Origin: Candidatus Marinacidobacterales bacterium | GTDB taxonomy: Bacteria; Acidobacteriota; Vicinamibacteria; Marinacidobacterales; SMYC01 | DNA length: 64,000 nt | Assembly: GCA_965224085.1 (NCBI GenBank) | Contig: CBDCYI010000004.1 | Span: forward strand, 1,664,001 to 1,728,000 | Direction: 5' to 3' | In this document: one piece after another, positions 1 through 64,000 of the stretch | Position numbering within the stretch: position 1 is the stretch's first letter | How the letters are laid out: each line of letters opens with the position of its first letter | Program-made: the position numbers and the translations under genes | Notes under the pieces: model-generated | What the model saw: the letters and a program-made list of their open reading frames with translations, nothing else | What the model was told of the DNA's origin: nothing | The model's database searches: none

Positions 1-2
1 TC

Positions 3-1349
3 GGACCCATCACCGGTCTCGTACACGGCGCTGGTGTGCTCGCGGATCAACTCATCGAGCAGAAGACCGCGGAGCAGTTCTCCCGGGTCTTCGGGACAAA
101 GGTCGTCGGCATGACCGCCCTCCTGGACGCGGTGGAGGTCGACGCCCTCAAGTTTGTGGTTTTGTTTTCGTCGTCCACGGCTCGCTTTGGTCGCAAAGGT
201 CAAGTGGACTATGCCGTGGCCAACGAAGTGCTCAACAAGACCGCGTGGCAGCTGGCCGCGAGGATTCCTTCCGCCCGGGTGGTTTCCGTGGGTTGGGGTC
301 CTTGGGACGGTGGGATGGTCACGCCCGCCCTGTCCAAAGTGTTCCATGCCGAGGGTGTGGGACTCATCGATCTTCAAAAGGGCAGCCGCGCCCTGATCGA
401 TGAGATTCGCCATGGTAGCCGGGACGCCGTAGAGGTCGTGATGCTCGCGACTCCCTCTAACACGATGGATGAGTCGACTTGGAACGGGAACTTGAGTGTC
501 GCCTTCGAGAGGGACGTCGGTGTGAAGCAGGTGCCGATGCTGAAGGATCACGTATTGAATGGCCACGCGGTCGTTCCCATGGCTCTGATGGTGGAGTGGA
601 TGGCCCATGGCGCCTTGCACAAGAATCCGGGACTTCGCTTCCACGGATTCGATGAGCTCAGAATGCTCAAGGGGCTGATCTTGGATGCGGACGAAACCCG
701 CAGCACCCAGGTCCTCACCGGCAAAGGCGTCAAGAAAAACGGCGCGGGCGCCCTTAGCGTTCCCGTAGAGATTCGCAGCACCGGCGCCGACGGCAAGAAG
801 CACCACCATGCCCGGACCCATATTCATCTGGCGTCCCGTCTGCCCAAGCCTGCCGTCCCCCTGCTGAGCGCTAACACCCGTCCCTACCACCGGCCCAGCG
901 ACGAGATCTATCGCGACCTTCTCTTTCATGGGCCCGCTCTGCAGGGGATTAGAGAGGTGAAAGGCCTTTCCAGTGATGCCATCATCGCCCGCACCGGCCC
1001 AACGGTTGCTCCTCCCCGTTGGATAGACGAGCCCTTCCGAAGCGAATGGCTCGCCGATCCGTTGGCGCTCGACGTCGCTTTTCAACTGATGATCGTGTGG
1101 AGCCGCGAGATTCACGGAGCGGCTTCCCTACCGACTTTTGCGGGGCGCTATCGTCAGTTCAGAAACTCTTTTCCAAAGGACGGTGTCTCCGTCGTGATCA
1201 AGATCAACGAGAACGGAAACCGTTTAGCCCGGGCCGACATGGATTTCATCGATGGCGAGGGCGGTCTCGTGGCTCGTCTCGAGGACTACGAATGCGTTTT
1301 GGACAACTCCCTCAGCGAGGCGTTCACCCGCAATCGGCTTTCAGTCTAG
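3..1349 (+). CDS. pfaA: PfaA-like polyketide/PUFA synthase, C-terminal KR + DH domains (5'-partial)
   Basis: Frame is open from base 3 (GPITGLVHGAGVLAD). KR motifs FSS..GQVDYAVAN and WGPWDGGMV. PKS DH motifs DHVLNGHAVVP, LFHGPALQ, DVAFQL. Confidence 0.85.
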   Translation, partial: GPITGLVHGAGVLADQLIEQKTAEQFSRVFGTKVVGMTALLDAVEVDALKFVVLFSSSTARFGRKGQVDYAVANEVLNKTAWQLAARIPSARVVSVGWGPWDGGMVTPALSKVFHAEGVGLIDLQKGSRALIDEIRHGSRDAVEVVMLATPSNTMDESTWNGNLSVAFERDVGVKQVPMLKDHVLNGHAVVPMALMVEWMAHGALHKNPGLRFHGFDELRMLKGLILDADETRSTQVLTGKGVKKNGAGALSVPVEIRSTGADGKKHHHARTHIHLASRLPKPAVPLLSANTRPYHRPSDEIYRDLLFHGPALQGIREVKGLSSDAIIARTGPTVAPPRWIDEPFRSEWLADPLALDVAFQLMIVWSREIHGAASLPTFAGRYRQFRNSFPKDGVSVVIKINENGNRLARADMDFIDGEGGLVARLEDYECVLDNSLSEAFTRNRLSV

Positions 1350-1368
1350 GCGGTCTAATTTCCTTCCG

Positions 1369-4300
1369 ATGAAGCCCCCCATCGCCGTGGTCGGTATGGG
1401 CGGGATTTTTCCCGGAGCGCCGGACCTCGATCGCTTTTGGGCCAACATCGCCGCCGGCGTGGATGCTTCACGGGAAGTGCCTCCCGATCGCTGGGTTCTG
1501 GATTCCGCTCGGGCTCATGACCCTGAAGTCGGCGCAGCGGACAAGGTGTACTCCACTAGAGGATGCTTTGTTGAGGACTTCCATCTGGACATGCGCGATC
1601 TGGATCTGGATCCAGATGTCGTTGCCGCGCTCGATCCTCTCTTTCACTTGGCGCTCCACGCTTGTCGGCAGGCCGTTGAAGACGCTGGGCTTGGCAAGGG
1701 TAGCCGCGAGCGCGTCGGCGTCGTTATCGGGAACATTGCCCTGCCCACCGACAGCTCTTCGAACATAGCGCGGGAGATCCTCGGCCGAACTTTTGACGAG
1801 AGCACCGGCAACCGGATGGCGTCCGGAGAGCTCGGCCGCACCCATCCTCTCAATCGCTATGTCGCGGGTCTCCCTGCAGGGGTGATGGCCAAAGCCCTGG
1901 GGCTCGGTGGCGGAAGCTGCACGTTGGACGCCGCGTGTGCCTCGTCGCTCTACGCTCTGAAGCTCGCTTCGGATGATCTGATCTCCGGGCGCTCGGACGC
2001 CATGGTCGCCGGGGGGGTGTCTCGTACCAACTGTCTCTATACTCAAATGGGGTTCTCCCAGCTGCGTGCCCTTTCCCCTTCCGGTCGCTGCTCGCCGTTC
2101 GATCGCACGGCCGACGGCCTCGTCGTGGGAGAAGGCGCCGGGATGTTGGTTCTCAAACGCCTGAGCGATGCGCTCAGGGACGGAGACCACATTCACGGCG
2201 TCATCACGGGCATCGGTCTTTCCAACGACGTGGAAGGCAAGCTTCTGGCGCCGAGCACCGAGGGACAGCTCAGGGCCATGCGGCCGGCCTATGAGCAGTC
2301 GGGTTGGTCACCGCAGGATGTCGATCTCATCGAGTGCCACGCCACCGGCACACCGGTGGGCGACGCGGTTGAGCTCGAGAGCTTGAAAAAGCTCTGGGCC
2401 GGGCAGGATGGGCCGTGCGTTATCGGCGGTGTGAAGTCCAACGTGGGACATCTGCTCACTGGGGCCGGCGCCGCGGGATTCATCAAAGTTCTTTTGGCGA
2501 TGAAGGCGCGGACCCTTCCGCCCACGGCCAACTTCTCCCGAGCCGGATCGAAAATGGATCTCGAGGCGAGCCCTTTCAAAGTGCTCGCCGAGGCGCAGCC
2601 CTGGGAGACGCGGGATAGAGCGACTCCGCGCCGCGCCGCCGTAAGCGCTTTCGGCTTTGGCGGCATCAACGCCCACGTGTTGGTCGAGGAATGGACGGGA
2701 AGCATTGAGGATAGCAGCCCTGTCGAAACGCCGGTGGTGCGCGGAGACGCGCCGGTGGCGATCGTCGGCATGGACGCTCACTTCGGATCGATCGCATCCC
2801 TCACGGCCTTCGCGGAGCAGGTGCTCGGCGACGAACGTCGGGATCCGCAGAAGAACGGTTTATGGTGGGGCGTTCAGGAGTCTTCCTGGTTCAAGGACCG
2901 TGGACTCTCGGCAGCTGACTTCAAAGGCCACTTCATGGGCGAGCTCTCCCTGCCCCTCGACCGGTTTCGGATACCTCCGTTGGAGCTCGAGGACATGCTT
3001 CCCCAGCAGTCGTTGATGCTCGCCGTCGCCAAGGGCGCCATGGACGATGCGGGTCTTGGCTCCGAAGAGAAACTCTCGACCGGGGTCTTTGTCGGCATCG
3101 GGTTGGACCTCAACACGACGAACTTCAACTTCCGATGGTCGGTGCTCGCTTCGGAGAAGGCGGAGCGAAACGCTCTTGCCGACGCTGCCGGTCCACCTCT
3201 CACGGCCAACCGAACGATGGGTGCGCTGGGTGGCATCGTTGCGAGCCGCTTGGCTCGGGAGTTCCGCATCGGTGGTTCGAGCTTCACTCTGTCCAGCGAG
3301 GAGACCTCGGGCATCAAGGCGCTTCAAGCAGCGGTGCTGGCGCTCTCGACCGGAAGTGTTCATCAGGCCCTCGTGGGAGCGGTGGATCTCGCCGGTGACG
3401 TAAGGGCCGTCTTGGCGGCTCACGAGGCGCGGCCCAAGGGACAGCGTGGGACACCCCTCCTCGGTGAAGGCGCCGCAGCTTTCGTGCTCAAGCGTCTCGA
3501 GGACGCCGAGGCCGACGGTGATCGGATCTACGCAGTGATCAAAGGCTCGGGAAGCGCCACCGGTGGTGGCGTCGAGACAACCGTGCCCACCGATCGTGCC
3601 TATGAGTCGGCGCTCCGCCGAGCGTACGAAGAATCGGGCATCGTCCCCTCCTCCGTGAGCTACATCGAGACCCATGGCAGCGGCATTCCTTGTGAGGATA
3701 GGGCCGAAAAATCCGCCTTAGCTACACATTTTGCTAGACATTTTCAGTCTCTGGTGGAGCGGCCCGCCACGGGTAGCGTCAAGAAAGATATAGGTCACGC
3801 TGGCGCTGCGTCTGGGATGGCATCCCTTACGAAAACCGCGCTCGCGCTCTACAACCGCGTGCTCCCCGGTCCCGCTCGTCCCTGGTTGAGAAACAGGGCC
3901 GAAGGGCCCCGCCGAGCTGGGGTCAGCGGCATGAGTGTCGACGGAAACTGCTGTCATGTCGTGCTGGAAGAGTACGCGCCGGAAAAGTATCACGAGCCTC
4001 TAGGCAGCGCACGAGCTATCGCGCCGACGACCGACGCCCTCTTCGCTATCGAGGCGGATGATGATGCAGGGCTCGCTGCAGAGAGCCGCCGACTCACGGA
4101 CTGGTTGGACTCACAGTCTGCCAACCATGCCGACGACGACGATGCCCGAATACTGGCGGCTCGCTGGCATCACGACAACCCGCTGCAGCCCGCCCGCAAG
4201 CTCGGCCTTGCCGTGGTCGCCGAACGAAGCTCCGACGTCGGCGACCTGCTTCGGGGTGCCGACGAGACACGGATCTTCGAGAGCAAGAAACCCTTAGCGA

Positions 4301-7300
4301 ATGAAGGTAGCCTTGCTTTTGTCTACCCGGGTTCGGGAAATCACTACCACGGCATGGGGCGTGAGCTCGCCTTGCGTTTTCCCGAGATCCTTCATCGTCA
4401 CGACCGCGAAAACCGCTTCTTGAAGCGGCAGATGGTGCCCGAATGGTTTTGGGGCGCTCGGCCTCCTGAAGATTTTGACGAAAGCCACCACGCTCTTATC
4501 TTCGGCCAAGTTACCCTCGGAACATTGGCCACCGATGTCATGGAGTCCTTCGGGGTTCGCCCCGATGCCGTCATTGGATACAGCCTTGGCGAGTCGGCGG
4601 CCCTGTTCGCCACTCGAACTTGGAAACAGCGAGACGAAATGCTCGCGCGCATGGAAACGTCGTCACTTTTTGTGAGCGACTTGGCCGGTCCTTGCGAGGC
4701 CGTCAAGCGCTCTTGGGGGCTTCCGAACGGTTCTCCCGTGGACTGGTTCGTCGGCGTAGTGGACCGCCCGGCCCGAACCGTGAAGGCCACCTTGCGAGAA
4801 CACGAGCACGTTTACCTGTTAATCATCAACACCCAGGATGAATGTGTCATCGGGGGTGACCGTTCCGCGGTGACGAGATTTGCCTCGTCCCTGGGAGCAA
4901 GTCTCGTTCCCATCAACGGCGTCACCACCGTTCACTGCGAGGTGGCCGGCGAAGTCGAGAAGGCGTATCACGACCTCCATCTCTTCGAAACAACGCCACG
5001 TGATAGCATGCGCTTCTACTCGGTGGCCGGGGGCGGGACTCATGAGGTCACCCGGGAGACGGCGGCGACGTCCATCACCCGCCAGGCCCTTGACGGATTC
5101 GATTTTCCCGCCGTGGTTCACAAAGCCTACGCCGACGGCGTGAGGATATTCGTCGAGATGGGACCTGGTGCTTCCACCAGTCGGATGATCGATAGCATTC
5201 TTCAGGACGAGCCGCACCGCGCCGTCTCGGTGAACGTCCAGGGCCAAGGCGAAGTCAATGCGCTGCTCCGAGGCTTGGCCACGCTCATCGCTGAAAGGGT
5301 CCCCATCGACTTGGGGCCCCTATACAAAGGGCTCGTCGCGTCAGACGAGACGAGGAGCCGCAGTCGATCCCTGAAAGTCACGGTAGGAGGCCGGCCTTTC
5401 ACGGCGCCTGCCCTCATGAGTAAGCGCGTAGTCTCAGGGCGGGCGACGCCGGCCACGCCGCTGTCCGGTGTGGGCGTCGACGTCATTCGGGGGCTCCACC
5501 AAGCGGTGGTTCGTACCGGGGAGGCCCATGGCACCTACTTGCGCGTGAGCAAAGGCCTTCAGGACGCGGTGGCCAAGAACCTTCTCTTTCAAAACCGATT
5601 GCTCCAAAGGATGGGCGATGGCCCGTTGACGATCGCGCCGGCGCCGGCGTCGACCTTGGATCGAGACGCCTGTTTGGAGTTCGCCATCGGCTCCATCGCC
5701 AAAGTCCTCGGTCCCGATTTCGCGCCGGTGGATAGCCACCCCACCCGAGTGCGCCTTCCCGCCGAGCCCCTGATGCTCGTCGATCGCATCATGGAAATCC
5801 ACGGTGAGCCGAGATCCATGAGTCACGGCCGGGTGGTGACCGAGCATGACATTTGTCCTGGAGCCTGGTACCTCGATGGCGGCCGTATCCCCACATGCAT
5901 CGCTGTTGAAGCCGGCCAAGCAGATCTGTTTCTGTCAGCCTACTTGGGCATCGACTTCGTTACCAAAGGTGCCGCCGTCTACCGTCTCCTGGACGCCGAG
6001 GTTACTTTCCATCGAAGTCTTCCCGGGGCCGGCGAGACCATTCGCTACGACATCGCCATCGACCAGTTCTTCAGACAAGGCGACACCCACTTGTTTCGCT
6101 TCAACTTCGAGGCCACGGTGGATGGGGAGCTCTTGCTGAGCATGAAGAAAGGATGCGCGGGGTTCTTCAACGCGGAAGAGCTCGCCGCCGGCAAAGGCAT
6201 CGTTCATTCGCAAATGGACCTCAGACCCCAGCCCGGTGTGCGGTCCGACGACTGGCGTCCGCCTTCTGGATTGGCGGGGATGGGGTTGGTGGAGTCCTAC
6301 GACGACGACGCGATCCAGGCCCTCTGCGACGGCCATCTCGCGGCGTGCTTCGGTGACGCTTTCGCGAACTTGCCCGTGGAAAATCCAGCTACCATTCCCG
6401 GCGGCACCATGAAGCTCTTGGATCGGGTGCTTCATCTCGATCCTCAGGGCGGAAGGTTCGGGCTGGGAATCATCAGGGCCGAGGCGGACATCCACCCCGA
6501 CGCGTGGTTCTTGACTTGCCATTTCAGCGATGACAGGGTCATGCCCGGCACGCTCATGTACGAGTGTTGTCTCCATACATTGCGTGTCTTCCTTCTGCGC
6601 ATGGGGTGGGTGGCTGCCGGGGATCGCGTGGCCTACCAGCCCGTGCCCGGCATCGCCAGCGGGCTGAAGTGCCGCGGCCAAGTGATTCGGTCCACAGACA
6701 AGGTCCAGTACGAAGTCTCTTTGAAGGAGATCGGATACTCGCCGAAGCCCTACGTCATCGTGGACGCCCTCATGTACGCCGACGGAAAGGCCATCGTAGA
6801 GATCACGAACATGTCTCTCCAGCTCGACGGTGTGGATCAAGAGTCGCTCGAGAGAACATGGGTCCTCGGTTCAGGCGGTACGGGCGTCCGTGGCGGGAAA
6901 CCGGCGATCTTCGATACGGATCGCATCACCGCCTTCGCCATCGGCAAGCCTTCAGAAGCTTTCGGTGAGCCCTACAAGGTGTTTGACGGGGAACGGGTCA
7001 TCGCGCGTTTGCCTGGCCCTCCTTACCAGTTCCTCGACCGCATCACCGAGATCGAAGCCGAGCCCTGGAAGCTCGAAGCCCGCGGTGTCATCGAGGCGCA
7101 GTACGAGGTTCCCCGGGACGCTTGGTACTTCGACGCCAACAACCAGGACACCATGCCGTTCGCGGTGCTGCTGGAAGTGGGCCTTCAGCCCTGCGGTTGG
7201 CTGGCGGCTTATCTGGGCTCCGCGTTGACGAGCGAGATCGATCTCTCGTTTCGTAACCTTGGAGGCCAAGGTGTGCAGCATGTTCCGGTCACGCGCGACA

Positions 7301-7983
7301 CGAGTGTCCTGAGCACCACGGTGAAGATCACGCGCGTCTCCCAGTCGGCGGGCATGATCGTGCAGAACTACGACTTCGAGATCCGCTCGGCGCGGGGGCC
7401 GGTCTACACCGGCGACACCTATTTCGGCTTCTTTTCCAAAGAGGCCTTGGTCAACCAGGTCGGCATCCGCGACGGCAATCCCTACGCTCCCACCGACGAC
7501 GAGCGGCGCCGTGCACGGGCCTTTTCGGTACCCCGAAAAGCGCCTTTTCCCGATGAACCGTTTCGGATGGTAACGGAGGTGGAGCTCTTCGTCCCCGATG
7601 GGGGCCCGAGAGGCCTCGGTTTCGTGCGCGGTACGACGACGGTGAACCCGGAGGCCTGGTTTTTCAAGGCCCACTTCTATCAAGACCCCGTGTGGCCAGG
7701 GTCCCTGGGATTGGAATCCATCATCCAGCTCATGAAAGTCTTTGCAGTAGAACGATGGGGAGAACCAGCCGACGGCCGTCTCGAAGCCATGATCCCCGGG
7801 TGCGAGCATAGCTGGCTGTACCGCGGTCAGGTCATTCCCACCGACGAACGCGTTGTCATCGATGTCGGGGTCACCGCTATCGATGATCCGAAACACATCG
7901 TCGAGGCCTCCGGCGCGCTTTCGGTGGACGGCCGTCTCATCTACGAAGTGACCGGTTTCAAGCTAGCCTGGGGCGGCGAGTAA
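1369..7983 (+). CDS. PfaBC-like PUFA synthase subunit (KS-CLF-AT-FabA-like DH/pseudo-DH x4)
   Basis: KS motifs DAACASS, ECHATGT, KSNVGH. Second KS lacks the Cys (SSEETS), so it is a CLF. AT motif GYSLGE. DH motifs HFSDDRVMPG and HFYQDPVWPG. ATG 1369 chosen as start. Confidence 0.88.
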   Translation: MKPPIAVVGMGGIFPGAPDLDRFWANIAAGVDASREVPPDRWVLDSARAHDPEVGAADKVYSTRGCFVEDFHLDMRDLDLDPDVVAALDPLFHLALHACRQAVEDAGLGKGSRERVGVVIGNIALPTDSSSNIAREILGRTFDESTGNRMASGELGRTHPLNRYVAGLPAGVMAKALGLGGGSCTLDAACASSLYALKLASDDLISGRSDAMVAGGVSRTNCLYTQMGFSQLRALSPSGRCSPFDRTADGLVVGEGAGMLVLKRLSDALRDGDHIHGVITGIGLSNDVEGKLLAPSTEGQLRAMRPAYEQSGWSPQDVDLIECHATGTPVGDAVELESLKKLWAGQDGPCVIGGVKSNVGHLLTGAGAAGFIKVLLAMKARTLPPTANFSRAGSKMDLEASPFKVLAEAQPWETRDRATPRRAAVSAFGFGGINAHVLVEEWTGSIEDSSPVETPVVRGDAPVAIVGMDAHFGSIASLTAFAEQVLGDERRDPQKNGLWWGVQESSWFKDRGLSAADFKGHFMGELSLPLDRFRIPPLELEDMLPQQSLMLAVAKGAMDDAGLGSEEKLSTGVFVGIGLDLNTTNFNFRWSVLASEKAERNALADAAGPPLTANRTMGALGGIVASRLAREFRIGGSSFTLSSEETSGIKALQAAVLALSTGSVHQALVGAVDLAGDVRAVLAAHEARPKGQRGTPLLGEGAAAFVLKRLEDAEADGDRIYAVIKGSGSATGGGVETTVPTDRAYESALRRAYEESGIVPSSVSYIETHGSGIPCEDRAEKSALATHFARHFQSLVERPATGSVKKDIGHAGAASGMASLTKTALALYNRVLPGPARPWLRNRAEGPRRAGVSGMSVDGNCCHVVLEEYAPEKYHEPLGSARAIAPTTDALFAIEADDDAGLAAESRRLTDWLDSQSANHADDDDARILAARWHHDNPLQPARKLGLAVVAERSSDVGDLLRGADETRIFESKKPLANEGSLAFVYPGSGNHYHGMGRELALRFPEILHRHDRENRFLKRQMVPEWFWGARPPEDFDESHHALIFGQVTLGTLATDVMESFGVRPDAVIGYSLGESAALFATRTWKQRDEMLARMETSSLFVSDLAGPCEAVKRSWGLPNGSPVDWFVGVVDRPARTVKATLREHEHVYLLIINTQDECVIGGDRSAVTRFASSLGASLVPINGVTTVHCEVAGEVEKAYHDLHLFETTPRDSMRFYSVAGGGTHEVTRETAATSITRQALDGFDFPAVVHKAYADGVRIFVEMGPGASTSRMIDSILQDEPHRAVSVNVQGQGEVNALLRGLATLIAERVPIDLGPLYKGLVASDETRSRSRSLKVTVGGRPFTAPALMSKRVVSGRATPATPLSGVGVDVIRGLHQAVVRTGEAHGTYLRVSKGLQDAVAKNLLFQNRLLQRMGDGPLTIAPAPASTLDRDACLEFAIGSIAKVLGPDFAPVDSHPTRVRLPAEPLMLVDRIMEIHGEPRSMSHGRVVTEHDICPGAWYLDGGRIPTCIAVEAGQADLFLSAYLGIDFVTKGAAVYRLLDAEVTFHRSLPGAGETIRYDIAIDQFFRQGDTHLFRFNFEATVDGELLLSMKKGCAGFFNAEELAAGKGIVHSQMDLRPQPGVRSDDWRPPSGLAGMGLVESYDDDAIQALCDGHLAACFGDAFANLPVENPATIPGGTMKLLDRVLHLDPQGGRFGLGIIRAEADIHPDAWFLTCHFSDDRVMPGTLMYECCLHTLRVFLLRMGWVAAGDRVAYQPVPGIASGLKCRGQVIRSTDKVQYEVSLKEIGYSPKPYVIVDALMYADGKAIVEITNMSLQLDGVDQESLERTWVLGSGGTGVRGGKPAIFDTDRITAFAIGKPSEAFGEPYKVFDGERVIARLPGPPYQFLDRITEIEAEPWKLEARGVIEAQYEVPRDAWYFDANNQDTMPFAVLLEVGLQPCGWLAAYLGSALTSEIDLSFRNLGGQGVQHVPVTRDTSVLSTTVKITRVSQSAGMIVQNYDFEIRSARGPVYTGDTYFGFFSKEALVNQVGIRDGNPYAPTDDERRRARAFSVPRKAPFPDEPFRMVTEVELFVPDGGPRGLGFVRGTTTVNPEAWFFKAHFYQDPVWPGSLGLESIIQLMKVFAVERWGEPADGRLEAMIPGCEHSWLYRGQVIPTDERVVIDVGVTAIDDPKHIVEASGALSVDGRLIYEVTGFKLAWGGE

Positions 7984-7985
7984 CG

Positions 7986-9038
7986 ATGAAGTACACAAAG
8001 GTATTTGTGGAGACCATCGGATACGAGCTACCGCCCGTCGTGGTCACCTCCGCCGAGCTCGAGGCCCGTCTAGCGCCGGTCTACGAGGCTCTCCATTTCC
8101 AGCCCGGGCAATTGAAAGCCTTCACCGGGATCTCCGAGCGCCGCTGGTGGAACCCGGATACACCGGTATCTCAGTCTGCCATTACGGCTGGCCATGCTGC
8201 CCTGAACGGGTCGACGGTCATGCCGGGAGACGTCGACGTCCTTATTTATGCGGGCGTGTGCCGGGAAAGCTTCGAGCCGGCCACCGCTTGCCGCGTGGCC
8301 CACGGTATCGGCGTCAGCCCCGGCGCCGCGGTCTACGACATCTCCAATGCTTGCCTTGGCGTCATGAACGGCATGCTCGACATCGCCAACCGCATCGAGT
8401 TGGGTCAGATCCGTGCCGGCCTCGTGGTCTCCTGCGAGAGCGCCCGCGAGATCGTGGACACCATGATCGACCGATTGATCGCTCAGCCGGAAATGGAGCT
8501 CTTCAAGATGTCCCTGGCCACCCTCACCGGCGGCTCCGGGGCGGCGGCGGTGCTCTTGACCGATGGCTCCTTCGGCTCCGCGTCGAAGCATCGGCTCCTG
8601 GGCGGGGTGACCCGCAGCGCGCCCGAGCACTACGGGCTTTGCCGGTGGGGGATGGAGGAGACGGGCCAAGAGGGAATGCCCACCTATGGGCAGCTCATGT
8701 CCACGGACGCGGTGGCGGTTCTGGAACACGGCGTGGCACTGGGCCTCGAAACATGGAAGGTGTTCATGGGAGAGATGGGTTGGAGCGAAGCAGATGTCAA
8801 AAAGACCATCTGCCACCAGGTGGGATCCTCTCACCAGGAGTTCATCCTGCGCACGCTTCAAATACCGGAGGACAAAGACTTCACGACCTTTGCCTACCTG
8901 GGAAATATGGGAACGGTGTCGCTGCCCATCACCGCGGCACTGGCCGCTGAGCGCGACGTCCTTCAGTCCGGCAACGCGGTTGCCTTTTTGGGAATAGGTA
9001 GTGGTCTGAATTGCCTGATGCTCGGGCTCGAGTGGTAG
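7986..9038 (+). CDS. oleA: OleA thiolase-fold acyl-CoA condensing enzyme
   Basis: EPATA, SNACLG, CHQVG, GNMG and GIGSGLN motifs; first gene of the oleABCD order. Confidence 0.9.
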   Translation: MKYTKVFVETIGYELPPVVVTSAELEARLAPVYEALHFQPGQLKAFTGISERRWWNPDTPVSQSAITAGHAALNGSTVMPGDVDVLIYAGVCRESFEPATACRVAHGIGVSPGAAVYDISNACLGVMNGMLDIANRIELGQIRAGLVVSCESAREIVDTMIDRLIAQPEMELFKMSLATLTGGSGAAAVLLTDGSFGSASKHRLLGGVTRSAPEHYGLCRWGMEETGQEGMPTYGQLMSTDAVAVLEHGVALGLETWKVFMGEMGWSEADVKKTICHQVGSSHQEFILRTLQIPEDKDFTTFAYLGNMGTVSLPITAALAAERDVLQSGNAVAFLGIGSGLNCLMLGLEW

Positions 9039-9913
9039 AAAGCCTCTATCCCTTCAAGAGCCGATATTACGATCTCGGCGGCCTAAAGCTTCACTACGTG
9101 GACGAGGGCGCCGGAGAACCCGTGGTTTGTCTTCACGGCAATCCGAGCTGGTCCTTCTACTACCGTAAGCTGATTCAGGAGCTCTGCGGGACCCACCAGG
9201 TCCTGGCACCGGATCACATCGGCTGCGGCCTCTCCGACAAGCCCGATGACTCACGCTACGAATACCGACTCGAGCGCCGCATCGACGATTTGGAAGCCTG
9301 GCTCGACGCCCTCAACATCAAGCAGAACATCACACTCGTGATGCATGATTGGGGTGGCGCCATCGGGATGGGCTATGCCACGCGTCATCCGCAGCGCGTC
9401 TCACGTTTGGTGGTCATGAACACCGCGGCCTTTCCCATACCCGGGACAAAAGAGTTGCCCTGGTCCCTTTGGTTTTGCCGAAGCACCAAACTTGGCGCCT
9501 TGTTCGTTCGAGGACTCAACGGCTTTGTCCGGGGCTGGCTTTTTGCCGGTTGCAAGAAGCGCCGTCTCAACGCCTCGGAGAGAGCCGGGTATCTCGCCCC
9601 CTACGATTCTTACAAAAACAGAATTGCCGTTCTGCGATTCGTTCAGGACATTCCCCTCCATCAGGAGGATCCCAGCTTCGGCTGTCTAGCCGGAATCTCC
9701 GATGCGCTCCACTCCGTTCGGGACAAACCCATGCTCATCCTGTGGGGAGAGAAGGACTTTGTCTTCGACGATCCTGTGCTGTCGGAGTGGAACCACCGGT
9801 TCACCGCCGCCCAAGTTGAAGTCTTCCCCGAGGCCGGACACTTGATTCTGGAGGACGCGCGGGACGAATCCCTTTCCCTCATCCGAGATTTTCTGAAGGC
9901 GGAACGAGCGTGA
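9032..9913 (+). CDS. oleB: OleB beta-lactone decarboxylase (haloalkane-dehalogenase-like alpha/beta hydrolase)
   Basis: HGNPSW, HDWGGAIG, GHLILED; overlaps oleA and oleC. Start approximate. Confidence 0.87.
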   Translation: MVESLYPFKSRYYDLGGLKLHYVDEGAGEPVVCLHGNPSWSFYYRKLIQELCGTHQVLAPDHIGCGLSDKPDDSRYEYRLERRIDDLEAWLDALNIKQNITLVMHDWGGAIGMGYATRHPQRVSRLVVMNTAAFPIPGTKELPWSLWFCRSTKLGALFVRGLNGFVRGWLFAGCKKRRLNASERAGYLAPYDSYKNRIAVLRFVQDIPLHQEDPSFGCLAGISDALHSVRDKPMLILWGEKDFVFDDPVLSEWNHRFTAAQVEVFPEAGHLILEDARDESLSLIRDFLKAERA

Positions 9914-11553
9914 GTCTCGAAGCCGGCGGCTTCAACATCGCCTCGCACTTGCCCGCCATGGCCCGACGCCAACCAGACAGCCCGGCCGTGGGGCTTTGGT
10001 CCGGTGAATCGCTGACGTTCAAGGAGTTGGACCAAGCCAGCGGAACGCTTGCCCGTGGGCTGGAATCCGTTGGGATCGGCCGAGGCGTCCTCAGCGTGCT
10101 GATGGTCAAGCCCAGTTTGGATTTCTTTACCCTCACCTTCGCGCTGTTCAAGTGTGGGGCCGTCCCGGTAGTGGTGGATCCGGGGATAGGCCTCAAGAAC
10201 CTGGGCGTTTGCTTGGACGAAGCTCGGCCCGAGGCCTTCATCGGGATTCCAAAGGCCCACGCCGCGCGCGTCCTCTTCAAATGGGCCAAGGGAATGATCC
10301 GCACCAAGGTCACGGTGGGACGTCGGTGGTTCTGGGGCGGCTATACGCTCGAGGATATCTTCCGTCGAGGACGATCCGACAGCGACTACTCTGAAGCATC
10401 CACCGCGGCGGACGAGACGGCGGCCATTTTGTTCACGTCGGGAAGCACGGGTGTCCCCAAGGGCGCCGTCTACACCCATGGCAATTTTTCTGCCCAGGTG
10501 GAGATGATCCGCGACACCTACGCCATCAAGCCAGGTGAAAAGGACATGCCGACCTTTCCTCTCTTCGCCCTGTTCGATCCCGCCCTTGGGATGTCCGCCG
10601 TCATTCCCGACATGGATGCGACCCGTCCAGCCCACGTGAAACCGGAGAACATCATCGAGCCCATCCGTCGCCACGGCGTGACCAACATGTTCGGTTCGCC
10701 CGCCCTCATCGACAAAGTCGGGCGCTACGGCGAAGCCCATGGCGTGAAGCTTCCGTCTCTCAAACGCGCCATCTCCGCCGGTGCACCCATGCCGGCCCGC
10801 GTCCTCGAGCGCTTCTCCAAAATGCTCTCCACAGACGCTCAGGTCTTCACCCCCTATGGCGCCACCGAATCCCTGCCGGTATGCTCCATTGGCAGCGCGG
10901 AGGTCCTTTCGGCGACCCGGGAGAAGACGGAACAAGGCGCAGGCATTTGCGTTGGCCGACCGGTGAAGGGCATGACGGTGGAAGTGATCCGGATCGGTGA
11001 GCATGACGAGGTCATCAAGGATTGGAATGACGCCCTTCGTGTGCGCCCGGGTGAGGTGGGGGAGATCGCCGTGAAAGGCCCCGTGGTCACGCGTTCGTAC
11101 TTAAACCGAGAGGGTGCAACGAAGCTAGCGAAGATTTCCGTACCTAACTCTACCGACTTTTATCACCGCATGGGCGATCTCGGTTACTTCGACGACGAGG
11201 GCCGGCTGTGGTTCTGCGGCCGCAAGTCCCATCGCGTCGTCTCCAGTAACGAGACCTACTACACGATTCCCTGCGAGGGTGTGTTCAACGCGCATCCAAA
11301 GGTTTACCGCTCGGCACTGGTCGGTGCCAAACACCTCTCTGAAATCGAGCCTGTTCTCGTGGTGGAGCTCGAGACGGACGCCCGGGAGTCCAATGGACTT
11401 CGCCAGGAGCTACTGGATCTCGGTGCCGCGCAGCCCCACACCAGAAACATCAAAACGCTGCTCTTCCACAAGAGCCTGCCAGTGGACATCCGCCACAACT
11501 CGAAGATCTTCCGCGAGAAGCTCGCCGCGTGGGCGACCGAGCGTCTCCGGTGA
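9910..11553 (+). CDS. oleC: OleC beta-lactone synthetase (AMP-binding)
   Basis: FTSGSTGVPKG, YGATE, HRMGDLG and C-terminal VDIRHNSKI. Confidence 0.9.
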   Translation: MSLEAGGFNIASHLPAMARRQPDSPAVGLWSGESLTFKELDQASGTLARGLESVGIGRGVLSVLMVKPSLDFFTLTFALFKCGAVPVVVDPGIGLKNLGVCLDEARPEAFIGIPKAHAARVLFKWAKGMIRTKVTVGRRWFWGGYTLEDIFRRGRSDSDYSEASTAADETAAILFTSGSTGVPKGAVYTHGNFSAQVEMIRDTYAIKPGEKDMPTFPLFALFDPALGMSAVIPDMDATRPAHVKPENIIEPIRRHGVTNMFGSPALIDKVGRYGEAHGVKLPSLKRAISAGAPMPARVLERFSKMLSTDAQVFTPYGATESLPVCSIGSAEVLSATREKTEQGAGICVGRPVKGMTVEVIRIGEHDEVIKDWNDALRVRPGEVGEIAVKGPVVTRSYLNREGATKLAKISVPNSTDFYHRMGDLGYFDDEGRLWFCGRKSHRVVSSNETYYTIPCEGVFNAHPKVYRSALVGAKHLSEIEPVLVVELETDARESNGLRQELLDLGAAQPHTRNIKTLLFHKSLPVDIRHNSKIFREKLAAWATERLR

Positions 11554-12539
11554 AAGCCCTGGTCACCGGCGGGGGAGGCTTCCTTGGAAGGGCTATCGCC
11601 ATGAAGCTCCGCGCACGCGGCGATGACGTCAGGAGCTTTTCTCGAAGAAAGCACGCCGGGCTCGAATCCCTCGGGGTTGAGCATATTCAGGGGAACCTCG
11701 CCGATAGCAAGGCCGTGTCCGAAGCCGTTCGCGGTGATGTGGACGTCGTCTTCCACGTCGGAGCCAAGGCGGGCGTCTGGGGCCCCTACGCCGATTACTT
11801 CGCGACCAATGTGACCGGCACCGAAAACGTCATCTCGGCCTGCCGCCAGGAGGGCGTGCGCAAGTTGATTTATACGAGCACACCGAGCGTGGTTTTTGGC
11901 GGTGACGACCTGGAAGGGGTGAACGAGTCCATTCCTTACGCCTCACGGTACGAGACCGCCTATCCCGAAACGAAGGCCACGGCCGAACGCAAGGTGCTAC
12001 AGTCGAACGGCCCGGCGCTTCTCACCGTTGCCTTGAGGCCCCACCTCATCTGGGGACCCGGGGACAACCAACTGGTTCCGAGAATCGTGGCCCGGGGCGG
12101 GGCAGGCAAACTGAGAAAGATCGGACGCCGGCCCTGTCTCGTCGACTCGGTCTATATCGACAATGCCGCCGACGCGCACATTCTCGCTGCGGAAAGGCTC
12201 ACCCCCGGGGCCGCCTGTGCCGGCAAGCCCTACTTCATCTCCAACGACGAGCCGTTGCCAGTATTCGATCTCATCAACAAGATACTCGCCGCTGCTGGAG
12301 TGCCACCGGTCACGCGATCGATCCCGTTGCCCGTTGCCGTGACGGCGGGCTGGATGATGGAGACCGTTTACCGCGCATTATCCATCACGGAAGAGCCGCC
12401 AATGACCCGTTTCTTGGCGCATCAGCTCGCCACTTCACACTGGTTCGACATCTCCGCCGCCCGACGTGACTTGGGATACGTGCCGTCTGTCACCATTGAC
12501 GAGGGCCTGGATCGCCTGAAGCGATCGTTCGGCGCGTGA
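11550..12539 (+). CDS. oleD: OleD 2-alkyl-3-oxoalkanoate reductase (3-beta-HSD-like SDR)
   Basis: TGGGGFLG, YPETK, LRPHLIWGPGD; GTGA overlap with oleC. Confidence 0.88.
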   Translation: MKALVTGGGGFLGRAIAMKLRARGDDVRSFSRRKHAGLESLGVEHIQGNLADSKAVSEAVRGDVDVVFHVGAKAGVWGPYADYFATNVTGTENVISACRQEGVRKLIYTSTPSVVFGGDDLEGVNESIPYASRYETAYPETKATAERKVLQSNGPALLTVALRPHLIWGPGDNQLVPRIVARGGAGKLRKIGRRPCLVDSVYIDNAADAHILAAERLTPGAACAGKPYFISNDEPLPVFDLINKILAAAGVPPVTRSIPLPVAVTAGWMMETVYRALSITEEPPMTRFLAHQLATSHWFDISAARRDLGYVPSVTIDEGLDRLKRSFGA

Positions 12540-12665
12540 TCGAGCGTTCTCAGAAAACAACAAAACTCGCCGGAAAGCCTACGGTTGCAGCGAAGGCCCT
12601 CACGAGACCATGCAGGCCTTTTTCTAAATCTAAAGCTGCGCTCCGCCACGCGACCTATGCTAGCT

Positions 12666-14119
12666 AGAGCCTGTTGCAAAACGTAACCGCTTCACCGTTG
12701 GTTTCAATCCGCGTCCAATCGGGCAGCTGACAGATCTGTGATTTGCCGGCGCCAAACGCGCCTGGATCGATCCGCAAGAATTTTCCCAACTATTTTGTAT
12801 TTGGTCGTTTTTTTCTTGACTTGTAGCCTAAGGGATGATATTTATTAGGCGTTATAGGGACCGTTACCAGGCAGTCCGCCCTCTTCTACGTCAACTTCTC
12901 CAAACAGGCGCCGCTCATCAAGGATGATCTACTCGAACCCGTCGACACGCTCCTCGAGGACCCCGAGCTGATAGAACTGACGAGAGAATCGCTCGCTGGT
13001 CGTTTCCCGCTCTCACCGCGTACCGGCCGGGTGAGTATCGCGCCTGACCGCTTGCTCCGCAGCTGTGTACTCAAGCACATCAAAGGATGGTCCTTCCGAG
13101 TCCTCGAGCGGGAGATCCGTTCTAGCCTCGTGTATCGGCGCTTCACTCGCTTCGACGACGATTCGATTCCCAACTACTCCACATTCAGTCGCAACTTTTC
13201 CCTACTCGGTGATGCGTTCGTAGAGAAAATCCATGCCCGTGTGGTCGCTCAGGCTCGAGACGAAAAGGTGGCTACGGGACGCAAGTTACGCACGGATACG
13301 ACGGTAGTGGAGAGCAACATCCATTACCCCACAGATAGCTCACTGCTTGCCGATGGCATCCGGGTGCTCACCCGTAGTCTGAAGTGTATTGCAAAGGCTT
13401 GTGCTCAAGGTGCGCTCAAGGTGGTGGACCACAGCCGATCAACGAAAAACAGGCAGCTTGAGATCGACCGCGCCAGCAAGTCGTTCACCGAATCGAGCCA
13501 AGTCAAGTTCAAGCAAAGTTATCGCAAGCTCATGGGCACGGCGCGCAGCGTGGTCCGGCAAGCCGACGAGGTTATTCAGTCGCTCAAGAGCGGAAAGCTT
13601 CCGGTCGTGGGTTCGCTGGTGAGCATCATAAGCAATCAGAGCCAACTCGAACATTATCTGCCACTGTGCAAAAAGGTGTTAGCTCAGACAAAGGCCCGTG
13701 TTTTAGGGGGCCATCGTCACCATCCGGACAAGATCGTCAGCCTGTTCGAGGAGCATACGGCCGTGATCCGAAAAGGCAAAACATGGAAGCCGACCGAGTT
13801 TGGACGACTCGTGCGAATTGATGAGGTGGAGAACGGCATTGTTAGCCACTACGAAGTTGCCGCAGGCAATCCGGCGGACCAAACTCAGTGGATGCCCGCG
13901 CTGGAGCAACACAAAAAACAGTTCGCTCGTGCGCCGGAGATGGCGACCGCTGACCGCGGATTCTTTTCGGCAGACAATGAACGCAAGGCCATAGATCTCG
14001 GTGTAAAGAAAGTGGTGTTGCCGGCTCGAGGACGACCCTCGAAAAAACGAGCCAAGGTTCAAAAAAAGCGCTGGTTCCGTCGAGCCCTGATTGAAGACCC
14101 ATCCGGCGTGGAGAAGTGA
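12666..14119 (+). mobile_element. IS5-like/ISNCY DDE transposase element, 3'-truncated, probable 5' frameshift
   Basis: DTTVVESNIHYPTDSSLL, KPTEFG, ADRGF. Left-end-like GAGCCTGTTGCAAAA near 12667. C-terminal E motif and right end not found. Confidence 0.75.
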
Positions 14120-14661
14120 AGGATCGCATCGGCCGTTGCCCCCTGCCACGTTGTTTACCGTCGCGGTCACGGAGAAAAAGCAGCAAGGACTCCGAGTTCG
14201 TGCAGTACAACGTTCCCAGCGTCACCAAGCCTACCGTGATATCCGGCTCGGTGACGCTCGTCGCGCGCGATTTCTCACCGGTCGCGCATTACAGCACGAC
14301 CGTCGAGCCTTGATTTACCAGATCCGGCTTCACCATCCGCCTCGAAGCCGTCGGATCCTCGACCATTTCGACAAACAAGACCCACGGGCTCCTCCAAGCA
14401 AGAACCTCGATTCTCATTCCGCGAGTGTTTCGGCGAGATTCGGCAGCACGTCACCTTCGGGTCTCGGAATGCCGGGGGGAGGCATCATCCCCGCGGCCTT
14501 CTGGCCCACGAGCGTGAGCAGGATGCACAGCACCGCCGATATGGCCAAAGGAGCCTTCATGGGCCCGCCTCCCATCGAGTAGTTAGCGAGTCAGTTTGGC
14601 CGGTGAACCTCCATCTTAGCAAGGAGAACCGGTCAGATCCGCGCAGTGCAAGTTATGAGCG

Positions 14662-14900
14662 TCACGTTGTCCCCAACGCCCGATACGAGCTCCCCAAGTC
14701 GCCGAACAGCCAAATCAGCCGCTCACAGTGGTTGGCGGCTCCAAGCAACTGCATGCGGGTCGTGGCGTCGAGCTCGCTATCCTCCGCCAAGTAGGCTTTA
14801 CGGACGCGCGTCATCCCGTCCTCCGACGTCATTCGCTTCAGGAGGTCCACGTCCATCGTCGAGCGTTCCCGCGCGACATCGAGGAGCGTCAGTAGAATCG
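14662..14900 (-). pseudogene. Orphan C-terminal gene fragment (possibly PhoU-like tail of a Na/Pi cotransporter)
   Basis: Protein-like frame ...ANHCERLIWLFG... with no 5' part; family assignment weak. Confidence 0.3.
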
Positions 14901-14937
14901 CATCGATGCCGTCGACCGCCCGCAGCGTCGGCGTCCT

Positions 14938-17187
14938 CTACATTTCGGGAACGCTCGGCGGAAGATGACGGAGGAAGTACTCGGTCATCAGCGTGAACAA
15001 GTGGAGTTGGGTATTGCCGCCTCGCAGCGAATGGTTGCGCCCGTGGTAGAGCATTAGATCGAACTGCTTGTTGGCCGCCTGGAACGCCTCAGCCACCTCA
15101 AGGGTGTTCTGCAAGTGTACGTTGTCGTCCGCAATCCCGTGCACCAGCAAAAGGTGGCCCTTGAGCTTGGGCGCGTAGGTGACGACCGCCTCCTTGTCGT
15201 AAGCGGCCATGTTTTCCTTCGGCAGGCCCATGTACCGCTCAACCCAGGAGCTCGAGTGCGAAAGATAGTTCGTGACCGGTGCTTGCGACACCCCGACCGT
15301 GAAGTAGTCCGAGCCTTCGGTCAGGGCCAGAGATGTGAGGTATCCGCCGGCGCTCCTGCCCCAGATGCCGATCCGCGATGGGTCCGTGTAGGGCAGGCGG
15401 GCCAGGTATTTCGCTCCTTCGATGTGATCGCGCAGCGGCCAAGTGCCGAGGTTCTGGTACATGAAGTTCTCGAAAGCCTTCCCGCGCCCGCCTGTGCCAC
15501 GATTGTCGATCGTGAACACGATGTAGCCCTTCTGAGTCATCAACTGGTGCCATAGCCATCGTCTCGCTCGACTCGGGAACCACGAGGCGAGATCGCCGCC
15601 CCACCGGTTGACCACCGTCTGAGAGCTCACGCCACCGTAAGCGTAAAAGATGACCGGATACTTCTCTTTCAGGTTGAAACCGGCCGGCTTGATCATGACG
15701 GCGTTCAAATCCACCCCGTCGCTGGTCCGCACCGTCAGGAACTCTGGCTTCACCAGCTCGAAATCTGCCAAGCCGGGCATCTCACCCCTCCTCACCCAGC
15801 GCACCAAGCCGCCATCCGATCGGTGCATGCTGATCTGTGGCGGTGTGTTCACATCGGAGAAGGTGTTCACGAAATGGTTGGCATCGGGTGAGACGGACGC
15901 CGCATGCCACCCTGGCTTTCTGCTCAAGCGCTGGAGCTCCTGGCCGTCGAGCCTCACGCGGTAGACGTGCTGCTCGATGACCCCGTCTTTCTTGCCGTCG
16001 AAGTACAGCCAGCCATCCGCCTCGTCAACCCCGAGCACTGCGTGGCGCGATCGTGCAGCGTTAATCTCCCACTCGCCACTCGTGATCTGGTTCAGTAAGC
16101 TGCCATCGTAGTCGTACAGGTAGGCGTGTTTATACCCGCTCCGCTGCGACGTCCAGATGAAACGGTCGGAGTTCGTGAGGAACGTCAGGTCATTGTCGAT
16201 TCGCACCCAATACGGGTCGGTCTCCGTCAGGATCGCCCGCGATGCGCCGGTGGTCACGTCGGCAAAGAGCAGCTCGAGCTTGTTCTGCTGCCGGTTGAGG
16301 CGTTGGACCGCTACCACCGCCGGGTTGCGTGTCCAATTCAGCCGCGGGAAGTAGACGTCCGTGTCCGGGCCGAGCTGCAGCCAGCTCGTCTGGCCCGACT
16401 CGAGGTGAAGGACGCCGACGCGCAGCTTCCAATTCGTATCCCCTGCCTTCGGATACTTCTTCCTGTGCACCTTCGGGTACGGCGTCAGGAAGTCGATGAG
16501 GGGAACGGTGCCTACCGCGCTCTGATCCACGCGTACGAACAGGATCCGCTTGCCGTCGGGCGACCAGCGCCAGCCATCCGCCCCCAAGCCCTTGTTCACG
16601 CCGTTCAGGATGTCATCGTTCCCGTCGAAGGTGAGCTGGGTCTCGGTGCCGGACGCCCGGTCGACCACGAAGAGGTTGCCGCCCCGGACGAAGCCGATCC
16701 TGGTGCCGTCGGGCGCCAGCTTGGCGTACTGCTGAGCGCCGGCGATGCCTGACAACGGCCTGAGGGCGCGAGTCACGGTGTCGTAGAGGTAGTAGCTCCG
16801 GTCGGGGGGCGGGGAGCCGCGAAAGTCCGCCTGGCTCCGCGGTCCGGCAAGCACGAAAAACAGGCCGTCCTCGCTCGCCTGGTAATCCGTGAACGGGATG
16901 GGCGCACGGCCCGGGCCGAGCACCAGGGACTTGCCATCGACCACGACGGTGCGCTCGCCGTCGTCGACGTTTTCCCGGTAGATGTTCTTGGTTTTGCCGT
17001 CCGGATCGGCGTCCACGTAGAGGAACGCAGATCCGTCGGCTTCCCACTGTAGGCTCTGTAGGGACACACCGTCCCAGTCAGCGTCTGGTCCGAAGATGTC
17101 CTCGAGCGTCAGCGAGCGCTTCGGCGCGGCGGACGCGAGAGCGGAAAACGCCAGGAGGCACAGGATGGACACGAGTCGTCTAGTCAT
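14938..17187 (-). CDS. Secreted DPP IV-like S9 family peptidase
   Basis: Signal peptide, beta-propeller, DNRGTGGRG, nucleophile GRSAGG, DDNVH, NHSL. Confidence 0.9.
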   Translation of the reverse strand: MTRRLVSILCLLAFSALASAAPKRSLTLEDIFGPDADWDGVSLQSLQWEADGSAFLYVDADPDGKTKNIYRENVDDGERTVVVDGKSLVLGPGRAPIPFTDYQASEDGLFFVLAGPRSQADFRGSPPPDRSYYLYDTVTRALRPLSGIAGAQQYAKLAPDGTRIGFVRGGNLFVVDRASGTETQLTFDGNDDILNGVNKGLGADGWRWSPDGKRILFVRVDQSAVGTVPLIDFLTPYPKVHRKKYPKAGDTNWKLRVGVLHLESGQTSWLQLGPDTDVYFPRLNWTRNPAVVAVQRLNRQQNKLELLFADVTTGASRAILTETDPYWVRIDNDLTFLTNSDRFIWTSQRSGYKHAYLYDYDGSLLNQITSGEWEINAARSRHAVLGVDEADGWLYFDGKKDGVIEQHVYRVRLDGQELQRLSRKPGWHAASVSPDANHFVNTFSDVNTPPQISMHRSDGGLVRWVRRGEMPGLADFELVKPEFLTVRTSDGVDLNAVMIKPAGFNLKEKYPVIFYAYGGVSSQTVVNRWGGDLASWFPSRARRWLWHQLMTQKGYIVFTIDNRGTGGRGKAFENFMYQNLGTWPLRDHIEGAKYLARLPYTDPSRIGIWGRSAGGYLTSLALTEGSDYFTVGVSQAPVTNYLSHSSSWVERYMGLPKENMAAYDKEAVVTYAPKLKGHLLLVHGIADDNVHLQNTLEVAEAFQAANKQFDLMLYHGRNHSLRGGNTQLHLFTLMTEYFLRHLPPSVPEM

Positions 17188-17550
17188 GGGCGAATCCTTC
17201 GCTGCGGGGTAAACGCTCCATCGGAACGAGTGCTGTTACATTAACATCAGTTTGTTTCATTCTTCCCTTCCAGAGATTCACGTCGAAACCGTTTTGTTAT
17301 CGCCCGAGGACACCCTACTATACCAATGCTCGGCCAGCGGCTCTACGTCACGGCCAGGGGCTCGTACAATAGGACCCGGGAGCAGGAGTTAACCTATTGA
17401 TAGTTAGGGACTTAGTTGGATTCTGTAACCTATTGAATTGAGGGGGGTTGCGGAGAAAGGCGCTCGGGAGCGCCAGCATCACCGCCATATTTGCCCGGGC
17501 TCAATGAGATTCGGTAGAGCTCACGCCACAGTCGACAAGGCCCTCGATCG

Positions 17551-17991
17551 AGATTCCGGTCGGGAAACTGGGATGTCTGGATCGTTCCGGCCGAAGGCGG
17601 CGAGGCCAGCCAATTCACCGTGGATGCTACGGGTGGCCCCCCGCGCTGGTCCCCCGATGGAGAATGGATATTGTTCGGCTCGGACCGCTCCGGCCGTCGG
17701 GCTCTGTGGCGGGCGCTCGTCGGTGGAGGGGGAGAACCCGAACCCTTGAACGACGAGGGTGAGGTAGCGCGTTGGTCCCGAGACGGCCGGGAGATTTACT
17801 TCCACAAGGCAGGCCACATCTGGTCACTTTCCTGGGATGATCGCAGCGCGCGTCAGCTCGCCGATCTTGACGACAGTGTCAGCCTCGTACGTTTTGGCCT
17901 CGCGACGGACGGCGAATACCTGTATTTCATACTGGTGGATGATGTCGGCGACATTTGGGTCATGGATGTCGTGACGGACGAAAGCGAGTGA
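17551..17991 (+). pseudogene. C-terminal fragment of a TolB/PD40 beta-propeller protein
   Basis: WDVWIVPAEGG, PRWSPDGEW, ARWSRDGREIYF, GDIWVMD; no N-terminus. Confidence 0.7.
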
Positions 17992-18364
17992 TGCTACCAA
18001 TCCAATGGTGTCTACGAGGTTGTCGTTCCGGTGAAGGATCTGGCGCGGGCCGAGTCCTTCTATTGCGGTGTTCTCGGACTCGAAGTTGGGATTCGGGACG
18101 AAGAACGGAGATGGCTTTTTCTACGCGCGGGAGGAACGGCGGGGATGGTTGTGCTCCAGGAAAACAAGGCGGGGTTTCCCAAGACTCATTTCGCGCTCGC
18201 GGTGAACGAGGGCGACATAGACGCCGCAGCATCTACGCTGAGGAAGCAGGGGATCACCGTCAAGGGCCCCATATTGATTGAGTGGATGCCCGCGAAATCC
18301 ATCTACTTTCGCCGATCCCGACGATCACGATTTGGAGCTGTGTGCGCTCATTGAACGACGCTAG
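17991..18364 (+). pseudogene. VOC/glyoxalase family protein with two +1 frameshifts
   Basis: Reconstructs as MLPINGVYEVVVPVKDLARAESFY...HFAL...SIYFADPDDHDLEL after removing one extra C (~18003) and one extra T (~18309). Confidence 0.7.
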
Positions 18365-18446
18365 CAACAGAACCCTCGGCGGAGCCTCCCTACCGTTTGA
18401 CCCCCTCCTCCCAGGCCGCTACATTCCTCTTTAAATAAGGTTACGA

Positions 18447-18516
18447 ATGGCCCTCACTTCGGGAACCCGCCTAGGCCCCTACGAGATCCTCTCTCCAGTC
18501 GGCAAAGGGGGAATGG
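18447..18516 (+). pseudogene. Ser/Thr protein kinase, N-terminal 23 codons (split by IS110 element)
   Basis: MALTSGTRLGPYEILSPVGKGGM; joins in frame to GEVYKAKD at 21156. Confidence 0.92.
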
Positions 18517-18557
18517 ACTCCCCACGCCGGATCAAGAGAAAACGTTCTTCGTAATAG

Positions 18558-19826
18558 TCATCCGCGATTCGCTTTTTTTGTGGGCCACCGGGAGGGGTCG
18601 TAAAGGGTTCCTTGTCGAAGCATCGCAATGGCGATGGGGAGAATGCGGTCCATGACGCCTCTGAGAGCTCTGGCATGGCTGTGGCCTCTGTCACGAAGCC
18701 GGTCGTAGTGTTCTTTGAAGTGGGGGTCGTGCAAAACGGCAGTGCGTGCCCAATGGTGGAGAGCATTATTGAGGGGCAAAGAGCGAGCTCTCCTCATCAG
18801 GATCGTTGGTCGCAACTGACCGCGCTTGCCGCTCTTTTTTGTGACAGGAGCAATGCCGCCGAGAGTCCTGAAGGCGTTGAGATTACGGAGCCGAATGGGG
18901 TCGTGGGCATAGCAGAGCACGGAGGCGAGCACGTAAGCACCGACGCCGGGCAAAGAGGCAAGAATGGCAGGGTCGGAGCAATGCTCGTCGGTTAGTGCTT
19001 GCACGCGCTTGAACCACTTCTCGAGATGCTGGTCGGAGGCACGACGATGTTGTCGAACGAGGAGCAACTGCTGGAGTAGTAGTTGGAGATGCTCGGCGGT
19101 AGCTTGAGTGGTTGCGGTTGCGACCCGGAGAGGTTTTTGTTTGAGGGTATCGAGGATCTTCTCGGGTTTTAGACGTCGGATGCGGTGTTTTTGAGCGAGG
19201 GTCTCAATGGAGTGGCGGCTAAGAGGGTTGGGGCTGGATTCGAAGAAGAGTTTTAGGAGCTCGCAGAAAAAAGCGTCGAGAGCCTTGTCCTTTGGCGCGA
19301 GCGAGACGAGGTGAGGCCAGCAACGAGTAAGGAGTTCTCGGATCTGCGAGCTGAGGGCCACATGGTTTTTGACGAGTTGGTCGCGGGTACTCAGCAACCC
19401 GCGCATAGCGAGGATCTCCGTAGGTGGGAGATGCAAGCGCTGAAAGCGGTGGCCGTCGGTTCTGAGCGAATCGGCGAGAACGAAGGCGTCTCGCCGATCA
19501 TCCTTGGCGCCGCTCATAGAATGCCGGTCGCGGAAACGGTCGACCTGCTTGGGATTGATGGAGAAAATGGCGATGCCGTGGTCAAGAAAGAGCTCGACGA
19601 CGGCCCCATGAGGTTTTTCGATCGCCACCGCGATGCGCTCGGTATCTTGCGAGGTCTCTTCCAAAAGCCAGTCGATGGTTCCCGATAGTCCTTCGCGGCT
19701 ATGGGGGAAGCCTCTCTCCGCCAAGAAGTTACCTTTGGCATCGACCACACTGGCCAAGTGAAGCCATTGACCCAGGTCGATACCGACGAAGAAGTCGTAT
19801 TTGAGTTGATTCATGGAAGAACTCAT
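18558..19826 (-). CDS. IS110-family DEDD recombinase
   Basis: VGIDLG, AIEKP, KDDRRDA (DEDD tetrad), SLPGVG, and APVTKKSGK with the catalytic Ser. Start is 19826 or 19814. Confidence 0.93.
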   Translation of the reverse strand: MSSSMNQLKYDFFVGIDLGQWLHLASVVDAKGNFLAERGFPHSREGLSGTIDWLLEETSQDTERIAVAIEKPHGAVVELFLDHGIAIFSINPKQVDRFRDRHSMSGAKDDRRDAFVLADSLRTDGHRFQRLHLPPTEILAMRGLLSTRDQLVKNHVALSSQIRELLTRCWPHLVSLAPKDKALDAFFCELLKLFFESSPNPLSRHSIETLAQKHRIRRLKPEKILDTLKQKPLRVATATTQATAEHLQLLLQQLLLVRQHRRASDQHLEKWFKRVQALTDEHCSDPAILASLPGVGAYVLASVLCYAHDPIRLRNLNAFRTLGGIAPVTKKSGKRGQLRPTILMRRARSLPLNNALHHWARTAVLHDPHFKEHYDRLRDRGHSHARALRGVMDRILPIAIAMLRQGTLYDPSRWPTKKANRG

Positions 19827-19837
19827 TTCCGCCAGCG

Positions 19838-20020
19838 CATGTGATGTTTCATCGGCCCCTGTACTGGCGCTCGAAGCGCAACTCCCCACTGGATGTCCAT
19901 CACAAAAGAATTGCCGGCACGCATGTCCATTCCTGGCGCTAGGAGCGCAGGGCGACGTATGGCGTTGCCGGCAAGCTGCTGACGAAATCGAAAATAGTCC
20001 AAGCTCATCGTGATATTTGC
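19838..20020 (-). ncRNA. Predicted bridge RNA (target-binding loop then donor-binding loop)
   Basis: Two guide-UGCGC-loop-GCGCCA-guide units whose guides match the insertion target and the circle junction; closing stems visible. RNA ends uncertain. Confidence 0.85.
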
Positions 20021-20021
20021 T

Positions 20022-20438
20022 CTACCATGGCAATCGGAGTTGTCGCGCGATGCCACGAGTTCGTGCTCGGTTTTTTCTCGGTAGTTTCGGGCGAAGCACG
20101 TCCGAGAGTTTTTCTCGAATGTAAAGAACATAAGGCGGGTCTAGATATTGACTTTGCACTTCCTGGAGCACAGGTGAAAAATAACGAAGGGAGCGAATGG
20201 GCTGCAGTGGCTCCTCATGTTCTTGTAGCTCCCTACGAGCGCAACCCAGAAGTAGGGCACACTCGAATTCGTGTAACGGGACTCCTTGGCGGTAGAGCTG
20301 CGTCGCGATGAAGCGGTCGTCGCGCCGTGGCCGCTCAGGTGTGTTCGGAATGGAAAGATAGAGGTCCAAAATCGTCCGGACGTAATTGTTTTCTGTCAGA
20401 GCATCGCTCGTGAGCGGTTCATTACCCAGCTTCGACAT
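20022..20438 (-). CDS. Hypothetical protein (IS110 cargo ORF B, IRSLRYF motif)
   Basis: 138 aa, GGAGG RBS, overlaps ORF A by 17 nt. Confidence 0.75.
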   Translation of the reverse strand: MSKLGNEPLTSDALTENNYVRTILDLYLSIPNTPERPRRDDRFIATQLYRQGVPLHEFECALLLGCARRELQEHEEPLQPIRSLRYFSPVLQEVQSQYLDPPYVLYIREKLSDVLRPKLPRKNRARTRGIARQLRLPW

Positions 20439-20835
20439 CCTTTAGCCTCCCGCGTCGGCCGCAGATACAGCATTTGGCATATCTGATACTGTCAATCTTC
20501 GTTTTCATTGAATGAGCCATCGGGCCACTAGCTTGAATTTCACGAACTCCTAGACTGCCAGAATTACTGGGGTGAATGAACCCTTGCTCCGTCACTATTT
20601 TCGCCGCCTGGCGTAGACGATAATTCTGTTGCCGAGCCGCGTGGAGTTTTCGTGAGTTGAAACCTTTCTGGTAATTTCGGTTATTTTCGCGCTGGTTCTC
20701 TCGCCGGGTTTCGTCACGGCAGGTTGGACCGCAGTAGCACTGTCCCTGGTAACATGACTTGCAGATGAAGAAAGGCATCCCACAGCTTTTGTTGCGGCAG
20801 AAAAGCCGGAGAAGAACGACAGGTTTGGTGGCCAT
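20422..20835 (-). CDS. Cys-rich putative zinc-binding protein (IS110 cargo ORF A)
   Basis: CRNKSC..ICKSC..QCYCGPTC, then an Arg/Gln-rich helix and C-terminal CCICG. ATG 20835 chosen. Confidence 0.72.
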   Translation of the reverse strand: MATKPVVLLRLFCRNKSCGMPFFICKSCYQGQCYCGPTCRDETRRENQRENNRNYQKGFNSRKLHAARQQNYRLRQAAKIVTEQGFIHPSNSGSLGVREIQASGPMAHSMKTKIDSIRYAKCCICGRRGRLKDVEAG

Positions 20836-21155
20836 TCGGAACTCAGCAAAGTGCTGGACGATGGCCGCCCGGATGTGAGAGGCTAGCTTCAACTTGTAGT
20901 GGAGCGCCTCCTCCGGGGGCCATCCAAACATCAGAGCCCCGGTCGTTTGTAGCGGCTGGGGCTCACTATTGTCGCACAGCAGGTTCACCCTCTTCTTGCC
21001 GGCGCGAGACGATCTGACTGACTCGCGCCAAAGGCGCGAGAGGATGCTGGCCTCGCGCCAGAGGCGCGGGATGAGGCCTTGTACACAGACATTTCCTACC
21101 GACTCTTCCCGCAACACACGCTTTCGCTGCACTGATGCTTCGGCAAGCGTACAGG

Positions 21156-22576
21156 GCGAGGTCTACAAAGCCAAAGACACTCGGCTCGACCGCACAGTGG
21201 CCATCAAAGTCCTCCCCGAGCACCTCGCAGAAAGCCCCGAACGCAAGGCGCGCTTCGAGCGTGAGGCCAAGGCGATTTCGCAGCTCAATCATCCTCACAT
21301 TTGCACCCTTTATGACGTAGGCGAGCAAGACGGGGTCGATTATCTCGTCATGGAGTACATCGAAGGGGAAACGCTGGCGAACGCGCTGAAGCGCGGTGCC
21401 CTGCCACTCGATAAGGCGCTCGAATACGGCATTCAAATCGCGGATGGTCTGGACACGGCGCATCGCGCGGGCATCGTCCACCGAGATCTGAAACCCGCCA
21501 ATGCGATGCTGACGAAGCCCGGTATCAAGCTCTTGGATTTCGGCCTGGCGAGGCTCATCAAAGAAGACGACGGTCCCGAGACATCCGATGCACTTACACG
21601 GCAGAGAGATCTACCAAGGAAGAATCCATCATCGGGACGCTTCAGTACATGGCTCCCGAACAGCTGGAACGGAGGCCGGCGGATGCGCGGACAGACATCT
21701 TCGCTATGGGCGTTGTGCTGTACGAGATGGTTACCGGAAACAAGGCGTTTGCGGGCGAAAGCCAGGCGAGCTTGATCGGCGCTATCTTAAAAGACGATCC
21801 GCCGTCCCTGTCTGCGTTCTCCCCGATGTCGCCTCCGGCGCTGGACCATGTCGTCAAGACGTGCCTCGCCAAAGATCCCGACGAGCGATGCCAGTCAGCG
21901 GGCGAGGTGGAACGCAACTTGAAGTGGATCCGCGACGCCGGAGCCGATGCCAAAGTGTCTGCTCCAACGGGTGTTACTCGACGCGGGTTCTGGTCGCTTT
22001 GTCGACGTACTCCTGGGCGCCGCGCTCGCGACGGCTGTCACGGCCCTTGTCGTCATTGCGCTCATTCGGCCCGACGCACCGCACGTATCTCGCTTAGCTA
22101 TATCCGCTCCGCTCGGGCAACCCATTTCTATGTCGAATTGGAACGTGGACTTGGCGATCTCACCGGACGGCAGCCGGATCGTCTACGTTGGCCAAATCGA
22201 GACAGGAGAACGACAGCTCTTCATTCGTCGTTTGGATCAATACGAACCTGAAGCTCTAGACGGAACGGGTCCTGACCCTCGGAATCCGTTTTTCTCGCCC
22301 GACGGATCGTGGGTGGGGTATGTTGAGGACGTCCAGCCTCGGCGCCTGATGAGGGTCTCCACCCTGGGCGGTCCGCCACTTGTCATCGGTGCGGGCGTCT
22401 TCGTGTGGGGTGCCAGCTGGGGCGCGGACGACAAAACATCATCTTCGCCGAGCGAGGGCGCCTCCTTCGCGTCTCGGCCAGCGGTGGCGAGCCGGAGATT
22501 CTGGCGGCCGCGGATGGGCTCTTCTACTCCTGGCCGGACGTGTTGCCCGGACACTCAACGACAAAAACGACGCTAG
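21156..22576 (+). pseudogene. Ser/Thr kinase + TM + TolB-like propeller, remainder (frameshifted, truncated)
   Basis: VAIKVL, HRDLKPAN, DFGLA, YMAPEQ, ISPDG; frameshifts near 21613, ~21995 and ~22435. Confidence 0.88.
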
Positions 22577-22772
22577 TGGCGTGTGTCCGGTCCCTCTAAA
22601 CGCTTGATACGTGACGACAACGTCGAGAAGTGCCTTAGTGTCGAGCCCATCCGAGGACTTAAAATCCTCGGCATGAATCACAACAAGGCGACCGGGAAGC
22701 ACTTCGAGTCTTTTCTCCTCATTACTTGCTGCTCCACTTCGTGGTCCGCGACCTTCTCTGCTAGAATACTGC

Positions 22773-24638
22773 GTGCTCGAGTCGCTCACGAAACTCACGC
22801 CGCTCGTCTGTTTGGCAGTTGCACTCACCGGTTGCCGCGGAGAGTCCAACGAGGCGCCCTACGACTTTATAGGTCGCGTCGACGAAGCCCACTTAGCACT
22901 CGAGGACGTCACGACGAGCGGGATGGAACGGCTACTCACGCACGCCTTCACATTTCGTAGCGAGACGAGACGCGCGCTCGCGGCTCCCTTCGCGGCTCAC
23001 ATCTCGTTCGAGGTCCGCGTCCCGCGCAATGCCGCGCTCCGCTTTGCCTACGGCGCGTCGACGCTCGATCGGCCCAACCTGCTCACGGCGACCGCCTTTC
23101 AAGTGCTCGTGGACGACGGCGATGGCGACGAGCGCGTGTTCTCGGAAACGTTGCGCCGTCCTGAAGCGAATCGTTGGTTCCCGCGGGACGTCGACTTGTT
23201 GCGCTTCGCCGACAAGACCGTTCGTCTCACCTTCGCCACTGGGCGCGTGGAGGGCAAGCGTCCTCGTGCGGAGCAGCAGATGCTCCCGGTTTGGGGCAAT
23301 CCGGTCCTGTTAGACCGCTCGGCGGTGTCGGAAAAGCCGGACATCGTTTTGGTATCAATCGATTGCTTGCGGGCCGACCACGTAGGTGCGTACGGATATT
23401 CGAGGGAGACGACCCCGAACCTCGACGCGTTCGCGGGGGAGGCGACGCTCTTCGAGACGGCCATCGCGGCCTCCTCCTATACGCTGCCCACACACGCCGC
23501 TATGCTGACGGGGCTTCCCCCATCGCTCCACGGCGCCATCCTCGGACGGGCCATAGCACCGTCGGTCCCTTACACGCCCGAGTCTTTGTCGCGTGCCGGG
23601 TACCGAACCACGGGCCTGGTGACGGCGCCTTTTCTGGCTCGCCACTACGGCTTTCATCGCGGATTTCACACGTATCGCGCGACGGGAGGCCGGGCGGCGT
23701 CGATCGTTGACCGGACGCTCGAGCTTTTCGAGGAAGGCCGGGGCCAGCCGCAGTTTTTCTTCCTACACCTGTTCAATCTTCACCGGCCGTACTCGCCGCC
23801 AGCAGCCTATCGCACACGCTTCGGTGAGCGTCCAGACAATATCACCGAGATTAACGATCGCATCAAGATGCGCCGCCCGCCAACGAGCCGCATACAGGTG
23901 GAGCAAGCGATGGCGCTCTACGATGGGGAGCTCGCCTATGTGGACGATGAGCTGGTGCGTTTGTTCGACGCACTGCGAAACGCCGGTATCTGGGAGAACG
24001 CGCTCGTGATCGTCACCGCCGATCACGGAGAAGCCTTCTACGAACATGAAGATTGGGACCACGCGCGGCCGTGGATTCACGACACGCCTGGGCTCTACGA
24101 AGAGATCGTGCACGTGCCGCTCATCGTCAAGTGGCCGGGACAGCGGAGCGGACGGAGGGTTCGATCGCTGGTCAGCCAGATGGACGTTTCGCCGACGATC
24201 TTGGAAGCGGCGGGGATCGAGACGGAGACGCTTTGGGCCGCAGGTTTGCGCCGCTTTTTCGACGACGAGGCTGGACGCGACGAGCCGTCCCGCAACACGA
24301 TTTCCGAGTTCGTTTCGGAGCGTCCCGACCGCGACGCTGGTCTGCAGATCGCCTTGCGCAGCCAGGACGCCAAATACATCGCTACCTTCCGCGCGGATAC
24401 GTTGGCCGAGCTCCGCGGAGCCGCTCCCGTGCGCCACGAGCTCTACGACCTTCGCGACGACCCGGGAGAGCTACGCAATCTACTCGAGGGCGACGATGTC
24501 GTCCCGAGCGCGTTCAGCGCGGCGCTCAGAGGCTACTTGCGAGCGACGCAGGAGCTCGCTCCGGCCTCCGAAGGCGACGCGATTCTTGACGAAAAGGCAT
24601 TGGAGGAGCTGCGCTCTCTCGGCTATATCGAGCAGTAG
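22773..24638 (+). CDS. Sulfatase-like (alkaline phosphatase superfamily) probable lipoprotein
   Basis: LTGC lipobox, IDCLRADH, TPNLD, SYTLPTH, ADHGE, ELYDLRDDPGE. Confidence 0.85.
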   Translation: MLESLTKLTPLVCLAVALTGCRGESNEAPYDFIGRVDEAHLALEDVTTSGMERLLTHAFTFRSETRRALAAPFAAHISFEVRVPRNAALRFAYGASTLDRPNLLTATAFQVLVDDGDGDERVFSETLRRPEANRWFPRDVDLLRFADKTVRLTFATGRVEGKRPRAEQQMLPVWGNPVLLDRSAVSEKPDIVLVSIDCLRADHVGAYGYSRETTPNLDAFAGEATLFETAIAASSYTLPTHAAMLTGLPPSLHGAILGRAIAPSVPYTPESLSRAGYRTTGLVTAPFLARHYGFHRGFHTYRATGGRAASIVDRTLELFEEGRGQPQFFFLHLFNLHRPYSPPAAYRTRFGERPDNITEINDRIKMRRPPTSRIQVEQAMALYDGELAYVDDELVRLFDALRNAGIWENALVIVTADHGEAFYEHEDWDHARPWIHDTPGLYEEIVHVPLIVKWPGQRSGRRVRSLVSQMDVSPTILEAAGIETETLWAAGLRRFFDDEAGRDEPSRNTISEFVSERPDRDAGLQIALRSQDAKYIATFRADTLAELRGAAPVRHELYDLRDDPGELRNLLEGDDVVPSAFSAALRGYLRATQELAPASEGDAILDEKALEELRSLGYIEQ

Positions 24639-24702
24639 GCGAGACCCGGGTGAGTGCTCTTGGCGTCGCTTCAGCAGAGTCGTCGTCGAACCAGGTAAAG
24701 CC

Positions 24703-27445
24703 TCAAGGATCGAAGAGGACGGTGAAGTCCGCGGTTTTGCCGTTGTCCACGGCGATGAACCCGATCGGGTCGTCGAGCGCTTCCGTACAGGCCAGAGGAA
24801 AAGGGGGCTCCGTTCGTAACCCCGGCATGCAATGGTATTTCAGCACCGTCCGTTCAAGGACGGCACCTTCGACGGTGATCTTATCAGGCTCCGCCTGGAC
24901 TCGGATCGCCGGCTGGTCGAGACCAAACGAACGGACGCCATCCACTTCGAAGAGTACGTATTTTCCCACAATATTCAACCGACGGACAAAGGGCCGGCCA
25001 TCCAGGTTTCGGCGGGACACATCCGACCAGGCAAGGATCCATCCGACGTTGTAGAGATCCAGGTACCCCTTCAGCTCACCGTCACCGAAATGGTCGATTT
25101 CGCGCGCAAAAGCCCGGCCCGACGTGAAATCGACGAAGTGGTGCGCCAAGCGAGAACATTCCATGGGCCCTCCGATGAACTCCCTTTCGACCAGATGCGG
25201 AAAGAGCGCGGGGAGGTGCGTATAACCGTAGGCATGTTGGTTCTTTCCGAGGTGGTCTGCGTCTTCGATCATGATGCGCGCTTGCGGGGTGGTGACGGTC
25301 CGGAGCAACTGGACGAGTAAGGTCACTTCCGTCGGAAGCGAGTCGTTACCAGTCCTCATCCCAGACGATGAAGGCGCCCCGTCCTTCGGGCCCAACGACC
25401 TGAGCCCAATTCCGCAGAGATGGATAGGCCACTACGAGCAGGACTCCGACAGCGACCGCCAGGCGATCTTTCCTACCCGAGAGCCACCGGTAGGTCGCGT
25501 CCGCGGCGGCGGGAAGCAGGAAAAATGCGACCCCATCGAGGAATCTCCCGGGCTCGATGGTCTCGACAATCGGTAATGAGGAGCCCGCCGTCCCCAAAAA
25601 CAAGAGGCCGGCCGCCCCCGTCGCCGAGCAAGCCGCCGCCATCGATCCTCGTTCTCGCGCGAAGGATGGGAGCCCCGCCAGTCCGACGAGGCAGACGACG
25701 TTTTGGAGAGCATAGGTCCAGGAGAGCGCGCGGGCGACGAGAGTGGCCGGACCTCCCGGAAAATGTCCGAGCATGGGCACTTGGGCGATGGAATCGCGAA
25801 ACTCGAGAAACGGTACTATCCAGTGAAGATTCACGAGGAATCCCAGCACGACAGAGATAGAGGCGTAGAGCACCCATGAGCGGTCGGCTCTTTTGACCAT
25901 CGGGATAGCCGCGCCGACGACGGCGGGGGCCACCACTAACGGAAAAAGGATATGTACAGATGTACCAAAGCCCAAACCCAATCCTGCCAGAGCGGCGCGC
26001 GCCCAACCAGGTTTCTGGAACAGCCAGAAAAAAGCTGCGGCAACGAGAGGGGCGAGCACCAAAATGACGGCGTGGCTGTACATACCCCAGCGAATGTAAG
26101 CGCTTCGTCCGTGGAGGAAACCGTAGAACAAAAGCGTGGCCAGGACGGCCGCAACCAGTGAGCTCTGATGCGCGAGTCCCAACGCTCGTGTCGAGCCGTA
26201 AGACAACAGGGGCGGGACCAAGAAGAGGCCAGCTAGAAATAGAGCAAAGGCTTGCGCTGCCGGCAACCAACGGAGGAGTGCCACGGCGCTCTCGGCAGCG
26301 CGGTTGCTCGTGCTGTCCAGGGTGCCGGCAGGAAAGCCCGCCATGAGCTCCGGGCTGTAACCCCAAAGCCGGCCGCTCTCGACGAAGAACTCCCGCACGC
26401 GAATCACACTCGAGAGGTGGTACGAGTAATCATCCTGAACGAGTCGATCGCCACGCAGAAGCGGGCCCGGGCCGATCAACCTCACGACCATGAATACGTG
26501 CGCCGTCGCGAGCGACGTATATAGAAGGAGTAGGGCCCCCGTGCGGAGGACGTTCGGTGCCAAGTGGGCTCCGTCCGGCAGGGGCTGACCGTCGGGTCCC
26601 CGGTCGACGACGAATCGGCCGCGTGCTTTCCCACCCGACCACAGCACGAGACAAAGCACACCCAACCACCAGGCCGCTCCCTGCAAAACCCAAAGAGCGC
26701 TCGAAAGCTCTCTCCGGCCGCGGGTGTCGTCCAGCAAAAGCCCGACCTCATGGCTGACATAGGCGTCCAGGGGAACAAGCTCCAGAAACCCCGGACGATC
26801 CCATGATAGCTTCAAAAACGCCGGCGCCCCGCCCCGCTCGTAGCGAAGCCAGAAACGCTGGACTCCAGACTCGAGCTCGACCGCCGCCGAGGACGAGCCC
26901 GCCCCGTCGAGAAGCGTTTCGTTTCCCACTCTCAACGTACACCGCGAAACGCAGTGCCCTTCGAATCGGTGGAGCCCGGATTCCGGCACCCGCAGATAGC
27001 CCGCAACCTCCATCGCCACCACTCGCCGCCGGCCGGCCAGCGTCCTCAGCTGCCTCCGGTCACGGATCGTAAGCGACGCGGTCACGACCTCGCGCTCCTC
27101 TACCATCCCTGTTTCAGGAGCGTGGTAGACCGTCACCGCCTTCGCCGGAGCTTCGCTTTCCCCTTCTTTGAGCCAAGTCCACAAAAACGCCGACATCACC
27201 ATCAGAGCCAGCGTGAGTCCGAACAGACCGTCACGACGGAGCTCGAAATCGGAGGTCGGGCTGACGAAAAAAGCGCCCGCGCCGGCAACGACGAACCACC
27301 ACAAGCTGACGTCGGGAACCACCGGGCCGACTCGAACCTCCTGCTCACCCAAGGAGCGAGCAACCGCCAGCACGGTGAAAACGCCGAACAGAAACAGCCT
27401 GGGCCAGAGCCGATGGATCCCGAGCACGACGCTCTTGCGTGTCAT
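24703..27445 (-). CDS. Multi-TM GT-C/YfhO-like membrane protein with PA14-like domain, frameshift near 25350-25395
   Basis: DDYSYH..WGYSPELMAGFP, many TM helices; C-terminus (RIMIED, YNVGWI) continues in another frame. Confidence 0.55.
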
Positions 27446-27499
27446 GGGCTCACCACGCCCGATAGAGGCGGCTCCCGGACGAGTGGCGCGTAAAGGCGC

Positions 27500-29104
27500 T
27501 CAAAATGCCACGTCCGCGACTCGCGCCGCGTTCGCCATCAATGTGAAGGTCAGATTCTTAGCAGGGAGGCTGGGAAATGTCGTGCCGTCGACGAAGTAGA
27601 GGTTTTCGAGATCGCGGCTCCTGCAGGTCTCATCCGTCGTCGGTCCCGCTCCGTTCTCGGTCATGGGTATGGTTCCGGCGTAGTGGACACTCGCTCCCAT
27701 TGGACGGACGTGGGTCGCGTTCGACGGCGCGATGCAACCGAGCTTCCTGAGGATTCGGCGATATCTTTTCGTCTCCCGTTGTATCCTTTCGCGCTCGGTG
27801 GCGTCCGGTCGATACTGGATCGCGAGGCGCGTCTCCCCGTTCTGTCCATCGACTTCGAGGGACAACTGATTGTCGTCGCGTCGATGATCGGAGAAGTTGA
27901 TGTTCAGCATCGCCAGAGCGGCGTGAATGTTCCGAAACATAGAGAGCGCCGTCGCCATCGATGTCGGAAAGCTGGCGACGATGGGATGGATCAGCGCCGT
28001 CGTCAGTGTGGTCACGAGACCGTACGACCGGTCCTGCGGGTCATCCGCATCGAGAGCGATGACGAGCTGCTGGTACTGGTAGTTCTCGGGATCGAACTGC
28101 GTGCCTATGAGATTGAGGTTGACGAAGGGCATGAGTATCTGGCGATTGTCCAGAAGACCGTGTAGCGTCATCCGTTCTCCGGTAGCGCGATATATCGAGT
28201 CCATGAATATTTTGGACGACGAGAGCGTTCCTGCAGCGAGCACTAGCGTTCCCACATCAAACTCGTGCTGCCGGTCATCCGAGACCGACCTAGCCACCAC
28301 CTTGCGGATCCTATTTCCAGGCTCCGAAAGGAAGTGGCTGACACGGACCCCGCTAACATAAGTGAAATTTTCATGAGCGAGGCACTCGCTCAGCGTCAAG
28401 GTGGGCACGTAGATCGAGTCCGTGGGACAACCCCAGCGGCAACGGCCGAGATAGCTGCAAGCCTTGCGTCCGTTCAGATCGCGGCTCAGCGTCGCGATAC
28501 GTGCCCGTCCCATGTAACAGCGGTGCTTCCTGTTGAGCTTGTTCTTGTGCCTGCGGTAGCTCTCCATGAGAACCTGGGAATGCTCGTCGAGAGCCAATGG
28601 CTCCAGAAGACCGTCGTGAAGCGGGTAGAACCGCGTCATATCGTCGTCCGTACCCGAGATTCCGATTCGCTTCGCCACTTTCTCGTAAAACGGTGCGAGG
28701 TCCGAGTGGCCGATGGGAAACTCCCGAAGGTCCCCGTCCGTGAGCGGATAGCAGCCCGCACACCAGATCTCCGCGAGTCCCCCGGCCGCGAAAGAAAGGA
28801 GGGGGCTGAAGCCGGACGTTCGAAGCTGAAAGTCGTCGAGCCCCGAGATGACGTGATTTTGACTCGGTGCGAAGGCGTAATATTCGGAGTCGTTTCCGGG
28901 AAGGGTCAGGGCTTCGAAGTTCTCGCCGAGAAAGAACTGCACCGGATCGCTGACGCCGGTCTTCAGCTCGTTGAACGTGGCAGTGGCCGGCTGTGAGCGC
29001 GTTCTACCGACGTCGAGCATGAGCACCTCGTGGCCTTTCTCGAGAGCAGACAGCGCGAAGTGGACGCCGCTGGCTCCGGACCCCACCACCACGACCGGAT
29101 CCAC
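27500..29104 (-). CDS. GMC family FAD oxidoreductase
   Basis: VVGSGASG, GGLAEIW, CRWGCP, LAAGTLSS, HYAGT, NLTFTLMANA. Confidence 0.85.
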   Translation of the reverse strand: MDPVVVVGSGASGVHFALSALEKGHEVLMLDVGRTRSQPATATFNELKTGVSDPVQFFLGENFEALTLPGNDSEYYAFAPSQNHVISGLDDFQLRTSGFSPLLSFAAGGLAEIWCAGCYPLTDGDLREFPIGHSDLAPFYEKVAKRIGISGTDDDMTRFYPLHDGLLEPLALDEHSQVLMESYRRHKNKLNRKHRCYMGRARIATLSRDLNGRKACSYLGRCRWGCPTDSIYVPTLTLSECLAHENFTYVSGVRVSHFLSEPGNRIRKVVARSVSDDRQHEFDVGTLVLAAGTLSSSKIFMDSIYRATGERMTLHGLLDNRQILMPFVNLNLIGTQFDPENYQYQQLVIALDADDPQDRSYGLVTTLTTALIHPIVASFPTSMATALSMFRNIHAALAMLNINFSDHRRDDNQLSLEVDGQNGETRLAIQYRPDATERERIQRETKRYRRILRKLGCIAPSNATHVRPMGASVHYAGTIPMTENGAGPTTDETCRSRDLENLYFVDGTTFPSLPAKNLTFTLMANAARVADVAF

Positions 29105-29106
29105 GG

Positions 29107-30510
29107 TCAGGACTCTCCGCCACGACGAGGGCCGACCCATCGCTGGATCAAGTGCAGCGCTCCGAGGGGGGGTGTGGCAAGGACCAAACGCAACCCGTAG
29201 CCCGCAGCTCTGGCGATCATCCTGGCGCAGATCCACGGGCGAGAGCCGTCGTCCGTAGAGTCTAGCTTCGGAAAGCTAGAGGGTGTGCATTCGAGAATTG
29301 CCAGCAGGAGAACGAGCTTCTTGCGGACGACCGAGTGCTTGCGGAACACGCTGATGTAAGCGTCGACGAGTCCCGTGGTCAGAGGCGATATTCTCGAGAA
29401 CCGAAGTAGAAGAGAGTCGAAGCGATCTTCCGCGAGAATGGCCCTGGCATCGTTACGCGAATGATACAGAGCGTACTTTTCCACGACGTAGTCGTTCGGA
29501 GTCTCACCTATCAAGTAGCGACAATAGAGACGGCACTCGTGACGGTAATTGAGATGGCACTCGGTTTCTAGCTCCGCCACGTCGGTTTCGGGTTTCGCGC
29601 GCGAGAGCGGCGTAGCGAGCCCAGCGTCGACATCTTTCATTAGAGCTCTGCGGCCTTCGACGAAAGCGTTTGCCGCGATGGTGCTGTCGTTGGCGAACAA
29701 CGCGAGCTGACCGGCAGTGAGGGGAAGGACCGGGAGGAACAGGGGCTCGAGCAGACCCAGCGAGGTCAGGATGGGACGCAGGGGAAGGTGCACGGTCCGC
29801 GGTGATTTGTCGAAACGCACACGCCGGATCCGGACCATCAACTCCTCGATGCTCATGATTTGCGGTCCGCCGAGCTCGATAGTCTCTCCGCGAAAACGGC
29901 CCTCCTCGATGACGGACAAAATGGAGTCGGCGAGATCGTCGATGAAGATCGGCTGCACCTCCACCCGCCCGTCCCCAAACACGGGCATCACTCCCGCCTT
30001 GGCCATCCGGGCGAGTCCCTCGGCCGCCGGCGCTCCGGGACCGGTCACGAGGGTCGGCCTCAGGATAGTATAAGAGAGTCCGGCATCGGCCACGATTTCC
30101 TCGGCCTGCTTCTTCGAATGGGCGTAGAAGTAGCGGCGTTTTTTGGCATACTTGACCGCAATCGTGCTGACGAAGAGGAAGTTTTTTACCGTTTGTGACT
30201 TCGCCGCCTCGACGAGTGCCCGGGTGCCTTCGCTGTTCACTCGGAAGTACTCCGCGGGCCGCGCTTTGCCGGTCACCGCCGCGAGATGCACCACCGTATC
30301 GCAGCACTGCAGCATGTCGCGATAGCTTGCCGGGGTTTTTAAGTCACCCACGACGATGTCGACCTCTTTCATAGCGCTTCCGTTCGAGGCAAACGCGTCG
30401 GGATCGCGTATCAGGCAAACGATCCTCGAATATCTCGTGCGATCGAGCCGCTGAAGCAGATGAGTCCCCACATATCCGCTTCCTCCGGTGATGAACACCG
30501 CCCTCTTCAC
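29107..30510 (-). CDS. NAD-dependent epimerase/dehydratase with C-terminal extension
   Basis: ITGGSGYVG, HLAA, YAHSK. Start GTG 30510; the longer ORF runs into the IS6. Confidence 0.85.
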   Translation of the reverse strand: MKRAVFITGGSGYVGTHLLQRLDRTRYSRIVCLIRDPDAFASNGSAMKEVDIVVGDLKTPASYRDMLQCCDTVVHLAAVTGKARPAEYFRVNSEGTRALVEAAKSQTVKNFLFVSTIAVKYAKKRRYFYAHSKKQAEEIVADAGLSYTILRPTLVTGPGAPAAEGLARMAKAGVMPVFGDGRVEVQPIFIDDLADSILSVIEEGRFRGETIELGGPQIMSIEELMVRIRRVRFDKSPRTVHLPLRPILTSLGLLEPLFLPVLPLTAGQLALFANDSTIAANAFVEGRRALMKDVDAGLATPLSRAKPETDVAELETECHLNYRHECRLYCRYLIGETPNDYVVEKYALYHSRNDARAILAEDRFDSLLLRFSRISPLTTGLVDAYISVFRKHSVVRKKLVLLLAILECTPSSFPKLDSTDDGSRPWICARMIARAAGYGLRLVLATPPLGALHLIQRWVGPRRGGES

Positions 30511-30567
30511 GCCGAACCCACTTGGTTCGGAAAGGTTCTGAAACCCATAGGAGCCCTTCTTCCGCGG

Positions 30568-31373
30568 GGTATTGTCAAGTTGACGTTGAGCGAGCGAACC
30601 TATTGCGTCGAGCTGATTTCCTTTGCTCTCATCGGACGGCACAGGTTACCTCCTGCCAGACGATGAAAGCGCGGTCTCGTAGCTCCCGATGATGATGCGC
30701 TTGCAACAAATGCCGTCCGACGCGAAAGAGGTTTTGCACGAGTCCATGCACGGTCAAGAATCGTTGCGCCTGCCCAGGAGTTTTAAACTTCCGCATCTGT
30801 CGTTCCCGTTGTCGCGTCGGTTCGTGCGAGACTTCGGCTAGGTTGTTTCTGTACTGGTCAGTGTCGTGGACGACGGACGGCATGACCTCGCGGTGAGCGG
30901 CACTGTAGCTTCTCAGTTTGTCGGTGACCAGCTGCCAGGGCGGACGGCCTTGCCCTTTCAACAGCTTGCGGAAGAATCGTTTGGCGGCTTTCTGATCACG
31001 GCGAGGCTGGACGAGGATATCAATCACATCACCATCTTGGTCTACCGCGCGCCAGAGGTATTGGCGTTCGCCTTGTATCTTTATGAAGACCTCGTCCAGG
31101 TGCCACGTGTCACCAAGGCGACCCTGCCGACGCTTCAGTCGCCGAGCGTATTCCGGCCCGAACTTGATGCACCAAAGTCGGATCGCTTCGTAGGAAACCG
31201 TGATGCCTCGCTGAGCAAGCAGCTCTTCGACGTTTCGAAAGCTCACGCAGAATCGGTGGTAGAGCCAGACGGCGTGGCTGATGATTTCCGGTGGAAATCG
31301 ATAGCCGTGGTAGCTTGGCGCATCGGTCTTCATTGGACCATTCTGTCAGTCACCAGCTCAATTCGAAAGTACC
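30568..31373 (-). mobile_element. IS6-family element copy 1 (806 bp; transposase 30629-31333)
   Basis: WHLDEVF, YLWRAVDQ, TDK, NNLAE. TIR GGTATTGTCAAGTTGA; the other TIR is mutated (TCAATTCGAAAGTACC). Confidence 0.93.
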
Positions 31374-31450
31374 GTCGAGACCGTTCAAGAACAGCCGGGT
31401 GTTCATGGCAAGCGTGCGTTCGAGTGGCAGAACCGATGGGTGCATGCGTC

Positions 31451-32881
31451 TTACCTCGTGTAGATTTGGAGGAGGCCGTCCTCCTTCATCAAAGCTTCGA
31501 TCGCGTCCATATCCATCGGGACGAACCCGGATAGATTCTCCGCTCCGTCCTCGTTGATAAGGATGACGTCTTCGAGACGAATATAGATCTGCTCCTCCGG
31601 TACGCGGAACTGCGGCTCGATCGTGAAGACCATGCCGGGGACGAGGCTTCCATCATGGATGCCGACATCGTGGACTGCCATCCCCACACCGTGCCCGAGG
31701 CTCGCGGGACGCCGGCTCGCGCGCTCCCGATAAGCGGCAACGAAACGCTCTGCGGCTTCCCGATAAATCGGCTTCGTGAACGGCCACGTTTCGAGAATGC
31801 GGTCCATCTTGTCTGCAGCGTCGCTCATGATCGCGTTTACGTCGCCCGGGCGGATCGAATCGAGAATGGCCTTGTAATAGGCTAAATAGAACCCGTAGAG
31901 ATCGCGCTGCCACGCGTTGAAGCGGCCGTTCACGGGCCACTGGCGGGTGACGTCGCTCGAGTAGTAGCCGACATCGGGAGCGTAGTCCATCAAGAGCAGC
32001 TCGCCGTCCATGAGCTCGCGCTTGCCGTGGTGGTAGTGCGGGTACCAGGCGTTCGGCCCGCCCGCGATGAGCGAGTAATAGGCGTCCGACTGCGCGCCTT
32101 CTTTGAAGAAGATGAATTTGGCGAGTGCGTCGAGCTCGTACTCCATCATCCCGGGCCGGCTCGATCGCATCGCTTCCATGAGCGCAAGCCCGGAAAGGCG
32201 GGTCGCTTTGCGAATCAGCTCGATCTCGCGGGGGCTTTTGACGAGGCGGAGCTGGTCGAGGATCGAAGAGAGATCCTCGATCTTGAATTGCGGGAACGTC
32301 TCTCGGAGGCGCGCAAGAAAGTGCGCCCCGCGCGAGGGTCGGCCGTCCCACGGATCGTTTGCAACGTCTCCGGCCGCGCGGGTTGCGAGGTCGCGGGCGC
32401 TCGCCGCGCCTTCGGCGGGCTTGAACGCTGCGTACAGCGTCGGGACGCGCCCGCCCCAGGCGAAACGCGCGAGATGCTCACTCAACAGATCCACGCCGTG
32501 AACAGCGTCGACACCGGAGAGCTCGCGGGTGAGGTCATCGTCTTCGGCGGACAGAAGCTTGCCTTCGCTCGACTCGCGCCGCGGGTTCCGGTGCAACAGG
32601 TAGAGACGGGTCTTGCGCTCAGTGCCGTCGAGCAGAAGATAGGCGTGCGGCGTCTCGATGCCCGAAAGGTAGAAAAACGAGTTCGACTGCCGGAATCGAA
32701 CGTAGCCGACGGGGCTCGGCGCGCCTTGCACGAGTGCCACCGCGTTCGGGCCGATCGCGTCGAAGACTTTGTCGCGTCTTGCTCGAAACTCCTCGGGCGA
32801 GAAATCTTCGGTGAAAAGCGGCACGTCTTGGGCACTCGCGGTGGCCGCGAGCAGAGCGAGGGCGATGAGATAGCCATTCAT
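31451..32881 (-). CDS. Xaa-Pro aminopeptidase (M24)
   Basis: FRQSNSFFYLSG, SDVTR, GHGVGMAVHD, TIEP, IRLED. Confidence 0.9.
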   Translation of the reverse strand: MNGYLIALALLAATASAQDVPLFTEDFSPEEFRARRDKVFDAIGPNAVALVQGAPSPVGYVRFRQSNSFFYLSGIETPHAYLLLDGTERKTRLYLLHRNPRRESSEGKLLSAEDDDLTRELSGVDAVHGVDLLSEHLARFAWGGRVPTLYAAFKPAEGAASARDLATRAAGDVANDPWDGRPSRGAHFLARLRETFPQFKIEDLSSILDQLRLVKSPREIELIRKATRLSGLALMEAMRSSRPGMMEYELDALAKFIFFKEGAQSDAYYSLIAGGPNAWYPHYHHGKRELMDGELLLMDYAPDVGYYSSDVTRQWPVNGRFNAWQRDLYGFYLAYYKAILDSIRPGDVNAIMSDAADKMDRILETWPFTKPIYREAAERFVAAYRERASRRPASLGHGVGMAVHDVGIHDGSLVPGMVFTIEPQFRVPEEQIYIRLEDVILINEDGAENLSGFVPMDMDAIEALMKEDGLLQIYTR

Positions 32882-34221
32882 TCCGTGACTCCGTTGACGG
32901 GAAGGGCGAGCTTCGATCTATCAATGACCGCCCCGCCTTTTATCACCATGCGAATTTTCTTGGCGTTTTTGATATCGGCGGTGGGATCCGCGTCGAGTAG
33001 CACGAGGTCGGCGCGTTTGCCGGGCTCGATCGTACCGAGCTCGTTTTCCATCCCCAGAAAAACCGCTCCATGTAGCGTTGCCATCCGGATGGCGTCGAGC
33101 GGCGAGATGCCGCCTCCCACGAGAAGCTCGAGCTCGCGATGAACGGCAGGGCCGAGGCTCTGGTCGGTGCCGAGAACGACGATGCCGCCAGCTTCGTGCA
33201 AGAGGCGCAAGTTCTCTTGCGCGACGGGGGTCATGACCTTCATCCATTGCGTCCAGCGGCGCTCTTCCCATTCGCGCCTGGTCGCCCCTCGCAATCGCTC
33301 GATCGCACTCAGCAAAAGCGTCGCGCGGTAGAGAGGCTCATCGAGAAACTCCGGATGGTCGACGAGGCGGCCATAGCCGTCTCCTATCGTGAGCGTCGAG
33401 ACTTGCGGAACGCGCTTGACCTTCATCATGTTGAGATAGCGCTCGCTGACAGGCGCCTGGATCACGGGATGGGCGAGCGTATCGACGCCGGCATAGATCG
33501 CGTCCCAAGCTCGAAGTTCGTTCGAGGTGTGCATCGTCGTGCGGATGCCGTGCTCGTGATAGTAGCGGATAACTTGCTCGAGTAAATCAACGGGCATGTG
33601 GCGAATGAGAGGGCGTGTGCCCCAACCGTGCTCGTCTTGGGTGATTTTGAGAATGTCGGGCTTTCTCGCGATATGTTCATCGAGCTTGGGCCGATCGCGG
33701 GCGAAGTCTTCGACGGTGACGGCGCCGCGTCCGCCATGGCCGCCTGGAGCGGTCACAACGCTCCCCGCTGCGAAGATGCGCGGCGCCACAATTTCGCCGC
33801 TTCTCTCCTGAGCACGCAGCGCGAAGATGAAATCGGGTGCGTTCCCCGCGTCGTAGATCGACGTCACGCCGCTATACAGATAGCCGTGGAGCGCGCGCAG
33901 CCCTTCGCTCGGCGAGCTTCCGGCGCGGCCGCCTCTGAGATGCACGTGCATGTCCATGAGGCCGGGCATTCCGAATTGGCCCGACCCATCGAGGCGCTCG
34001 GCACCCGGGGGTGCTTCGACCTTTCCGACGGCGACAAAGCGGCCGCCATCGATGACTACGCTCACGCCCGGCTCGGGGGGCGCCCCGGTTCCATCAATGA
34101 TGGTGACGTTCTCGATAACTATTGGGACGAGCGCGGGCTGTCCTCCCGCGCGGGTTGGCGCCAGCGCAACGAGCCCGAATACGCTGAGCAAAGAATTCCA
34201 GCAATGCATGTCGCGCATCAT
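32878..34221 (-). CDS. Amidohydrolase family protein
   Basis: PGLMDMHVH, GTD, GTIEPGKRADLVLL. Start approximate. Confidence 0.88.
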   Translation of the reverse strand: MMRDMHCWNSLLSVFGLVALAPTRAGGQPALVPIVIENVTIIDGTGAPPEPGVSVVIDGGRFVAVGKVEAPPGAERLDGSGQFGMPGLMDMHVHLRGGRAGSSPSEGLRALHGYLYSGVTSIYDAGNAPDFIFALRAQERSGEIVAPRIFAAGSVVTAPGGHGGRGAVTVEDFARDRPKLDEHIARKPDILKITQDEHGWGTRPLIRHMPVDLLEQVIRYYHEHGIRTTMHTSNELRAWDAIYAGVDTLAHPVIQAPVSERYLNMMKVKRVPQVSTLTIGDGYGRLVDHPEFLDEPLYRATLLLSAIERLRGATRREWEERRWTQWMKVMTPVAQENLRLLHEAGGIVVLGTDQSLGPAVHRELELLVGGGISPLDAIRMATLHGAVFLGMENELGTIEPGKRADLVLLDADPTADIKNAKKIRMVIKGGAVIDRSKLALPVNGVTE

Positions 34222-34257
34222 AGCTAGACGCGGCCTCGGAGGCCACAATGGGGTCCA

Positions 34258-34671
34258 ATGTTCAAAGTCATGACGGGATTCTTCAAAGCGATGCTGACAG
34301 TCCTACCAGCACCGTGGCTCATTTGGATTGGGACGCTCTTGTTCGTGAACATGGTCGTGCCGCTTTTCTTCCTCGACCAACTCGAGGCGCAAGTCGTGCT
34401 CGCCGCGACGATGCTAGGCGCGCTCATTCAGATGTCCATTTTCAAAGCCAAAGGGTTCGTGCGGCTTCTCGGGATCGGCCATCTTCCGTGGCTTCTTGTC
34501 GTGCTGTGGCTCGCGAGCTGGACGAGCGCGATTGGGACCGACACGCTGTTCGGGCAATGGATCCTGGCCGTCATCGTCCTCGATGGTCTCTCGCTCGTCA
34601 TCGATGCCATCGACGTCGTTCGCTACATCAATGGCGATCGCACACCCGCCACAACGCTCGAAGACGCGTGA
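34258..34671 (+). CDS. Small multi-TM hypothetical protein
   Basis: 137 aa with about four hydrophobic segments. Confidence 0.65.
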   Translation: MFKVMTGFFKAMLTVLPAPWLIWIGTLLFVNMVVPLFFLDQLEAQVVLAATMLGALIQMSIFKAKGFVRLLGIGHLPWLLVVLWLASWTSAIGTDTLFGQWILAVIVLDGLSLVIDAIDVVRYINGDRTPATTLEDA

Positions 34672-34710
34672 TAAGATTCGAGGCCATTCGGTCCTTCTAG
34701 GAGTTTCGTC

Positions 34711-37161
34711 ATGGCCCTTTTTGCCCGTGTTTTCGGTCTCGTTTTCTTGGCGCTTTTGGCGGGCGATGCAAACGCTCAGGAAACCGTCGACTATCAGATG
34801 CCGCCTCAGGCGATGGCCGCTATCGCCGATGCCGCGCCCACCCCCGGAATCGTAGTCGACCCGACGAAGACGTGGCTTCTCGTGCTCGAAAGACGGAGCT
34901 TGTCCTCGATACGCGAGCTCGCTGAGCCTGAGCTTCGGCTCGCGGGGCTCCGCATCCAGCCGGCAACCAACGCGCGCAGCCGCCGGCGGGTCGCCACGCA
35001 TGTGGAGCTCGTCGCCATCGCCGATGGTTCGACGCGCAGCGTCACTGGGCTTCCGAGTGGAGCTCAAATCGCGCATATCGATGATGCGAGCTTCTCCCCC
35101 GACGGCAGTCTTGCAGCATTCTCGCTGACGACGGCCGCGGGCATGGAGCTCTGGATCCTCGACGTCGCCTCGGGCGCCGCGAAGCGCGTGCTGGAAGATC
35201 TCAACGGTGTGTTTCGCGGACGGCCTTACGCGTGGCTATCGGACAGCCGGAGCCTCGTCGCCAAAGTCGTGCCAGACCGCCGCGGTGCTCCGCCAGAAGC
35301 TCCTTTTGTCCCTTCGGGACCCATCGTGCAAGAAGCGAGCGGAACAAAATCTGCGGCCCGCACTTATCAGGACCTTTTGACGAGCCATCACGACGAAGCG
35401 CTCTTTGAGCATTACGCCCAGACGCAAATCGTTCGCGTGAGCGTCGAGGGAGCAGTCGATAAGCTCGGAGCCCCGGGGCTCGTCGCGCGGGCGGTGCCGT
35501 CACCGGATGGCGAGCACGTCCTCGTCGAGCGGCTGGAACGGCCGTTCTCCTACTTAGTGCCGTATTACCGGTTCGGTCACCGCGTCCAGGTTCTGGATAG
35601 GTTAGGCGCGCTCGTAAAAGAAGTTGCGCGTTTACCGCTCGCGGAAGACGTCGCCATCGGGCGCAACGCGGTTCGCACGGGGCGGCGCGATTTCGGCTGG
35701 CGGGCCGATGCGGACGCGACACTCTACTTTATCGAAGCTACAGATGGAGGCGACCCGCGCGCCGAAGCCAAGTTTCGAGACGCGGTCTATACGTGGAGCG
35801 CGCCGTTCCAAAGCGAACCTGACACGCTCATATCGCTCGGCCTGCGCTTCGCCGACGTCCATTGGGGAAGTGACGCTGTCGCTCTCGTTGAGGAGTGGTG
35901 GTGGGCGACGCGGACGCGGCGCGTGTTTCGCGTCGAGCCGGCATCGAGCGACGAGCCCCCGAAGATGGTCTTCGACTATTCCTACGAAGATCGTTACAAC
36001 GCGCCCGGCTCGCCGCTCATGACGCGCACGGCGCGTGGCTCGCTCGTCCTCGCGACTTCGGCGGACGGCAAATCGATCTATTTGAGAGGCGAAGGTGCAT
36101 CGCCCGAAGGCAACCGTCCCTTCATCGACGCGCTCGATTTGGAAAGCGGCGCCAAAACGCGCCTCTTCCACTCCGAAGCCCCGTATTACGAGATGCCAAT
36201 CACTTGGATCGACGCCGAGGCAGGTCAACTGCTGACGCGGCGCGAATCTCGCGATGAGCCGCCGAACTACTTCGTGCACGCCTCGGGGGATGTGCGGGCC
36301 GTGACGCGCTTTTCCAATCCCTATCCCGGGCTCGAAAGCGTAGGGCGGGAGCTCGTCCGTTACGACCGCGCGGACGGCGTGAAGCTGAGCGCGACTTTGT
36401 ACACGCCCGCTGGCTACACTTCCGAGGATGGCCCGCTTCCCATGCTCGTTTGGGCCTATCCGCGTGAGTACAAGAGCGCGAGCGCCGCCGCACAAGTCCG
36501 GGACTCACCGCATCGTTTCTCGCGCGTTAGCTGGGGATCGCCCCTCTACTGGCTGACTCAAGGCTACGCCGTCATGGAAGGCGCGACGATGCCCATCATT
36601 GGCGAGGGTGACGAGGAGCCGAACGATACTTACGTGGAGCAGCTCGTGGCGAGCGGTAGCGCGGCGGTGGACGAAGCCGTGCGGCGCGGAATCGCCGATC
36701 GCGAGCGCGTCGGCATCGGAGGTCACTCCTATGGCGCGTTCATGACGGCGAATCTTCTCGCTCATTCCGACACGTTTCGCGCCGGCATCGCGCGAAGCGG
36801 CGCCTACAATCGCACGCTCACGCCCTTCGGCTTCCAATCCGAGCAGCGTACGTACTGGGAAGCGCCGGAGATCTATTTTGCCATGTCGCCCTTCATGCAC
36901 GCGCAGAAGATCGACGAGCCCATTTTGCTCATTCACGGTGTCGCCGACAACAACTCGGGAACGTTCCCCATTCAGAGCCGCCGGCTCTATCACGCGCTCA
37001 AAGGACACGGCGCGAGGGCGCGGCTCGTAATGCTCCCGCACGAGAGCCACGGCTATCAGGCGAGAGAATCCGTCATGCACACACTCTGGGAAATGAACGT
37101 GTGGCTCGACAAGTACGTCAAGAACGCTCCCCCGCGCAACACGACGAGCGAGGAGAATTGA
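34711..37161 (+). CDS. S9 family peptidase (glutamyl-endopeptidase-like)
   Basis: WAYPRE, GGHSYGAFM, RSGAYNRTLTPFGFQ, DNNSGT, ESHGY. Confidence 0.9.
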   Translation: MALFARVFGLVFLALLAGDANAQETVDYQMPPQAMAAIADAAPTPGIVVDPTKTWLLVLERRSLSSIRELAEPELRLAGLRIQPATNARSRRRVATHVELVAIADGSTRSVTGLPSGAQIAHIDDASFSPDGSLAAFSLTTAAGMELWILDVASGAAKRVLEDLNGVFRGRPYAWLSDSRSLVAKVVPDRRGAPPEAPFVPSGPIVQEASGTKSAARTYQDLLTSHHDEALFEHYAQTQIVRVSVEGAVDKLGAPGLVARAVPSPDGEHVLVERLERPFSYLVPYYRFGHRVQVLDRLGALVKEVARLPLAEDVAIGRNAVRTGRRDFGWRADADATLYFIEATDGGDPRAEAKFRDAVYTWSAPFQSEPDTLISLGLRFADVHWGSDAVALVEEWWWATRTRRVFRVEPASSDEPPKMVFDYSYEDRYNAPGSPLMTRTARGSLVLATSADGKSIYLRGEGASPEGNRPFIDALDLESGAKTRLFHSEAPYYEMPITWIDAEAGQLLTRRESRDEPPNYFVHASGDVRAVTRFSNPYPGLESVGRELVRYDRADGVKLSATLYTPAGYTSEDGPLPMLVWAYPREYKSASAAAQVRDSPHRFSRVSWGSPLYWLTQGYAVMEGATMPIIGEGDEEPNDTYVEQLVASGSAAVDEAVRRGIADRERVGIGGHSYGAFMTANLLAHSDTFRAGIARSGAYNRTLTPFGFQSEQRTYWEAPEIYFAMSPFMHAQKIDEPILLIHGVADNNSGTFPIQSRRLYHALKGHGARARLVMLPHESHGYQARESVMHTLWEMNVWLDKYVKNAPPRNTTSEEN

Positions 37162-37748
37162 ACCGAGACCAATCGGACGAGAGCGAATATCCATCGCAGG
37201 TCACCGAGCTTCTCAACGCCTGGCAAGAAGGCCGGCAGTGCGCGGTCGACGAGTTGATACCGCTCGTCTATCAAGAGCTGCGAAAGCTCGCGCGAAGCTA
37301 TTTGCGGAACGAGCGCCCGGACCACACGCTGCAAGCGACGGCGCTCGTGAACGAAGCTTATTTGCGATTGTTGGGGCAGAAGAACGTCCAGTGGGAGAAC
37401 CGCAAACACTTTTTTCGGGATCGCGTCCCAGCTCATGCGGCGGATCCTCGTCGACCATGCCCGCAAGCGCGCCGCCGGCAAGCGCGGCGGCGCCGAGCCT
37501 CTCGTCTTCTTCGAAGAAAACAACGTCGCGCCATCGGAGCAGCCCGATCTCATCGAGCTCGACGCGGCTCTCGACGCTTTCGCAAAAATCGACCCGATCA
37601 AGCGAAGCTCGTGGAGCTCCGATACTTTACCGGCTTGACTATCGACGAGACGGCCAAAGTGCTCGAGCTGTCTCCTGCCACCGTGAAGCGAGAATGGATC
37701 GTTGCGAAAGCTTGGCTTCGGCGAGAGCTCGGGCGCCGGAATGAGTGA
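37158..37748 (+). pseudogene. ECF sigma factor (TIGR02999-like) with compensating +1/-1 frameshifts
   Basis: LVYQELRKLA, HTLQATALVNEAYLRL; MRRILVDHAR lies in another frame; SPATVKREW..AKAWL. Confidence 0.8.
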
Positions 37749-37794
37749 CTTCCTTAGGGCCGAGCGCACTCGACACGATGGTTTACGGATAGGG

Positions 37795-38600
37795 CTACGG
37801 ACAGCTCCCGGCGCCGGCTCCGTTCACGGAAACGAATTGAAACGATCCCGTGAACACACCGCCGCCAGAGGTGTTACAAAGAGGCGAGACGCCGGTGGCG
37901 GTGTTGCCCGAGCCTCCCACGGTGACGGCGCCGCCCTCAGCACGGAGCCCTCTATTGTTCTGCATGGTCAGATCGACGTTGTTCAGCAGGAGGGTGTTCC
38001 CCGCGTTGATGCGATGCCCCTGCCTCGCATTCAGGATCGAGCCTAACAGCGACAGGGTGGAGCCGCTGCCACTTTGTCGTGAAACCCAAGACGCGCCTGG
38101 AGCGGCAACCACCAACCGTCGCCCGCCCACGTTGGCCGGGGCAGTTACGAAAATGCCATTTCTGGAGAAGCCGCTCAGGTCCTGGAGATCGACCGAGCTT
38201 GCAGCCCTTACGCGCACTGCGTCTCGGCCTCCGGAAGTGGAGATCCCAATGATGGTAGCGTTGCCCATCGTCGCGACAACGGTGCCACTCCCGACCGCGA
38301 GTGACAACACGGGCGCTGACGTCGGCGGGATTGTTTCACCTGAATAGCACACCTCCACACCCGATCCGATGGAGTCTCTGACCGTCCTCCAGGACCACAC
38401 CCCCGGCATAGTTGCCCGCAAGCACAACGATGGTATCCCCGGGACTCGCTGCACCGCTCGCCGCAGCGATGGTGTTGAATGGGGACCTAAATGTACCGGT
38501 CCCTCCCGGAGAGCTGTTGCTGTTCACAAACCAGCTGGAATCCGGAACTTTGGCGCCGGAACAGTCGAATGGACCGCTCACGGGTAGACCAATCTCGATA
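37795..38600 (-). pseudogene. Fragmented secreted beta-helix-like (DUF1565-like) protein
   Basis: WFVN..GTGTFRSPFNTIAAA..PGDTIVV..GNY, then a Gly/Asn/Ser-rich frame after a frameshift. Confidence 0.45.
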
Positions 38601-38879
38601 TGCCTTAGACGAGAGCAGTCATCGAGCTCGCCTTCGACGCTCAACCGCACCCGAACGCGCCGCGTTTCGACTTGCGTGATGCCTCGATAGACGTGATCGA
38701 AAGTATCTCGAATCATGAACTGAGTTCGGCTTTCGTTCATCGGATCGCCCTGGCCGAGGCTGATCGTCTCGGAATGCGTGGGATCGTTTTCTTCATCCCA
38801 CCAGATCTGAAGCTTTTTATATCGATGCGATTTTCTCAAGGGTTTCTCTATTCACGAAGGATCGTCTGGCAGAGGCCCT

Positions 38880-39637
38880 CGAATGCGCACGGCGGCTCTT
38901 GAGGGAAGATCCTTTCACGAGCACGCACACCGCACCATCATGGAGCTCTATCAGAAACAAGGTCGGCCCGAGCGCGCGATCGAACAGTTCGAGCGCTACC
39001 GAAGAGTGCTACGCGAGCAGCTGAACGTCGAGCCGTCGCCTGAGCTCGTTTTGATGCGCACCCGCATTCGATCCGGGCGACGACACTCATCCTCAACCGA
39101 GCCGCGGACGCCTGACGCGCTTCGTGCGGAGTGGAACCGAGCGCTCGCAAGCGATCGCTGGCACGAGCTTGCGGATCCTATGGACGCCGTGACCGAATCC
39201 TTCGATATTCGTGGCCGTTTCGAGTAGGGCGCCTCTCTGTTGAGCGCCGCCATCGCTGCGCTGCCGGATGGCGACCCGCTCGTGGGCAAGCTTCTGATCC
39301 GGCGGGGGACTCTAGAAGTCTCGAGAGGCTGCCTCGTCTCTGCGCGCGACGCGCTCGTGCGCGGGCTCGTTCAGGTGCGCCGTCGCGGCGAGCTTCGTGA
39401 GTCGGCTATCGGTTTCAATCGACTCGGCTATGTCGCTTTCGCGCTCGGCCGGCGGGACGAAGCGTTTCGCTCGCTCAGGCGAAGCATCGCGATGTTTCGC
39501 GACCTGAGAGATCATACCGGTCTCGCATGGTCGCTCAACGTTGTCGGGCACTTGAACGTCGAGGCGGGTTTGATCTCGCGAGCACGTGCGCTCCTCGAAG
39601 AAAGTCTCGAGCTCGCCTCCGAGCTCGAACAGTTCGC
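38880..39637 (+). pseudogene. BTAD/TPR transcriptional regulator remnant
   Basis: HEHAHRTIMELY..GR..AIEQF..L.EQLNVEPS; in-frame TAG at 39225; TPR-like LAWSLNVVG; cut by IS5 end. Confidence 0.7.
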
Positions 39638-39791
39638 TGCCTTGGTGCACAACTCCGATAGAGGCCGAGAGCTCGCTTGGCCCCGACTCCCATCATCCGA
39701 TCATCTCGCTATCAGGCATCCCGAGCGCCGTCATGGTGTTGAGAATCTTGCACCCGATCCTTGCCTCGACTCTCTGTGCCGCCAACCCTCT
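39638..39791 (-). mobile_element. Right-end fragment of the IS5 element also found at 42798-43884
   Basis: Reverse complement of ~43731-43884 including TIR TGCCTTGGTGCACAACTC. Confidence 0.9.
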
Positions 39792-40400
39792 GGTCGCACC
39801 CGCAACCACTCAAGCTACCGCCGAGCATCTCCAACTACTACTCCAGCAGTTGCTCCTCGTTCGACAACATCGTCGTGCCTCCGACCAGCATCTCGAGAAG
39901 TGGTTCAAGCGCGTGCAAGCACTAACCGACGAGCATTGCTCCGACCCTGCCATTCTTGCCTCTTTGCCCGGCGTCGGTGCTTACGTGCTCGCCTCCGTGC
40001 TCTGCTATGCCCACGACCCCATTCGGCTCCGTAATCTCAACGCCTTCAGGACTCTCGGCGGCATTGCTCCTGTCACAAAAAAGAGCGGCAAGCGCGGTCA
40101 GTTGCGACCAACGATCCTGATGAGGAGAGCTCGCTCTTTGCCCCTCAATAATGCTCTCCACCATTGGGCACGCACTGCCGTTTTGCACGACCCCCACTTC
40201 AAAGAACACTACGACCGGCTTCGTGACAGAGGCCACAGCCATGCCAGAGCTCTCAGAGGCGTCATGGACCGCATTCTCCCCATCGCCATTGCGATGCTTC
40301 GACAAGGAACCCTTTACGACCCCTCCCGGTGGCCCACAAAAAAAGCGAATCGCGGATGACTATTACGAAGAACGTTTTCTCTTGATCCGGCGTGGGGAGT
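39792..40400 (+). mobile_element. Second, 5'-truncated copy of the IS110 element inserted in rnr
   Basis: Near-identical to the reverse complement of 18517-~19125; ends GTGGGGAGT followed by CC core. Confidence 0.93.
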
Positions 40401-42261
40401 CCATTTTGTCCGCCATGAAACGGACTTTCTTCCAATCAACAAGCTCGCGCTCCGCCTCTTCCGCGCGCCGCTCGGTAATCGAGCTGTGCTCGGCGATGTC
40501 TTCGAGGCCGTCTTCCGAGGGCTCTTCGGCGCGCCCCAGCTTTCGCAAGAGACGATGCACGACCAGATCCGGGTAGCGGCGAATGGGCGACGTGACATGG
40601 GTGTAAGACGATGTCGCGAGCGCGTAGTGGCCCGCCTGCTCGGCCGAGTAGACGGCTTTTTTCATCGTGCGCAACATCGCGAAAGAGATGAGCCGCTCCT
40701 CCGGCTTGCCTTCGATACGCCGGAGAAGTTTTTGAAACGCTTTGGACGAGATGGACTCCGACGGCGCCCGCAAACGATAGCCGAGCCCGAGAATGAAGTC
40801 CTCGAATTGCTCGACGCGATCCTCATCCGGAGCTTCGTGCAAACGGTGGATAGAAGGAACATCTCGATTCGAAAGGAAGCGCGCGACCTCTTCATTCGCG
40901 AGCAGCATGAACTCTTCGATCAGGCGATGAGCGACGTTGCGCTCCGCAACGCAAATGTCGACGATCGCACCTTCCTCATCGAGAACGACTTCCGCTTCCG
41001 GCCGGTCGAAGTCGATCGATCCTCGAGCGCCACGACGCGCGCGAAGAATCTGGTAGAGCGCGAGCATTTTCTCGAACTCGGGCAGAAGTGAGGCATATTC
41101 GCGCCTGAGGTCCTCGCCGTCCTCGGAGAGAATCCCAAAGACGTTCGTATAAGTCATGCGCGCGGCGCTTCGAATGACGCCGTCGGTAAAGCGGCTTCGA
41201 ACGACCTCACCGTTCGGCGAGACTTCGATGAAAACGCTCTGCACGAGGCGGTCCACGCCGGGCTTCAAGCTGCAGATGCCGTTCGACAGGCGTTCGGGGA
41301 GCATCGGGACGGCGCGGTCGGGGAAATAGACGGAGGTCCCGCGACGGAACGCTTCGCGATCGAGGAGCGTTCCGTCGCGTACATAATGCGAGACATCCGC
41401 GATGTGCACACCGAGCCGGTAATGGCCGTTATCGAGAAGCTCCACTTCGACCGCATCATCGAAATCGCGCGCCGTCTCCCCGTCGATAGTGACGATGAGC
41501 CGTTTGCGAAAGTCTTCCCTTCCTTCGAGCGCGTCGTCACCTAGCTCGGCCTCGACCGACTCGGCCTCCGCCAAGACATCTTCAGGGAAGACCTCCGCAA
41601 TGCCGTGCTTCGCGAGCACGACCCGCACATCGACGCCCGGCTCGTCGACGCTGCCGAGAACTTGGATAATCCGCCCCATCGGTGCGCGGTAAGGCGACGG
41701 AAAGCGCGTGAGCTCGACGACAACCATATCGCCTGCCGCGGCACCCATCAGATCGTTCGCAGGCAGGAAGACTTCGTAAAGAAGACGCGCATCGAAGGGA
41801 ACGACCCGCGTCCCGCCGGAGTCGATCTCGAGACGACCGACGAGCGACGTCGTCCGCCGCTCCAAGACATCGACGATGCGTCCTTCGGGCCGACCTTCCC
41901 GCCCGCGCCGGTCGATGTGGACGAGCACCCGATCACCGTGAAGCGCCTCGCCGAGATGGCCTCCGGCGACATAGACGTCTCCTTGCCCGCGCTCCACCGG
42001 AACGACGAAGCCGAACCCGCCGCGCTTGACCTCGAGCCGTCCAGCGACGAGATCCATCTTCTCTGGAAGCCCAATCCGATCCGCTCGCGTGCGCGCAAGC
42101 TCCCCTTTGGCGATCATGTCTTCGATGACACGCTGCGCCTCCACCCGCGCCTCGCCTTTTACCCGGAGCTGTTTGAGGAGATCTTTCTCGGTGGTAGGCC
42201 GGCCGAGCTTCCGAAGGCGTTCGCGAATCTTCTCGCGGATCGAGTCTGAATCGAGTGTCAT
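40363..42261 (-). CDS. rnr: Ribonuclease R, C-terminally truncated by IS110 (S1 domain lost)
   Basis: GGFGFV, TIDGETARDFDDA, HIADVSHYV, IEEFMLLAN, TSPIRRYPDL. After FMADKM the frame reads into the IS end. Confidence 0.93.
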   Translation of the reverse strand: MTLDSDSIREKIRERLRKLGRPTTEKDLLKQLRVKGEARVEAQRVIEDMIAKGELARTRADRIGLPEKMDLVAGRLEVKRGGFGFVVPVERGQGDVYVAGGHLGEALHGDRVLVHIDRRGREGRPEGRIVDVLERRTTSLVGRLEIDSGGTRVVPFDARLLYEVFLPANDLMGAAAGDMVVVELTRFPSPYRAPMGRIIQVLGSVDEPGVDVRVVLAKHGIAEVFPEDVLAEAESVEAELGDDALEGREDFRKRLIVTIDGETARDFDDAVEVELLDNGHYRLGVHIADVSHYVRDGTLLDREAFRRGTSVYFPDRAVPMLPERLSNGICSLKPGVDRLVQSVFIEVSPNGEVVRSRFTDGVIRSAARMTYTNVFGILSEDGEDLRREYASLLPEFEKMLALYQILRARRGARGSIDFDRPEAEVVLDEEGAIVDICVAERNVAHRLIEEFMLLANEEVARFLSNRDVPSIHRLHEAPDEDRVEQFEDFILGLGYRLRAPSESISSKAFQKLLRRIEGKPEERLISFAMLRTMKKAVYSAEQAGHYALATSSYTHVTSPIRRYPDLVVHRLLRKLGRAEEPSEDGLEDIAEHSSITERRAEEAERELVDWKKVRFMADKMDSPRRIKRKRSS

Positions 42262-42273
42262 AAGGGAGCCGAG

Positions 42274-42302
42274 TTGAAAGCCGGGCCGCGTCTTTGTATC
42301 AT
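42274..42302 (+). promoter_or_regulatory. sigma70-like promoter for tRNA-Leu
   Basis: TTGAAA-17 bp-TATCAT, about 20 nt upstream of the tRNA. Confidence 0.65.
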
Positions 42303-42323
42303 CGTTTGCTCGACCACAATAGT

Positions 42324-42409
42324 GCCGAAGTGGCGGAACGGCAGACGCGCTGCGTTCAGGGCGCAGTTTCCTTCGGGGAGTGGGGGTTCAAATCCCCCCT
42401 TCGGCACCA
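42324..42409 (+). tRNA. tRNA-Leu (anticodon CAG)
   Basis: Acceptor stem GCCGAAG/CTTCGGC, anticodon arm CTGCG-TTCAGGG-CGCAG, long variable arm, GGTTCAAATCC, 3' ACCA. Confidence 0.96.
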
Positions 42410-42429
42410 ATTTTTTCGTCTCCCTTATC

Positions 42430-42481
42430 CATCAACGACTTAGCACAACCGAGGGGGGTGTTGGGTCACATTTGGGTCACA
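42430..42481 (+). promoter_or_regulatory. Putative att-site accessory sites (IHF-like box and arm-type direct repeats)
   Basis: CATCAACGACTTA at 42430-42442 and TTGGGTCACA-T-TTGGGTCACA at 42461-42481. Confidence 0.55.
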
Positions 42482-42797
42482 TCCGGGGCGCCGCGCAAGG
42501 CCCAATACTGCGTATGTCGCAGGCTCATGTTCTGCGCGGATTCCCCAAAACTTTGCGGAAACCTGAGGTCATGGACGCCACCATCGCTTGCTTCAGCGTT
42601 GTGTGAGAGTGGTCTCGATAATCGACGGGACTGTTTGCAGGGTAATCGATGGGATCGCTCTAAACAGTCCGCCGTCCATGCCGTATAGCCACTGCAGGTG
42701 GTGTTTCCCGTTTCCGCTTCCCGATCTCTATAGAGGCAATGGGAAGCGGAAACGATCCCATCAAATAGCTCCGGGACGCGAACTCCAGGCCAGCCGG

Positions 42798-43884
42798 TGC
42801 CTTGGTGCACAACTCGCGATCTAGGTCCACAATTGTCCTGTACTCGCGGATTCGAGGTTCCCCATGAGCATTTTCAAACGCACTCAGCGGAAGTATGTGA
42901 AGAAGGCCTATCGCGTGAGGAATTGGCGTGAATATGAGGCGGGTCTACGCAACCGCGGGAGCCTGACCGTCTGGATCTCGCTCACCGCCGGCAAGCTTGT
43001 GAACTGGGACGCGCCCTGGCCAAGGAGGAGGAAACCGGGCCGTCAACGCAAGTAGTCGAACCACGCCATCGAGACGGCTGTCACCCTGGGCATGGTGTTT
43101 CATCTGTCGTCTAGGCAGAGCGAGGGATTGCTGCGATCGTTGTTCGCTCTGATGAAGCTAGACAATGATGTGCCCGATCACACCACGATCTCGAGGCGCA
43201 AGGCGAAGCTGGGTAAGGTCCCCTTCTACCAAGACAAGCAGAAGACGCCGTTGCACATCTTGATCGACAGCAGCGGTCTCGCTGTACACGCCGGCCAGCT
43301 GCGCAGAGCACCAAATAGCAGGGACTATCGCAAGCTCCATCTGTGTGTCGACGAGCAGACTGGCGAAGTCGTCGCCTGCGAGCTGACGAGCAAAAGAGCC
43401 CGCGATTCATCGCGGGTTGCATCGCTTGTCGGACAGAGCGACAGTCCCATCTCATCGGCCAGAGCTGACACCGCATACGACGCCAGCGGCGTCTATGAGG
43501 CAATCGAGAATCACAGCGCTCATCGCTCGCCGAGGGTGCTGATACCGCCGCGCAAGGGCGCCCTGCTCGCATCGGGGCCGGCGAGCAGCCGACAGCGCAA
43601 TCGCAACATTGCAGCACAAGCTCGGCTCGGCAAACGAAAGTGGCACACAGAATCGGGCTACAGCAAACGGAGCAAAGTCGAGACAACGTTCCATCGCTAC
43701 AAGGCTATCGTGGGCTCAGCAATGCGAGCGAGAGGGTTGGCGGCACAGAGAGTCGAGGCAAGGATCGGGTGCAAGATTCTCAACACCATGACGGCGCTCG
43801 GGATGCCTGATAGCGAGATGATCGGATGATGGGAGTCGGGGCCAAGCGAGCTCTCGGCCTCTATCGGAGTTGTGCACCAAGGCA
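42798..43884 (+). mobile_element. IS5-family (IS903-like) element; transposase 42864-43829 has an in-frame TAG at 43053
   Basis: 18-bp TIRs. YRVRNWREYEAGLRNRGSLTVW, PDHTTISRR, IDSSG, RKLHL, ADTAYD, RSKVET. Confidence 0.92.
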
Positions 43885-43981
43885 GTGATCTGGCAGTACT
43901 GACGGACTCGCTTCAATGAAGCTCCGCGCCGACAGGCGTGGAATGCGGTGGAATCCACACTGCACCCGGCTGGTGTCACCG

Positions 43982-44323
43982 ATGGATATCGAAGTTTTGG
44001 AAGAACGGCATCACGATGTGCTCGTGCTGCTCCCCATCGGACGCCTGGATAGCGGGAACGCCAGCGCGTTCGAATCGATCGTCATGGAGCACATCAACAG
44101 CGGCGAGCGGCACCTGGTCATCGATTTCAACCGTCTCGACTTCATCAGCAGCGCTGGTCTGCGGGTCGCCCTGCTCGCCACCCGGGCGCTGCAGACGATC
44201 AAGGGGCGGATCGTCCTCTGCGCCATGAGGAAACACATCGAGGAAGTCTTCCGAATCAGCGGCTTCGACCGGATCATCGTGATCAAGGAGTCGCGCCAAA
44301 CGGCTCTGGACGTCTTCGCCTGA
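43982..44323 (+). CDS. STAS domain anti-sigma factor antagonist
   Basis: GRLD, LDFISSAGLR, EVFRISGF. Confidence 0.9.
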   Translation: MDIEVLEERHHDVLVLLPIGRLDSGNASAFESIVMEHINSGERHLVIDFNRLDFISSAGLRVALLATRALQTIKGRIVLCAMRKHIEEVFRISGFDRIIVIKESRQTALDVFA

Positions 44324-44378
44324 CCCGTGGCACCCCCCCCCCGGCGTTACGATACGGGCGCCCCGCTCCATCAGGGCT

Positions 44379-45038
44379 TCAACGCCGGTAGGCCCGCAAG
44401 GTTTGGACTAGGGCACCTTCTTTTTTTGCCCAGGACGACCGGATCATCTGCAACGCCGATTCGGCGGTCGGCGCCTGCAGGGCCAACGCACGGTTTTTAC
44501 CCTTCAGCAGCCCCTCGGCGACCGCGTGGTCCAGAAACTTGAACAGGTAATCGTAGTAGCCGTCACTGTTCAACAAGACGCACGGCTTCTCATGCAGCTC
44601 GATCTGCGCCCAGGTGAGCGCCTCGAATATCTCCTCGATCGTTCCAAAACCCCCGGGCAAGGCCAGCGACGCGTCCGCCAAGGACTGCATCTTGTATTTC
44701 CGTTCATGCATGGTGTCGACCACATGCAGTTGGCTCAGGCCGTCGTGGGCCACGTCCTGGTATTCCAGATGTCGTGGGATGACGCCGGTGACGCTGCCGC
44801 CGTGCGCAAGGACGGCGTCGGCCAGGGCACCCATCAGCCCGACCCTCGCCCCACCGTACACCAGACCGATCCCTTCCCTCGCCATCAGGCAGCCCAGGGT
44901 CTCGGCCTCTCGGACATGCTCCTCGCGGGTTCCGATGTTCCCGGCCAGATAGACGCAGATGTGTTTTGCGCTGGGCGACTGGGTTGGATTGCTGCCGCAT
45001 TCGGGGCCGTCTCTGTTCCGTGATCCTTTGGTCGACAT
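44379..45038 (-). CDS. LOG family nucleotide phosphoribohydrolase (TIGR00730-like)
   Basis: LVYGG..GLMG, MHERK, PGGFGTIEE. Confidence 0.9.
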   Translation of the reverse strand: MSTKGSRNRDGPECGSNPTQSPSAKHICVYLAGNIGTREEHVREAETLGCLMAREGIGLVYGGARVGLMGALADAVLAHGGSVTGVIPRHLEYQDVAHDGLSQLHVVDTMHERKYKMQSLADASLALPGGFGTIEEIFEALTWAQIELHEKPCVLLNSDGYYDYLFKFLDHAVAEGLLKGKNRALALQAPTAESALQMIRSSWAKKEGALVQTLRAYRR

Positions 45039-45056
45039 CTATGTCCACATCCGAAG

Positions 45057-46091
45057 CTATGTCCGACCGTCCGGTTCCACCTCCGGGTCCGCGCTTCCAA
45101 CTGCGGATGGTGGGGAACCCAGGGACAAGGGTGAGCTGCTTTCGATCGGCAGGCCCACCTGCATCCAACGTGGAGAGTTTGCGCTGGCGACCGTGACGTA
45201 CTTGTAGACGGCGCCGTCCGAGACCCGCGGCGCGGTGTCATGCACGACTTGCGTCGTCCCTTCCGTGAGCCGAACCCGATCATCGGCACGCGGCAGGCCG
45301 GCCGGGAAGTGGCTCGCGGGGGACGACGGAAGGCTGGTGTATACCGCATCGCCGCCCAGGGTCACGACGTGAATCTCGCCTATCGTGGTGGAGTCCACGA
45401 TGCGGCGCAGCCTGCCGTAGATCTCCTCGGTCGGCCACCCGGCCTCCTCGGCAGCCGCTACGAAATAATCCACGAGCGTGGCCTGCACGATCATTTGCTG
45501 GCCGAGGATCCCATCGAGGACGATTCTGATCTCGGCCAGCCGGTTGGTATAGATGTTGTTCAGGATCTCTGGCTCGCCGAAGGCCGTCATGACCGGCGAG
45601 GTATAGGCATTGCTCAAGACGTCCTGCTCGTCAAAGGCCGGCGCATTGACCACTTGCACAATCCGATGCCGGTCGACACCGCTGACTCCGACGTACTTGT
45701 AGATCTCATGATCAATCTCCCGCACCTGCGCCGGCTGTGTCACGGCATCGTCGCTATCGAGGGAAGATGCAAGCAGGGCATAGAACGTCGAAGCCTGCGG
45801 TTGGACCGCGGGATCGGGACCGAACCGGAAAGGCACCAGCGCTCCGGTTTCATCCCGGACGGTGGTGAGATAGGCTACGCCCTGCTCGTCCGTGATCCAG
45901 ATCTCGTCCAGCACCGTGCTCGCGCCGATGGCGGCGAGGGTTTCGATCACGCGCGCCGAGTCATGCCCGGCCGCTTCGGCCGCGGCCACAAGATGTGCAG
46001 CGATACGCGCCTGTGCCGTCATCTGATCGTCCAGCATCGCGTCAAGCGCGCGTGCGATCTTGGCGAGCGAAAGTTGGCCCATCTCAGTCAA
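45057..46091 (-). CDS. Hypothetical protein with two tandem Cache-like repeats
   Basis: Internal duplication QM..QA..AAAE.AG...EI...YKYV.V...R..QV. Confidence 0.6.
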   Translation of the reverse strand: MTEMGQLSLAKIARALDAMLDDQMTAQARIAAHLVAAAEAAGHDSARVIETLAAIGASTVLDEIWITDEQGVAYLTTVRDETGALVPFRFGPDPAVQPQASTFYALLASSLDSDDAVTQPAQVREIDHEIYKYVGVSGVDRHRIVQVVNAPAFDEQDVLSNAYTSPVMTAFGEPEILNNIYTNRLAEIRIVLDGILGQQMIVQATLVDYFVAAAEEAGWPTEEIYGRLRRIVDSTTIGEIHVVTLGGDAVYTSLPSSPASHFPAGLPRADDRVRLTEGTTQVVHDTAPRVSDGAVYKYVTVASANSPRWMQVGLPIESSSPLSLGSPPSAVGSADPEVEPDGRT

Positions 46092-46377
46092 GCTGGCGTG
46101 TCATGCGTTACGTTTCTTGTCGTATGCTGTCGCGTGCCCGTTCTGAGCGGGCTGTGTCCAGCAGCGCCGCCCAGGCTAGCAAAGTTTTCGTATTCTAGCG
46201 ACCCGTAAAGACCGGCAGCTTGAGCGGCCGTCAGAAGAACCATCGCAACGCTGAGCGGCCGGACTCACCTTGGGCGGTTTCACGCCGAGCGAAGCCCATG
46301 CTGGAATCCGGCCAGCCTGACCATGAACGGCCGACTTCACCTTGAATCGGCGGTCGTTTCAGCGAGTACTTCAACGA

Positions 46378-46890
46378 GCGTTGGTGCACGAATCGGCGTT
46401 GGTGCATGAATCCGTTCGTGCTCGCCCGGAACCTTTTGGCGGTCCAACTTGCCCCCCGCCGATCGCTTGTGATTCAGGCTTGTCCAGCTCAGACATCCGG
46501 TTCAATACATGGCACCCGAGTCTCGCCTCCCGATTCTGCGATTCGTAGCCGCGCGCGATAAGGCTGTTTCCGAGCGTGCGCTTGTACCTGAAGAAAAGAT
46601 TCTCGATGGAGCCCTGTCGTCGATACCCTGACTCCCGCTGCCAGCCTTGGCGCCCGATTCTGCGAATCGTCTTGAGGGTCGCGTTCCGCTGCGCCCACGT
46701 GCCCTCGGCGCCGTCCAAAGGCAACGCCCCTCGTCGAGGTGGGAGCACGATCTTGATGTCCGCGGTGCCGACCTCACCGAGCAGCTCGTAAACCGACCGA
46801 GTATCGTAGGCCCCATCGACTGTGAAACGTCGGATCGGAGAGTCGCTCTGTTCGACCAGACACGCGACAGTGGACGGATCGTCCTCGCGG
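46378..46890 (-). mobile_element. IS5-family (IS903-like) remnant with tandemly duplicated end
   Basis: DGAYD, WQRESGYRRQG.IEN.FFRYK; GCGTTGGTGCAYGAATC occurs at both 46378 and 46396. Confidence 0.75.
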
Positions 46891-47060
46891 TGCTTGCGTC
46901 ATTGACTGTTGCGGGCATAAGGGGAAGACTGTGTAGTGCTATAGGTTACATCAGATTTTAACGTCACCGGACTTCAGCTTGCGCCAAACTGTGCATAAGT
47001 GCCGTCCTCGCACGACGACGTGGACGAGCCGGCAACAGTAAACGGAGCAAGCACCCCAAG

Positions 47061-47232
47061 ATGACTTGCATCGTTCTCACTCTGAACGACCACTCCCTCT
47101 TTAGCCTCGCAGCTGTACAACACCGCGAGCCTCACCGCAGAGAATGCCCGCTTAGCGGACCGATGTCAACCACCCAGCGGCCCGAACGAAGGCCTTGCCG
47201 GAAGCGTCCGGCCCCGCTTGACAACCCCACGG
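47061..47232. repeat. ~170-bp direct repeat copy 1 (ispH start + divergent promoter region)
   Basis: Aligns with 58602-58772 with scattered substitutions; contains TTGACA-17-TATAAC pointing at the synthase. Confidence 0.88.
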
Positions 47233-47284
47233 TGAGTCCATATAACTTCCATTAGGCGAAGAAGAAAATGGGACAAGCGTCAGG

Positions 47285-48376
47285 ATGACGGCGTCCTCCT
47301 CGAACGTGTCGACGAAGGGCGACCTCGCCTACCAGGCTACAATCCTGCAAGGCGTGTCCCGCACCTTTGCGCTCACGATTCCGCAGCTTCCAGGCGCTCT
47401 CCGTGACGTGGTGGGCAATGCCTATCTCCTGTGCCGAATCACAGACACCATTGAGGACGAGCCCACGCTGTCCGCCGGGCAGAAGCAGGTGTTTGCGGAA
47501 CGCTTCGTCGAGGTCGTGGCCGGTCGAGAAGCAGCGGAGCCGTTCGCGCGCGAGCTCGGCGCGGGGCTGTCGTCGTCGTCGACCGCCAGCGAGCATGACC
47601 TGATCGCCAACACCGCCCGGGTCATCCGCATCACAAACGGGTTTCGTGCTGCCCAACGAGGCGCGCTCGAACGCTGCGTGCGGATCATGGCGCACGGCAT
47701 GGCGGAGTTTCAGCAGCACGTGACAGCCGCCGGCTTGAACGACCTGCCCCACCTCGATCGCTATTGCTACCACGTCGCCGGCGTGGTCGGCGAGATGCTC
47801 ACCGAGCTGTTCTGCGACTACTCCGCCGAAATCAACGAACGTCGCAACGAACTGCTCCCGCTGGCAGTCTTCTTCGGCCAAGGGCTGCAGATGACCAACA
47901 TCCTCAAGGATGTATGGGACGACCGGCAGCGCGGGGCGTGCTGGCTGCCGCGGGACATCTTCCTTGAAGCCGGGTTCGAGCTGCGCTCCCTGTCCGCGGG
48001 GCAAAATGACCCCCGCTTCACCGACGGGCTGTTCACGCTGGTGGGGATCGCCCGCCAGCATCTGGCGGACGCGTTGCGGTTCATCCAGCTCATTCCGGCC
48101 CATGAAACCGGCATTCGCCGACACTGCCTGTGGGCCTTGGGGATGGCCGTGCTGACCCTGCGCCGCATTCACGCGACGCCAACGTTCCGGAACGAGCGGG
48201 AGGTCAAGATCTCGCGCCGCAGCGTGCGTGCGGTCACCGTAGTCACCAGCACCCTGGTGCGCTCGAATTTGGCGCTGACGCTCCTCTTCAAGGTACTGAC
48301 CCGCGGCCTCCCCCAAGCCGAAGCAGCACGGGCTCCGGACAAGCGTAAAAGCAAGCCCTTGAAGAGTATCCCGTGA
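47285..48376 (+). CDS. Squalene/phytoene synthase family (farnesyl-diphosphate farnesyltransferase-like)
   Basis: [41 protein letters not shown]. Confidence 0.9.
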
Positions 48377-49422
48377 GGTCAAAATACTCATGCGGCTTCC
48401 CGATGGTAGAAACGTAGCAACCCACCCAGCGCTCCGCGAACGAGTTCAAATCCGGGCTCCGTGCGGGCAGCTTGACGGGCGCGACGCCAACCGCCTCGAT
48501 GATCCGGTGGAACGACTCGCAGAACTTCGAGTCCCGGTCGTGAATGAGGTATCGGCTCGAGGACAGAAGGCCGACATCTGCCATGGTCACGTTGCGAGCC
48601 ACTTGAGTCATCCACTGTTCGTTCGGATGCGGCGTGATGCCGGCGATGTGGACTCGACGGGTAGCCAAGTGTATGAAGAACACAACGTAGTACGTCACCA
48701 ACCCGCCCTGAGTCCACACTTCCGCGGTGAAGAAATCTGTGGCCGCGAGGACGTCCATGTGCGAGCGGATGAACTCCCTCCACGTCGTGGTCTTCCGACG
48801 CTCTGGTGCGAGCGGAATGCCGTGGCGTTTCAGAATGTTACCGACGGTTTGGTCGGCCACTTCATGCCCGAGGTTGGCTAGCGCCCCGGCAATCCGGTCG
48901 TAACCCCAGGACTTGTTCTCCTTGGCGAGACGCACCACCAGCTCTTCGATGTCGGCGTCGATCCGCGGTCGCCCTGGATACTGACGGTTCTTGGAGCTGT
49001 CGAACTTCTTCGCAACAAGCCTCCGGTGCCAACCTAGGATCGTGTCGGGGTTCACGATACTCGCGATCTCATCAAGGGCTTGCTTACCCAGACGCTTTCC
49101 GAGCTCGGCCAGAGACCGCCGTTCGCCATCGGTCAGGCGCAAGCGACCCTGGATCTGAATTCGAAGAACTCGATTCTCAGCCACAAGATACTCGTTGCGC
49201 AGGAGCAACTCCTCATCCACGGATCCTGAGATGTAGCTCAGTATGGTCTTCCAGTCCATCGCGACTCCTTTCGCTGAACCGGAATACGTATCCGACCGCG
49301 ATGGCCGATTCAAGCGGCCTTTGGAAAGGTGCAAACTGCTGACCCACTGGGCGTTCGAGTATTTTGACCGGGGTTGCTACGTTTCTACCATCGGGAAGCC
49401 GCATGAGTATTTTGACCTCACG
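48372..49422 (-). mobile_element. Integrase-core (rve) transposase remnant with internal deletion, bounded by 52-bp inverted repeats
   Basis: WGYDRI, DFFTAEV, LIHDRD, NSFAERWV, then a jump to GGLLRFYHREAA. IRs at 48372-48423 and 49371-49422. Confidence 0.8.
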
Positions 49423-49509
49423 CGATAATTCATGGTCGAGACGCCGAGGACGTGATAGTCACGCGCGTAGCGGATTTGGCGATGTCAAATGCGGTCGTTG
49501 AGGAAACTC

Positions 49510-50796
49510 TTAGAAACTATAAGTCAGGCTCAGATCGAGGAAGCTGTCGCGTCGCATCTCATAGTGGAGATCCGCCTCATCGACACTGAGAAGGGCGATC
49601 GTCTCCATGTGCAGTAACCACTGGTCGGTGATGCGCCGGTTGAATTCGACAGCCAGTGAGCGTGTGGCGCGGCCCGCGTCCGCCAGAACGCCGACAACGA
49701 CTTCGGTGCTCTGGACGTCGTTGAACACAAGGCGCGTGGCGAGGAAGAAATCGTTCTCGAGAGTATTGGGCGAACGGCTTGGCGTCGCATTTCGGCCCCG
49801 CCCATCGTAATTCCATTCGCTGACGACGTTGAGATCGAAGGCGGAACCGGCCACGGAATAGAACGTGTACTCTCCACCGAAAACGGTGGCAAAGTAGTCC
49901 TCTTCCCGGCCGGACAGGTTTCGAGCGTCGGCGCGCTGAATGGCCTCGAGCTTGAACAGCCAGGAGCCGATGGTCATCTGGGCGTCCAGCCCGAATTGGC
50001 GGATCTGCGCGTAGTACTGAATCAGAGCCGGCCCGCCGTCCGGGTCGCTGCCCGGCAGCAGAAACGGCTCCCGGCTGGTGCCGTCGAATACGCTCACGCC
50101 AAGATCGAGTGGTCCGAAGCTGCGGCTGTATCGGGAGGCGAGATCCAGGTGCCACTCCCCAGCCGCGCTCTCGTACTCGATACGCTCGTGGTCCACGACG
50201 AACGGCAGGCGCAGGCGGCCGCTGCGACCTTGAAACGTGCGCGCGCGGTGATAGGGCAGGCCGAATATTTCAAATACGCCCCAGTCGCCAAACCAGGTGA
50301 CGTGCACCATGGGTTGCCCCAGTTTGGCCTCTCCGTTCGGATGCTCGACGAAGTCGACCTGGTTGACGATATCGACCAGGTGCTGCGATTCGGTGACTCC
50401 CCAGAACACCTGGTCGACGCCCAGACGCAACTCCCATCCGCTATCGCCGATTTCGCCGAACAGCAGAAGATAGGCTTCGTGCAGATCGAAGTGGGTGCGG
50501 CGCGGATCCGAATGATCGTAGCGAAAGAACGGCGCCAGCGTGAGGTTTCTGCCGTCGGCGTCTTCCAGATAGAATCGCGGTGCCGCAACGAAGCCGCTGG
50601 CAAGCGAGCGCTGGCCGGAAAAGGCGCCCGCTTCGGGAAACCAACGGCTTTCGGCGCTCAGGCGTCCGGAAAACTCGTATTCGACAGTCTCCTCGGTCTC
50701 CTCGGTTCCGGCATGTGCGTCGGTGGCAAAAATGGTGGCCACGAACCAGACAGCGCCCAGGAGTCCGTGGCAAAAAGCGGCACGGGGTCGCATCAC
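49510..50796 (-). CDS. Putative outer-membrane beta-barrel protein
   Basis: Signal peptide, VFWGVTES..LVDIVNQ.D, C-terminal LSLTYSF; coupled to the LolA-like gene. Confidence 0.75.
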   Translation of the reverse strand: MMRPRAAFCHGLLGAVWFVATIFATDAHAGTEETEETVEYEFSGRLSAESRWFPEAGAFSGQRSLASGFVAAPRFYLEDADGRNLTLAPFFRYDHSDPRRTHFDLHEAYLLLFGEIGDSGWELRLGVDQVFWGVTESQHLVDIVNQVDFVEHPNGEAKLGQPMVHVTWFGDWGVFEIFGLPYHRARTFQGRSGRLRLPFVVDHERIEYESAAGEWHLDLASRYSRSFGPLDLGVSVFDGTSREPFLLPGSDPDGGPALIQYYAQIRQFGLDAQMTIGSWLFKLEAIQRADARNLSGREEDYFATVFGGEYTFYSVAGSAFDLNVVSEWNYDGRGRNATPSRSPNTLENDFFLATRLVFNDVQSTEVVVGVLADAGRATRSLAVEFNRRITDQWLLHMETIALLSVDEADLHYEMRRDSFLDLSLTYSF

Positions 50797-51620
50797 CGCG
50801 CCCGTCTCAGCCCCGTTTGTGTGAAATCGCTGCCGTCCAGGTCTGTTTGGAACTGAAAATCGGTCTGGGTCAGCACCGTGCTTTTCCCGGTCAAATGATT
50901 CACCATCGTCATCTTGCTGGCCCGCCAGTAACGATCCAGGTACTGCGCGTAGTTGTCCAGGGTGAGCGTTTTCAGATGGGCGTCCTTGCGGTCGTAGTAC
51001 TCAATTTTCCGGATGCGACGCTCGTCCTGGTCGCGCCAGACCAGCTGACGGCGATAGCTCGACTTCTTGTCTACGGGGAAGCGCTCAGTGACCGTGCATG
51101 TTGAATCGCCGCACGGCTCGTCGCGCAGGTACCGGTAGGTGAATTTCTCCACTTCCTGGGCGGTCATGTCTTCATACGCAAACTCGCTGCCCATGAAGGA
51201 GCCGGACCGGTTGGCCGAGCTGATGCGCTTGACGCGTTTCAGCGCGGGGAGATAGAGCCATTGATCGTCAGCGTCCTCCCGGTGGGCGTGAATGAGGAAC
51301 GCCGTTCCTTGGACGTCGCGGGGCTCATCGAACACGAACAGGCTCTTGTCCCCGTCGTCGGACACCTCGAGAACGTGGACCCGGAGCTGACGTCGGCTCT
51401 CCTGCCCCTGCTTGTTGCGCAGCACCATGACCTGCTGGGCCGTAAAGTTGACGAACCCTTCCTCGCGCGCCCGGGCATCCTGCGCGATCTTCAGCCCGGC
51501 TTCCTCGGGCGTGTCGTTTGCCGCGTGAGTGGGCACCGGTGCGCCCAGCCCCGTCACAATGGCCAGCGACAGCGCGCATAACAGGAACAGCAGTCGTGCG
51601 GGAAGGCATGCAGGCATCAT
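50793..51620 (-). CDS. LolA-like outer-membrane lipoprotein-sorting family protein
   Basis: P.DV.GT.FL, DDQWLYLPALKRVKRIS, SFMGSEFAYED. Confidence 0.87.
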   Translation of the reverse strand: MMPACLPARLLFLLCALSLAIVTGLGAPVPTHAANDTPEEAGLKIAQDARAREEGFVNFTAQQVMVLRNKQGQESRRQLRVHVLEVSDDGDKSLFVFDEPRDVQGTAFLIHAHREDADDQWLYLPALKRVKRISSANRSGSFMGSEFAYEDMTAQEVEKFTYRYLRDEPCGDSTCTVTERFPVDKKSSYRRQLVWRDQDERRIRKIEYYDRKDAHLKTLTLDNYAQYLDRYWRASKMTMVNHLTGKSTVLTQTDFQFQTDLDGSDFTQTGLRRAR

Positions 51621-52220
51621 GAATCTCCCTAGTCTATCGTAATCAGCAGCGTTGGCAGAAGCAAGGAAATCGGCGGCGAGCGCCAGGATGATCGTCATCG
51701 TCACCAGGACGCCGAGCGCCCAGCTCACCTCGAATCCCACGTGGCGAACACCAGAAAGCCGGCCGACGGGACCGCGGTCGTCGTCAACAACGCATGGCCC
51801 ACGGTGCGAAAGGCGGCGCGCACGGCTTCCGGTGCGGGAAGACCTTCGCGCCGGACTTTCAGACTCAGAAAATGAATGGTATCATCCACGACAATCCCGA
51901 AGACAACGGCGACGACCACCGAGGACACAATGCCCACGTGGCCCACGAGGTAGCCCCACAGACCGAAGCTCATGATTGCGGGGATGAAATGCGGCAAGAG
52001 GCTGAGGAGACCGATCTCAACGCTCCTGAAAACAAAAATGGGTCTTCGGCAAAATTTGTGGGTAGAAACCGTTTGCGATCACCCCTTCATCAGACCATGG
52101 CGCTCGCCGACGTTGCTGGCACGCATGGCCTATGGAGGCTGCGGCGATTGTGGAAAACGCGAGAAGCACGTCCGGGAGTGACGCTGGACAGGATGGGTTG
52201 TGAGCTGATTCCACGGGGCG

Positions 52221-52600
52221 TCATGGGGACCGGGATTTGCGCCTTTCACTCATTTTCTGCCGGACGAAGTCCACCCCGTAGGCCCGCTTCGCCATCAGCA
52301 AATTGTGCGCCGGGCACAAGAGTCTGAGAACTTGCTCATCGTTGTTGTGAAAGATGCCAAATGGTGACCTATGGTCGAGGTGCAGTCCCACGCGCGACGT
52401 ACACCGCGTCCCGGAGCAAAATACAAACACTGGTAGCCATCACGTTCGTGAACCCGCTCGGAAACCTCCGAGGCGACGTAGCGACTCTCGGCGCGCTCGT
52501 CTTTTTCCCCATCTCGTTCTGAACGAGATGGCTCAGAGGCTGCTTCCTGCCTCTTCCTCCGCCGCTCGAGTTTCTTCTTCGGATCCTTTTTGTCGAGCGC
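52221..52600 (-). pseudogene. HNH endonuclease C-terminal fragment
   Basis: SRYV..V.ERDGYQC, RC, LDH, LRLLCPAHN; frameshifted. Confidence 0.65.
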
Positions 52601-53264
52601 GATGTTGTGGGGCCACGAGCATATGGCTCTCGACGACATCAAGGCCATTGGCATCGACGAAATCCTATGGCACAAAGGCCACCAATACCTCACTGTGGTC
52701 TATCAGATTGACGAGCACCGCAAGCGGCTTTTGTGGTTGGGCGACAAGCGTCGAGTTAAGACGTTGCTCAAGTTCTTTCGCTGGTTCGGCAAGCAACGAA
52801 GTGGTGCGCTTGAGTTCATTTGCTCTGATATGTGGCAGCCTTACCTGAAGGTCATCGCCAAGAAAGCCTCCCAGGCCGTGCACGTCCTGGACCGGTTCCA
52901 CATCCTCCGCTCCGTTCGGAGCTATCTCTTGAAGGAAGACTTCCAGTTTTTCTGGGAATACGTCTCTCCTTACTGGGCAGGTCGCTTCCTCGATCGGTGG
53001 TGCACTCGAGTCATGCGCTCGCAAATCAAACCGATGAAGAAGGTGGCTCACTCGCTGCGTAAACATCGTGTCCTTCTCCTCAACTGGTTCCGCGCCAAAG
53101 GCGCCATCTCCGCCGGTGTTGTCGAGGGCTTCAACAACAAAGCCAAACTCACTACCAGAAAAGCCTTCGGATTCCGGACCTTCAAAGCTGCCGAAGTCGC
53201 TCTTTTTCACACACTTGGAGATCTACCGGAACCAGAGATGACCCACAGATTTTGCTGAGGAGGC
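52601..53264 (+). mobile_element. ISL3-family transposase fragment with right end
   Basis: IGIDE, CSDMWQPY, LDRFH, VEGFNNKAK...AFGFRTF; end ACCCACAGATTTTGCTGAGGAGGC. Confidence 0.85.
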
Positions 53265-54101
53265 ACAAAAATCAGTATGAACGAAATGAGAACCATGGCG
53301 GATATCGTGCCGCCCAGCATGCTGTCGATGTTGCGCTGCGAAATGTGAGCGAAGATGACGCTGACGCACGATGCTTCGTTCGCAAAAGCAGGCGCATTCG
53401 CCCGGAGCCAGACCTGTGCGCGCTCGCCAAGCTCGCGTAGCTCTTGAGACCATGAACCCTAATCGCAAATAAACGTCACCGTGTCTGAGGTCTTTGGCCC
53501 CGTGAATAGCACCTTTTCCAGGTTCTGCATACACCGTGCAGAATCACCTATAGTGGCGGCGAGCGGGTGCCCCAGCACGAGCTTCTCGCCTGCGCCCAGT
53601 GCGGCTGTTTCGCGTTTTCGTGCTTCGAAGATTTTGCGATTAGGGTGAATTATCGGTCGCGACGACCATGCGCTTGACGGACTTGCCGATGTCGATGCGG
53701 TCGTTGATGTCGCTGCCGAATGGAAGCGAGAGCTCGCAGAGCAACAGATACTGCGCCGCGAGGTCCGCATCCTCGGGCAGGCGATCGAAGACCGGATCGT
53801 CGCCGTTCATGTTTTTGTTCAGGCGTTTCATTAGGCAATCGCGCTTCTCAGTGTGGACGAAGCGGACCTCCACTATGAGATGCGAAGCAACAGTTTCGTC
53901 GATCTGGGCCTGACCTACAACTTCTAGCAGCCGGGTTTTCCCCGCAGGCCACGGCTTGACATCGGTCCGCGCTGCTGGTATCATTCACCTGTGGTTTTTT
54001 TTTTGTAGGAAGGTGAGACCAGAGAGATCAGCTCTCGAAAAAGAGGGCCTTCCATAAATCCCGTTGTTCCTTCGCCAACTGCCGAAAACTTCACTGGGAC
54101 A

Positions 54102-55250
54102 ATGTCTCACGCATACCTCGAAGGGTACGAGAAAGCCCGTCTCTACGATCAGGCCGCGGCCGACAACTATCTCAAGCACACCACCATCGGTGATCCCGAG
54201 CTCGACCCGATCATGGAGGAGCTCTCAGCGGAGTTGTCTCCAAGCGACCTGCACCGGTTCATCGGGGCCGGCATAGAGCAGAACGAGGAGGTTCTGCGCC
54301 TCGCGCCGCGTTCTCTGCGCGATTTCTTCAGGGATCTCAAGGAGCCTCCCTGGCTCTACTACGAAGGTTTTCGTCCCGGGATCCGCGCCTTTCATGAAAA
54401 AGTAGACCTGATGCTCACCGCCTTCGTCACGGGAGTGCTGGTAGAAGGCTTTTCGACGCTCATCGCCAAGTCTTTCAATATTACCGGGCGAGTGGCGTCC
54501 ACCAGAAGACGCCTCCAGCAGAACAACCGCCACATGCTGGAGATCTTCTTTCCCGGCAACTTGCAGAGAAACGGCGAGGGATGGAAGCTGTCCACGCGCA
54601 TTCGGTTCGTTCATACTCGGATACGGGGCCTGCTGGCGAAGTCGGATGACTGGAATCACGAAGCCTGGGGCACGCCGGTAAGCGCGGCGCACCTGGGTTT
54701 CGCCATCTCCGTCTTTTCCAAGCGCCTGCTGGAGTACTCGACGATGCTGGGCGCGAAGTTCAGCCAGGAAGAACAGGAGAGCATTCTCGCCGTCTGGCGC
54801 TACGCCGGCTACCTCATGGGGATACCGGAAACCATCCTCTATACGAACGGCGAGGAGGCAGGAAAAATATACAAGATCGGCTACCTATGCGAGCCGAAGC
54901 CGGACGCCGATTCGGTAGCCGTGGCCAATTTGTTGATCCAGGCCATTCCAAGGGTTGCGGACGTCGAGGACCCGGCTGAGCAAAAGCAACTGGTGAAACT
55001 GGCCTACCGCCTGTCACGCGCCCTCATTGGAAAGGAGCTCGCCGACAGTTTCGAGTTTCCACCGGATCCCAAGTGGGCGACCCTGTTCAAGTACCGGATG
55101 AAGCAGCGCGTTCTGCGATTGTTGCGAACCAACAAGATGATCAGATCGGACAATTTCACCCAGCTTCTCCAGATATCGGTGTACGACAGCGAGGGGCTGA
55201 GCTACAAGATGCCGGACCACGTCTACACGTCGAAATCGAGCCCGTGGTAA
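54102..55250 (+). CDS. MpaB/Lcp-like (DUF2236) heme oxygenase family protein
   Basis: GDPELD, RIRFVHTRIR (R-x-x-H..R heme motif), WG.PVS, WRYAGYLMGI. Confidence 0.8.
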   Translation: MSHAYLEGYEKARLYDQAAADNYLKHTTIGDPELDPIMEELSAELSPSDLHRFIGAGIEQNEEVLRLAPRSLRDFFRDLKEPPWLYYEGFRPGIRAFHEKVDLMLTAFVTGVLVEGFSTLIAKSFNITGRVASTRRRLQQNNRHMLEIFFPGNLQRNGEGWKLSTRIRFVHTRIRGLLAKSDDWNHEAWGTPVSAAHLGFAISVFSKRLLEYSTMLGAKFSQEEQESILAVWRYAGYLMGIPETILYTNGEEAGKIYKIGYLCEPKPDADSVAVANLLIQAIPRVADVEDPAEQKQLVKLAYRLSRALIGKELADSFEFPPDPKWATLFKYRMKQRVLRLLRTNKMIRSDNFTQLLQISVYDSEGLSYKMPDHVYTSKSSPW

Positions 55251-55281
55251 CAATCGAGTAGCTCGTCGCTCCCAGTCCGAG

Positions 55282-57585
55282 ATGGTCGAGGCGCTGACTC
55301 CTTCGCTGCTGGACCGCTACGTCGCCGCCACTGTGCGCTACCGGTGGCTGGTCGTTGCGCTCGCTGCCTTGTTCATGCTGGTCGTGACGGCCGGCGCCCG
55401 CTTCATCGTCGTTACGAGCGACTACCTCGTCCTGTTCAGGGACGACAATCCGCAACTCCTCGCGTTCAAGGCCCTGGAGAATACGTACTCCGCCACCGAC
55501 CGCGCGTTGATTGCCGTTGCGCCTCGAGAGGGATCGGTGTTCACCCGCGAGGCGCTCGGCGCCGTTGTGGAATTGACCGACGCCGCGTGGGAGACGCCCT
55601 ATTCCAGTCGGGTCGACTCCCTCACCAACTATTCCCACAGCGAGGCGCTCGGCGAGGACGATCTGGTCGTCGCCCCACTCGTCGAGGACGCGAGTTCGCT
55701 GAGCGACGCCGATCTGACCCGCGTTGAAACGATCGCTCTGGACGCAATCGAGATCGTCGGGCGTCTGGTCTCCCGTGACGGGCGTGCGGCCGGGGTGGTG
55801 ATCAATTTCGTTCTCCCCGAAAACCACGACCAGGCGGTGATCGAGATCACCGAGTATCTCGACCTGCTCCTCGACCAGGCCCGCTGGCGCCATCCCGGCA
55901 TCGACTATTACATGACCGGTGACATCGCCCTGAACCACGCGTTCGCCGAAGCCACCGCGGATGATCTCCAGACGCTGACGCCAATCGTATTCTTCATCAT
56001 CGTGGCCGTCACAGCCCTGCTTCTGCGCTCGATTCTCGGCACAGCGGCCATCGTCGCCGTGCTCATGTTTGCCGTCAGCACTACCATGGGGTTCGCGGGC
56101 TGGATGGGCGTGGTGTTCAGCCCCACCAGTTCCGGCGTGCCGATCATCGTCACGGTGATAGCCGTCGCGGATTCGATCCACGTCGTCACCACCGTCCTGC
56201 TGGGCATGAGGCGCGGACTGGACAGGAATGCGGCGATCGTCGAGTCGTTTCACATCAATGCCTATCCGATATTTCTCACATCGGTGACAACCGCGATTGG
56301 CTTCCTCAGCCTGAACTCCGCCGAATCGCCGCCTTTCCACGACCTGGGAAATTATGTGGCGTTCGGTGTGCTGTGCGCCTTCGTATACACCATGACGCTC
56401 CTGCCGGCGTTGCTCGCGCTCCTGCCGCTGCGCGCACGCCGCTATCAGCCCGGCCAGGCCGCCTACTTCGACCGCTTTGCCGACTTCGTCGTCGCGCGGC
56501 GCACTGTCCTGCTCTGGTCCGTCGCGGCGGCGGTGGTTGTTCTGGCGACCGGAGTGCCGCGCATCGAGTTGAGCGACAACCTGACACAGTACTTCGATGA
56601 ACGTTACGAGTTCCGGCGTGATTCGGATTACGTCGCCGAGAACCTGACGAGCCTGGACAGGCTGGAATATTCGCTGGACGCCGGGCGCGAAGGCGGCATT
56701 ACCGATCCCGGGTATCTGCGCACGGTCGATGCGCTGGCCGAATGGTTCCGGGAGCAGCCCGAAGTAACCTACGTCCAGTCTTTTCCGGACATCATGAAGC
56801 GTCTCAACAAGAACATGCACGGCGACGATCCAGCCTTCCATCGCCTGCCTGAAGACGGGGACCTCGCGGCGCAGTATCTGTTGCTCTACGAGCTTTCGCT
56901 CCCGTTCGGCGCCGATCTCAACGACCGTATCGACATCGCCAAGTCCGCGACGCGCCTGGTCGTCTCGACCAGCAGCTCATGGTCCAGGGAGCTGCGTGAG
57001 CTCGATGAGCGCGCGCAGGTCTGGATCCGTGCCAATGCGCCCGGTTTTTCGGCCGGGGCATCGGGCCTCAGCATCATGTCCGCTCACGTCTCGCAGCGAA
57101 GCATCGACAGCATGCTGGGCGGCACGATCTCTGCCATGGTTCTTATTTCGTTCATCCTGATTTTCATTTTCCGGAGCATTCGGATCGGCCTGCTCAGTCT
57201 TGTGCCGAATTTCATCCCGGCCATCATGAGCTTTGGCCTGTGGGGCTATCTCGTGGGTCACGTGGGTATTGCCTCTTCGGTGGTCGTCGCCATCGTCTTC
57301 GGAATTATCGTGGACGACACGATTCATTTCTTGAGCGAGTATCTGAAGGCCAGGCGCGAGGGCCTCTCGGCGGCCGAGGCCGTGCGTTCCGCTTTTCACA
57401 CCGTCGGCCAGGCGTTGCTTACGACGACCGTGGTCCTGTCGGCAGGCTTCATGGCGTTTGCCACATCCGGATTCGAGGTCAGCTGGTCGCTCGGGCTCCT
57501 GGTGACGATGACGATCCTCCTTGCGCTTGCCACGGATTTCCTGCTCCTTCCGACGCTGCTGATTGCCGTCGACCGGAAAGAGTGA
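55282..57585 (+). CDS. MMPL/RND family lipid transporter
   Basis: IAVADSIH, TSVTTAIGFLSL, FGIIVDDTIHFL; two TM bundles. Confidence 0.9.
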   Translation: MVEALTPSLLDRYVAATVRYRWLVVALAALFMLVVTAGARFIVVTSDYLVLFRDDNPQLLAFKALENTYSATDRALIAVAPREGSVFTREALGAVVELTDAAWETPYSSRVDSLTNYSHSEALGEDDLVVAPLVEDASSLSDADLTRVETIALDAIEIVGRLVSRDGRAAGVVINFVLPENHDQAVIEITEYLDLLLDQARWRHPGIDYYMTGDIALNHAFAEATADDLQTLTPIVFFIIVAVTALLLRSILGTAAIVAVLMFAVSTTMGFAGWMGVVFSPTSSGVPIIVTVIAVADSIHVVTTVLLGMRRGLDRNAAIVESFHINAYPIFLTSVTTAIGFLSLNSAESPPFHDLGNYVAFGVLCAFVYTMTLLPALLALLPLRARRYQPGQAAYFDRFADFVVARRTVLLWSVAAAVVVLATGVPRIELSDNLTQYFDERYEFRRDSDYVAENLTSLDRLEYSLDAGREGGITDPGYLRTVDALAEWFREQPEVTYVQSFPDIMKRLNKNMHGDDPAFHRLPEDGDLAAQYLLLYELSLPFGADLNDRIDIAKSATRLVVSTSSSWSRELRELDERAQVWIRANAPGFSAGASGLSIMSAHVSQRSIDSMLGGTISAMVLISFILIFIFRSIRIGLLSLVPNFIPAIMSFGLWGYLVGHVGIASSVVVAIVFGIIVDDTIHFLSEYLKARREGLSAAEAVRSAFHTVGQALLTTTVVLSAGFMAFATSGFEVSWSLGLLVTMTILLALATDFLLLPTLLIAVDRKE

Positions 57586-57673
57586 GTGAATGCTCCCCTC
57601 TTGAGCGCCGTCGCTGACCATCGTAGCGGGCCTGACGGCCCGGCGGGCAGGTGAGAGTTGCGACTCCGTGCCG

Positions 57674-58612
57674 TTATTGGGGCGCGGCGGCGCGGTCCAG
57701 GGCAGACGGCAGGCTGAAGCGGACGTTCTCGACGATGCCGTCCATCGTGGAAATTTCCAGGTCGGTGTGCTCGCGCAGCTTCTCGATCAGGTCGTGCACC
57801 AGTTCCTCGGGGGTCGAGGCGCCGGCGGTAATGCCGATGCTCTTCTTCCCCCGCAACCATGCGGGATCGAGCTTCGACGGGTCCTCGACCAGGTAGCTCG
57901 GCACGCCGCTGTCGTTGCTGACTTCGCACAAGCGGTTGGAGTTGGAGCTGTTCTGGGCGCCGACCACCAGCACCAGGTCTACGATGGAGGCCAGCGTGCG
58001 CACGGCAGCCTGACGGTTCTGGGTCGCGTAGCAGATGTTCTTGACGTCCGGACCGACGATTTTCGGGAATCGCCGCCGCAGGGCCGAGATCACGTCCAGG
58101 GTATCGTCGACCGACAGGGTCGTCTGGGTGATGTAGGCGACCTTGTCGGGGTCGCGTACCTGTAGCGCTTCCACCCCGTCCACATCGCTCACCAGAAAAA
58201 CTGGCCCCGGAATCTGGCCGACGGTGCCTTCCACCTCGGGGTGGTTCTCGTGGCCGATCAGGATGATGTCGTAGCCGTTGGCCGCGTAGCGCCGGCCCTC
58301 TATGTGCACCTTGGAGACCAGCGGGCAGGTGGCATCCAGCGGACGCAGGCCGCGCACCGACGCGTCCTGCTCGACCTTCTCCGACACGCCGTGGGCGCTG
58401 AACACCGTGATGGCCCCATTGGGAATCTGATCGATTTGTTCGACGAAGCGTACGCCTTTCGCTTTCAGGTTTTCCACGACCCGAAGATTATGGACGATTT
58501 CGTGCCGCACATAGATTGGGGGCCCGTACTGTTGCAGCGCCGCTTCGACGATCTCGATGGCGCGCTCGACACCGGCACAAAACCCGCGCGGTTGCGCTAG
58601 AATGACTTGCAT
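57674..58612 (-). CDS. ispH: 4-hydroxy-3-methylbut-2-enyl diphosphate reductase
   Basis: [45 protein letters not shown]. Confidence 0.96.
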
Positions 58613-58772
58613 CGTTCTCACTTTGAACGACCGCTCCCTCTTTGGCTTCGTAGCTGTACAACACCGCGAGCCTCATCGCAGAGAATGCCTGCTTAGCGGA
58701 CCGATGTCAACCACCCAGGGCCCGGACGAAGGCCTTGCCGGAAGCGTCCGGCCCCGCTTGACAACCCCACGG
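58602..58772. repeat. ~170-bp direct repeat copy 2
   Basis: Paralogue of 47061-47232. Confidence 0.88.
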
Positions 58773-58777
58773 GCTTA

Positions 58778-59087
58778 TCACCGTCTCCAGGCTAGCTTGT
58801 CCGCCAGCAAGGGGCTGTAGCCCATCACGTCTTGCTTTGAGACATTGTGCCATATCGGGAGCAGAACTTGCTCACCGGTGACGGTGCGCGTGACGAGACC
58901 GTCGAGTTCGTAGTTCGGCCATCCTTTGTCGAAGAACGCCCGCGACAAAACGACTATGCCGAAACGACTTCGCGCCAAGCCCTCGTCGATCTCTCTTCGC
59001 AGGCTGTCTCCAATCTTAAGTTCGAACTCGTCGAACCAGACTTCGAGCCCGAACTCGCGAAGAGCGTAGGCAATAGGCCTAACCACA
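58778..59087 (-). pseudogene. TIR-domain protein fragment
   Basis: VWFDEFELKIGDSLR..ID.GL..SRFGIVVLS..FF...WP.YEL; N-terminal strand missing. Confidence 0.8.
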
Positions 59088-59230
59088 CTCCCTTGGCCAG
59101 CTCCACTTTCGCCTCCCTCAGCTTGTGCACGATCTTGCTCGGCGCTGTGTCGCTTCTTCGCCATTCCTACCTCCCTTCCACGACCCAGAGCATGAGGTTA
59201 CATCTGGATCCGTTTCAAGGGGTCCGGTCA
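59088..59230 (-). mobile_element. IS3-family left-end remnant with start of OrfA
   Basis: TGACCGGACCCC end; MAKKRHSAEQ(I)..KLREA..ELA.G with a frameshift. Confidence 0.7.
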
Positions 59231-59309
59231 GGGTGTACGTGACCGCGGAAAGACGCGTCGGGGCTGCCAGCGAAGCGGGGAGGAAGGGCGCTGATGGAAG
59301 CAGTTGCGG

Positions 59310-60449
59310 CTATGCGAACCTGACCAGCCGCACGTTAAGCGCACGCGTGGTGCTGCGGGCACCTTTCCACTGGACCAGAATCGGGCTCTGGTAGGTGCCC
59401 CAGCCGATCTCCGGCACGCCGTCGCCTTGCCGGTCCAGGATGGGGAGACTGATGCTGCGCTTTATCCGCAGGAAATGAGATATAGGGAGGGCTAGCGCCC
59501 GGTTAACCACCTTTTCGACCAGGGAGCGGCGTGTGCCAATCTGGTCCATGAGCTTGTTAAACACCTGGACCGCGTCGTACTGCGCGTAGTTGAGCACCTT
59601 GGCCGGTATGGCGCGGGGTGCCTGAAGCGCCTCCCTGCCGAGCTGCGCCGCGAAGCGCAGCGGGTTCCGCAGCACCCCCTGCAGGTCATGCATCATGAGC
59701 AGGGTCTCGTACTCGTTGACGGTCAAGCCAGCGTTGCGCTCTTCCACAGACAGCGACACGTCGAACCGGCCGAACGACACGCGGTGCTCGCGCACCAGCT
59801 TCTCCAATTGGCCAATCAGGCCATGGTGCGGGTCTCGCAGGTTCTGGGCGTCTATGGAACGCGGCGACGCCGGAACCCGAACCTGGATCTGGGCAACCCC
59901 CTCCTCTCCGGTATAAGCGATGACGGTCGTACGTCGGCGGCGGGTGCCGCCGACGTGGACCCCATCCAACTCCACGAACCAGACCGGCTCGTCGCCGTGC
60001 AGCTCGTACGAGGTGGCGCTCCGTAGGCCGCTCCCCATGAACACTAGGTGGGAGTCGGCGTTGCGGGGCTCGACGACGCGTTGCTGCTCCGAAAGCTCGG
60101 TGCGCAGATGCAGCTTGTCGTGGCCGTAGTCGGCACCGGGCGGAAACAGCTTCAGGAATACCTGGAGGTAGTCCTGAATATTGGCGCTGTCGTGGTCCAA
60201 CACCTTCGCGAGGCGCTGGTCCAGATAGCCAGCCGTGGTGTGGCCCGAAATGTAGAACGCCTTCGGATACCGCGTGAAGTCGGATCCGAACTCCTCGCGC
60301 AGCTTGCCTCGCACATCGATCAGATCCACGCGGGCCGCAGGCTTGATCCGCAGCGTCGCATGGAACGGCCCCTCGCCAGCATGGGTGTACCTACGCACTA
60401 GTCCCCTGTAGCAGAAAAAACTAGACAAAGCAGAGCTTGCCGAAACCAT
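59310..60449 (-). CDS. Tandem YjbQ/UPF0047-like domain protein
   Basis: HTTAG, YGHD, NADSH in the first half; AGLTVNE and WGTYQ in the second half. Start uncertain. Confidence 0.6.
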   Translation of the reverse strand: MVSASSALSSFFCYRGLVRRYTHAGEGPFHATLRIKPAARVDLIDVRGKLREEFGSDFTRYPKAFYISGHTTAGYLDQRLAKVLDHDSANIQDYLQVFLKLFPPGADYGHDKLHLRTELSEQQRVVEPRNADSHLVFMGSGLRSATSYELHGDEPVWFVELDGVHVGGTRRRRTTVIAYTGEEGVAQIQVRVPASPRSIDAQNLRDPHHGLIGQLEKLVREHRVSFGRFDVSLSVEERNAGLTVNEYETLLMMHDLQGVLRNPLRFAAQLGREALQAPRAIPAKVLNYAQYDAVQVFNKLMDQIGTRRSLVEKVVNRALALPISHFLRIKRSISLPILDRQGDGVPEIGWGTYQSPILVQWKGARSTTRALNVRLVRFA

Positions 60450-60570
60450 TCTAAGTGCATGACTCTTATTAATCTTATGGGCTGGCTAAAAGTATAATTT
60501 TGTATAGTAATCAAAGACCCAGGGGACTAGGAGCATGGACGGCTCCTGCGTAGTTTACACGGTATTGTCA

Positions 60571-60730
60571 AGTTTTCCACGGCCTGACGGCCACCCCGAA
60601 TGAATGAAACGCGGTAGTCTCTGGAGGTGGCACCGGCTCAACACGACGCCTGAGGGAGCTCGGTTTTGACGTCACTGCCCCCAAACGCTACACCCTGAGT
60701 TTCTTATTAGTTTTCCACGGCCTGACGGCC
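60571..60730. repeat. 22-bp direct repeat AGTTTTCCACGGCCTGACGGCC
   Basis: Exact copies at 60571-60592 and 60709-60730. Confidence 0.8.
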
Positions 60731-60760
60731 TGTCCTTCATCACTATTGATCCAGCGGGAA

Positions 60761-61566
60761 GGTACTGTCAAATTGAGCTGGTGACTGACAGAATGGTCTA
60801 ATGAAGACCGATGCGCCAAGCTACCACGGCTATCGATTTCCACCGGAAATCATCAGCCACGCCGTCTGGCTCTACCACCGATTCTGCGTGAGCTTTCGAA
60901 ACGTCGAAGAGCTGCTTGCTCAGCGAGGCATCACGGTTTCCTACGAAGCGATCCGACTTTGGTGCATCAAGTTCGGGCCGGAATACGCTCGGCGACTGAA
61001 GCGTCGGCAGGGTCGCCTTGGTGACACGTGGCACCTGGACGAGGTCTTCATAAAGATACAAGGCGAACGCCAATACCTCTGGCGCGCGGTAGACCAAGAT
61101 GGTGATGTGATTGATATCCTCGTCCAGCCTCGCCGTGATCAGAAAGCCGCCAAACGATTCTTCCGCAAGCTGTTGAAAGGGCAAGGCCGTCCGCCCTGGC
61201 AGCTGGTCACCGACAAGCTGAGAAGCTACAGCGCCGCTCACCGCGAGGTCATGCCGTCCGTCGTCCACGACACTGACCAGTACAGAAACAACCTAGCCGA
61301 AGTCTCGCACGAACCGACGCGACAACGGGAACGACAGATGCGGAAGTTTAAAACTCCTGGGCAGGCGCAACGATTCTTGACCGTGCATGGACTCGTGCAA
61401 AACCTCTTTCGCGTCGGACGGCATTTGTTGCAAGCGCATCATCATCGGGAGCTACGAGACCGCGCTTTCATCGTCTGGCAGGAGGTAACCTGTGCCGTCC
61501 GATGAGAGCAAAGGAAATCAGCTCGACGCAATAGGTTCGCTCGCTCAACGTCAACTTGACAATACC
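60761..61566 (+). mobile_element. IS6-family element copy 2 (806 bp; transposase 60801-61505)
   Basis: Protein identical to copy 1; TIRs GGTACTGTCAAATTGA / TCAACTTGACAATACC. Confidence 0.94.
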
Positions 61567-61748
61567 GTATTGGATGGTAGCGGAGCGAACTCGCGACGGT
61601 ACTACCAAGTTGGCGAATCGGCCCAATCATGGGGCTCAAGGACGCGCCGTCAACCATATCTTGGGTTGAATCGGCCTTGAAGCCCTCAACTTGACAATCC
61701 CAATTTGATTTATCAAGTTGGGAAAGGTAGTCTCGTTGCCTTCGGCCT

Positions 61749-64000
61749 ATGCACCGCGTTCGCTCACTGTTGAGCCCGCAGGACTGGCTCTACTCACTAA
61801 GGGCCTGTTACATATTAATATTTACAATACACTGTCATTGCTGCTATCCTCTGCTGGTTGCGAGACTATACGAGGATGGCAACAGATCGAAAGGTACCAG
61901 AGTCTGAGCGTCACTGGTTGAGGGTGCTGGGGACGTTGAACGAAGCGCAAGCGCGTGTTTTTGTGGCTCAACGGGCGCTTGAAGAAGGACGCGGCGGGGT
62001 CAGTCGGCTGTCACGACTTACGGGGATGTCGCGGCCGACCATCATGAAGGGCGTGGCGGAACTCAAAGCGAAAGCGCCGATAGTTGATGACGACAGCGCC
62101 CGAGTGCGCAAGCCTGGCGGGGGGAGAAAGCGGGTCGAGGAGTTAGACCCGAGAATCGAGCGGCAGCTGAAGAAGATCCTCGACGAAAGAACCGCCGGCG
62201 ACCCGATGAAGCATCTCAAATGGACGAACAAGTCCACGAGAGCGATGGCGGAGGAGCTTGAACGCAAAGGTCACGATGTCTCGCACGTGACAGTTGCTCG
62301 ACGCCTAGGAGAAATGGGTTACTCGCTGCAAGCTAACGTGAAGAGACTGGAAGGGGATCAGCACCCGGATCGGGACAAACAGTTTCGTTACATCAACAAG
62401 CAAGTAAGCAAGTTCATGCGAAGCAAGGATCCGGTCGTGAGCGTCGATACCAAGAAGAAGGAATTGATAGGAGCCTTTGAAAACAGGGGTAAAACGTGGA
62501 GGAAGAAGAAGGGCGGAGGTGAGCCGGTTCTTGTACACGACTTCCCCAGTATGGCTGAGGGCAAAGCAATTCCCTATGGGACTTACGATGTGTCCCGCGA
62601 CGAAGCGCTGGTCAACGTCGGCATTACTCACGAGACTGCGGAATTCGCGGTAGAAAGCATCCGGAGATGGTGGCGCATACTCGGAAAAAAGTCTTATCCG
62701 ATGGCGAAACGTCTGCTTGTTTGCGCGGACGCCGGTGGAAGCAACGGAAACCGGCTGCGAGGCTGGAAGCTCCACCTCCAAAAGCTATCGGACCAACTGA
62801 AGATTCCCATCACCGTATGCCACTATCCACCGGGAACCAGTAAATGGAACAAAATCGAACATCGACTATTCTCCTTTGTCAGCATGAACTGGAAAGGACG
62901 GCCTCTCGTGAGCTACGAGGCGGTCGTCAATCTTATCGGCAACACCAAGACCCGAACCGGCTTGAAGGTAAAGGCCATGCTGGACAAGAACTCCTACGAG
63001 ACAGGCCAGAAGGTCAGTAACGAAGAAATGCAGGAGCTTCGACTCAAAATCCACCCCTTCCACGGCAACTGGAATTACACTCTCCATCCCCGACGTGCTT
63101 GATTGAGGGTATTAATTCTTACCGAACTCGTATTTGTAAATATTATTATGTAACAGAACCTAAGCCTGCTCCTCCCAATCGGCCTCTATAACCTCGCCCT
63201 CAAATGGGAGCACATCGCGCACATCGGAGCATTGGGATGGCTATCCACCCTGAACTTGATCCGCTCCAATCTCCTCTTCAGTCTGGGGTTTGGCGTTGTC
63301 TGGGTGGGTATTCTAGCACTGAGCCGCGGCGGATGGGCTCGGCGGGTTATCGTCGCGTTGATGCATGCCACCTCGCTCGTGTACGCGGTGGTCGTCACCG
63401 CCGCTCATCACGTTTTCGCAGTCACCGGATCGTCGCTCGATTACAGTCTCATCGAGCTCGCCATCACCAGCTTCAACGAGCTGAGGCCGGTGATGGCAAG
63501 CGAAGTATTTCTCTTGAGTTTCGCGGTCGTCTGCGCCTACTCCCTTTTCGGTCCGGCGCTTTCGACCTTAGCGGCAATCCGTTTTCACTTAATTCCGGAG
63601 ACTCCGCGTGTTTCAGATCCAAGCCGCCGGCCAGCCCTCTATGCATTGCCCGCAGCAGGGGTCCTCCTGCTTCTGGCATCGGTTCCAGTGTCGGGCCCGC
63701 TCGGCAAGTCCTTCGCTCGAGATCCTCTCTTGCACGTCCTCATAACAGCCGTCGACCAGCCCGCAGCCGACTCCGCTGATCGACTCGGGGCCTCTTTCGG
63801 CGCTGTCGGTGCCAGACTCATCCGGAAATCATCTGGCGGGCCGATGAACATCGCGCTGATCGTCCTCGAGTCGACCGGGGCATCGTCCGTCACTCCGTAC
63901 AACAAGGGTATTGCCACCACGCCCTATCTGGACGAGCTCGCGGAAAAGAGCCTTTTGGTCGAGCGAACCTACTCGACTGTACCCCACACCTCGAAGGCTC
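61749..64000 (+). pseudogene. LTA-synthase/sulfatase family membrane protein interrupted by ISAzo13 (3'-partial)
   Basis: MHRVRSLLSPQDWLYSL|SLLLPIGLYNLALKW rejoins across the IS. Frame then stays open to the window end with NIALIVLEST, TTPYLD, PHTSKA. Confidence 0.85.
61801..63160 (+). mobile_element. ISAzo13-family element (transposase 61876-63102)
   Basis: SVDTKKKE, DAGGSNG, PPGTSKWNKIEHRLF, FHGNWNY; ~28-bp imperfect TIRs; TAA target duplication. Confidence 0.94.

Follow-up and report, generated by a model that had tools for sequence, protein, structure and literature searches.

A Ser/Thr kinase gene in the window (the whole stretch of DNA analysed, 64,000 nt) is interrupted by 2.64 kb of DNA whose minus strand encodes an IS110-family recombinase (P0001), a candidate bridge RNA directly upstream of it, and two further open reading frames, ORF-B and ORF-A. 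The features of the locus, and of a shorter copy of the same DNA elsewhere in the window, are as follows.

18447..18516, plus strand: interrupted Ser/Thr kinase gene, 5' part (MALTSGTRLGPYEILSPVGKGGM)
18515..21155, minus strand: whole IS110-family element, 2.64 kb with CC counted at each end; limits of identity among genomic copies L001-L005, L009 and L010
18515..18535, minus strand: right-end terminus, with -35-like TTGATC (18535-18530), left donor GTGGGGAGT (18525-18517) and CC (18516-18515)
18558..19814, minus strand: IS110-family recombinase gene P0001, 418 aa, recognized by Pfam, NCBIfam and IS621/ISCro4 chain matches
19833..19981, minus strand: conserved core of the candidate bridge RNA, with basal helix CAGC (19981-19978) / GCUG (19836-19833), delimited by alignments and covariance-model matches; the RNA itself may start and stop elsewhere
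20022..20438, minus strand: ORF-B, 138 aa, with third-position bias (e.g., mismatches at codon positions 1/2/3 = 16/6/24 and 46/34/79)
20422..20835, minus strand: ORF-A, 137 aa, cysteine-rich, with six invariant Cys, His66 and a C-terminal CxxCG; relatives start MA(A/T)KPVV
21146..21153, minus strand: left-end terminus TGTAC, the right donor, read by the right donor guide; overlaps the -10-like TACGCT (21151-21146)
21154..21155, minus strand: left copy of the CC core; the order host flank, CC, TGTAC holds in 7/7 left junctions examined
21156..21640, plus strand: continuation of the interrupted kinase gene (GEVYKAKD...HRDLKPAN...DFG; Pfam Pkinase, 9e-32)
39792..40405, plus strand: another copy of the element, truncated on its 5' side to the last 614 nt (100% identity); its right end GTGGGGAGT-CC is at 40392-40402

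Proteins Encoded by the Element

P0001 matches the Pfam families DEDD_Tnp_IS110 (PF01548; 2.8e-31) and Transposase_20 (PF02371; 1.1e-11) as well as the NCBIfam model NF033542, ‘IS110 family RNA-guided transposase’ (162.9 bits; cut-off 140), and its residues D13, E66, D105/D106/D109 and S328 are invariant in 25 relatives. Chain matches to two solved recombinases are distant but significant (IS621, 2.2e-7; ISCro4, 2.3e-6), and Ser328 (KKSGK) aligns with the serine stretch YESGS of the IS621 Tnp domain. After the catalytic Glu, P0001 reads K-P-H-G where IS621 has A-T-G, in a region of weak alignment. Since P0001 is only remotely similar to the two solved recombinases, details of the IS621 mechanism may not transfer to it.

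For ORF-A and ORF-B, searches of Pfam, NCBIfam, PADLOC and PHROGs gave no significant match. The best hits of a PDB profile search were PRDM9 zinc fingers for ORF-A (E = 0.039) and winged-helix response regulators for ORF-B (E = 0.39), the ESM Atlas returned unnamed clusters only for both, and none of the 120 listed of the 1269 database relatives of ORF-B is named or carries a Pfam domain. A longer frame of 236 aa starting at 21132 (P0002) was considered and rejected: its first 99 codons are probably not coding, since they are devoid of third-position bias (mismatches at positions 1/2/3 = 10/18/12, 16/20/15 and 24/21/21), and the extension is further argued against by the relatives, which carry this stretch in another frame and start at MA(A/T)KPVV.

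Element Ends and Genomic Copies

The limits of the element were set by at least eight copies within the same genome, among which are four full-length copies of at least 99.8% identity as well as deleted derivatives. At the right junction, GTGGGGAGT (18525-18517) is followed by CC (18516-18515) and host ATTCC (18514-18510), and at the left junction host ACCTCGC (21162-21156) is followed by CC (21155-21154) and element TGTAC (21153-21149). The exact repeat at the two ends is CC only: the preceding base is C on the left (7/7 left junctions) and T on the right, and the base following the terminal CC is T at the left end and A at the right end. Only one of the two terminal CCs belongs to the IS110 element. 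The right end is short, comprising 42 nt (18557-18516).

Both termini recur inside the element, GTGGGGAGT as a direct repeat (19889-19881 and the right end) and CCTGTAC as an inverted repeat (19858-19864 and the left end). The 64-kb window has exactly two occurrences of the 11-mer GTGGGGAGTCC (18515-18525 and 40392-40402), each at a right end of the element, so that the match between guide and end described below is beyond chance. The sequence of the circle junction was derived from the two element ends; a search of the assembly for this circle or tandem junction (up to 2 mismatches) gave 0 matches, as is expected for an assembly, and is no argument against circles.

Architecture and Guides of the Candidate Bridge RNA

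The candidate bridge RNA folds into two loop modules within the basal helix, which stops 19 nt before the start codon of the recombinase gene (19814). Its parts, all on the minus strand, are:

19911..19974: target-binding loop module, with outer stem TTGCCGGCA (19974-19966) / TGCCGGCAA (19919-19911), extension CGC (19964-19962) / GCG (19922-19920) and inner stem-loop 19948-19936
19950..19958: left target guide ACGUCGC plus CC, matching host left flanks at 4-6/7 plus core in 7 own-genome insertions
19925..19933: right target guide GGAAUGG (19933-19927) with handshake AC (19926-19925), covarying in relatives
19841..19903: donor-binding loop module, with outer stem GTGATG (19903-19898) / CATCAC (19846-19841) and inner stem-loop 19879-19867
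19881..19889: left donor guide GUGGGGAGU, the same as the last 9 nt of the right end; stops short of the core
19856..19864: right donor guide GUACAGG (19864-19858) with handshake GG (19857-19856); its reverse complement CC-TGTAC is the left end

The basal helix encloses both loops, whereas the RNA of IS621 is not known to have such a helix. Read on the minus strand, the target loop runs ACGTCGCCC (19958-19950), TGCGCT (19949-19944), CCT (19943-19941), AGCGC (19940-19936), CA (19935-19934) and GGAATGG (19933-19927). In each loop the 5' guide carries the left half-site in sense orientation, and the 3' guide is antisense to the core plus the right half-site. Three of the four guides thereby pair with the core CC, the left target guide through CC and the right guides of both loops through GG. 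As to the handshake bases, AC pairs with GT at donor positions 6-7 at both bases, and GG, set against target GC, pairs at the position 7 base only.

The donor guides match the element ends at 9/9 and 7/7 positions (core included), and the target guides match the host flanks ACCTCGC-CC-ATTCC at 13/14 positions for the copy in the window. Over the insertions of the same genome, the target matches are 4-6/7 (7 left junctions) and 3-5/5 (7 right junctions), and the reverse complement of the right target guide, CC-ATTCC, equals the right flank in 3/6 full own copies. A preliminary description of the locus had placed guides and stems at these very positions, and all of its strings and coordinates are present on the minus strand and correct to the base; its 13/14 target match was reproduced with flanks fixed independently from the other genomic copies, and its identification of the donor guides with the circle junction GTGGGGAGT-CC-TGTAC agrees with the 9/9 and 7/7 matches, the junction being that derived from the ends. 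The register difference of 2 nt that it pointed out between the two left guides is likewise real: the 9-nt left target guide takes in the core and ends in its CC, whereas the 9-nt left donor guide ends with the base that adjoins the core, after which come U and the inner stem.

A single-sequence fold of 19815-20040 is not significantly stable (z = -1.77; 12/200 shuffles equal), and its minimum-energy structure pairs some of the guide bases. An Rfam scan of 17500-21500 (E up to 1) returned no match; Rfam 15 may hold no bridge-RNA family.

Covariation of Stems and Guides in Relatives

In a close set of 20 sequences (54–92% protein identity), 94.9% of the cells are paired and 6 pairs show compensatory changes, which 0/500 shuffles reach, with controls of slid alignments at 15.6–45.4%; RNAalifold applied to this set folds the interior of the donor loop differently. 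Of 160 loci of relatives, 46 matched a strict text pattern for the donor loop. A covariance model built from this clade was used instead and run on 100 of the 160, which represent more distant relatives at about 40% identity (loci L205 and L231 of genome G067 were left out of the analysis of relatives). The model found 92 full or near-full RNAs in the 100 loci (91/100 with at least one), all on the recombinase strand; two of the 92 were left out of the guide counts, their guide segments being too short to parse. Among 91 distinct distant sequences, in an alignment fitted to the covariance model, 89.4% of the cells are paired and 31/34 pairs carry compensatory changes, which again 0/500 shuffles reach (slid controls, 32–42%). 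Of the check by folding and covariation suggested in the preliminary description, the covariation part thus came out in favor of the structure (31/34 pairs, 91 sequences) and the single-sequence fold did not (z = -1.77).

The guides vary along with the DNA that they would read. On the donor side, guide GUGGGAAGU goes with right end GTGGGAAGT in L110 and guide GUGGGGUGU with right end GTGGGGTGT in L121, and in both L110 and L120 a right donor guide GUAUAGG is paired with a left end CC-TATAC. Exceptions are L118 (guide GUAGGGAGU versus right end GTGGGGAGT) and a 90% variant (guide AUGGGGAGU versus right end GTGGGGAGT). On the target side of the closer elements, the single variable position of the right target guide is exact in 8/13 external elements versus a shuffled mean of 4.15 (p about 0.03), and in 14/23 versus 6.4 when all insertions, which are non-independent, are counted (p about 0.001); two variable positions of the left target guide track the flanks poorly, with left flanks matching at 4-6/7. 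Among 63 distant elements, the right target guide matches its flank at 5/5 positions in 43, at 4/5 in 18 and at 3/5 in 2, which amounts to a mean of 4.65/5 versus 1.93 with shuffled flanks (0/2000 shuffles reach it). The corresponding left-target mean is 3.96/7 versus 2.27 (0/2000), a value which understates the match since the fixed offset from the inner stem puts some rows one base off.

The signature bases are conserved likewise. In distant relatives the right target guide ends in GG in 89/90 and is followed by AC in 75/90, and in 71/90 the right donor guide is followed by a base that can pair with target position 7. The covariation of both stems and guides in relatives argues for a bridge RNA of the known kind. 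We infer that the system would be reprogrammable, as the preliminary description had proposed, a reading supported by the natural covariation of guides and targets.

The Target Site in Kinase Genes

The element targets Ser/Thr kinase genes in the sequence that encodes the glycine loop (G-G-M-G-E/D-V), of which the antisense strand is read. External right flanks read (L/I)GxGGM in 12/12 cases of readable length and external left flanks G(E/V)VY in 6/6, and the variation of the guides is confined to third codon positions of the kinase target. Empty ACNTCNCCCATNCC sites left in the genome number 13, versus 0 for the reversed control; 4/10 own-genome insertions lie outside kinase-like sequence. 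The element thus uses the most conserved codons of a paralogous kinase family as a multi-copy landing pad, inactivating kinase genes singly.

Promoter Pattern and Transcription

The two ends carry a split pattern, TTGATC, 17 nt, TACGCT, across the core. Among sites of relatives, TTGAC[N] is present at the right end in 81/132 and TACNNT at the left end, 17 nt from the -35 across the core, in at least 97/132, and we infer from this sequence pattern that the boxes may act as a junction promoter. A sigma-70 scan of 18400-21300 gave 0 promoter-like sites, and a terminator scan of the same region 4 terminator-like sites versus 3.6 expected. The bridge RNA is located 1,172 nt from the left end here, versus 14-184 nt (mostly 45-57) in 78 distant relatives; being that far inside the left end and behind two genes, it would be made within a long transcript or from an internal promoter not recognized by the scan.

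Contigs matching the element were found in four metatranscriptome library runs from four studies: X15 (RNA label guessed) and X16 yielded many short contigs at 90–95% identity, that is, from relatives, which span a large part of the element including the region 19855-19951, and X17 and X19 yielded one and two, respectively. These contigs are silent as to ends, strand and level and may reflect DNA carry-over, and uncovered parts of the element are no evidence of silence.

Proposed Mechanism and Competing Explanations

Our finding that the guides follow both the element ends and the host flanks, together with the fold shared by relatives, makes it very likely that 18515-21155 is an IS110-family insertion sequence moving by bridge-RNA-guided recombination. 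By analogy with IS621 (PMC11208160, PMC11208158), excision would yield a circle that joins the right end to the left end with a single CC between them, and the junction so formed would build the promoter TTGATC-17 nt-TACGCT; a transcript started there may cover, in this order, ORF-A, ORF-B, the bridge RNA and the gene for P0001. The bridge RNA would then be held by a tetramer of the recombinase, which combines a DEDD RuvC-like domain with a Tnp domain carrying Ser328, and the two loops of the RNA would bring the circle junction and the kinase glycine-loop site together for strand exchange at CC. The handshake may aid this exchange, with AC pairing to donor GT and the G after the right donor guide pairing to target C7.

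The position of the structured region directly upstream of the start codon at 19814, with the basal helix ending 19 nt before it, would also fit a leader of the recombinase mRNA, e.g., an attenuator or translational regulator, devoid of any guiding role, and in older work cited in PMC11208160 the non-coding ends were proposed to be regulators of recombinase expression. Host-flank sequence, however, would serve no purpose in an mRNA leader, and the right target guide follows its own flanks lineage by lineage (4.65/5 versus 1.93); the donor guides, moreover, change jointly with the element ends. We thus consider a mere leader very improbable. Much the same holds for the proposal that the matches act at the level of DNA, the internal copies of the end sequences being recombinase binding sites (subterminal repeats) with no RNA involved. 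The direct repeat of GTGGGGAGT and the inverted repeat of CCTGTAC are consistent with such sites, but the compensatory changes in 31/34 pairs of the five helices imply that selection acts on a single strand in its folded form, the DNA matched by the target loop is that of the host and not that of the element, and the pattern of sense and antisense guides along with the handshake bases is that described for the solved IS621 complex (PMC11208158), so that we see hardly any chance for a purely DNA-level role.

Only a little less improbable is that the region is a bridge RNA by descent in a lineage that has become immobile by the RNA route, a 1.1 kb insertion having uncoupled the RNA from the junction promoter, with spread occurring otherwise, e.g., by homologous recombination or duplication. 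The spacing of 1,172 nt between RNA and left end, the lack of a recognized promoter, and the deletion or truncation of several copies would agree with this. Against it stand the four full copies of at least 99.8% identity, which occupy different sites and are each flanked by CC and guide-matching sequence, and the relatives with the same long left end, which lie in other organisms and in different kinase genes, and whose guides are adapted to those sites. Conservation, moreover, extends to guide, stem, recombinase and both ORFs. Guided movement by the bridge RNA remains our preferred reading, and it is on this basis that the element is compared with characterized systems below.

Comparison with Characterized IS110 Elements

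The reference system is IS621 from E. coli (Durrant et al. 2024, PMC11208160; Hiraizumi et al. 2024, PMC11208158; structures 8WT6-8WT9). The present element resembles it in having a recombinase with DEDD/RuvC-like and Tnp(Ser) domains, an RNA coded upstream of the gene and inside the left end, two internal loops with the same sense/antisense guide pattern and target-loop segments of the same lengths (3-9-1-stem-loop-2-9, with linkers of 3, 1 and 2 nt, a 9-nt left guide, and a final 9 nt that take in the right guide and its handshake) as described for the solved complex (PMC11208158), a dinucleotide core at both ends, and right guides that are each followed by handshake bases. A -35-like box in the right end would, as in IS621, be joined in the circle to a -10-like box in the left end. 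It differs in its core (CC versus CT), in the length of the right target guide (7 nt versus 4 in wild-type IS621), in the size of the recombinase (418 aa versus 326-328, matching with E = 2.2e-7), in the target (coding sequence versus a REP element), and in the two ORFs located between left end and RNA. The left donor guide here pairs with 9 bases before the core, whereas that of IS621 pairs at positions 1-8 including the first core base, as given for the structure (PMC11208158). Because the second core base is already missing from the left donor guide of IS621 in that description (PMC11208158), the offset observed here can be considered a larger version of a known asymmetry.

ISCro4/IS622, which are closely related to IS621 and have CT (or GT) as their core, likewise belong to the same family and share the two-loop logic and handshake guides (P0001 match, E = 2.3e-6; bioRxiv 10.1101/2025.05.14.653916; structure 9T56), and their recombinases have been used, according to the same preprint, for rearrangement of the human genome. 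In the IS110-type ISEc21, the seekRNA is encoded in the non-coding region upstream of tnp, as is the case here (Siddiquee et al. 2024, PMC11187229). For ISEc21 and the IS1111 family this report describes that circles form and insertion is targeted only if the seekRNA region is supplied, in cis or in trans, that the elements make no true target duplication, and that a promoter is located at the circle junction (PMC11187229). IS1111-type elements differ in that their RNA is encoded downstream of tnp and that they carry subterminal inverted repeats of 7-17 bp (PMC11187229), neither of which is present here.

A Subfamily with CC Core

The core is CC in all 13 close relatives for which the right end was found and in 63/64 right ends found among the 90 distant relatives, so that the CC core claimed in the preliminary description extends well beyond the present element. 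Judged from the sequences compared, CC core and left-donor-guide offset are traits of a large subfamily and not of this locus alone, and the CC core, the handshake dinucleotide and the split junction promoter pattern are common to the whole subfamily. With its CC core the element falls outside the CT-core, IS621-like subgroup, its family membership being unaffected; passages in the IS110 bridge-RNA papers permit cores other than CT. In the open literature we found no paper pairing IS110 with ‘CC core’, although survey supplementary tables may already list the subfamily, and IS110, bridge RNA and protein kinase were found together in general reviews only.

Bridge recombinases are under development for programmable insertion, deletion and inversion of DNA. 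The characterized ones (IS621 and IS622/ISCro4) prefer a CT core, and IS621 is described as less efficient with non-CT cores (PMC11208160). In the accounts of IS621 the second T of the core is almost invariant and read by the main-chain amide of G63 (PMC11208160, PMC11208158). The CC subfamily would provide a test of the structural account of the invariant T, that is, of main-chain contacts beside the catalytic Glu, where K-P-H-G stands in place of A-T-G. With its CC core, 7-nt right guides and shifted donor guide, the subfamily would widen the range of addressable sites.

ORF-A and ORF-B Are Shared with IS21-Family Elements

In this lineage ORF-A and ORF-B sit between the left end and the bridge RNA. 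Their homologues in other Acidobacteriota occur in many copies per genome and in the order ORF-A, istA, istB, ORF-B, in which the bracketed genes are of IS21 type (istA, Mu-transpos_C_2; istB, IstB_IS21, 2.4e-56). These IS21-family elements with ORF-A and ORF-B employ unrelated machinery, in which a DDE transposase works with an AAA+ helper and a bridge RNA is lacking, and a P0001-like gene was found in none of the 27 such loci examined.

It is tempting to speculate that an IS110 element of this lineage acquired in its left end, between junction promoter and bridge RNA, a two-gene module of ORF-B and ORF-A, the latter a small protein of zinc-binding type, that ORF-A/ORF-B serve as a portable transposition helper or regulator for mechanistically unrelated transposases, that the circle alone gives rise to a polycistronic transcript, of which the bridge RNA is either a working part or a product set free, and that the subfamily offers a natural bridge recombinase specific for a CC core, in which the left donor guide does not pair with the bottom-strand core. 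Taken jointly, these proposals are tentative, and we regard the combination as possible but rather doubtful. The sharing of ORF-A and ORF-B with IS21-family elements also raises the question of accessory proteins in insertion sequences, which are usually regarded as minimal.

A probable RNA-guided element with a CC core

Our analysis indicates that the two-loop RNA encoded at window 19833-19981 (minus strand) is very probably a functional, or recently functional, bridge RNA of an IS110-family insertion sequence, as had been proposed in the preliminary description; it is real, with guides and stems supported in relatives. The system is not of a new kind. It is one member of a large subfamily, apparently uncharacterised so far, that is distinguished by a CC core (the dinucleotide common to donor and target) and a shifted left donor guide; what the window lineage contributes is a landing site in protein-coding sequence and a pair of accessory genes. 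We found no paper on an IS110 element with a 'CC core' and, judged from listings, none on kinase genes as IS110 targets; survey supplements may cover the subfamily.

Features of the element (window coordinates)
21162-21156, left target, ACCTCGC
21155-21154, left core, CC
21153-21149, left terminus of the element, TGTAC
20835 (best start), minus strand, ORF-A, 137 aa
20438-20022, minus strand, ORF-B, 138 aa, with clear third-position bias between relatives
19814-18558, minus strand, recombinase gene (protein P0001, 418 aa), directly 3' of the RNA region
18525-18517, right terminus of the element, GTGGGGAGT
18516-18515, right core, CC
18514-18510, right target, ATTCC

The recombinase P0001 matches both Pfam domains of IS110 transposases (DEDD_Tnp_IS110, 2.8e-31; Transposase_20, 1.1e-11) and scores 162.9 bits against the NCBIfam equivalog 'IS110 family RNA-guided transposase', above its cut-off of 140. 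The genome holding the window, G000, contains 16 matches to the element region, including four full-length copies of 99.8-100% identity (the window copy, L002, L003 and L004), copies with internal deletions or truncations (L005, L009, L010/L012), and three copies of a 90%-identical variant (L006-L008). Identity between copies ends at the same two points, left and right, which defines an element of 2.64 kb, well beyond recombinase and RNA. Left junctions (n=7) read host sequence, CC, TGTACGCTTGCC; right junctions read GGCGTGGGGAGT, CC, host sequence. The end repeat is exactly two bases, CC, and this repeat at both ends across the G000 copies bears out the CC core first read from the sequence.

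All strings and coordinates initially reported for the RNA are present on the minus strand of window 19700-20200, and both guide pairings hold. The target guides ACGUCGC-CC and GGAAUGG predict ACGTCGC-CC-ATTCC, and the window copy lies in ACCTCGC-CC-ATTCC (13/14); on the donor side, GUGGGGAGU equals the final nine bases of the right end, and GUACAGG is antisense to CC-TGTAC. Within the window, exact matches to the 11-mer GTGGGGAGTCC are confined to the two right ends of the element. At other G000 insertions the left flanks match the left target guide at 5, 6, 4, 6, 4 and 5 of 7 positions, and the right flanks of other copies with the same RNA match at 5, 5, 3, 4, 4 and 3 of 5. The window element shares its genome with a 90%-identical sister element whose target guides are altered (left ACUUCGC-CC, right GGUAUGG); for this variant the predicted right flank is ATACC, and its three copies (L006-L008) show ATCCC once and ATACC twice, two of three matching.

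Conservation and covariation in relatives

A protein search with the recombinase retrieved 5181 proteins at E <=1e-40 among 8000 scored, and scans of GTDB genomes and metagenome contigs yielded 160 loci, 18 of them 54-92% identical in protein. In these close relatives the 150 nt 5' of the recombinase gene can be aligned from CAGC...GCCGGCAACGCC through to CAUCAC. The covariation check suggested at the outset came out in favour of a five-helix structure: in 20 close sequences 94.9% of cells are paired (15.6-45.4% in slid controls), with compensatory changes in 6 pairs, a figure reached by 0/500 shuffles. RNAalifold, unaided, found the two stems of the target loop and the outer one of the donor loop, and folded the donor-loop interior differently.

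Donor guides change together with element ends. In relatives' elements, donor guide GUGGGAAGU accompanies right end GTGGGAAGT (L110), GUGGGGUGU accompanies GTGGGGTGT (L121), and right donor guide GUAUAGG goes with left end CC-TATAC (L110, L120); exceptions are L118 (GUAGGGAGU vs GTGGGGAGT) and the first base of the 90% variant's guide. The right target guide varies at a single base, which equals the flank in 8/13 external elements (shuffled mean 4.15, p about 0.03) and in 14/23 insertions overall, which are non-independent (6.4 shuffled, p about 0.001). In the left target guide, the two bases that vary track flanks poorly.

A covariance model, R1, was derived from the close relatives and applied to 100 of the more distant loci (proteins only about 40% identical); it returned 92 complete or almost complete RNAs, located in 91/100 loci and all on the recombinase strand. 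Across the 91 distinct RNA sequences, in an alignment fitted to R1 and hence biased toward the proposed structure, 89.4% of cells are paired (slid controls 32-42%), with compensatory changes in 31 of 34 pairs (450 cells; reached by 0/500 shuffles). The U-A pairs drawn at stem edges are the four that fail in this distant set, so the U following each left guide serves as a linker, as it does in IS621.

Throughout the subfamily, target guides vary widely between elements and donor guides are near constant. The right end was located in 64 of 90 parsed rows, with CC in 63 and GC in one. For distant relatives, the right-target match is 5/5 in 43, 4/5 in 18 and 3/5 in 2 (mean 4.65 vs 1.93 shuffled, reached by 0/2000 shuffles), and left targets match at 3.96 of 7 positions on average (vs 2.27 shuffled; 0/2000). 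These core counts and guide-flank matches establish the CC core and guide logic as features of a large subfamily.

Landing in the kinase glycine loop

The three variable target-guide bases correspond, on the opposite strand, to codon third positions of GGN-ATG-GGN-GAN-GT (G-M-G-E/D-V). Among external flanks, each of the 12 right ones of readable length encodes (L/I)GxGGM and each of the 6 left ones G(E/V)VY; the gene cut by the window copy (Pfam Pkinase, 9e-32) reads MALTSGTRLGPYEILSPVGKGGM / GEVYKAKD...HRDLKPAN...DFG. Flank codons and interrupted gene together identify the landing site as the part of Ser/Thr kinase genes that encodes the glycine loop, and the element is antisense to the kinase in all cases. 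Kinase glycine-loop sequence is found at six of ten G000 insertions and look-alike sites at the other four (L002, L004, L010 and the truncated copy L011), as would be expected if bases, not genes, are recognised. G000 retains 13 empty ACNTCNCCCATNCC sites, vs 0 for the reversed control; the right half specified by the window RNA, ATTCC, occurs in none of the 13.

The interrupted kinase gene (window 21158-23200, plus strand) loses its frame about 150 codons past the insertion point. Beyond, the translation is of low complexity with stops, and kinase and then beta-propeller-like sequence persist in other frames; this may reflect decay after inactivation or an assembly error.

Accessory genes in the long left end

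Between left end and RNA lie two conserved ORFs, ORF-A and ORF-B (window 20022-20835, minus strand). A longer reading of ORF-A was rejected: its upstream 99 codons are without coding signature and in another frame in relatives. ORF-A has six invariant cysteines, one invariant histidine and a C-terminal CxxCG; ORF-B is found in at least 14 relatives' loci, and its family comprises 1269 database proteins, with no name or Pfam domain among the 120 listed. Family and structure profile searches gave no significant match for either protein to any family or solved structure, and every relative whose protein is about 40% identical lacks both.

Profile searches across 401 sampled genomes of the phylum hit 22 genomes with ORF-B and 25 with ORF-A (tallies including G000 and, for these tallies only, the unpublished genome G067), often at 10-11 copies per genome. 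There the two genes lie 2.2-2.7 kb apart and flank istA (Mu-transpos_C_2) and istB (IstB_IS21, 2.4e-56), in the order ORF-A, istA, istB, ORF-B (L191, L195, L220 and others), and 0/27 ORF-A/ORF-B loci examined hold a P0001-like gene. The window IS110 lineage therefore carries a pair otherwise found in IS21 elements, an accessory gene pair common to two unrelated transposon families.

Comparison with IS621 and ISCro4

P0001 matches the IS621 chain only at 2.2e-7 and the ISCro4 chain only at 2.3e-6, mostly in the Tnp domain. In IS621 (PMC11208158), (i) the left target guide pairs positions 1-9, the left donor guide 1-8 and the right target guide 8-11, (ii) each right guide is followed by two handshake bases that pair, once strands have been exchanged, with the other DNA at positions 6-7, and (iii) the core has a nearly invariant T as its second base, recognised by the G63 amide. 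In the window element, the target-loop segment lengths are equal to these (3-9-1-stem-loop-2-9), and the right guides pair positions 8-14. The handshake AC that follows the right target guide complements donor GT (75/90 in the subfamily), and the base just 3' of the right donor guide complements target position 7 in 71/90. The 2-nt register difference noted between the left guides proves general in the subfamily: the left donor guide pairs with the nine bases immediately preceding the core, and a U and the stem come next. This amounts to the described IS621 asymmetry plus one base. In L110, an inserted C carries this guide onto the first core base.

A motif K-P-H-G follows catalytic Glu66 (P0001 residues 66-70; window about 19617-19603, minus strand). 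Its P68-H69-G70, invariant in 25 relatives, sits, in a weak N-terminal alignment, where IS621 has A-T-G, residues that are described as reading the core. It is tempting to speculate from this sequence comparison that the motif relates to reading C instead of T, making it a candidate determinant of the CC core.

A putative junction promoter

The inferred circle junction would read TTGATC, 17 nt, TACGCT; relatives have TTGAC[N] at 81/132 right ends and TACNNT in at least 97/132 left ends. As a sequence pattern, these hexamers match the split promoter described for IS621 and other IS110/IS1111 elements (PMC11208160, PMC11187229). A promoter scan found no sigma-70-like site inside the element. Left end and RNA are 14-184 nt apart, mostly 45-57 nt, in 78 distant relatives, in contrast to 1,172 nt in the window lineage.

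Partial copies

A second, 5'-truncated window copy (39792-40405, plus strand) consists of the element's final 614 nt at 100% identity and ends GTGGGGAGT-CC-ATTTT. At its break point the host side reads GGTCGCAcCCGCAACC vs GGTCGCAaCCGCAACC in the element, placing the truncation junction within a short near-identical stretch. The gene that it cuts short (38883-40034, plus strand) resembles, by eye from the ORF translation, a BTAD/TPR-type regulator. Elsewhere in G000, L010/L012 retain left end, both ORFs, RNA and right end, with most of the recombinase gene gone (window equivalents 19822-18798); L005 is missing 20334-20507, and L008, of the 90% variant, begins just before the RNA, immediately after kinase coding sequence. 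Such derivatives (L010/L012, L005, L009, L008) could be mobilised in trans. Finally, about 330 nt from a variant copy, L007 holds a solo right-end fragment of 35 nt (plus strand, about 3851-3885; …TTGATCCGGCGTGGGGAGT-CC-ATTCC), possibly the remnant of excision or of a deleted copy.

Follow-up and report, generated by a model that had tools for sequence, protein, structure and literature searches.

The bridge recombinases of IS110 are described as systems of one protein and one RNA, and their ongoing engineering builds on this. The locus analysed here raises the question of what two additional protein genes contribute to an element of this family. It lies in a stretch of 64,000 nucleotides from Candidatus Marinacidobacterales bacterium, to which we refer as the window. 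An earlier note had placed two short coupled reading frames, here called ORF A and ORF B, inside an IS110 element and had suggested that they could regulate, replicate or target the excised circle. The pair indeed forms part of the element: the unit from ~18507 to 21157 recurs in the same genome as three more full copies of ~100% identity (L002-L004), and two diverged and several partial copies are also present. The ends were refined to 18517 and 21155 by removing conserved target bases. The features are as follows.

18447..18516, plus strand: 5' part of an interrupted Ser/Thr kinase gene, ending in MALTSGTRLGPYEILSPVGKGGM at the junction (flank reading)
18517..21155, minus strand: IS110-family element, 2,639 bp with the GG core counted once (multicopy unit, conserved end motifs, flanks)
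18517..18557, minus strand: right end (RE), containing TTGATC, the candidate -35 of a circle-junction promoter
18558..19814, minus strand: IS110-family DEDD recombinase (Pfam, NCBIfam; start inferred)
19822..19992, minus strand: bridge-RNA candidate with two stem-loops (near-invariant spacer, RNAalifold)
20022..20438, minus strand: ORF B, 138 aa (homologues, predicted structure, dN/dS)
20422..20835, minus strand: ORF A, 137 aa (homologue alignment, conserved cysteines, dN/dS)
20836..21155, minus strand: left-end leader including the left-end (LE) terminus, CTGTACGC on the minus strand (alignment of seven IS110-type loci)
21156..21775, plus strand: remainder of the interrupted kinase gene, resuming with GEVYKAKDTRLDRTVAIKVL (Pfam Pkinase 3.4e-32 from profile position 13)

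The element thus reads LE, conserved leader, A, B, bridge-RNA candidate, recombinase, RE. Copies of the GG core mark its two sides at 18515-16 (flank) and 21154-55, and a search for terminal inverted repeats found none. The insertion target consists of the glycine-loop codons of Ser/Thr kinase genes, as seen at ten RE and/or LE junctions (window, L003, L005, L006, L007, L010, L061, L075 and L077-L079). The recombinase matched DEDD_Tnp_IS110 (PF01548, 3.1e-31) and Transposase_20 (PF02371, 1.2e-11) in Pfam and, above the cut-off, transpos_IS110 (NF033542, 1.3e-47) in NCBIfam. Its longest ORF begins with a GTG at 19889, but since the upstream stretch is the RNA region the true start is likely the ATG at 19814 (MNQLKYDFFVGIDLG). 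One copy, L010, was considered as an ancestral IS110 element lacking A and B and was ruled out as a rearranged, truncated copy; its right end lies in a kinase glycine loop like that of the other copies, and its left side is joined midway into another kinase gene.

In the leader, a duplicated hairpin unit occupies 21022-21077, and directly upstream of ORF A lies a strongly conserved block that includes a hairpin at 20934-20964. The alignment of seven IS110-type loci revealed a compensatory change in the leader hairpin of L079, and immediately 5' of A the conservation of the leader exceeds that of A itself. The 170-nt spacer that forms the bridge-RNA candidate is near-invariant in seven loci, with an RNAalifold consensus of 51 pairs and stem-loops at 19974-19911 and 19904-19840. 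The target GGNATGG is matched by C[ACT]GG[ATG]ATGGAC in its first loop, and its second contains GTGGGGAGT (RE end) and GTACAGG (complement of the LE end). Furthermore, a variable guide base covaries with the targets of two subfamilies in the genome itself. An Rfam scan of 18300-21400, which includes the bridge-RNA candidate, gave no match. Since this RNA candidate already explains the target, the suggestion that A and B have a targeting role on the excised circle loses ground.

A candidate promoter, TTGATC-17 nt-TACGCT, would be rebuilt across the RE-LE junction of the circle. It is identical in two subfamilies and has 7/12 matches, which is below the scanner threshold; acidobacterial promoters may differ. 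With no sigma-70-like promoter detected within the linear element by the promoter scan, a single transcript probably carries A, B, the RNA and the recombinase. Assembled contigs from an RNA library overlap with both ORFs as well as with the RNA region and the recombinase, with DNA carry-over possible, and one contig of 288 nt is identical across 20077-20364. A depth peak at 19845-19937 in the RNA library appeared also in the DNA run.

To establish the gene pair we begin with its boundaries. The ORF listing gave a minus-strand frame at 20422..21132 with an internal ATG at 20835, which is the true start of ORF A because relatives of 134 aa start there in the homologue alignment. The two frames share 17 nt (20422-20438), in agreement with the overlap claimed before, and a Shine-Dalgarno-like GGGAGG lies ~9 nt 5' of the ORF B ATG. 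The dN/dS values of 0.32 for ORF A and 0.16-0.34 for ORF B are comparable to the 0.26 of the recombinase and speak for coding sequence. Homologues were found for both: 14 for ORF A in a word-index search, growing to a family of 3,830 representatives in a profile search (E<=1e-3), and 72 for ORF B. Both frames are also intact in IS110-type loci of other sources (L061, L075, L076, L078, L143). These results confirm both frames as genuine, coupled genes on which purifying selection acts.

All sequence motifs that the earlier note had listed were recovered. ORF A contains C13-x4-C18, C25-x2-C28, C33-x-C35-x3-C39, an Arg-rich stretch that corresponds to a helix of approximately residues 39-83, and C122-C123-I-C125-G; the eight conserved cysteines are C13, C18, C25, C28, C35, C39, C122 and C125. 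The C..C..CxxC..YC(S)xxC pattern is one that we take to resemble a cross-brace zinc finger of the MYND/HIT type. Because the AF2 model of ORF A is poor (pLDDT 52) and usable for secondary structure only, the putative two-zinc cross-brace is proposed solely from cysteine conservation. ORF A belongs to no named family in Pfam, NCBIfam, PHROGs or PADLOC, and a PDB sequence-profile search gave no relative. Among 13 members of the A family searched against the zinc-finger families of Pfam at E<=10, a single match to Prok-RING_4 in one member (E 3.7) was found. PADLOC, a library of defence and not of anti-defence models, gave 0 families for six A/B family members at E<=0.1. In the ESM Atlas the hits of both proteins were confined to unnamed clusters, and no relatives of either were found in viral contigs.

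ORF B is predicted to fold into a five-helix domain followed by a basic disordered tail (pLDDT 79) and, judged by profile comparison, is a divergent domain of the DnaD C-terminal type (DDBH2). The ORF B profile (A2) aligned to a protein group (A7) with an hhalign probability of 97% (E 1e-10, 84 columns), and the proteins of this group match phrog_7498, 'DnaD-like helicase loader', over the same residues (2.7e-12, 6.7e-9 and 7.3e-11). The motif ALLLGCARR...IRSLRYFSPVLQE was found as described, and ORF B has Y86-x3-V90-x3-V94, with Y86, P89 and E93 invariant in the family alignment. The YxxxIxxxW motif is incomplete, its W position being V, L or R. ORF B itself had no match in Pfam, NCBIfam, PHROG or PADLOC; 26 B-family members lacked DnaB_2 (PF07261) at E<=10, and this family had no match in the genome itself at E<=0.01. 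The proposed resemblance to the C-terminal domains of replication initiators is therefore upheld by the hhalign relation to the DnaD-like group, whereas a direct family match and the tryptophan of the motif are missing.

Structural searches with ORF B gave fainter signals. The VIA-align scores for the DnaD-like 2zc2_B (Z 5.6, rmsd 2.9, 73/75 residues), for 2i5u_A (Z 4.6) and for AAA+ lid domains (Z 6.3) are all below the noise level of the tool; Foldseek against the PDB gave a best E of 0.9, and a PDB sequence profile nothing meaningful (designed repeat proteins, E 0.11). RepB_primase_C (PF22448) weakly matched 2/26 B-family members (E 0.0055) and one long form of B (0.0069), far under its curated cut-off of 26.1 bits, and did not match ORF B. 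A tblastn search of ORF B against PLSDB plasmids gave no match. Longer, fused forms of B were not found, an absence that the tool itself grades as weak evidence; the N-terminal parts of long B forms gave weak wHTH or DnaD-N matches. In 27 loci anchored on B, gene A accompanied 10/15 short forms and 0/9 long forms.

The suggestion that similar ORFs occur beside other transposases proved correct. Canonical IS21 elements have two genes only, the transposase istA and the AAA+ helper istB. Most relatives of A and B reside in IS21-type elements, where they form the first and last genes of a large subfamily with the order A-istA-istB-B that occurs in other Acidobacteriota, one Actinomycetota genome and many metagenome contigs. 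One such element (L045) measures 3,362 bp and has at least 12 copies in a single genome (G385); here A translationally abuts istA and B overlaps the end of istB. Another (L067) belongs to an Acidimicrobiia MAG. The metagenome survey covered the 80 best-scoring of at least 396 loci retrieved with A, so the proportions of contexts are biased. Among these best 80 of at least 396, 20 complete A-IstA-IstB-B loci were present, and of the IS21-type loci whose sequence continues past IstB (23), 20 have B in the slot that follows. In one locus each this slot is occupied by a RepB-type primase (L138), an AAA_25 ATPase (L106) and an IS3-like insertion (L090). Two loci (L105, L107) are deletion intermediates (A-delta-istB-B), and one genome (G258, 8 matches) has A with IS21 but neither B nor any replication gene.

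Transposases are not the only mobile-element neighbours of A. Within the best 80 of at least 396 loci, A heads ten primase loci, nine with a DnaG-like and one with a RepB-type primase (L097, after A). Tyrosine recombinases are seen in eight of them (seven DnaG-type and the RepB-type), and the other two contigs end within the primase; in these elements two tyrosine recombinases accompany the primase. A also lies directly upstream of ArdC-type anti-restriction genes in T4SS regions (L168, L169, L173, L175), an arrangement compatible both with a replication role and with a generic one at the operon head. Whether istA, B, a primase or ardC comes next, A is always the first gene. In 401 genomes A was found in 30, B in 25 and both in 14, each count including the unpublished genome G049. 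In the A phylogeny the seven IS110-type rows form one clade (SH-aLRT 95) nested in IS21-type diversity, with A proteins 47-54% identical to that of the window, and the locus L143 combines a second, very divergent IS110 recombinase with the same A-B arrangement. As the pair occurs in IS110 and also in unrelated mobile elements, it looks like a shared helper module, and we consider it very probable that A and B are a common accessory module of mobile elements. Since the pair or A alone travels with IS21, with primase and tyrosine-recombinase elements and with conjugative regions, the A family is large, has no name and seems specific to mobile elements. Proteins for DNA priming or helicase loading make up most of its partners.

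What this module does is less certain. Our main reading, to which we assign a probability of roughly 0.4, is that A and B are a portable DNA-binding module that recruits the replisome to the excised circle. A would be a two-zinc nucleic-acid-binding protein that replaces the winged-helix N-domain carried by the long, A-less forms of B, and with A in place of the N-domain the two proteins may act jointly as a replisome organiser of a split, DnaD-like type. Transcription from the promoter that forms anew at the RE-LE junction would, in the IS110 element, reach A and B before the other genes. The two proteins would then bind the excised circle (in IS21, the copy-out intermediate) and bring in the helicase-loading and priming machinery of the host, so that the intermediate is copied and not lost. 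The evidence counted for replication includes the DnaD-like nature of B, the primases and AAA_25 ATPase in the B slot, the A-primase contexts and the complementarity of A and long B. The replication option of the earlier note thus has circumstantial support from neighbouring genes. Against a replication step stands the published mechanism, which in the accessible part of its description requires no replication for IS110 recombination (PMC11208160). In a bolder version, which we regard as unlikely, A and B (in sister elements primases or a RepA-like ATPase) would be a minimal replication-initiation cassette that turns the excised IS circle into a short-lived self-replicating episome, the same cassette serving three unrelated machineries, those of the IS21 DDE transposase, the RNA-guided IS110 recombinase and the tyrosine-recombinase pairs. 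If true, this would make the boundary between insertion sequences and integrative plasmids less sharp and the IS110 life cycle replicative rather than conservative.

The constant position of A at the head of its gene group, whatever gene follows, can also be read as the mark of a regulator. A would then be a zinc-dependent DNA- or RNA-binding protein acting on its own structured leader and B a DNA-architectural cofactor, together setting how strongly or when the bridge RNA and the recombinase (or IstAB) are expressed. The leader, with its hairpins and conservation surpassing that of A, the probable single transcript and the presence of A in G258 with neither B nor a replication gene all agree with this. 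Nevertheless, neither protein shows a recognisable regulator fold or family, the sole detectable kinship of B is with DnaD-type replication proteins, and the non-regulators found in the B slot of IS21-type elements fit poorly. We regard a regulatory role as the main rival, somewhat less probable than the replication reading. A role in establishment, in which A and B protect or process single-stranded or newly excised DNA or counter host defence like the leading-region genes of conjugative elements, without promoting replication, appears improbable. No single-stranded intermediates of IS110 or IS21 are known, PADLOC with its defence models matched none of six family members, and viral contigs gave no relatives; on the other hand, A adjoins ArdC-type genes in four T4SS regions and DDBH2 domains bind both ss and ds DNA according to the part of PMC2978336 that treats the DnaD module.

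Finally, the leader-A-B block might be inert, namely what is left of an IS21-type element after the loss of istAB, taken up into the IS110 left end and now hitch-hiking. The deletion intermediates L105 and L107 illustrate such a loss, and by nhmmer the leader weakly resembles what lies upstream of A in IS21-type loci (L067, E 1.9e-5; L087, 8.7e-4). In addition, the L004/L008 variant shares a 1-nt insertion in A and in the L006/L007 subfamily A is read in two frames; each variant is present in at least two copies, so four copies in the genome multiplied with a frameshifted A and ORF A is dispensable at least in cis. Capture of cargo by IS110 is documented in the main text of a recent preprint (bioRxiv 10.64898/2026.08.14.744561). 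A passenger is nevertheless hard to reconcile with a dN/dS of ~0.3 in both genes, with frames that stay intact across an IS110-type clade diverged to 47-54% identity in A, with the retained overlap and Shine-Dalgarno-like motif and with the same arrangement beside the divergent recombinase of L143. A search for IS21-type terminal repeats flanking the A-B block gave none. We consider this explanation highly improbable.

That a natural IS110 lineage keeps two additional proteins, encoded between left end and bridge RNA, suggests that what becomes of the circular donor could be tuned by protein cofactors. Establishing the role of ORF A would annotate thousands of 'hypothetical' genes and might reveal by what means small elements ensure that their intermediates are replicated or expressed. 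Separately, by its candidate RNA guide this element hits the DNA for the glycine loop of Ser/Thr kinases, a conserved, multicopy protein-coding target. No description of the A/B pair, of a four-gene IS21 or of IS110 targeting of kinase loops was found in open-access papers and preprints.

Compared with the DDBH2 domains of DnaD/DnaB and the phage DnaD-like helicase loaders (PHROG 7498/186), ORF B shares a small helical domain in which the last helix but one carries a conserved Y-x3-aliphatic. The final helix with its basic disordered tail is reminiscent of the DNA-binding module of DnaD as outlined in the accessible text of PMC2978336. Long B forms possess an N-terminal winged helix like that of DnaD (weak matches), and like DnaD-type loaders B is encoded beside a DnaC/DnaI-like AAA+ protein, IstB. 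The differences are that B is found in insertion sequences of Acidobacteriota and not in Firmicutes chromosomes or phages, that ORF B has no N-domain and adjoins ORF A instead, and that direct Pfam/PHROG matches and the W of YxxxIxxxW (V, L or R) are missing. The C-terminal helix bundle of RepB' primase (PF22448) is likewise comparable to B through weak family matches and through the full RepB-type primases in the B slot of L138 and after A in L097, but B has no catalytic primase domain. In contrast to the IS21 family, A and B of the window are adjacent, with no istA (HTH and rve) or istB (PF01695) between them or elsewhere in the element; the sole IstB-like matches in the genome are 34% identical and located elsewhere.

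The element resembles the IS621/IS110 group, as far as the accessible text of Durrant et al. 2024 (PMC11208160) describes it, in its DEDD_Tnp_IS110 and Transposase_20 recombinase, in a structured two-loop RNA 5' of the recombinase that matches target and donor ends (here a candidate), and in the dinucleotide core on both sides, sequence-specific insertion and lack of terminal inverted repeats. The candidate promoter split over the RE-LE junction, with its weak match, would be a further parallel. In that same account the canonical RE-LE spans 298 bp and the RNA starts at the junction promoter, whereas here ~1.16 kb (leader and two protein genes) separates the LE terminus from an RNA that has no Rfam model match, and the element measures 2.64 kb compared to ~1.3-1.5 kb for a canonical IS110. 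Oversized IS110 loci with extra genes that move as a unit have been described by Hu et al. (bioRxiv 10.64898/2026.08.14.744561), in whose main text the terms 'IS21', 'zinc' and 'hypothetical' do not occur; the supplementary tables might list such ORFs. The cargo in that main text is adaptive, plasmid-derived DNA (AMR, metal resistance), whereas the element studied here carries a conserved gene pair that is common to IS21 and other recombinase systems and is kept across a whole clade.

Both open reading frames of the earlier note were recovered, ORF B with 138 aa and ORF A with 137 aa from an ATG at 20835, and every sequence motif listed for them was found. Homologue alignments place the true start of ORF A at this ATG, which lies inside a longer frame. 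Distant 134-aa relatives begin there as well (MA.KPVVLL), and upstream of it conservation is limited to close relatives and to the DNA level. The two ORFs overlap by 17 nt, with a GGGAGG motif about 9 nt 5' of the ORF B ATG. The features are as follows.

20022-20438, minus strand: ORF B, 138 aa, from the ORF listing
20422-21132, minus strand: long frame containing ORF A, 137 aa from the internal ATG at 20835
19822-19992, minus strand: bridge-RNA candidate, in the spacer separating ORF B from the recombinase gene
39792-40405, opposite orientation: 614-bp element fragment (right end and 3' part of the recombinase gene), from the own-genome search
18447-18516 and 21156 onward: flanking parts of the kinase gene with the loop insertion

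ORF B had 72 homologues; for ORF A a word-index search gave 14, and the clean profile A4 collected 3,830 family representatives at E ≤ 1e-3, of which 2,544 also reached E ≤ 1e-10. The recombinase gave an NG86 dN/dS of 0.26; A gave 0.32 (window against L061, a locus in a 'Candidatus Marinacidobacterales' MAG), and the values of B lay at 0.16-0.34. In the A alignment C18, C25, C28, C35, C39, C122, C125 and several arginines are invariant and C13 is nearly so. By these homologues, dN/dS values and, for A, invariant columns, both A and B are coding genes.

The IS110-family element harboring the pair ends at 18517 and 21155, with GG at either side, after allowing for target-derived flank similarity; the flanks of the copies are alike because the target is conserved. 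On the minus strand the order is left-end terminus, 320-nt leader, A, B, bridge-RNA candidate, recombinase and right end. The recombinase has DEDD_Tnp_IS110 and Transposase_20 domains and passes the NCBIfam IS110 model. The 12 contigs of the own genome (6.87 Mb in all), when searched with 18400-21200, contained three further full copies of 99.8-100% identity (L002-L004), two diverged copies of about 85-90% identity (L006, L007) and the deletion or truncation derivatives L005, L008, L009 and L010. The fragment at 39792-40405 meets a long gene on the minus strand, 40363-42261, at the 3' end of that gene. No sigma-70-like promoter was found inside the element; in the circle, 17 nt would separate TTGATC from TACGCT across the junction, a weak promoter match (7/12).

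The insertion point in all listed loci lies in the glycine-rich-loop codons of Ser/Thr kinase genes, antisense, between M and G of G-x-G-G-M-G-E/D-V-Y; in DNA terms it falls between GGNGGNATGG and GC. Besides the window, such insertions were seen in L003, L005, L006, L007, L010, L061, L075 and L077-L079, which represent the own genome, a related MAG and metagenome contigs. Seven free GGNGGNATGGGCGA sites are left in the own genome, against one for the control.

The AF2 model of ORF B (pLDDT 79) predicts five helices and a disordered basic tail. A Foldseek search with this model found nothing, and VIA-align ranked AAA+ lid domains at the top (Z 6.3); its list also contained the DnaD-like 2zc2_B (Z 5.6) and, lower down, 2i5u (Z 4.6), and none of these scores rose above the noise level of the tool. 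Three chromosomal acidobacterial proteins (L055, L056, L059) matched the B profile at ~1e-6, and the same stretch of residues hits phrog_7498 ('DnaD-like helicase loader') with E values of 2.7e-12, 6.7e-9 and 7.3e-11. Alignment of B against these three by hhalign gave a probability of 97% (E 1e-10, 84 columns). Long B forms carry an N-terminal winged helix that weakly matches HTH_36 and the N-terminal part of phrog_186, a DnaD-like helicase loader (E 1e-4). The DnaD motif YxxxIxxxW (PMC2978336) is partly conserved in ORF B: Y and the aliphatic position are kept, and W is absent. On the grounds of this kinship, the winged-helix forms and the partial motif, we call B a probable divergent DDBH2-type domain, and not a member of Pfam DnaB_2. 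For ORF A, Pfam and NCBIfam searches found no family and there was no PDB relative; its neighbors in Atlas are unnamed only, and its structure model is poor.

Matches to the B profile occurred in 25 of 401 same-phylum genomes, often 7-10 per genome, counting G049 (unpublished) as well as the own genome. A occurred in 30 of the 401, in 14 of them together with B. Leaving out G049, which enters only these tallies, puts A in 29, B in 24 and both in 13 of 400 genomes. The co-occurrence counts carry no p-value since related genomes are not independent. In a set of 27 B-anchored loci, A accompanies 10 of the 15 short forms of B and none of the 9 long forms; the other three loci encode distant DnaD-like proteins.

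In 20 fetched B-anchored loci A and B were not adjacent and bracketed an IS21 pair, as in L045 (A 2328-2771, IstA 2775-4244, IstB 4168-4989, B 4974-5345). This IS21-type element measures 3,362 bp, has recognizable terminal repeats and occurs in at least 12 copies in its genome, G385. Its reference copy sits inside another repeat, whose flanks recur ~25 times uninterrupted in the genome. The same order was found in an Acidimicrobiia MAG (L067), IstA-IstB-B in a Gemmatimonadota MAG (L062), and A-B-IS110 with ~90% identity in L061. An A-anchored metagenome scan gave 600 pattern matches and 396 relatives, and the contexts of the best 80 of these 396 were as follows.

Contexts of A in the best 80 of 396 metagenome relatives
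20: complete A-IstA-IstB-B
24: IstA and/or IstB adjoining A, mostly cut by contig ends; includes the A-delta-IstB-B deletion forms L105 and L107
4: A-B-IS110 (L075, L076, L078, L143)
7: A-B, downstream gene not resolved; the IS110-type left end is common to L077 and L079
9: A followed by a DnaG-like primase, with tyrosine recombinases too in 7
1: RepB-type primase and two tyrosine recombinases (L097)
1: IstA fragment and two tyrosine recombinases (L133)
14: context not resolved; a DDE_Tnp_1 gene in 1, faint IstA-like matches only in 3

In three of the 24 loci with IstA and/or IstB, the slot of B after IstB was occupied by a RepB-type primase (L138), an AAA_25 ATPase (L106) or an IS3-like insertion (L090). 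In a compact element type, a primase of DnaG-like or RepB type follows an A-family gene and precedes two co-directional tyrosine recombinases (L095, L098, L123, L126, L130, L144, L147, L097); literature searches found no description of it. Among A-only genomes, G258 has A-IstA-IstB without B (8 matches), and in G063 an AAA_25 ATPase lies ~3.6 kb downstream of A and IstA, with an AAA_22 ATPase and a further rve-type transposase in between. In G399, G393 and G250 (L168, L169, L173, L175) A lies directly 5' of ArdC-type genes (ArdcN and MPTase-PolyVal), followed by T4SS genes (VirB2/VirB3/VirB4-like), which is a conjugative-element context. A quick IQ-TREE of 80 A sequences, omitting only loci without a match of ≥90 profile positions and with few columns and many unresolved forks, grouped the seven IS110-type rows (SH-aLRT 95) as a single clade within the IS21-type rows; L143 stood alone on a long branch, and the primase-type rows were scattered. 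The pair is a conserved two-gene block, part of the mobile unit, 5' of a guide-RNA candidate and common to other recombinase systems.

A sponge metatranscriptome library (run X17) contains a 288-nt contig that is identical to 20077-20364, within ORF B, and RNA libraries from marine sediment include relatives (90-95%) of both genes, of the RNA region and of the recombinase. All of these are contigs, which do not in themselves demonstrate transcription.

The replication inference rests on the DnaD kinship of B, on that of IstB with DnaC-type loaders, and on the primases and the AAA_25 ATPase, which stand in the place of B or occur with A. The block would be expressed first from the circle junction; A would bind nucleic acid and cooperate with B, and the two may bring host priming or helicase-loading functions to a circular or copy-out intermediate. 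Because A was found in most of the short-B loci and in none of the long-B loci of the set of 27, it may substitute for the N-domain missing from short B. Against replication, published IS110 chemistry requires none, and A is dispensable in cis. L004 and L008 have a common 1-nt insertion in A, and in L006 and L007 A is split over two frames; both disrupted variants are nevertheless present in at least two copies each. B is intact in every copy but the deletion derivative L005. Such multiplied copies with a disrupted A are evidence against an essential role of A in cis. A stands first in very different operons, which suits a regulator equally well.

Other damage was also observed. L005 has lost window positions 20334-20507 (end of A and start of B), and in L009 the recombinase gene is mostly gone. 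The sequence of L010 breaks off precisely at the stop codon of ORF B, where it is fused mid-way into another kinase gene. In L006 and L007 the recombinase, RNA and B are ~90% identical to the window but much of ORF A (20522-20728) has no megablast similarity, so either the element is mosaic or A evolves much faster.

The leader at 20836-20975 (minus strand), just 5' of ORF A, is non-coding and more conserved across lineages than ORF A. It contains a hairpin (20934-20964) with a compensatory change in the metagenome locus L079. A 26-nt palindromic unit at 21022-21077 is duplicated in the window and L061 and single in other lineages. The leader could be an operator, RNA element or origin.

Full-text literature searches found no account of the A-B pair, the four-gene IS21 or kinase-loop targeting; cargo-bearing IS110 elements are already described in bioRxiv 10.64898/2026.08.14.744561. 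The 170-nt spacer between ORF B and the recombinase is almost invariant over seven loci, in which the A proteins are just 47-54% identical to that of the window. Consensus folding predicts two stem-loops. Three motifs lie in the spacer: GGNATGG, which corresponds to the target; GTGGGGAGT, which corresponds to the right-end terminus; and GTACAGG, which is complementary to the left-end terminus. At its variable position GGNATGG has A in the window subfamily, with GGAATGG targets in the window, L002 and L003, and T in the L006 subfamily, with GGTATGG targets in L007 and L010; the guide position covaries with the target in the two subfamilies. The spacer is a bridge-RNA candidate on these sequence features, and no Rfam model matched it. 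In IS621 the RNA begins at the junction promoter and the right and left ends total 298 bp, according to PMC11208160, whereas the element in the window has ~1.16 kb, comprising the leader and two genes, between the left-end terminus and the RNA.
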